A DNA stretch of 20,000 nt from an uncultured virus (IMG/VR IMGVR_UViG_3300042554_002206). Taxonomy: Duplodnaviria > Heunggongvirae > Uroviricota > Caudoviricetes. How positions within the stretch are numbered: position 1 is the stretch's first letter; each line of letters begins with the position of its first letter. Of the stretch, positions 1 through 20,000 are shown piece by piece. The translations under genes and the position numbers were made by a program. The stretch is from IMG/VR virus record IMGVR_UViG_3300042554_002206, one strand, 5' to 3'. Below the pieces are notes generated by a model. The model did not search any database, had not been told where the DNA came from, and saw only the letters and a list, made by a program, of their open reading frames with translations.

Positions 1-200
1 TGAGGCCTTACCCCTTCGTATTGAATGCTGGTAATCGGGATCATCTCCGACCAGTTCTGCTCCAGTAGCCAATCAACGACCGCAGGGGGCGGAAGGTGCG
101 GGTCGCGATTGTAACTGGCGTCGTCGCCTACGATTAGGTCACGAAACTCAACTTCAGGCAGTTCGGCTCCGGTGAGGTAGTCAACAGGGCGGGTGTCCAT
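1..200 (-). CDS. Hypothetical phage protein, 5' part only (runs off the left edge)
   Basis: ATG at 200, 26 nt downstream of the terL stop. Hand translation MDTRPVDYLTGAELPEVEFRDLIVGDD... stays open to position 1. Confidence 0.55.
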   Translation of the reverse strand, partial: MDTRPVDYLTGAELPEVEFRDLIVGDDASYNRDPHLPPPAVVDWLLEQNWSEMIPITSIQYEGVRP

Positions 201-226
201 GGGTGTGTCCTGTGTGGGTTGGGTGG

Positions 227-1669
227 TCATCGAAAGCCGGGGATAGGCGATCGCCTAGGCACCGGCTCCCGTGGTGGCGGGGCGGCGGCGCCATGGCCAT
301 AGGTGGCGGTGGTGATGCGCATGGGGCCACCAGGACCGTAGCCCAGCTCAGCGGCATAGAGTCGGTGAAGGGGATAGCCGACGGCATCATTGGGATGGTC
401 GTAGCCCGTCTTCTTGTCCGGTTCGCCTTGTTCGTTGTAGCCCTGGCGCTCTAGTGCCTCGATCAGCCGTGGGCAGTCTTCGGTGATATAGAACCGCGTC
501 TCGCCTTTGGCATTTAGCAGTAGAGCCTGCACCACGTTGACCCGATCGCGCACCGGGGGATTGGCGTCAGGTGCGTAGTTGATGAAGCCGTAGGACTTGA
601 GGATCCCAATGTCCGAGAGGCTGGCGTTGGTGCTGCGGTTGGCGCCGCTGGCATCGGGATAAGCCCAGATCGCACGTTCAGGGAACCGCTTGCAGATCTT
701 TCGGCACATGTCGTCAGTGTCATGGGCGCCCATGATCTCGGCGAAAGCATGAACAATCCGGCCACGCACTACCAGTAGGACGGCGGACATATTGCCCACG
801 TTGAAGTCAATGCCAACCAGGATCTGATCGGCGTCTCGCAGCCCATCGGGCAGGGGCTTGACGTGGTGATCACGACTGAACCGGTCGTACACCTGACCGG
901 TCTTCAGGTTGACGTAGATGCCATCCATGTAGGCCACAAGCATTGGCCCGGTGTAGCGGGTGCGCAGGTTGTCGAGATAGGCGTCGGGCAAGTGCGGGTT
1001 GTCCTGAGTGCGCATCCTGATCAGCCGCTTGCCAGGGTCGCCCTGGGCCTCGACGGTGCCAAACGTCTTGTAATGCCAGACAAATCCTTCGGGAGTTGAC
1101 AGGGAAACAATCTGGCTGACATGACCGACCCGGATCCGGCCAAGGATTTTTTCGTAGCCCCGTGCGGCGATGTACTCCTGCACGGTGTCAACCTCGTCAA
1201 TCAGCGCCCATGCCCAGTCAGGACCGACGATGCGTTTGTAGTTTTCAAAGCTTCGGGCAACTACAGGCGTATCACCTTCGGGCAGGTGGAGGACGTGCTC
1301 GGGAAGGGGTGTGGCGCGGAAGGTGTAGGGGATGCCGTAATGATCCAGGAAGTCGTCAAACTTCCTAATCCAGATGTCCCGCAACATCGGCCCAGTGGGC
1401 TCCAACACGCAGCCAATGAAGCCCTGGTTGAGCACGGCGAGCTGAAAGGCTTTAGCGCAAGCGCCAAGGGTTTTCCCTGCCCCGTAGCCAGCGGCCACGC
1501 CGATCTCACGGGTGGTGGTGTCATCGAACAGCTCAACCTGCCCACCATGGAGGTCGTCACGGATGCGGGCGAGGGTCGCGGGAATGTCTAGGCGGGTGTG
1601 TGCCGCTTCGGTGCGCTCCAGTTCCAGCACCGCAAGGCGTGCGGCGGCGGTGGGAGCGCGGACGATCAT
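227..1669 (-). CDS. terL: Terminase large subunit
   Basis: Walker A AGYGAGKT, Walker B WALIDE, coupling motif LSTPEG, and RNase H-like nuclease motifs VGIDFN and DHPNDA. Start placed at ATG 1669 (MIVRAP), which overlaps the upstream stop as ATGA. The longer ORF extension overlaps another gene. Confidence 0.93.
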   Translation of the reverse strand: MIVRAPTAAARLAVLELERTEAAHTRLDIPATLARIRDDLHGGQVELFDDTTTREIGVAAGYGAGKTLGACAKAFQLAVLNQGFIGCVLEPTGPMLRDIWIRKFDDFLDHYGIPYTFRATPLPEHVLHLPEGDTPVVARSFENYKRIVGPDWAWALIDEVDTVQEYIAARGYEKILGRIRVGHVSQIVSLSTPEGFVWHYKTFGTVEAQGDPGKRLIRMRTQDNPHLPDAYLDNLRTRYTGPMLVAYMDGIYVNLKTGQVYDRFSRDHHVKPLPDGLRDADQILVGIDFNVGNMSAVLLVVRGRIVHAFAEIMGAHDTDDMCRKICKRFPERAIWAYPDASGANRSTNASLSDIGILKSYGFINYAPDANPPVRDRVNVVQALLLNAKGETRFYITEDCPRLIEALERQGYNEQGEPDKKTGYDHPNDAVGYPLHRLYAAELGYGPGGPMRITTATYGHGAAAPPPREPVPRRSPIPGFR

Positions 1670-1959
1670 GTCACCGGCCCCACGCGATGCACAGCCCAGT
1701 AGGCGCCGGGCGCCAGTTGCGGCCCGCTCTGCAACCTGCAGTCCAGCAACTGGTGTTCCAGCAGTGCCGAGATGCGCCGAAGGACCGTGCCTTGATCGCA
1801 CGCCCACCGGGCCTGCAGTTCCAGTGATGTGATCTCCGGGATCAGCCCTGCCCGGATGCGCATACCCAGCCATTGCGACAGATCGAGGCAGTCGAGCAGG
1901 GTGATGGGTGGCACATAAGCGCGGCGTGCCAGCAGGGTGCGAACCAGGTCGGGGGTCAC
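1666..1959 (-). CDS. Small putative (winged) HTH protein
   Basis: GTG at 1959 overlaps the tmk stop (GTGA) and the stop overlaps the terL ATG. ITSLELQARWACDQGTVLRRISALLEHQLL resembles an HTH. Confidence 0.6.
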   Translation of the reverse strand: MTPDLVRTLLARRAYVPPITLLDCLDLSQWLGMRIRAGLIPEITSLELQARWACDQGTVLRRISALLEHQLLDCRLQSGPQLAPGAYWAVHRVGPVT

Positions 1960-2612
1960 GCCTGCCCCCCAAACTGGCGGAGCATGGCGCGGCAACAGGC
2001 CTCCGTCACAGCAGCCTCACCGTGCTCCGCCTTGATGAGGGTCCAGCTCTGCTGGCCAGCCACGGCGGCAAAGCCCCGTCTCACACGAGACAGGAATTCC
2101 CACCCTCCCGCCTCAATGCGGTCGGACGACTGCCCGCCACGGCGCCGGATCGACTCGGCCACGGACACATCCAGCCAGAGGGTGAGATCGGCCATCAGGC
2201 CGCCTGTGGCCAGAAACTCCAGTGCTCTAATCAGGCCCAAGTCCAAGCCCCTGCCATAGCCCTGATAGGCGGCGGTCGATCCGGTGAAGCGATCGCACAG
2301 CACCCAATCCCCAGCTTCAAGCGCTGGCCGCAGGACGGTTTCGACGTGCTGGGCCCGATCGGCGGCATACAGCAGCAGCTCTGCACGGGGCACCGGGGCC
2401 GCTTCCCCAGGAGGGTGCAGCAGCAGCTCCCGCAACGCCTGGCCCAGGGCGGTGCCCCCAGGCTCACGGCTCACAACCACGCGGGCGCCGGGGGGCATCA
2501 GGCCGCTGGTGGGTAGCCATTGGCGCAAGGCCTCCAGTTGCGTGGTCTTGCCACAGTTGTCGATCCCTTCGAGGACAATGAAGCGGCCACGGGCTGGGGT
2601 TGGGTTGGTCAT
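1956..2612 (-). CDS. tmk: Thymidylate kinase
   Basis: FIVLEGIDNCGKTT P-loop, REPGGT, LLYAADRAQH, VLCDRF..ST.AYQG and DLTLWLDV motifs. Confidence 0.95.
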   Translation of the reverse strand: MTNPTPARGRFIVLEGIDNCGKTTQLEALRQWLPTSGLMPPGARVVVSREPGGTALGQALRELLLHPPGEAAPVPRAELLLYAADRAQHVETVLRPALEAGDWVLCDRFTGSTAAYQGYGRGLDLGLIRALEFLATGGLMADLTLWLDVSVAESIRRRGGQSSDRIEAGGWEFLSRVRRGFAAVAGQQSWTLIKAEHGEAAVTEACCRAMLRQFGGQA

Positions 2613-3115
2613 GCCTCCCCCTCTCCCTCATGTGTCTCCAGTCCACGGGCATTGATCTGCAGCATCACCCGACGCTCATCCTCCGGCGTCAGGCCAGCAG
2701 CGGCGATGGCGTCAACCACGGCGGCGACGGTCTTGCGTTCGGTGCGACGTTCGGCGGCGGCATCGCTGAAGTCATCACGGAAGAATGGATGATGGGTCAG
2801 GAACCAGGTGGCAGCCGTGGTGCTGCCGTTGGAGGATTGTTCCTTAAGATTGGTAAGGTAGTTTTTGCCCGTATTTATCCATCCTTCATGGATGGTGTTA
2901 CGAAACTGTGCTCGCAAATCATCGTCCGGAAGGTCTTTCCCCTCTTTGATCCAGCAGTGGGCGGTCTTCCTGCTAATTCCAAGGCTTGCCGCGATCATCG
3001 TCACGGTCGCTCCTGTTTCCGCCATGGTTCCAGCCCCTTTGACCATGGCGGCTGTCAGCAAGGATGGGCGGCCACCGGCTGACACAGGCGATAACGCGGC
3101 GTTACGGTCGTGCAT
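2609..3115 (-). CDS. HTH protein, probable terminase small subunit
   Basis: N-terminal GRPSLLT followed by an HTH (IAASLGISRKTAHCWIKEG), a helical body with AATWFL, and a position upstream of terL. Confidence 0.6.
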   Translation of the reverse strand: MHDRNAALSPVSAGGRPSLLTAAMVKGAGTMAETGATVTMIAASLGISRKTAHCWIKEGKDLPDDDLRAQFRNTIHEGWINTGKNYLTNLKEQSSNGSTTAATWFLTHHPFFRDDFSDAAAERRTERKTVAAVVDAIAAAGLTPEDERRVMLQINARGLETHEGEGEA

Positions 3116-3152
3116 AGTCTAAGCCATTCCTGCGGTTTTGGAAGGGTATCGG

Positions 3153-3668
3153 TCAACCGCGCGATGCTCGGACGGTTTGATCCCCGTTGTAGCGGCCAGT
3201 TTCTGCGTAGCTTGCCAATGGCGTCGAATCCATCTTCATAAACTTCATCTGCCCGATCTTGAGCCCTGGGTAGATGCCAATCCAGTGAAGCTGGCGCACG
3301 TTCTTCAGTTCAAGGGTCAGGCGGGAACCGTTCCAGCCTGGATCGCACCATCCAGCAAACAGATGCTGCAATCCCTCACGGGCGCGGGATGACTTCAGCA
3401 CGAACTGCGCGGCGATGCAATTAGGCAGGTTGAAAATGGGTTCAGCTTCGGCCAGCAGGAATTGCCCTGGCACCACGCGATAGGGATTTGCTGGGGTGTG
3501 GTTGGCAATGCAGTAAGGCACAAGGCCTGGTCCTTCGCTGGACTCGATCAGGATGTTCGATCCCAGCCGAAGGTCCAGACTTGCGGGATTTAGAAGTTCG
3601 GGGTCAAAGGGTACGACCATGCCCGATTCGCAAAGGGCACGGATTTGGAAGTCAGCCAGGACAGTCAT
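3153..3668 (-). CDS. dcd: dCTP deaminase (trimeric dUTPase superfamily)
   Basis: LNPASLDLRLG, KSSRAREGL, DPGWNGSRLTLE and IGQMKF motifs. Start at ATG 3668 (MTVLAD) overlaps the upstream stop. Confidence 0.92.
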   Translation of the reverse strand: MTVLADFQIRALCESGMVVPFDPELLNPASLDLRLGSNILIESSEGPGLVPYCIANHTPANPYRVVPGQFLLAEAEPIFNLPNCIAAQFVLKSSRAREGLQHLFAGWCDPGWNGSRLTLELKNVRQLHWIGIYPGLKIGQMKFMKMDSTPLASYAETGRYNGDQTVRASRG

Positions 3669-3838
3669 TTGGTGATGGGTTCGTAGATAGCGCGGGCTTG
3701 GTGCTGGGCGATCTGGCGGAGGTCCGTCCAGTAGGGCGCTTCGTGATTGGGGGGCAGGATCAACGCCTCGGGAATGCCTGCGGTGTTGCGCACCTTGAGG
3801 ATGCGCAGGCCCCAGCCGGGTCGCTTGGGTGTGGTCAC
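3665..3838 (-). CDS. Hypothetical protein (57 aa)
   Basis: GTG start overlaps the upstream stop (GTGA), GGAGG lies 5 nt upstream, and the stop overlaps the dcd ATG. Confidence 0.6.
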   Translation of the reverse strand: MTTPKRPGWGLRILKVRNTAGIPEALILPPNHEAPYWTDLRQIAQHQARAIYEPITK

Positions 3839-4074
3839 AGCTGCCTCCACGGTGGGTCACGTAGGAAAGCGTCAAGGTTTGCCGCTGCGCGTGTTTTTTT
3901 CATTGCTTCCCCAAAATCCCGCATCGACTGCTCGGCTTGCTTGACTGCCGGAGTCAATGCTTTGGCCATAGCAGCGCCGTTGGATAGAACCTGGGATGTG
4001 AGCCCGCAAAGTCGTGCGTGGTCAAAGTCGGCGAGGTTGGCCATTTTCGTGGCGCCAGGAAATTGATCGGTCAT
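3835..4074 (-). CDS. Hypothetical protein
   Basis: Lies within ORF 3835..4245. Start at ATG 4074 (MTDQFPG) or alternatively 4119. The stop is coupled to the next gene. Confidence 0.5.
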   Translation of the reverse strand: MTDQFPGATKMANLADFDHARLCGLTSQVLSNGAAMAKALTPAVKQAEQSMRDFGEAMKKTRAAANLDAFLRDPPWRQL

Positions 4075-4108
4075 GGTTCTAGCTTGTAGCGCCAGGGGTT
4101 TTCTGCTG

Positions 4109-4354
4109 TCAAAGTTCATCAGTCGGGCTGACACGCCACCAAGCATTTGTGATGTTCTGCCCAGTGTCACGCACGCCACGCCATTGGGTGTTCTTGGGAT
4201 TGGCCACACTGCGCAGCCTGGCAAGCCCGGATTCAATCTTGTCAACCTTCCATTCTTTCAGGCGCGGTGATCGCCAAACGTCGCCAAGGCGGAAACGGTC
4301 GGCAGGGGGTGGGGTTTCGGTTGTGGGGTTCATTAGCCAGTCAGGGGTCAGCAT
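4109..4354 (-). CDS. Hypothetical protein
   Basis: Fills the operon and overlaps the upstream stop. Alternative start at 4333. Confidence 0.55.
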   Translation of the reverse strand: MLTPDWLMNPTTETPPPADRFRLGDVWRSPRLKEWKVDKIESGLARLRSVANPKNTQWRGVRDTGQNITNAWWRVSPTDEL

Positions 4355-4731
4355 GGTTCAATCCTCAGCTCACATTCAAACGCGACGATCCCAGGTGGCT
4401 CGACCACCCCATCAGCGGGGTCTGGCCTAATGCGGCGCAGGCAGTCAGCGCAGCCATAGGCCCAGTCGAATTGCCCATCTTCGCTAATGCCGGCACCAGG
4501 ACAGCCGAGCACTTCCCAGCCGTGGGCCTTAATGCTCGGATCTGCGGGAGGGTGTCTCCAGAAACGGATCCGACCAGCCTGGCGCATGGCCTGCTTCCTG
4601 GAATTGATGCGGCGCCATTTGCCTCCAGCGGCGGCCACCAGATCGCTGTCATTTGTCGGGTGCCCGTCGCGTTCCCGCAGTGACTTCCAAATCAGCCAGT
4701 CCAGCTCATCGTTACCCACGCGATCAGACAT
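4348..4731 (-). CDS. Hypothetical protein with Cys motifs
   Basis: ATG 4731 (MSDRVG) is preceded by GGAGG and overlaps the upstream stop. Contains CADC. Confidence 0.6.
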   Translation of the reverse strand: MSDRVGNDELDWLIWKSLRERDGHPTNDSDLVAAAGGKWRRINSRKQAMRQAGRIRFWRHPPADPSIKAHGWEVLGCPGAGISEDGQFDWAYGCADCLRRIRPDPADGVVEPPGIVAFECELRIEPC

Positions 4732-5104
4732 CGTGCCTCCGCAGCTCACGGCCAACTGCATGCGCGACAGCCTCCTGCCCTGGGTCAATCGGTGGCCACA
4801 TTCGCGGGTCCTGCCTGCGCTCCAGGGCTCTCCATCCATCTTGGATGGACGGCTTGGTGTCGTGCTGGTAACATGCGACCGCATCAAGCCAGTCGGCAAC
4901 TTGAACACATGCCGCTGCTATGGCACGCAAGAAATTGCTGTCCCAGTAGGTTTTTATGACATGCCCACATTCGGCGTCGTATGTATAGCCTTTAACCATT
5001 TTTTTGACAGGATCCAAAATCGGCTGAAATTCGCCAAGATCTTTCATCATGTCAAGAGTGTCTTGGCTTAGTTCATCCCATTCGGGCGGTTTAGGGTTTG
5101 ACAT
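4724..5104 (-). CDS. Hypothetical protein
   Basis: 126-aa ORF in the operon orientation, coupled to the next gene. Confidence 0.6.
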   Translation of the reverse strand: MSNPKPPEWDELSQDTLDMMKDLGEFQPILDPVKKMVKGYTYDAECGHVIKTYWDSNFLRAIAAACVQVADWLDAVACYQHDTKPSIQDGWRALERRQDPRMWPPIDPGQEAVAHAVGRELRRHDV

Positions 5105-5187
5105 TGGGGTGGCAATTGTGTGTGGGGTTCGATTGAGCCATTGATACGGGCCACACCGCCAGGGCGATGCGGTCGGAGAGGGTGGAG

Positions 5188-5433
5188 TCAGCCATTGACC
5201 CCCTCCAGTTCGGTGGCGATGGTGTGCAGCACTCCGGCTTGATGATGCCGCTCTGCCCCTCGAATCACGTCTTCCACGGTGTCTGTTAGGTCGTCGGTTT
5301 TGATCATTTGCGCTGCAGCGGCGCGGAGAGCCGCGGCGGCAATAGAACTTGGGTCGTCTTTTGTCACCCAGGCATTGTGGGCGGCTTCATAAACCGCCTG
5401 CGCGACGTCGGTTCGCGCCTTGGGGGTGCTCAT
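5188..5433 (-). CDS. Hypothetical protein
   Basis: ATGA overlap with the PolX-like gene; 81 aa. Confidence 0.6.
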   Translation of the reverse strand: MSTPKARTDVAQAVYEAAHNAWVTKDDPSSIAAAALRAAAAQMIKTDDLTDTVEDVIRGAERHHQAGVLHTIATELEGVNG

Positions 5434-5954
5434 GGCCCAACTTCTCGGTCCACCGGCTCAACCCAACGCAGTCCGATGGTGTCGAACAGTTCCCGCTCGG
5501 TGCGACAGGAAATGACCGACTCATCTTTGCGCCGCAGCAGGCCTTTATCGGAATGGAAGCCGGCTCGCTTCCACCTGGTAGCTAAAACCTTATGCGCCCA
5601 GTCAGCTGACCCAGTTCGGATGGCCATGACGAGGCCGTAACCGTCCGGGTGAGGCATGAACAGATCAAGCTTCAGCCCGCAGGGGAGCATCCGTTGGGTG
5701 TACCGACCGTCTGGCTTGCCCACGACGCCGGGCCACTGCTCCACAGCCGCAGCAAAGCCACCGGCAAACAGCGGCGTCGATTCGAGGGGGTCGCGGTCGG
5801 GTAGGCAGACAATCTCAAGATCGCCAATCGTTGGGCTCTGCCGACGGACGCTGCCGGCAATGTCAATCTTCAGGCAATGCGGGCTCAGGATGGCCATCAC
5901 GTTGGATGCAATATCCAAGGCCTCTACCAGGGGGATGCGGGGGCCGGTGCTCAT
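5430..5954 (-). CDS. Minimal family X DNA polymerase-like protein (palm and thumb only)
   Basis: IAGSVRR, GDLEIV, LDLF, IRTGSADW and TERELFDTIGLRWVEPVDRE follow the PolX palm and thumb motifs. Confidence 0.85.
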   Translation of the reverse strand: MSTGPRIPLVEALDIASNVMAILSPHCLKIDIAGSVRRQSPTIGDLEIVCLPDRDPLESTPLFAGGFAAAVEQWPGVVGKPDGRYTQRMLPCGLKLDLFMPHPDGYGLVMAIRTGSADWAHKVLATRWKRAGFHSDKGLLRRKDESVISCRTERELFDTIGLRWVEPVDREVGP

Positions 5955-6217
5955 AGCTTCACCCCCGCCCCAGCCACCGGCACGGGATTGGCCTTCAGCC
6001 AGGCCATAGCAATGGCGTGTGTCTGGCTATCGGGCATGGGGCGCCACAGCCCCTCAACCCATCTACGGCCATTCCATGCGGCGTGTCGTTCCTTGGCGCG
6101 ACCGCCAAGGGTTGAGAATGCGAACCTGAGGGCCCATCGGCCTAGCGCGGGTCTGGCGGTGAGGATTAGGTGCCAGTCGTCGTCGGTGAGGCCGTCGTAG
6201 GCGGTTTGGGTGGTCAT
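5951..6217 (-). CDS. Hypothetical protein
   Basis: ATGA overlaps at both ends and a GGAG RBS upstream. Confidence 0.6.
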   Translation of the reverse strand: MTTQTAYDGLTDDDWHLILTARPALGRWALRFAFSTLGGRAKERHAAWNGRRWVEGLWRPMPDSQTHAIAMAWLKANPVPVAGAGVKL

Positions 6218-7239
6218 GGCTTTTCTCCTTGAGTCATGGCATCATCCGCTGCAAAAGCAACGCTATCTTCAATGCTTGCCAAGGCGATATCATCAAGCAA
6301 ATCGCCTTGATCGGGTTTTCTGGTATCTTCTACGGCAATTTCCATATTTTTAATAGCTTGGTTAAAATAAGGTTTCTTTAGCTCGATACCAATACCACGG
6401 CGACCTAGCGACACAGCCCCATACACTTCGCTGCCAACTCCCATAAATGGAGTAAGCACTGTCTCTCCAATGTTCGACCTTAAACAAATAGCGCGGTCAA
6501 TTACATCTAGCTGCAGCGGGTGGACGTGTTTTTCGTCATCGGGGTCCTTGGCGTCACGAAAGGGTAGCACTCGTCCCATGTTGATATCATCCCAAACAGA
6601 AGACGCATAGCGCCGCCAGATCCAGTGACTGAAGCGGTTTTCGGTTTGCTTCCCTTTCCACCCTTTGTAGCGGTGCAGATGTTGCGGGATCGGACACTCC
6701 CCGGCGTAGTGGTCCAGTCCCGTGGGGTTTGCTATCGGTATATGATTCTCACCACTGCGGCGGAAAATTAGCAAGTAGTCAGCAGATGCCACGCCTGCAA
6801 AAGCAGCGTCGTCAACAATCGTTTTGTGGGCAAGGTTCTTTACCATAGTGCGATTTCGCACCCATAGTGGCTCCTTCCATATGGTGTGGCGAGCGACATA
6901 GTGCCATCCTTCCTTTTCATGCAACGCGATGATTTTTCCAGGCAGATCCATCAAGGCATCCTGGCCACTGTTGCCGGTCGGGATATCAGTGCAATGAACA
7001 GCGGTCAACCGACCCGGCAGGGTTAGCCGGTGTAGCTCGGAAACCACAAAGCCATAATGAACAAAGAACTGATCATAGTCAGTGCAGTTACTTATGTCTC
7101 GCTCGTTGGAGCTGTAAACGTAAAGGCCGGCAAACGGTGGCGAGTAGATCGAGAAATGGACGGATTCGCTAGGGAGTCCGCGCATGACTTCGACACAGTC
7201 TCCATTGTAGATGGCGTAACGATCGGTGATGACATCCAT
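6214..7239 (-). CDS. DNA methyltransferase, N4-C/N6-A family, beta-class motif order
   Basis: NGDCVEVM, catalytic YSPPF near the N-terminus, HVHPLQLDVI, and SAM-binding TVLTPFMGVGS...GIGIELK near the C-terminus. Confidence 0.92.
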   Translation of the reverse strand: MDVITDRYAIYNGDCVEVMRGLPSESVHFSIYSPPFAGLYVYSSNERDISNCTDYDQFFVHYGFVVSELHRLTLPGRLTAVHCTDIPTGNSGQDALMDLPGKIIALHEKEGWHYVARHTIWKEPLWVRNRTMVKNLAHKTIVDDAAFAGVASADYLLIFRRSGENHIPIANPTGLDHYAGECPIPQHLHRYKGWKGKQTENRFSHWIWRRYASSVWDDINMGRVLPFRDAKDPDDEKHVHPLQLDVIDRAICLRSNIGETVLTPFMGVGSEVYGAVSLGRRGIGIELKKPYFNQAIKNMEIAVEDTRKPDQGDLLDDIALASIEDSVAFAADDAMTQGEKP

Positions 7240-8624
7240 GATGGAATAATGATGGGTTGGGTTCGGTAGGCGGCCTTTTCAATGGCCAGTGAATTGTTCA
7301 TCTCGGAAACCAGGCTGGCAAACATTTTTTCAGCTTGGCCGCGCTTTCGTTGCAGGTTTTCCATGATTCGACGTTCGCCCTCGGTAAGGATGATGTCAAC
7401 GGTCACGGGATTCTTCTGTCCAAACCGCCAGCAGCGTCGGACAGCTTGATAATACTGCTCAAAGCTGTGAGACGGGAAGTAAGTGATGTGGCTGCACTGC
7501 TGGAAGTTCAGGCCCCATGCACCGATTTTCGGTTTTGTGATCAGCACCCTGGATCGGCCCTCGGCGAAGTCGATCAACCGGGCTTCTTTCACGTCGTCAC
7601 GGTCGGAGCCTGATACCTGAACAGCATCGGGAATCAACTGCTGCAGCAGGTTACCCTCTTCGTTGAGGTGGCACCACACCAGCGCCGGCTGACCGGTATT
7701 GCTAACCATGGCAGCCACTTGCTCGCATCGTTCCCGAACGGTGCGCTTTTTCTCGGCTCGCTGCTCCCGAAGGTCGGTGGCAGGCATGGCGAACAACATC
7801 CCTTCAGGGACGGTGATGGTCTCGATCAGGTGGTCAACCTCGTTCAGCGGCGGCAAAATGAACCGACCATCATCAAAGCCAAGATCTGAAGGTTGACGGC
7901 AGGCCCTTGCCCAACTGGTGACCCATCTCCAAAAGGGTTGCTCGGCATGGCCCTTAAATCGCCACTTAGGGGCCTCTCCGTACAGACGCCGGCTAGTGCA
8001 GTTGTTCTGGTCGTTCTTGAAGAACCGAGCGAGCATGTCCATGTATCCCATGTAGCCAAGGGCTTCACTGCTGGTACCCAGCTCAATGAAGTCATTTGGC
8101 GCGGCAGTGGCGGTGGCCAACAGCCGATAGGGAACCTTGCGCATGAACTCGGTGATCTGCCCACGGCGAGCACCATCAAAACTCTTGAGGATGCTGGACT
8201 CATCGCAAACCACTCCGGCAAAGTCGGCAGGGTTAAAGTGTTCCAGTCGTTCGTAGTTGGTGACAACAATCCGGCTGTTAATTGCGCCATCAGAAGACCG
8301 GGCGCATTCGATGCCGAACTTTTCACCCTCGCGGATGGTTTGAGCCGCTACGGCCAGAGGGGTCAGGATTAGCACCGGCAGTTCGGTGTAACGGACCACA
8401 TTTTCAGCCCAGGTAAGTTGCATGGCAGTTTTTCCCAGTCCGCAGTCAGCAAAGATAGCCGCCCTGCCCTTAAGGATTGCCCAAGTTACGAGACTTTGCT
8501 GAAAATCAAAAAGCTCAGAAGGTATCCACAATGGCTCAAAACCATGACTAGCGCCGCTGTGAGTTTTTTTGTCCAAGAAACTCGCATAATCATCAACTGG
8601 ATCGTTCTTCAAAGAATGTTTCAT
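7092..8624 (-). CDS. SF2 (SNF2-like) helicase
   Basis: DCGLGKT (motif I), VVCDESS (II), TATAAPN (III), GAWGLNFQ (V) and QAVRRCWRFGQ (VI). Confidence 0.9.
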   Translation of the reverse strand: MKHSLKNDPVDDYASFLDKKTHSGASHGFEPLWIPSELFDFQQSLVTWAILKGRAAIFADCGLGKTAMQLTWAENVVRYTELPVLILTPLAVAAQTIREGEKFGIECARSSDGAINSRIVVTNYERLEHFNPADFAGVVCDESSILKSFDGARRGQITEFMRKVPYRLLATATAAPNDFIELGTSSEALGYMGYMDMLARFFKNDQNNCTSRRLYGEAPKWRFKGHAEQPFWRWVTSWARACRQPSDLGFDDGRFILPPLNEVDHLIETITVPEGMLFAMPATDLREQRAEKKRTVRERCEQVAAMVSNTGQPALVWCHLNEEGNLLQQLIPDAVQVSGSDRDDVKEARLIDFAEGRSRVLITKPKIGAWGLNFQQCSHITYFPSHSFEQYYQAVRRCWRFGQKNPVTVDIILTEGERRIMENLQRKRGQAEKMFASLVSEMNNSLAIEKAAYRTQPIIIPSWMSSPIVTPSTMETVSKSCADSLANPSISRSTRHRLPAFTFTAPTSET

Positions 8625-8800
8625 GTCTTCCCCTGGATTGGCAGGATCCGCACCTCGAACCCCTCGCCCAACAGGGTCTCGGCCTTGACAAAAGCATCGG
8701 TGATACTGTCAAACACTTCGGAGCCAACGAGAGCGCGGCGGCCGGGACCTGGCGTGCGCTTGAGGTACCAGCCGAGCTGGTAGATGGTGTGGTCGGTCAT
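8621..8800 (-). CDS. Hypothetical protein (59 aa, absent from the ORF track)
   Basis: Hand translation MTDHTIYQLGWYLKRTPGPGRR...FEVRILPIQGKT*. ATGA overlaps with both neighbours. Confidence 0.65.
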   Translation of the reverse strand: MTDHTIYQLGWYLKRTPGPGRRALVGSEVFDSITDAFVKAETLLGEGFEVRILPIQGKT

Positions 8801-9180
8801 GCAAGAGGGTCCTCGAATTGGTCGAATTGGTCGTAGGTGGTTGGGGGGGCTTCCTGCTGGTCGCTGGCGGGAAGCGGCGGGGTATCGCCGTGGGGCGGGG
8901 GGCCGGTCATGGCCATAAGGTCGGCAAGAGCCTGTATTTCTTGCAGGGTTGGCGGCGCCAAGTCAACTTCAGTAGGCGATGCCCATTCCCCGCACCAATC
9001 GGCGCTAGAGACAGAAGGCCAGTAAGCCCAATAGTCGCCGACGGTATCTCTTGGGCCCGTGCCGTAGCAAGATTCAGCCTTAGGTGCGTAGCGGTTGCAG
9101 GTGAGCCGATGTTCGACTTGATTTACCACGCTGTAGCGGCAGTTTCCGCAGCACGGCTCCATGTTGCTGGCTTCAGTCAT
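8797..9180 (-). CDS. Small Cys-rich, putative metal-binding phage protein
   Basis: CCGNCRY...TCNRYAP...WPSVSSADWCGEW pattern; coupled to its neighbours. Confidence 0.65.
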   Translation of the reverse strand: MTEASNMEPCCGNCRYSVVNQVEHRLTCNRYAPKAESCYGTGPRDTVGDYWAYWPSVSSADWCGEWASPTEVDLAPPTLQEIQALADLMAMTGPPPHGDTPPLPASDQQEAPPTTYDQFDQFEDPLA

Positions 9181-9379
9181 TGAGCAGCACCGGGGCGACA
9201 GGGGCCGCTAACCGTTGATACTGCAGGATCTGCACGGCATCGCGCATCAGCAGCACTTGCGAGAACAGCAGCGCACCCCCTGCGACGAGAAGCCACAGCA
9301 ACAAGTGGTTGCCCAGTAGCAGGAGGAAAGCAACCACGGCAGAGTCAATCCTGTTGTTGTCAAGCTGCCGGCAGGGCAT
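9173..9379 (-). CDS. Small putative membrane protein
   Basis: ATG 9379 follows the upstream stop at 9387. Long hydrophobic stretch AVVAFLLLLGNHLLLWLLVAGGALLF. Confidence 0.5.
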   Translation of the reverse strand: MPCRQLDNNRIDSAVVAFLLLLGNHLLLWLLVAGGALLFSQVLLMRDAVQILQYQRLAAPVAPVLLND

Positions 9380-9386
9380 CGGTAAC

Positions 9387-9560
9387 CTACGGGATCGGGT
9401 CGCACCGAAGGACGGTAGCTCCAGGGTGCCGCAGCTCGAAGGTGGTCTTTGATTGTTCGGCTGACCACCCTTTTGGGGTGATCCATTCCATTTGGCTGGG
9501 CGGCTGGTTGGTGGTGAGATGGTCATGGCGGCAGGAGTGGTAAGTGATGAGGTAGACCAT
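9387..9560 (-). CDS. Hypothetical protein (57 aa, absent from the ORF track)
   Basis: Hand translation MVYLITYHSCRHDHLTTNQPPSQMEWITPKGWSAEQ...CDPIP*. Starts 3 nt after the upstream stop and tiles the operon. Confidence 0.55.
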   Translation of the reverse strand: MVYLITYHSCRHDHLTTNQPPSQMEWITPKGWSAEQSKTTFELRHPGATVLRCDPIP

Positions 9561-9563
9561 GGG

Positions 9564-9827
9564 TCATTCCAGCTCTTTGCGGGTGAACGACGGGTAAGCG
9601 GGGAGGTAGCAGGGTTGGCGCCGCTGCGTTTTCGAAGCGCGGGTCAGCACGCCAGCGATCATGTCCAGACGGTTGATCCAGGCGCGGGACGCTTCGTCGC
9701 TTAGTGGCTCGCCGTCTTCGAAGGCGTTGATTTCAATGGCGCGGGCTGTCGCTTCCGCCTGGTCCAGCAGGAAGGCCATTACGGCCACTACCGGGGCTTG
9801 GCGTTGGGTGTGGGGTGTGGGTGGCAT
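9564..9827 (-). CDS. Hypothetical protein ('gene C', intact copy)
   Basis: N-terminal ~70 aa are nearly identical to those of 10658..11107. Confidence 0.65.
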   Translation of the reverse strand: MPPTPHTQRQAPVVAVMAFLLDQAEATARAIEINAFEDGEPLSDEASRAWINRLDMIAGVLTRASKTQRRQPCYLPAYPSFTRKELE

Positions 9828-9861
9828 TGGGGGATGTGGAAGCGTGCATCGGAAAGCACAG

Positions 9862-10620
9862 TTAGGCGGTGCGACTCAAATTGTTGTCTGCTGCCATCAC
9901 GGCTTCTGGGTCCGCAAACCCAAAAAGCGGTAGAAAAAAGAACGGCAGACCCTTGGCACGCATGACGGCGGCACCTTGGATTTCATTGGTTGCCCAGGCC
10001 ACTGCCCAGGCCGCTTCCCAGGCCGCTGCCCTGGCCGCTGCCCTGGCCGCTGCCCTGGCCGCTTCCCTGGCCGCTGCCCTGGCCGCTTCCCAGGCCGCTT
10101 CCCCGGCCGCTTCCCCGGCCGCTTCCCAGGCCGCTTCCCCGGCCGCTTCCCCGGCCGCTTCCCAGGCCGCTTCCCAGGCCGCTGCCCCGGCCGCTTCCCA
10201 GGCCGCTTCCCAGGCCGCTGCCCTGGCCGCTTCCCTGGCCGCTTCCCCGGCCGCTGCCCTGGCCGCTGCTGTCATGCGGTCAAGGTGCCGCCAAAACGCA
10301 AGTACGCACTGCGCTTGGTCACCCAATACTTGTTGGGGTTTGCGAATAACGCTAGTCGGCGCACCATCTTGGCGGTCGTTCACGATGCGCAGCAAAACAG
10401 AATGAGCGCGACTGATACCAAAAAGCTCAGCCACTCGCTTGTCGGCAGCTGCCTGCGTGTAATCGCGCAAAGCTGCTGAAGTTACGCCATCCAAGAAATG
10501 CAGCGCCTGACCCTGTGCGCACATGCACCCATTTTCAGAGACAAGGCTGCCCTTGAAAGGTATGTTTCCAGGCCAATAATCAAGAAGCTCGTTAACAGTT
10601 TTGGGTGTAATAGTTGTCAT
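9862..10620 (-). CDS. Phage protein with Ala-rich tetrapeptide repeat (AAWE/AAGE/AARA), paralog B2
   Basis: Conserved N-domain (YWPG.IPFKGSLV..CMCAQGQ.LH) and C-cap (NEIQGAAVMRAKG..F.FLPLFGF) shared with 11145..11798. ATG 10620 aligns with the paralog start. Confidence 0.8.
   Translation of the reverse strand: MTTITPKTVNELLDYWPGNIPFKGSLVSENGCMCAQGQALHFLDGVTSAALRDYTQAAADKRVAELFGISRAHSVLLRIVNDRQDGAPTSVIRKPQQVLGDQAQCVLAFWRHLDRMTAAARAAAGEAAREAARAAAWEAAWEAAGAAAWEAAWEAAGEAAGEAAWEAAGEAAGEAAWEAARAAAREAARAAARAAARAAAWEAAWAVAWATNEIQGAAVMRAKGLPFFFLPLFGFADPEAVMAADNNLSRTA
9991..10270. repeat. 12-nt coding tandem repeat (ggccgct(t/g)ccc(a/c/t)), about 23 units
   Basis: Directly visible; encodes the tetrapeptide repeat on the - strand. 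Confidence 0.95.
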
Positions 10621-10657
10621 TTTGCAAAAAGGCAAGGTGGATTGGAAAGCGCAGCAA

Positions 10658-11107
10658 TCAAACGCGCAACATGCTGGGATTGCGCTCCGCAGCCGTGGGG
10701 CCCTGGTCGTCGGGCTCGCTGTCGTACTGCTCTTGGGGCAGGTAGACGGTGATCCGGTAGGGGCGACCGTCCTTGTCGTAGCTGGCTAGGTCAGCCTCAA
10801 GGCCAGCGGGCCACGAGGGGTCGCCGACTTTGTCGTTTTCAATGAAAAAGTGCAGGTCGTCGGTGTCACCTTGCTCGATCTGCGTGTCAGTGCAGAGGGG
10901 TTGGCGCCGCTGCGTTTTGGAGGCGCGGGTCAGCACGCCAGCGATCATGTGCAGACGGTTGATCCATGCGCGGGACGCTTCGTCGCTTAGTGGCTCGCCG
11001 TCTTCGAAGGCGTTGATTTCAATGGCGCGGGCTGTCGCTTCCGCCTTTTCCAGCAGGAAGGCCATAACGGCGGCTACCGGCTGCTGGCGGGGGGTGTGAG
11101 TTGGCAT
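10658..11107 (-). CDS. Chimeric hypothetical protein (gene C N-terminus plus gene A C-terminus)
   Basis: First part matches 9564..9827 and second part matches the gene ending at 11846. Start is 11107 by homology (or 11152). Confidence 0.7.
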   Translation of the reverse strand: MPTHTPRQQPVAAVMAFLLEKAEATARAIEINAFEDGEPLSDEASRAWINRLHMIAGVLTRASKTQRRQPLCTDTQIEQGDTDDLHFFIENDKVGDPSWPAGLEADLASYDKDGRPYRITVYLPQEQYDSEPDDQGPTAAERNPSMLRV

Positions 11108-11144
11108 TGGGGGAGGTGGCGGTGTGAGCTGGGAATGGCAGTGA

Positions 11145-11798
11145 TTAGACAACTGCCATCACGGCTTCTGGGTCCGCAAACCCAAAAAGCGGCAGGAAGT
11201 AAAACGCCTGGCCCTTGGCACGCATAACGGCGGCGCCTTGAATTTCGTTTGAGGCCCCTGCGGCGGCCCATGCGGCGTCCCTTGCGGCGTCCCCTGCGGC
11301 GTCCCTTGCGGCGGCCCATGCGGCGGCCCCTGCGGCGGCCCATGCGGCGGCCCCTGCGGCGGCCCATGCGGCGTCCCTTGCGGCGGCCCCTGCGGCGGCC
11401 CCTGCGGCGGCCCATGCGGCGGCCCATGCGGCGGCCCTGTTTTTGTCGTCTATTTGGTCAAGATGCCGCCAAAACGCCAGCACTACATGCGACTGGTCGC
11501 CTAACACCTGTTCGGGATTACGAATGACGCTAGTCGGCGCACCATCTTGTCTGTCGTTGACAATTGCCAGCAAGGCTGAATGGGCGTTACTAATACCAAA
11601 AATCTCGGCGACCCGTTTGTCGGCGTCGCTCTGTTTAATATCGCGCAATTCTTCTACGCTTTTTTTATCCAAAAAATGCAGCACTTGGCCTTGAGCGCAC
11701 ATGCAGGACCCGTCTTCATTGACAAGGCTTCCTTTGAAAGGAATGTGGCCAGGCCAGTAGTCAAGAAGCTCTTCCACTGTCGATGGAGTGGTTTTCAT
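11145..11798 (-). CDS. Phage protein with Ala-rich tetrapeptide repeat (AAWA/AAGA/AARD), paralog B1
   Basis: Paralog of 9862..10620; ATG 11798 (MKTTPST). Confidence 0.8.
   Translation of the reverse strand: MKTTPSTVEELLDYWPGHIPFKGSLVNEDGSCMCAQGQVLHFLDKKSVEELRDIKQSDADKRVAEIFGISNAHSALLAIVNDRQDGAPTSVIRNPEQVLGDQSHVVLAFWRHLDQIDDKNRAAAWAAAWAAAGAAAGAAARDAAWAAAGAAAWAAAGAAAWAAARDAAGDAARDAAWAAAGASNEIQGAAVMRAKGQAFYFLPLFGFADPEAVMAVV
11255..11437. repeat. 12-nt coding tandem repeat (tgcggcg(g/t)ccc(a/c/t)), about 15 units
   Basis: Directly visible. Confidence 0.95.
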
Positions 11799-11845
11799 TT
11801 GAAATAACGAAGAATGGTGTGGTTTAGAAGGCGCAGCAAGATCAA

Positions 11846-12133
11846 TCACCGGCGCAACATGCTGGGGTTGCGCTCCGCAGCCGTGGGGCCCTGATCGTCG
11901 GGCTCGCTGTCGTACTGCTCTTGGGGCAGGTAGACGGTGATCCGGTAGGGGCGACCGTCCTTGTCGTAACTGGCTAGGTCAGCCTCAAGGTCAGCGAGCC
12001 ACGAGGGGTCCCCAACCTTGTCGTTTTCAATGAAGAAGTGCAGGTCGTCGGTGTCACCTTGCTCAATCTGCGTATCAGTGCAGAGGGGATGGCGACCGAT
12101 GGTGGTCAGGGCGTCGGCTAAGGCGGTGGTCAC
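11846..12133 (-). CDS. Acidic hypothetical protein ('gene A', intact copy)
   Basis: C-terminal ~80 aa are nearly identical to those of 10658..11107. GTG 12133 is chosen because a promoter-like sequence and the leader motif lie just upstream. The ORF track starts at 12226. Confidence 0.6.
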   Translation of the reverse strand: MTTALADALTTIGRHPLCTDTQIEQGDTDDLHFFIENDKVGDPSWLADLEADLASYDKDGRPYRITVYLPQEQYDSEPDDQGPTAAERNPSMLRR

Positions 12134-12178
12134 GGGCTGGCTGGCGGTGGTGGCTACCGGGTTCGCCCCGGTCCACAA

Positions 12179-12208
12179 ATCATAAGCCGCATCCCCCGCT
12201 TTCGTAAA
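12179..12208 (-). promoter_or_regulatory. Putative sigma70-type promoter
   Basis: TTTACG-18 nt-TATGAT on the - strand, upstream of gene A. Confidence 0.5.
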
Positions 12209-12296
12209 GCCAAAGGGGCAAAGCACTTAGCGAACCGTCACAATCGGGGCAAAGCCCTTGAAGCGCTATGGCTCCGTGGTCGGTTCGGGTACTTGA

Positions 12297-12785
12297 CTAT
12301 GGGCTAGCCCGCTCCCGGCGCAGGGCCAGTCCCCGCAACGCCAAGGCCACACGCACGTCGTTCAACGATTGATGGCCAAAGTTGCGCAAGCTCAACAGGT
12401 CCGCGCCTGAGAGTTTGACCAGGTCGTCAACGGTGGTGATCCCTTGCCGCTTCAGCGAGCCGTAAGCGTACGCGCCAAGCTCCAGCTCCTGGATAGGCAC
12501 AGTGGCTGGTGGTGCCTGGGATATTTCCAGCCGGACTGCTGCCAGCTCAGTTTCGATGCCATCCAGTCGGGCTTCCAGTGTGATAGGCACCAACGGCTGA
12601 TCTGATGCGCCCATAATTGGCGACTGCTTTTTCTTGGCAATCCGAACTTTCTCCTCCGTCGTGAAGGTAAATCTGCAAGTTTTGCAGATGCAGCGGCGGC
12701 GGATAGCAGCGCAACTGGGCTCGTAGCGAGACTCCAATACACGCCGTTCAAAGCCTTTGCAGTTGGGGTTGGGGCAAGGGAACAT
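12297..12785 (-). CDS. NrdR-like Zn ribbon fused to an RNA polymerase alpha-CTD-like domain
   Basis: CPNPNC...RVLESR...AIRRRCICKTCRFTFTTEE matches the NrdR N-terminus. PIQELEL...SLKRQGITTVDDLV...DLLSLRNFGHQSLNDV matches the alpha-CTD. Confidence 0.85.
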   Translation of the reverse strand: MFPCPNPNCKGFERRVLESRYEPSCAAIRRRCICKTCRFTFTTEEKVRIAKKKQSPIMGASDQPLVPITLEARLDGIETELAAVRLEISQAPPATVPIQELELGAYAYGSLKRQGITTVDDLVKLSGADLLSLRNFGHQSLNDVRVALALRGLALRRERASP

Positions 12786-12816
12786 GGCAATCGGTGGTGG
12801 CTATCTGGTTAAGTAA

Positions 12817-13197
12817 TCAACTGCGAGCCCGTCCAGTCCGTGGCAGCAGTCGCTCCTTCCGCAACCTCAAGCCTCGCAGATGCAAGGCCAGCTGCACTTC
12901 GCCTAGTGAGTTGGGGCCGAAGTTGCGAATGTCCAGAAGGTCAAAGTTGCTGTAGGTGAGCAGTGTGGCCAGGGTGTGGATCCCTTTGCGTCTCAGTGCG
13001 CCGTAGGCCCGCGTTGATAGCTTCAGATCCTCGATTGGCACCGGGGCGGGCTGCGGGTTTATCGCCGCTCTCACCCGCGCCAATTCGGCCTCAATGCGCT
13101 GCAACTGGCGGGCGGATTCGCCGTCTAGTCGTTGGTCGTCGGGACTGGTGGGCGGTTGATCGCGGATTGCGACGCCGCAGTGGGGGCAGGTGAGCAT
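12817..13197 (-). CDS. RNA polymerase alpha-CTD-like domain protein with N-terminal CPHC
   Basis: VPIEDLKLSTRAYGALRRKGIHTL..LL.YS..DLLDIRNFGPNSLGEV. Confidence 0.85.
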   Translation of the reverse strand: MLTCPHCGVAIRDQPPTSPDDQRLDGESARQLQRIEAELARVRAAINPQPAPVPIEDLKLSTRAYGALRRKGIHTLATLLTYSNFDLLDIRNFGPNSLGEVQLALHLRGLRLRKERLLPRTGRARS

Positions 13198-13225
13198 GAC
13201 GGGCGATGGTGGTGGTGCAGCAGGT

Positions 13226-13816
13226 TTAACCCAGGCGCCAGGAGCGGCACTCCAGAAGGCTTGCTCCCTTCACCACAGTTCCGGCCTTGAGAGCCGTCTT
13301 CAGTGCTGTTTTGTCCACCGAGATGGTGGTCTTGCTGTTTTGGTACTCCACGGGCATGTCCTCGGGCTCCATGTCGTCGTCAATTTCAACCTTTGTGACC
13401 TTGGTGCTCTTTAGTTGGTGCGTGGGCAGATCGAACTTGGTTGCGGCAGGCTCCAAGAACAGCAGCCGATCAACCAGCTTCTCGGTCATGGCGTCAGCCT
13501 TGCGGTCGTCAGACTTGGCAAGCTCCATCAAGCGGGCAGCATGGGCGCGGCGGGTGGCGGCCTGATCGGCTAGGCGATTGATCACCCAGCACCAGGAATC
13601 GGCTTTAGCCAGCAAGGCATCTTTGGCGCCTTCGCCAGCGGCTATCAGCGCCTCCAGTTCGGCTTCGGCGGCGGCGACCACCTGAGGATCATCGCTGACC
13701 AGCCCTTCGGCGGCTTCGGTGATGGCGACTTCCAGGCGGTAGGCGTCGCAGGTCAGGGCGTACAGGTTGCTGGGCTTGTCGGTGGCGGTAGCAGGCGTGG
13801 CACTGGTGGTGGTCAT
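13226..13816 (-). CDS. Siphovirus Gp157-like protein
   Basis: N-terminal NLYALT, a long coiled coil, and C-terminal PVEY...VDKTALKTALKAGTVVKGASL. Confidence 0.8.
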   Translation of the reverse strand: MTTTSATPATATDKPSNLYALTCDAYRLEVAITEAAEGLVSDDPQVVAAAEAELEALIAAGEGAKDALLAKADSWCWVINRLADQAATRRAHAARLMELAKSDDRKADAMTEKLVDRLLFLEPAATKFDLPTHQLKSTKVTKVEIDDDMEPEDMPVEYQNSKTTISVDKTALKTALKAGTVVKGASLLECRSWRLG

Positions 13817-13928
13817 CGGTGGTGGCTTCGTATTGCCTTACGTACGATACCATGTGGAAGCCGCAGCGGCTTATGGCCAGCGGCAGGCACGGCACCAATC
13901 CCCAAACTCCATCATCGAGAACGCCACC
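13817..13928. promoter_or_regulatory. Divergent promoter region with operator-like palindrome AAGCCGC-A-GCGGCTT (13858-13872)
   Basis: Intergenic between divergent genes. Contains a perfect 7-bp inverted repeat and an extended -10-like TGGTATCGT on the - strand (13844-13852). Confidence 0.55.
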
Positions 13929-14576
13929 ATGGCAATCACCACCAAGGCCAAAACCCAGGCACCGGAAGAGGCAATCACCATCAAGGCACCCGATTTCAGG
14001 CTCATTGAGATCAAAATCAAGGGCACCAGTCCATTGGTGATCAACAGATTCAGTGCAAAAGCTATGGAGCAGATGAAAGCCACGCAGGAAGCGGGCAGCA
14101 CCGCCAGGGGCAAGAAGGTGCGCGAGGCGAAGGATTTTACCGCTCTTTTCGAGAGCGCCAAGCACGTCGCGGGTGAAGGATGGGAGGGTATCCATGCCGC
14201 TGCATTCAGGAACGGCGCCATTTCCGCCTGTCGTACCGTCGGGGTCAAAATGACCCACGCCAAATTGGCATTCAGCGTGTACGCCGATGGCTTTGACCGG
14301 GTTGACGGCGCCCCTCTGGTCCGGCTGACGGAGGGGGAAGCAGAGGAATGGACGGCCCCTACTCGTAATGCCACGGGCGTAATTGATCTACGCTGCCGTC
14401 CGATGTATCGGGAGTGGGCGGCAAACTTAAGAATCCGGTACGACGCCGGAATGTTTACTTCGGCCGACCTGGTCAACCTGATCAGCCGAGTGGGTCTTCA
14501 GGTTGGTATCGGCGAGGGGCGACCGGACAGCAAAAACAGCGCGGGACTGGGCTTCGGCCTGTTCGAGATCGTCTGA
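13929..14576 (+). CDS. Stand-alone RAMP/Cas7-like RNA-binding protein (215 aa), putative effector of the adjacent array (Vipr-like)
   Basis: RAMP hallmarks in order: first strand plus SPL (IEIKIKGTSPLVIN), helix GIHAAAFRNGAISA, and a terminal Gly-rich loop VGIGEGRPDSKNSAGLGFGLFEI. ATG 13929. No cas1/cas2 or other cas genes nearby. Confidence 0.8.
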   Translation: MAITTKAKTQAPEEAITIKAPDFRLIEIKIKGTSPLVINRFSAKAMEQMKATQEAGSTARGKKVREAKDFTALFESAKHVAGEGWEGIHAAAFRNGAISACRTVGVKMTHAKLAFSVYADGFDRVDGAPLVRLTEGEAEEWTAPTRNATGVIDLRCRPMYREWAANLRIRYDAGMFTSADLVNLISRVGLQVGIGEGRPDSKNSAGLGFGLFEIV

Positions 14577-14613
14577 TTGATCATGGCCCTGGCGATTGCT
14601 TTACGACTGCCAG

Positions 14614-15230
14614 GGCTTGGCATGGCTGGTTAGGCAAGGCGCGGCGTTCCAAGGTTTTGCAGGCATGGCTTTGCAAGGCTCGGCACGATGCGGCAAGGAC
14701 TGGCAGGCGTGGAACGGTCAGGTTGGCCCGGAAGGGCAGGCATGGCTTCGCAAGTCACGGCCTGTGCAGGCATGGCTGGCTAGGTGTGGTCGGGATAGTG
14801 CAAGGTACGGCGATGCAGGCAAGGCAAGGCCCGGAGAGCCACGAACAGGCGAGGCAGGCGAGGTATGGCGTTGCCAGGTCAGTCGCGGCAGGTGAGGCAG
14901 CTATGGATGGGCCAGGATCGGATTGGCAAGCGTGGCGTGGACCGGCATGGTTCTGCTCGGCACTGCAGGCACGGCGTGGCGAGGCCAGGTGCGTTCGAGG
15001 AACGGCATGGCACGGCAGGCATGGTTAGGCAAGGCAGCGATTGGTAGCGCACGGCAGGCAAGGCACGGTAGGCCGGGATTGGCACGGCAGGCATGACAAG
15101 GCACGGCGTGGACTGGAGAGGTGCGGCATCGCAGGCGTGGCTAGGACTGGTTTGTAAGGCATGGCAAGGAAAGGAAGGGCAGGCGTGGCCTGGATTGACG
15201 GCGCAAGGCACCGCAAGGCATTGCCGGCGT
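14614..15230 (+). repeat. Non-coding GGY-NN pentamer array with ~14-15 units, putative guide-RNA precursor
   Basis: 5-nt periodicity, e.g. ggcat gacaa ggcac ggcgt ggact ggaga ggtgc ggcat. GCAGG occurs at 14659, 14703, 14736, 14766, 14815, 14854, 14888, 14965, 15015, 15054, 15087, 15131 and 15179, with variant GCAAG at 14926. Confidence 0.88.
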
Positions 15231-15254
15231 TGTTGCAGATGCCAAATGGCAGCA

Positions 15255-15284
15255 GAATGGGGGCTTGAATGGGCCCCCTCATTC
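15255..15284 (+). other. GC-rich hairpin closing the array
   Basis: GAATG-GGGGC ... GCCCC-(CT)-CATTC inverted repeat without a U-tract. Confidence 0.6.
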
Positions 15285-15302
15285 CCTTTACCCACTGATC
15301 AG

Positions 15303-15860
15303 ATGAATTTCACCAAAGCCGAACCCGAATTCACTTTCAGGATCGAAGATGGCGATGAGGTGCTAGGCATTGATGCCCAGACGGCTGGCAGCGAACTAGA
15401 CCGCATTCGCCGCCGTGATGGCACGATCAAGCCTGCAGCGGTAGTCGATGAAGCCCGCCCCGAAGATGCGCCACTGCACCCGGCGTTTGAATGGCGCGAT
15501 CCGGTGGCGGCCGAGCAATGGCGGGAACATCAGGCCAGCACGCTGATCAAGGTGGTGCGGGTGGTGCCAAGCGCTCAACCGGAAGAGCGGGTGGCATCGG
15601 TGCGGCCGGTGACGCAGGCGATAACGCCAGTCGTTGAGCACTATGACCCGATGACCCGTGAAGTGCAGGAAGCGGTGGGGTCAGTGGTGGAGGCCAGCCG
15701 CAAGGTTGAGCAACTGAAGCTGCGAACCCAGCGGGCGGGTGATCGCCGCAGCATGATGGCCCTTGGCGTTGCGCTTGAGATGTTGCAAGAGGCTCGGGAA
15801 GCGCTCACAAACGGTCAGCTCTCAAGCACATGGGAGCGTGAACCGCAAAAGGTTGGGTAA
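15303..15860 (+). CDS. Conserved-looking phage protein, putative accessory gene of the RAMP-array cassette (185 aa)
   Basis: ATG 15303. ELDRIRRRDG.IKPAAVVDEARPEDAPLHPAFEW.D..AAEQWREHQA..LI resembles a recurrent phage hypothetical family. Co-oriented with the RAMP gene and the array. Confidence 0.8.
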   Translation: MNFTKAEPEFTFRIEDGDEVLGIDAQTAGSELDRIRRRDGTIKPAAVVDEARPEDAPLHPAFEWRDPVAAEQWREHQASTLIKVVRVVPSAQPEERVASVRPVTQAITPVVEHYDPMTREVQEAVGSVVEASRKVEQLKLRTQRAGDRRSMMALGVALEMLQEAREALTNGQLSSTWEREPQKVG

Positions 15861-15876
15861 AAATACCCAAGAGGAC

Positions 15877-15908
15877 GAGGGGGGGGCGGGATGGGCCCCT
15901 CTTTTTTT
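15877..15908 (+). terminator. Putative rho-independent terminator
   Basis: GAGGGG...CCCCTC stem followed by T7, between convergent genes. A second hairpin, TTGGGTA-AAAA-TACCCAA, lies at 15853-15870. Confidence 0.65.
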
Positions 15909-15912
15909 GGCC

Positions 15913-16368
15913 TTACGCCACCTTCGGTTGCCGGGTGGCGCGACGGCCGCGTTTGCGGGGTGCTGGGGCTGGGGCGATCGGTTCTGGCGCCGGGGCCAGC
16001 AGAAGTGGCTCCGGCGTGGCGGCGAGCATTGCCAGCTTGCTCATCGCGTTCTGCATCGCAACTTCAGATTGGCGCCGCAACAGCCAATCCACAACTTCAG
16101 AACTGTTCCCGCCAAATGCCAACGCATAGCGCTCAGCAGCTGCTATAGCAGCGTCCAAATTCGGGGAGCTAACCGCCAAATTCGGGGAGCTAGCGGCGGC
16201 GCCGGGAAACTCCAGCGCTCGCAACCCTGCCCATGGGTGCTGCCAGGTGAAGCGCAGCCAGTCGGCGGCGACGATCAGCACAGCAACAGCAACGCCAATA
16301 GCGCGAGCGGTGGACTCGATCGCAGGGGCCCAGTCAGCCCGAAGTGCAGCCTTGATGGTGGTGTTCAT
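15913..16368 (-). CDS. Hypothetical protein with a putative transmembrane segment
   Basis: ATG 16368 (MNTTIK), hydrophobic AIGVAVAVLIVAA, a Pro/basic tail, and an internal 21-nt duplication (SSPNL twice). Confidence 0.6.
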   Translation of the reverse strand: MNTTIKAALRADWAPAIESTARAIGVAVAVLIVAADWLRFTWQHPWAGLRALEFPGAAASSPNLAVSSPNLDAAIAAAERYALAFGGNSSEVVDWLLRRQSEVAMQNAMSKLAMLAATPEPLLLAPAPEPIAPAPAPRKRGRRATRQPKVA

Positions 16369-16602
16369 TGTTTTTGGGGTGTGGATCACCAACCGGGGCC
16401 GCTCAGGGTCCTCTCCGGGTGGTTAAAAATGGTGCGTCGAATCGCTTCGACCCCCAAACCATACCCCATGGGGTGCGCGACTGCGAGTGCGGCCGCAACA
16501 ATCTGTAGTCCTTGCTGCTGCTACAATGGCGGAGCAACGGGGTGGTTCCTGTTGCGCACCGAGGCAGCTCGGTGGTGGTAGGCGGGCCCCTGGCGTTGAT
16601 CG

Positions 16603-17256
16603 TTAGGGGCTTCGCTGTTGGCGGCTAAGGGGGATCAATGTGATCAGCGCCCCTGGCCGTTCGTCACCAACGCACCAGCGTTTTTCGCAACTACCGCCAA
16701 CGATCCTGGCGTCATCTTGATACAGCAAGCCGGTAAGGGCGTCTTCAGTAGAGCGCTGTAGCTTGCTCCAGTCAGGCTGGACGCAGTGATACAGCGGCGA
16801 CTCGTTGCTGGTTGCGCTGCTCAACGCATCGTTCAGCGGCTTCAGGGTGCCACCCTTGCGGTAGTGATTGGCGGGCCGCTGGAACCGAAAGACCACAGAC
16901 ATACGCACTGGCCCGTGGAGCACGTACGCATCCTGTCGGGCCATGCAGGATCTGAGGTCTGGCAGAAACCCGCTCACGGCCGCCAGGGTGATCTGATACC
17001 GGCGAGGGCCAACCACCTTGAGCAGTTCGGCCGCCGTGAGATCGGGAGCTTGGCGCAACGCCAACCACGCGACCCATCGCCAGTCTGCCCAGTCGCTACA
17101 GACAGGCTGGCACAATGTTATGGCGGTCTTGGCCACCAACAACCGCCATGGCTTGACGTTCTTGCAAGATTCGATCATCACCCCTTTACCAACATGACGT
17201 TTGCTGCCCTGGGGTGCGGGCGCCATGTCCTCAACTAGGAAGGTGATGGGCTCCAT
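16603..17256 (-). CDS. rusA: RusA-like Holliday junction resolvase
   Basis: PAPQGSK, KPWR, GPVRMSVVFRF and PDWSKLQRSTEDALTGLLYQDDARIV. The ATG overlaps the ssb stop (TGATG). Confidence 0.85.
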   Translation of the reverse strand: MEPITFLVEDMAPAPQGSKRHVGKGVMIESCKNVKPWRLLVAKTAITLCQPVCSDWADWRWVAWLALRQAPDLTAAELLKVVGPRRYQITLAAVSGFLPDLRSCMARQDAYVLHGPVRMSVVFRFQRPANHYRKGGTLKPLNDALSSATSNESPLYHCVQPDWSKLQRSTEDALTGLLYQDDARIVGGSCEKRWCVGDERPGALITLIPLSRQQRSP

Positions 17257-17648
17257 CAAAATGGAAGGTCGTCGTCTAAGTCGTCAACGCGGTCTGCAAC
17301 GGACCCGCCAAAACCGCTGGCACCTGAGTCTTTCTTGCTATCCAGCAAGGTGAGATCCTTGACGTTAAGGACAATCTTGCTTCTTTCTTCTCCCGATACC
17401 CTATCGGCCCAAGTTTCGTTTTCAAGCTGGCCAGAGACGGCAATCATGCTGCCCTTGCGCACGTAGTTGGCTGCCACATCGGCGATCCTGCCCCAGATTT
17501 TGAGGTTAAGCCAAAGTGGTTTTTGATCGCGCTTCCAGCCGTCAACTGCGATGCTGAACTCAGCAACCATTTTGCCGGACTCGAAGTAACGGACTTCAGG
17601 ATCTTTACCAGCGCGACCGGTGAAGCTGCAGACGTTGAGGGATGTCAT
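17256..17648 (-). CDS. ssb: Single-stranded DNA-binding protein
   Basis: GRAGKDPEVRYFESG, YVRKGSMIAVSGQL and the acidic DDDLPF tail. Confidence 0.96.
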   Translation of the reverse strand: MTSLNVCSFTGRAGKDPEVRYFESGKMVAEFSIAVDGWKRDQKPLWLNLKIWGRIADVAANYVRKGSMIAVSGQLENETWADRVSGEERSKIVLNVKDLTLLDSKKDSGASGFGGSVADRVDDLDDDLPF

Positions 17649-17698
17649 GGTGATTGGGGTTAATAAAGGTTACCGGGTTGGCCCCGGCGGGCCGGTGG

Positions 17699-18079
17699 TT
17701 AGGCGGGCTCGGTGCTGCTTTTTTGCAGGGCGGCAATCCGTCGGTCGATCTTGAGCAGATCAGCCGCTGCCTTTTGTTCAATTTCATGGCGCATCGCGGC
17801 CAGCGCGAGCGCTTCGGTCGAATACATGCGTCGAGGCTGCTGGGATCCGCTTCTGTGCTTTCCAGCTTCAGGCGCGGGGCCAGTTCCGTGCGAAACGGTA
17901 CAGCTCCAACCCATGAAAGCCTCCCGAGTCCAGGCGTTGTAATCCCAACCCTGACTGTAGCCAGTTTCGGGTATTCCAACATCGCGTAAAACCGGGTTTG
18001 TCCATCGCAACGCGGCAAGCGTTTCGGCGCGGTCAATCGCTGCTTGCATCGCTGCCTGTTCTTTTTTGGTCATTGCCAT
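17699..18079 (-). CDS. Hypothetical phage protein
   Basis: 126-aa ORF between the recombinase and ssb. Alternative start at 18073. Confidence 0.65.
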   Translation of the reverse strand: MAMTKKEQAAMQAAIDRAETLAALRWTNPVLRDVGIPETGYSQGWDYNAWTREAFMGWSCTVSHGTGPAPEAGKHRSGSQQPRRMYSTEALALAAMRHEIEQKAAADLLKIDRRIAALQKSSTEPA

Positions 18080-18113
18080 GTGATTTGTTGCAAAGGTGTA
18101 CTGGATTGGCTAT

Positions 18114-19019
18114 TCAGGCAGCGGCGACAGCGCCGGCATCCGCAGCATTCGCCCCGGCGGCGTTCCACTTGGCGGCAGATGCGGCAGATACGCCAGCGGT
18201 GATCAGCTTCTCTTGCGTCTTCAGAGGCAAGCCCGCAACAGCGCCACACTGCCCGGCGCTCAATTCGTGGCACATGGCAGCGATGCCGAGCGCAGTAAGC
18301 CCCGCCTCCTGGCACGCCGTGATAGCCGCCGCCGTGGTGGCAGCAGGGCCGCTAAGGGGCTGGGTGGTGGCGCTGGGTGGCGCGGCGCTGCTGAGTGCCT
18401 GGGTGGCGGGGGCTAGCTGGCCAGCGGCAGGGCCCCGTCGAACAACGGTTGCCGAGGACTGGCGGGGGGCAGAAGATCCTGGATGTTGGGTTCGCTGTGA
18501 AGACGGTCGTTGGGAACCTGACGCAGGCGGGGCATCACCCTCTACCTCCCGCTGCAGCTTGTCGTAAAGGGCTAGGCCAAACGGGTTGCCGAAAGTCATC
18601 AGGGCCCGCTTCATCGCGTCGGTCTCTGCCTCCTTGAGCGCGGATTCATGGGCCTGTCCTAGGTCCACGTCGATGCCATGGCCAGCGCCGCTGCCTTCGC
18701 GGATGATTGGCTGCAGCCCGCCAGCAGTGACGGTGATGCGCACGCGGGCGCTGTAGGTGACACCCCAGCCGGGTCTTTGTTGTTTGCCGACTGGTCGCTC
18801 TAACTGAGAGACACACTTAAGACTGACAGTTTCACGCTGCCAGCCGTCAAAGCCAAAGATACGATTAGCTTCTGCAATTACAACCCAGCCTTCAATATAG
18901 CTGAGTTTCTGGCCAGATTGCTCGCGCTGTTTGACGTTGGCGCGATCAAGCGGCGCCGCCAGGGCTGCATTCTGCTCTAGCGAAAAACCAGCACGGTGGG
19001 CGGGTGTTGCTTCGCTCAT
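18114..19019 (-). CDS. Rad52/Rad22-family (Sak-like) single-strand annealing recombinase
   Basis: LSYIEGWVVIAEANRIFGFDGW, REGSGAG and HESALKEAETDAMKRALMTFGNPFGLALYDK. Confidence 0.93.
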   Translation of the reverse strand: MSEATPAHRAGFSLEQNAALAAPLDRANVKQREQSGQKLSYIEGWVVIAEANRIFGFDGWQRETVSLKCVSQLERPVGKQQRPGWGVTYSARVRITVTAGGLQPIIREGSGAGHGIDVDLGQAHESALKEAETDAMKRALMTFGNPFGLALYDKLQREVEGDAPPASGSQRPSSQRTQHPGSSAPRQSSATVVRRGPAAGQLAPATQALSSAAPPSATTQPLSGPAATTAAAITACQEAGLTALGIAAMCHELSAGQCGAVAGLPLKTQEKLITAGVSAASAAKWNAAGANAADAGAVAAA

Positions 19020-19366
19020 GGCTGCACCTTGCAGTGGTGGGCAATGCCGCGTTGGATGGTTGTTGTGTATTCATCAAGCTCTGGGCCGGTCCGCATTACC
19101 AAGGCCGCCAGCGCATCTCTCACCTCCTCCCACGTCGGCGGGGGTGGGGGCAGGGCGTGCAGGTTATCGGCGATGTCCTCCAGCTCTCTGGCGTCTACGA
19201 TTTTTGGGAATTCTTCGCTAATCTTCCAGAAGCCAGCTTGCGTCATCGCCTCACGGATCACCGCAGCGGCAAAGCGGCGATTCCAGTTAGGCATGGAAAC
19301 GTTAATACTTTGCCCCAAAACGCACTTTGCCTGGTAAGTCAGCGGTGGAAATTCATCGTGTGCCAT
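19016..19366 (-). CDS. Hypothetical protein, first gene of the leftward operon
   Basis: ATGA overlap with the recombinase; leader motif and promoter upstream. Confidence 0.65.
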   Translation of the reverse strand: MAHDEFPPLTYQAKCVLGQSINVSMPNWNRRFAAAVIREAMTQAGFWKISEEFPKIVDARELEDIADNLHALPPPPPTWEEVRDALAALVMRTGPELDEYTTTIQRGIAHHCKVQP

Positions 19367-19426
19367 AGGGGCTCCGGTGGTGGTGATGCCAGGGTGACAG
19401 CCGTGGGGATCTCCCCTGGCTTTGCA

Positions 19427-19456
19427 ATTCTACCATCTCCCTAAGCCGTTTGGGAA
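19427..19456 (-). promoter_or_regulatory. Putative leftward promoter with extended -10
   Basis: TTCCCA-18 nt-TAGAAT with TGG immediately before the -10. Confidence 0.5.
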
Positions 19457-19614
19457 CCGTGGCGACTGGGGATGCGGAAGCGGATCGTTGCGGTGATCCT
19501 ATGATAGGTCGGTGCTGGCCTGGGTTCGCCCTGGCGCCAGGCACAAAAAGCCCCCCGAGCGATCCAGGCGCGGAGGGCTTTGGTCAACAGAAACACCCAA
19601 CGGCAAGATTCTAC

Positions 19615-20000
19615 ATGACACAAGCCTCATGCGCTGCTGAGCCGGCAGCACGGATCACGCGGCCGCGCTTTGCCCAGGTGCCGATCGCATTGCTCGAAGC
19701 CTGCGCAGATCGCAAGGGCACCCTCTTTGTTTACTCCTGGCTGTGGCACTACGCCGGCCAGAACGACCAGGCGTTCCCCTCGATCGCCCGGCTCGCCATG
19801 GAGTGCCGCATGAAGGATGACCACGTTCGAGCGGCCCTGCGGTGGCTTGTGGAAAACGGCTGGATCAGTCGTGTTGACCGAGTGGGGCAGACGGCGCTTT
19901 TTCATGTGAGATACGAGCAGACCCCTCCCCCAAAAAGGGGACCCCTCCCCCAAAAAGGGGACCCCCCAAAAGGGGGACCCCCCCCCTCCCCCAAAAAGGG
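19615..20000 (+). CDS. HTH-domain phage replication initiator, 5' part (runs off the right edge)
   Basis: Hand translation MTQASCAAEPAARITRPRFAQVP...VYSWLWHYAGQNDQAFPSIARLAMECRM...VRAALRWLVENGWISR. AFPSI..LA plus a wHTH is typical of phage initiators. No stop within the window. Confidence 0.8.
   Translation, partial: MTQASCAAEPAARITRPRFAQVPIALLEACADRKGTLFVYSWLWHYAGQNDQAFPSIARLAMECRMKDDHVRAALRWLVENGWISRVDRVGQTALFHVRYEQTPPPKRGPLPQKGDPPKGGPPPSPKK
19921..20000. repeat. Iteron-like repeats inside the initiator gene (probable origin)
   Basis: ACCCCTCCCCCAAAAAGGGG twice exactly (19921-19960), then two variants. Confidence 0.75.

What the first reader, a model, noticed from the sequence alone, without database searches (positions are those of the whole stretch)
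14614..15230. Array with an interleaved code: constant GGY triplets alternating with variable dinucleotides
Seen: a 5-nt period in which positions 1-3 are mostly GGC/GGT (sometimes GGA or degenerate) and positions 4-5 vary freely. This differs both from a satellite and from CRISPR repeat-spacer structure. Example NN strings are AT TT AA TC AC GC AA CT (14662-14701), AA AA CC GA AC CA GA (14818-14852) and AT AA AC GT CT GA GC AT (15090-15129). Inference: the information sits in the NN positions and specifies a discontinuous target. As I recall for VIPR, the target reads NN-x-NN-x, which would ignore codon wobble positions when in frame.
Basis: partly seen in the sequence, partly recalled or inferred. 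Interest (0 to 1): 0.9.

Follow-up and report, generated by a model that had tools for sequence, protein, structure and literature searches.

The report
Cyanophage VIPR array, possibly host-targeting
This five-base repeat is the guide-RNA array of a VIPR system, a CRISPR-related DNA silencer of phages described in 2026; in this freshwater cyanobacterial phage some guides best match the host's own chromosome, including its probable replication origin, which if real would be a new use of the system.

Summary
The period-5 GGY/NN pattern is real (lag-5 autocorrelation 0.47 vs 0.29±0.02 shuffled). It lies between a Vipr gene (13929-14576; only PDB sequence hit SUSP1 Vipr; RAMP fold) and a conserved accessory gene (15303-15860) in a Cyanobium-type phage. 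It breaks into about 15 units of 7-10 repeats with 1-nt slips, the published 'staggered' layout. The scan found staggered VIPR arrays before on other DNA, so the system is a new member of a known kind. The targets may be new. Of 15 guides, 8 were searched in host genomes. One matches a host NIL-ferredoxin gene 16/16 in 3 of 101 genus genomes (control 0). One matches thrC 16/18 in 87 of 101. One matches the AT-rich part of the probable oriC 16/18, about 750 bp from the thrC site. Weaker hits fall in dps, nrdJ and gatA. No convergent phage target appeared for the three guides scanned in IMG/VR. Short guides give many chance hits, so host targeting is about even odds and an oriC block about 0.35. 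Nothing was tested at the bench.

The parts
13929..14576 (+). vipr gene, 215 aa single-RRM RAMP protein
   Evidence: Only PDB sequence hit is 36pp_D SUSP1 Vipr (E 0.0032; profile E 9.5e-5); model pLDDT 84; Csm/Cmr/Cas7 folds, Z up to 10.6; 4654 homologues
14585..14617 (+). 5' leader hairpin before the array
   Evidence: -22.1 kcal/mol, z -2.07, 8 of 200 shuffles as good; kept in L002-L005
14614..15230 (+). staggered vrRNA array, about 15 units of 7-10 pentamers, each ending in a 4-mer that overlaps the next unit by 1 nt
14662..14705 (+). guide B; candidate target: host NIL-domain 4Fe-4S ferredoxin gene, template strand, skip on wobble
   Evidence: 16/16 in G003, G172, G208; 15/16 in G005; control 0 in 101 genomes; G172 and G208 taken as the same gene from the near-identical matched letters only
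14739..14777 (+). guide D; weak candidate target: host dps-like (ferritin-domain) gene
   Evidence: 13/14 in G002 and G003, mismatch in last NN
14778..14817 (+). guide E (one 6-mer read as a pentamer plus one base); weak candidate target: host class II ribonucleotide reductase nrdJ
   Evidence: 13/14 in 4 of 4 host genomes, but control 5 hits in the same 4
14968..15017 (+). guide J (one 6-mer, searched with a degenerate pair); candidate target: host thrC, next to the probable oriC
   Evidence: 16/18 at one site in 87 of 101 genus genomes; control 13 hits in 101
15134..15181 (+). guide N (one internal 4-mer); candidate target: AT-rich stretch of the thrC-dnaN spacer (probable oriC unwinding region)
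   Evidence: 16/18, first 14 of 14, G003:C71:29472-29497
15182..15225 (+). guide O; weak candidate target: gatA directly upstream of dnaE
   Evidence: 14/16, one of 3 such hits in G003; not convergent at 1 mismatch in 101 genomes
15255..15284 (+). 3' hairpin between array and vap
   Evidence: conserved in L002-L005 and L008; folding energy not better than shuffles (z -0.54)
15303..15860 (+). vap-like accessory gene, 185 aa, all-helical model
   Evidence: homologue in 67 of 80 vipr loci; phrog_15946 unknown function; no Foldseek match at E<=0.001

Best explanation
A phage VIPR system with a staggered array. Shown: a Vipr-family gene, the pentamer array, a co-conserved accessory gene, and selection on the NN letters. 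Taken from the published type II system: Vipr polymerises one subunit per repeat, hides the three scaffold bases, pairs NN with dsDNA skipping every third base, and acts as a roadblock. Inferred here: the operon transcript is cut at the GCA|GG junctions into 34-50 nt guides, and at least some guides are aimed at the Cyanobium host chromosome, not only at rival phages. The clearest cases are the NIL-ferredoxin gene beside txlA-thyX and the thrC-oriC region. The likely effect is to stall host replication initiation and damp selected host genes while the phage, which has its own lambda-O-like initiator, uses the host replisome. The confidence given is for 'VIPR, with at least one guide truly aimed at the host chromosome'. 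VIPR membership alone is about 0.97.
For: Membership. Host: the 80 best tmk matches are almost all labelled Cyanobium/Synechococcus or cyanobacterial, best 78% in L081, which lies in G003. Guide B is perfect in G003 and two more genus genomes, and the reversed control has no hit at 1 mismatch in 101. Its NN letters are unchanged in L008 (80% Vipr identity) while scaffold letters changed (read by eye). J and N hit about 750 bp apart in G003; with 9 hits from 8 guides in that genome, a pair this close has a rough chance of 0.02 (my estimate). The N site follows tandem DnaA-box-like 9-mers and trio-like triplets and is the lowest-GC window (0.25) of 1700-3100. It is kept in the G003-like clade (G002, G005, G178, G208) and diverges in more distant genomes. 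L002's version of N starts with the A that G002's site has (by eye, one case). G001, the same phage, encodes an O-like initiator.
Against: Guides carry only 12-18 read bases. Guide M had 2-mismatch hits in 85 of 101 genomes with no single site, far above its reversed control, so that control understates chance. J alone has a chance rate near 0.14 per genome (14 off-site hits, 13 control hits). N is AT-rich and will favour AT-rich DNA; its control gave one hit in each of 4 host genomes at 3 mismatches, and the window's N has 4 mismatches in G002 and G005. B also has an unrelated perfect hit in G149 and 37 in IMG/VR. D, E and O are at chance level; F and M gave no convergent site in 101 genus genomes. 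7 of 15 guides were not searched in host genomes. All published phage-VIPR targets I read are mobile elements. The replication theme was noticed after the fact, and the true host strain is unknown.
Confidence: 0.55

Rival explanations
1. Ordinary VIPR: all guides aim at rival phages, satellites or other mobile elements that were not sampled or not recognised, and the host hits are chance.
For: Published targets are satellites, prophages, vipr genes and vrRNAs. Guides of related loci hit vipr and vap genes of other loci. Short guides give many chance hits. B's IMG/VR hits include six copies of one small phage ORF and two related lysin-like ORFs.
Against: B and N gave no convergent, host-consistent phage target in IMG/VR (37 and 15 scattered exact hits). 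E extended by two codons gave 8 hits, none in an open nrdJ frame. B is perfect in the genome with the best tmk match, and J and N co-locate there.
Confidence: 0.35
2. The host matches are real but serve as decoys or relics: guides copied from host DNA by a non-selective acquisition process, or used to soak up a rival's Vipr as satellite solo vrRNAs do with REP elements, with no effect on host replication.
For: Host-directed decoy guides are published (10.64898/2026.10.15.759431). Most host hits here carry 1-2 mismatches, and thrC and a ferredoxin are odd genes to silence.
Against: The sites are single-copy, poor sinks compared with about 1000 REP sites. The phage has its own vipr. NN letters are under purifying selection.
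Confidence: 0.08
3. Not a guide array: a degenerate satellite or a low-complexity coding region.
For: ORFs of 204 and 255 aa overlap the array. No RNA contig covers the array.
Against: 77 of 81 sources carrying the vipr gene have such an array on the same strand. Indels are not multiples of three. The phases differ sharply in entropy.
Confidence: 0.02

Closest known systems
VIPR systems with 'staggered' vrRNA arrays (bioRxiv 10.64898/2026.04.26.720920, Results text and fig. S18 legend)
   Same: vipr + vap + GGY/NN array; each unit's end overlaps the next unit's start by 1 nt; phage-encoded; no tail between units
   Different: The type number could not be assigned (figures and data files not seen). 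No targets of staggered arrays are given in the text I read; here the best hits are in the host chromosome.
Type II VIPR of Escherichia phage SUSP1 (10.64898/2026.04.26.720920, .720927, 2026.10.15.759431; PDB 36pp)
   Same: Thumb and G-loop residues align: R138, D177, R179 correspond to R157, E196, R198, invariant in 84 homologues
   Different: Distant in sequence (E 1e-4 by profile). W178 is glycine here. Units have 7-10 repeats against 9-16, there is no per-guide pseudoknot tail, and the scaffold is looser. SUSP1 targets a satellite recombinase.
Satellite solo vrRNAs aimed at host REP elements (10.64898/2026.10.15.759431)
   Same: vrRNAs matching host chromosomal DNA
   Different: Those are orphan decoy guides against multi-copy repeats; here a complete phage system appears to match single-copy genes and the probable origin.
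Class 1 CRISPR RAMPs (Csm3/Csm4, Cmr, Cas7)
   Same: RAMP fold, Z 8-10.6
   Different: No cas family among the 19 window ORFs scanned; no repeat-spacer layout at this array; gapped, not contiguous, pairing

Membership tests
VIPR | vipr gene: small single-RRM RAMP with thumb and G-loop | tested here: met
   (SUSP1 Vipr is the only significant PDB sequence hit)
VIPR | Scaffold-reading residues (SUSP1 R138, D177, W178, R179) | tested here: inconclusive
   R157, E196, R198 align and are invariant in 84 sequences; W178 aligns to G197; H17 and helix-1 residues lie outside the aligned stretch
VIPR | Adjacent non-coding array of alternating GGY/NN | tested here: met
   array on the same strand in 77 of 81 sources
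VIPR | Minimal locus: vipr + vap, no cas operon | tested here: met
   vap homologue in 67 of 80 loci; no cas family among 19 window ORFs in Pfam or 19 further G001 ORFs in PHROGs
VIPR | Encoded by a phage or provirus | tested here: met
   terminase, portal, tail, SSB, RusA and Rad52-like genes
VIPR | 1-nt skip target rule | tested here: inconclusive
   13 listed hits for skip 1 against 2 and 2 for skips 0 and 2 among 327 clade guides; the host searches used skip 1 only
VIPR | vrRNAs expressed, processed and bound by Vipr; silencing | not testable with these tools
   contigs of 4 lake RNA runs cover parts of vap (4 of 4) and vipr (3 of 4), not the array; contigs show no ends or strand
VIPR | Natural targets in competing mobile elements | tested here: inconclusive
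   3 of 15 guides scanned in IMG/VR, no convergent target
VIPR, staggered array | Units overlap by 1 nt; end of one is start of the next | tested here: met
   20 four-mers, 14 of them ending GCA; whole units gained or lost at these junctions in L002-L005
Type II VIPR (SUSP1, P. fulva) | 9-16 repeats followed by a conserved ~40 nt tail on each vrRNA | tested here: not met
   units of 7-10 repeats abut directly; 5 of 15 have 9 or more
Cyanobacterial oriC (candidate target) | Spacer beside dnaN with DnaA boxes, trios and AT-rich stretch | tested here: inconclusive
   thrC and dnaN confirmed; 5 of 12 box-like 9-mers of a 5 kb locus fall in the 545 bp spacer, both 1-mismatch ones among them, but the total count is not above shuffles; layout fits PMC4674748 and PMC8287927; origin activity untested

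The most novel reading that the evidence does not exclude
A cyanophage uses its RNA-guided VIPR filament against its host's chromosome: one guide clamps the unwinding region of oriC, a second sits in thrC next to it, and others sit in or beside genes of replication, nucleotide supply and DNA protection (gatA-dnaE, nrdJ, ferredoxin beside thyX, dps). That would be a programmable, wobble-proof host takeover, with guide letters tracking host strains.
Probability: 0.35. Interest if true: 0.85.

Novelty: new member of a known kind. Interest (0 to 1): 0.52.

Why it matters
As a locus it adds a cyanophage example to a family described in 2026 and already seen several times in this scan. If the host hits are real, VIPR is also a host-takeover tool, and an RNA-guided block of a bacterial origin would be a new way for a phage to stop host replication. 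It would also give a sequence-level host predictor for uncultured lake cyanophages. The close relatives L002-L008 show guides gained, lost and edited as whole units, which bears on how vrRNAs are acquired.

Tried and rejected
Self-targeting: 11 regular units searched against the window and 80 related loci under skips 0-3 gave no 1-skip excess and no window hit above 12/14; C, E, J, L and full-length N were not in that search. IMG/VR exact scans: N 15 hits, B 37 hits, scattered over unrelated low-GC contigs; E extended by two codons, 8 hits, none in an open frame. F: 2 unrelated hits in 101 genomes. O: 4 one-mismatch hits, not one site. M: many two-mismatch hits, chance. G149's perfect B hit is not the ferredoxin gene. 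Rfam: only a sub-threshold RsmY hit, so no ribozyme between units. No + strand sigma-70 promoter or convincing terminator. Units B, J, N fold no better than shuffles. vap: no Pfam or NCBIfam family, no Foldseek match at E<=0.001, Atlas neighbours all unnamed viral proteins. The lack of RNA contigs over the array says nothing. No paper held oriC+thrC+dnaN+Synechococcus together. No genome is held for the window.

Full report
Observation. The region 14614-15230 has a strong 5-base period: lag-5 autocorrelation 0.471 against 0.292±0.017 in 1000 shuffles, found nowhere else in the window. Parsed into words it gives 105 five-mers, 20 four-mers and 2 six-mers; phase entropies are 0.66, 0.60, 1.32, 1.86 and 1.84 bits. 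Most four-mers mark a GCA|GG junction where the phase slips by one. Reading the few internal four- and six-mers as damaged scaffold (my judgement, helped by relatives) gives about 15 units of 7-10 repeats.

The locus. Upstream on the same strand is a 215 aa gene (13929-14576) with no Pfam family and 4654 homologues. Its only significant PDB sequence hit is SUSP1 Vipr, 36pp_D (E 0.0032; 9.5e-5 with an 84-sequence profile). The model (pLDDT 84) matches Csm, Cmr and Cas7 RAMPs. Three of the four thumb and G-loop residues I could align to the cryo-EM paper's list are kept; the stacking tryptophan is glycine, which may explain the looser scaffold (inference). Downstream is a 185 aa helical gene with a homologue in 67 of 80 vipr loci. 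77 of 81 sources have an array on the vipr strand. The window is phage early-gene and packaging DNA. The record G001 is 99.7-100% identical to the window over most of it and adds portal, tail, sigma factor and an O-like replication initiator. No integrase or replicative polymerase was among the 19 ORFs I scanned there, but the record is 77% complete. The tmk gene points to a freshwater Cyanobium/Synechococcus host, best match in G003. Lake RNA runs hold contigs over parts of vipr and vap, none over the array; this shows presence in RNA libraries only.

Evolution of the array. L002-L005 (95-98% Vipr identity) share most units and gain or lose whole units at the junctions. NN positions differ at 66 of 686 aligned sites, position 3 at 56 of 342, and vipr third codon positions at 153 of 810. 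In L006 the figures are 18 of 110 NN sites against 88 of 168 third positions. Only units that aligned at 72% or better were counted, which favours conservation, but the contrast with position 3 inside the same units points to selection on NN.

Targets. No self-target was found for the 11 units tested. Eight guides were searched in host genomes under the 1-nt skip rule, each with a reversed control. B is 16/16 on the template strand of a NIL-domain 4Fe-4S ferredoxin gene beside txlA and thyX in G003. It is also perfect in G172 and G208 and 15/16 in G005: 4 of 101 genus genomes, control 0. In the wider family 8 of 151 genomes had a hit, control 4, including one unrelated perfect hit. J is 16/18 in thrC in 87 of 101 genomes; 14 further hits lie elsewhere and the control has 13. 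I confirmed the gene in G003 and saw dnaN downstream in 13 of 14 aligned genomes. N is 16/18, first 14 of 14, in the thrC-dnaN spacer of G003, about 750 bp from J's site; only 4 host genomes and G001 were searched. That site follows two box-like 9-mers and trio-like triplets and is the most AT-rich window nearby. This is the layout described for cyanobacterial origins beside dnaN (PMC4674748) and for the basal unwinding module (PMC8287927). By eye the site is kept in G002, G005, G178 and G208 with 12-13 of the window guide's first 14 letters matching, and L002's guide carries G002's first letter. D (dps-like gene), E (nrdJ) and O (gatA upstream of dnaE) match at 13/14, 13/14 and 14/16, which is chance level for their length. 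F and M gave no convergent site. Seven guides (14628, 14706, 14857, 14891, 14929, 15018, 15057) were not searched in host genomes, and no shuffled-guide scan of a whole host genome was made, so significance rests on reversed controls and rough estimates. M shows that these controls can understate chance. In IMG/VR, B, N and an extended E gave no convergent target.

Mechanism. Filament assembly, gapped pairing and roadblock silencing are taken from type II VIPR. Cutting at the junctions follows the staggered-array legend and is untested here. That mismatches cluster in the last repeat (D, E, J, N, and B in G005) suggests the 3' end is read loosely (inference). Host targeting, and an origin block that frees the replisome for a phage with its own initiator, are inference.

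What is known. I read 10.64898/2026.04.26.720920 whole plus supplement passages; parts 1-2 of 6 of .720927; parts 1-3 of 8 and passages of 2026.10.15.759431; passages of 2026.10.21.760802, PMC4674748, PMC8287927 and PMC4284462; PMC3561973 as a listing only. Figures, data files and bioRxiv supplements were not visible. They may list chromosomal targets: 18 of 66 P. fulva targets are not assigned to prophages in the text. In what I read, the only host-directed guides are satellite decoys against REP elements; searches showed no paper on VIPR against host genes or origins. That the ferredoxin is the Fed9 orthologue is recalled, not tested. Earlier notes of this scan describe staggered VIPR arrays on other DNA; none listed names a host origin.

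Verdict. A real VIPR locus of a published layout: new member of a known kind. The candidate host targets lift it above a routine example, at about 0.55 for some true host targeting and 0.35 for the origin-centred takeover. Interest 0.52.

Noticed in passing
window 12297-12785 and 12817-13197 (-): Two adjacent genes each carry an RNA polymerase alpha C-terminal domain, one fused to an NrdR-like zinc ribbon; possible host-transcription takeover factors.
   Followed up: no
window 9862-10635 and 11145-11849 (-): Two paralogous proteins with Trp-Ala-rich tandem repeats inside an 82%-identical duplicated block.
   Followed up: no
L044:5107 guide vs L022:6450; L079:6693 guide vs L006:7824: Guides of related phages match the vipr gene (16/18) and the vap gene (18/22) of other loci under the 1-nt skip; possible anti-VIPR guides.
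   Followed up: no
L012:4584 and L013:6747: Phages with 71-72% Vipr identity carry a unit like guide B whose decoded codons still fit the same ferredoxin-like stretch with one residue changed.
   Followed up: partly
L004:7087-7173 and L005:7059-7145: An 88-base stretch holding a new unit replaces part of a unit and looks stitched from pieces of neighbouring units; a hint at how guides arise.
   Followed up: no
BK059895.1 Cyanophage Cy-LDV1 31484-32107; Mycobacterium and Gordonia phages: Named phages carry homologues annotated as hypothetical (55% and 30-34% identity); the mycobacteriophages are cultured and could be test systems.
   Followed up: no
window 1956-3875 (-): Host-like thymidylate kinase and a dCTP deaminase flank the small terminase gene.
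   Followed up: partly
L019-L023, L055, L057, L071, L079, L080: In these loci an array lies upstream of vipr, or on both sides; array position varies within the clade.
   Followed up: no

Follow-up and report, generated by a model that had tools for sequence, protein, structure and literature searches.

The locus lies in a 20,000-nt stretch of DNA, hereafter the window, which is phage DNA, as evident from its terminase, RusA, Rad52, SSB and Gp157 genes; a viral record (G001) carries an array identical to that of the window. On the + strand, vipr (13929-14576) is followed by a staggered array of GGY/NN pentamers (14614-15225), made up of a 14-nt lead-in and 15 units, and by a partner gene (15303-15860), the candidate accessory gene vap. 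VIPR is a CRISPR-related RNA-guided DNA silencer described in 2026 (10.64898/2026.04.26.720920). Several of its hallmarks are present here: location on a phage or prophage, a stand-alone RAMP protein, non-coding tandem GGY/NN pentamers beside vipr and an adjacent vap gene in a minimal locus. The source is a lake phage, probably with a cyanobacterial host, the host being suggested by the matches of SSB, thymidylate kinase and the integrase of a relative. Cyanobacterial plasmids account for all 15 of the best matches listed for the window SSB and Nodularia phages for 10 of 12 among the matches listed for thymidylate kinase, and the homologs of the integrase of one close relative include cyanobacterial records.

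Other parts of the window hold further features. Two adjoining phage genes (12297-12785 and 12817-13197, - strand) each carry an RNA polymerase alpha C-terminal domain, in one of them fused to an NrdR-like zinc ribbon, and are possible modulators of host transcription beside the VIPR locus. A paralogous gene pair (9862-10635 and 11145-11849, - strand), each member within a duplicated block, contains 12-nt tandem repeats that encode Ala-Trp-rich runs. The short tandem repeats of 16-20 nt at the window end (19920-19983), rich in C- and A-runs, are possibly origin iterons.

The vipr product (215 amino acids, phrog_4652) is a RAMP of Cas7/Csm3-like fold with RRM core, thumb and G-loop, for which 4654 homologs were found. 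Its model (pLDDT 84.6) matches Cmr and Csm RAMPs with a best E value of 4.7e-5, and a profile of 76 homologs matches SUSP1 Vipr (PDB 36pp) with an E value of 7.9e-5. Of the residues with which SUSP1 Vipr binds GGY, R138, D177 and R179 align to R157, E196 and R198 of the window protein. The W178 position is G197 here, and glycine occupies it in 76 of 76 homologs, a count to be read with the fact that this motif also served as a retrieval pattern for the homologs; tryptophan is retained at the equivalent site in the Vipr of Quico, ODay and UmaThurman. A clade-specific G-loop insertion was considered as the reader of the array junctions and was rejected, as ODay and UmaThurman lack the insertion yet possess staggered arrays.

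The candidate Vap (+ strand; 185 amino acids, helical; phrog_15946) is predicted to consist of an N-terminal helical domain and a C-terminal helical hairpin, and a homolog in the vap position is present at 66 of the 92 loci searched. The protein displays no Pfam or PDB family, its sole family being a PHROG of unknown function. A role of Vap as nuclease was discarded, the only matches being generic helical hairpins over residues 108-185, with the N-terminal domain barely covered.

The array parses into 104 five-nt, 20 four-nt and 2 six-nt steps. Among the pentamers, G occurs at the first position in 92, G at the second in 94 and a pyrimidine at the third in 85, with A at the Y position in 18 of 104, which makes the scaffold degenerate, more so than that of most arrays in the clade. 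NGC(A/T) accounts for 16 of the 20 short steps. Sixteen four-nt junction steps bound the 15 units, a junction being a step NGC(A>T/C) followed by GG (a hyphen marks the boundary below). The units abut with a 1-nt overlap, as in the staggered vrRNA arrays with 1-nt-overlapping processed vrRNAs of Yoon et al. 2026, a comparison drawn from the legend of their fig. S18 rather than from the drawing (10.64898/2026.04.26.720920).

The first-pass annotation had divided the array at GCAGG, and its counts were reproduced: exact GCAGG occurs at 13 sites (14659, 14703, 14736, 14766, 14815, 14854, 14888, 14965, 15015, 15054, 15087, 15131 and 15179), the 13 spacings are as claimed once GCAAG at 14926 is included, 7 of them equal to 5n+4, and the units starting at 14662 and 14739 are identical in 14 of their first 15 nucleotides. 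GCAGG does mark units, but as a boundary it is too narrow, the true signal being NGC(A/T/C)-GG. As a junction map the list takes in one false site and misses three junctions that are not GCAGG, namely GCT-GG at 14624-27, GCT-GG at 14774-77 and GCC-GG at 15222-25. The false site, 14766, keeps the pentamer phase, and L002-L005 have TCAGG or TCAGA/T in its place; it therefore is not a junction. The relatives L002-L006 and L008 correct the map further: L006 reads GCA-GG at the 14624-27 junction, and GCAAG at 14926 is GCAGG in L002-L005. The estimate of about 14-15 separate units thus becomes 15 after correction from relatives.

The idea that a phase break marks the boundary held in part, as phase breaks also exist inside units. 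The length is 5n+4 in 9 of the 15 units, and the remaining six have one internal 4- or 6-nt step each; hence a phase break is insufficient, and the GC-N-GG sequence defines the junction. For two units the internal odd step is a normal pentamer with the same NN in an ortholog (unit 2 in L008, unit 5 in L006), which makes such steps tolerated scaffold defects. Figures for GC at the junction and GG after it depend on the parser and are partly circular, and were left out of the evidence.

The units, all on the + strand, are 33-50 nt long with 6-9 coding steps, the lengths of units 1 to 15 being 34, 44, 33, 39, 40, 39, 34, 38, 39, 50, 39, 33, 44, 48 and 44 nt. Unit 1 (14628-14661) has orthologs in L002-L004, L006 and L008 and is missing in L005. 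In place of unit 2 (14662-14705) a related unit occurs in L002-L005; its L008 counterpart is identical in 8 of 8 NN, the scaffold differing at four steps. Unit 3 (14706-14738), with an internal 4-nt step, has orthologs in L002-L006 and is missing in L008, while unit 4 (14739-14777), which contains the in-phase GCAGG and has a GCT-GG end, has orthologs in all six relatives. Unit 5 (14778-14817) carries an internal 6-nt step and has orthologs in L002-L006. Between units 6 (14818-14856) and 7 (14857-14890) L002 has an additional 44-nt unit, and units 8 (14891-14928) and 9 (14929-14967) meet at the GCAAG variant. Orthologs of unit 10 (14968-15017), which also has an internal 6-nt step, occur in L002-L005 and L008, that of L004 being two pentamers shorter. 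In the alignment, unit 11 (15018-15056) corresponds to two units of L004 and L005 fused into one, and the 48-nt gap within it takes in one junction. Units 12 (15057-15089), 13 (15090-15133) and 14 (15134-15181) follow, the last missing in L005. Unit 15 (15182-15225), with a GCC-GG end, has orthologs in L002-L006; in L002-L005 it is directly preceded by a 49-nt sister unit, the first 20 nt of which are almost identical to its own.

It is extremely improbable that the GCAGG pattern arises as a side effect of pentamer composition together with random loss of single bases in a low-complexity repeat, or that the region codes for protein, and resampling and frame-breaking indels refute both. Dinucleotide shuffles yield 7.0±2.3 sites against the observed 13, a number that 24 of 2000 of them (1.2%, P 0.012) do reach, and open frames of 99-204 amino acids overlap the array. 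However, in-phase pentamer resampling, by which the first-pass annotation had proposed that its reading could fail, gives a mean of 1.9 and a maximum of 10, so that 0 of 20,000 runs reach 13, and spacing this even is found in 0 of 20,000 step-order shuffles of the window. The coding alternative is contradicted by indels of 43, 44, 49, 5 and 10 nt, which break any frame, and by the fact that no frame is kept across the seven arrays.

The same grammar extends across the clade. An array was found at 81 of the 88 loci parsed (L001, L007, L045, L091 and L092 being left out as duplicates, cut or weak), and 71 remained after loose dereplication. In these 71 arrays NGCA occurs in 483 of 669 four-nt steps versus 1212 of 5073 five-nt steps, a count in which the fourth base of the steps had not been scored by the parser. 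Gaps of 7-13 steps make up 86% of 526, as compared to 29% (22-35%) in 1000 shuffles. With dereplication made stricter, a 5n+4 length is found for 83% of 468 units, the median being 49 nt. The same steps are found in the cultured phages Quico, Donkeykong, LastJedi, ODay, UmaThurman and Cy-LDV1; the two tracts of LESphi2 are devoid of them, and the parser fails to detect the SUSP1 tracts, so that SUSP1 is no control.

Clean staggered arrays lie beside vipr in the mycobacteriophages Quico, Donkeykong and LastJedi (L170:2113-2357, L453:19504-19853 and L457:1117-1353) and in the Gordonia phages ODay and UmaThurman (L454:2095-2260 and L455:2083-2406), part of the array being annotated as a hypothetical protein in four of these five. 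In cyanophage Cy-LDV1, two staggered arrays flank the gene in the vap position (L171:3149-3338 and 3936-4096). The longest array, at approximately L028:2571-4102, covers 1.5 kb with 31 junctions and uses GCT, GCA and GCG about equally. At L015:3525-3833 an identical non-GG pentamer ends every unit, a fixed boundary longer than elsewhere.

Comparison of relatives for unit gain, loss and NN change, which the first-pass annotation had recommended, reveals that units are gained, lost and fused as blocks. The seven arrays comprise 31 unit families in nearly conserved order. Among five close arrays, all five long indels (43, 44, 48, 48 and 49 nt) remove exactly one junction each, and three short indels in L004 are whole pentamers gained or lost. 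One long gap fuses a unit start to the end of the next unit, resulting in window unit 11, and two other long gaps fall between units that share the same start; LastJedi is likewise without two whole units that Donkeykong has. Four or more consecutive NN are shared by 17 of 1946 unit pairs within an array, versus 0.11% between arrays and 0.16% in shuffles, a 5-8-fold excess over the controls, and the two units are neighbours in 7 of the 17 pairs. The whole-unit indels and shared tracts support the earlier suggestion of unit duplication, slippage and recombination as the source of guides. Recombination in a uniform repeat would also produce whole-unit indels, provided that selection kept nothing but the spacing.

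Within 18 unit families the last NN is variable in 13, the next-to-last in 8 and the third-last in 1. Variable columns number 9 of 142 for core NN versus 37 of 213 for the scaffold (P 0.002), each column being counted once as the genomes are kin. That the junction GC never varies follows from the way the units were split and is no evidence. At the level of sequence comparison, the junction rule, the conservation of junctions, the turnover of whole units and purifying selection on core NN are thus demonstrated.

A leader hairpin (14585-14616, + strand) folds with a z of -2.4, 5 of 200 shuffles being as stable, and keeps its arms in L002-L005. A GC-rich hairpin (15255-15285, + strand) with a predicted stem, whose sequence is kept in L002-L006 and L008, is a candidate for a single 3' end structure; the 86-nt segment containing it is no stabler than shuffles (z -0.7). 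No sigma-70 promoter was found on the + strand. Small parts of the locus occur in 16 lake metatranscriptomes, and in the four examined the contigs lie on vipr and vap parts and none on the array, contigs being unable to show RNA ends or absence.

It is conceivable, if rather doubtful, that the array stays one long RNA in which the 4-nt step is only where one segment of Vipr filament stops and another is nucleated, giving up to 15 independent targeting segments. All comparative results fit this as well, and the region is devoid of a per-unit tail, a ribozyme or an Rfam family (one weak chance match in Rfam). Of five single units, of which four folded (z -0.6 to 1.6), none is stabler than its shuffles, a single hairpin lies at either end of the whole array, and no nuclease fold was found for Vap, the N-terminal domain of which was barely covered. 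Against a single RNA, the fig. S18 legend places processed vrRNAs at such boundaries, and other VIPR types yield separate RNAs of about 100 nt (10.64898/2026.04.26.720920). RNA sequencing confirmed only the ribozyme and single-RNA types, the staggered type not being among them (10.64898/2026.04.26.720920). We consider it reasonably probable, though far from certain, that the staggered vrRNA array of the window belongs to a phage VIPR system and that its units are separate guides renewed by recombination or slippage. Against this reading stand the target scans described below and the units of 6-9 pentamers as compared to 9-16 in type II, devoid of a 3' tail, as well as the degenerate scaffold and the glycine at the SUSP1 W178 site.

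The search for targets covered viral, metagenome and local sequence, with the genomes of cyanobacterial hosts, the likeliest pool, outside its scope; six viral scans with window or relative units, one metagenome scan and the local scans gave no target above chance, their matches either equalling shuffled controls or failing to converge. In the local scan of the 15 units against 81 sequences the best matches equalled those of shuffled controls. The same was true of the five whole phage records when 69 unit messages were run against these and about 150 other loci, in which the lower skip-1 mean arises because the loci had been fetched with those same patterns. Skips of 0, 1 and 2 gave no target in local scans, nor was a self-target found there. 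Exact viral matches numbered 37 for unit 2, 26 for unit 15, 14 for unit 10, 59 for unit 13, at least 117 for unit 8 (80 examined) and 18 for the sister unit of L002-L005, falling in scattered genes with counts near chance; a Quico unit had 14, and a unit of L083 matched 0 of 151 genomes. A 261-kb record was rejected as target, since two units match it exactly but the whole record averages 2.48 versus 2.51 mismatches, i.e. no enrichment.

Some matches amount to weak leads. Those of unit 15 in metagenomes, at least 120, fall mostly in one enzyme motif, presumably that of amidase/GatA. In 8 of 120 integrases of cyanophage type the unit 15 core fits with 11 of 12 nt in the best case (P 0.007, uncorrected for 30 tests), and an integrase arm domain is hit by 1 of the 14 matches of unit 10. 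The unit 2 core fits a terminase motif in 8 of 150; among rival Vipr proteins it also fits a motif in 17 of 120, the phage's own scoring 9 of 12, whereas at the DNA level 0 of 82 genes reach 11 there. Unit 2 fits two gene families equally, which indicates that chance is enough for a 12-nt core to fit conserved motifs, and aggregate tests on integrases, terminases and Vipr display no enrichment. The own vipr of the window (14235-14252) has Val at residue 106 in place of the clade consensus Phe/Tyr. At this site 17 of 120 homologs are a better fit to the unit 2 core than the phage's own gene, and the departure could be self-avoidance or chance.

The lack of a target under skips 0, 1 and 2 in local scans would also fit units that act as Vipr decoys or sponges, or that use a different skip or RNA targets in place of the one-skip DNA code, and the degenerate scaffold and the changed W178 equivalent point the same way. 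Such roles are nevertheless improbable: core NN are conserved above the scaffold, as expected when they pair with a conserved target, the equivalents of R138, D177 and R179 are kept as R157, E196 and R198, and the lack of a target concerns viral, metagenome and local sequence.

For separate guides, the following course may be proposed. The array is probably co-transcribed with vipr, and one Vipr subunit would bind each pentamer, the NN pairs reading double-stranded DNA with a one-base skip, by extension from the VIPR of SUSP1 and P. fulva, for which the accessible texts report that Vipr binds the pentamers and that the code skips one base (10.64898/2026.04.26.720920; 10.64898/2026.04.26.720927). 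The NGC(A/T/C)-GG step would break the 5-nt register and set the limits of one 6-9-pentamer guide. Most likely such a guide is freed as a 33-50-nt RNA through a cut at or beside the junction, the enzyme being either Vipr or a host RNase that acts at points where the filament loses register. Judging from conservation, specificity would reside in the first 5-6 NN after the junction, the last 1-2 pairing weakly or not at all. By analogy, the targets are likely competing phages or integrated elements of the cyanobacterial host. No Cas1-Cas2 would be needed for the repertoire to change: unequal recombination or slippage between near-identical scaffolds deletes, duplicates or fuses units in register, as genome comparison shows.

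A bolder version, which we hold to be speculative and on the unlikely side, is that the tail-less guide is anchored at its 5' junction, that Vipr recognises and cuts GCA-GG, that the target is read 5' first and that the scaffold serves as a Cas1-free memory. If true, this would be a minimal, self-maturing and evolvable multi-guide system foreshadowing Cas6-type processing, with a reading polarity opposite to that of type II, and in-register recombination of the scaffold would create new chimeric guides.

The maturation of staggered arrays and the origin of new guides are left open in the accessible portions of the VIPR texts. This locus and its relatives provide a junction rule, a prediction of the important bases and examples of unit gain, loss and fusion, and the presence of the same arrays in cultured mycobacteriophages and Gordonia phages makes the question testable in laboratory hosts. 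If tail-less units of 35-50 nt work, very compact multiplex silencing cassettes would follow.

Among known systems, Class 1 CRISPR-Cas (type III Csm3/Cmr4 backbone) shares with the locus the RAMP fold and a precursor of several guides, from which recombination removes units and in which it shuffles them. It differs in that the window has no array of direct repeats and unique spacers, the region displaying just a 10-nt period, its specificity lies in interleaved dinucleotides, and no Cas1, Cas2 or Cas6 occurs among the 13 window proteins scanned. Type II VIPR (SUSP1, P. fulva prophage) has in common a homologous RAMP, with residues that align to the RNA-binding R138, D177 and R179, and the pentamer code. 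According to the accessible texts, its RNAs have 9-16 repeats and a structured 3' tail each, whereas the window units have 6-9, are tail-less and abut (10.64898/2026.04.26.720927; 10.64898/2026.10.15.759431). Pairing in type II starts from the 3' end, near the tail in SUSP1, as far as the accessible text goes, whereas in the window the conserved NN are 5' and the 3' NN drift; the partner proteins differ as well, SUSP1 Vap1 displaying no similarity to the candidate Vap.

The word 'staggered' is absent from the accessible portions of 10.64898/2026.04.26.720927, 10.64898/2026.10.15.759431 and 10.64898/2026.10.21.760802, and a literature search, with subscription journals mostly outside its scope, found no further VIPR paper. 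Neither a junction motif nor unit lengths, a host, an indel pattern or a conservation gradient is given in the accessible text and legend of Yoon et al. 2026, though the drawing may contain some of them. The closest known system is the staggered VIPR described there (10.64898/2026.04.26.720920), which, in the part of the source available, has in common with the window a phage vipr and vap, abutting GGY/NN units overlapping by 1 nt and the absence of CRISPR repeats; the staggered architecture itself is already published, and the comparative detail is new.
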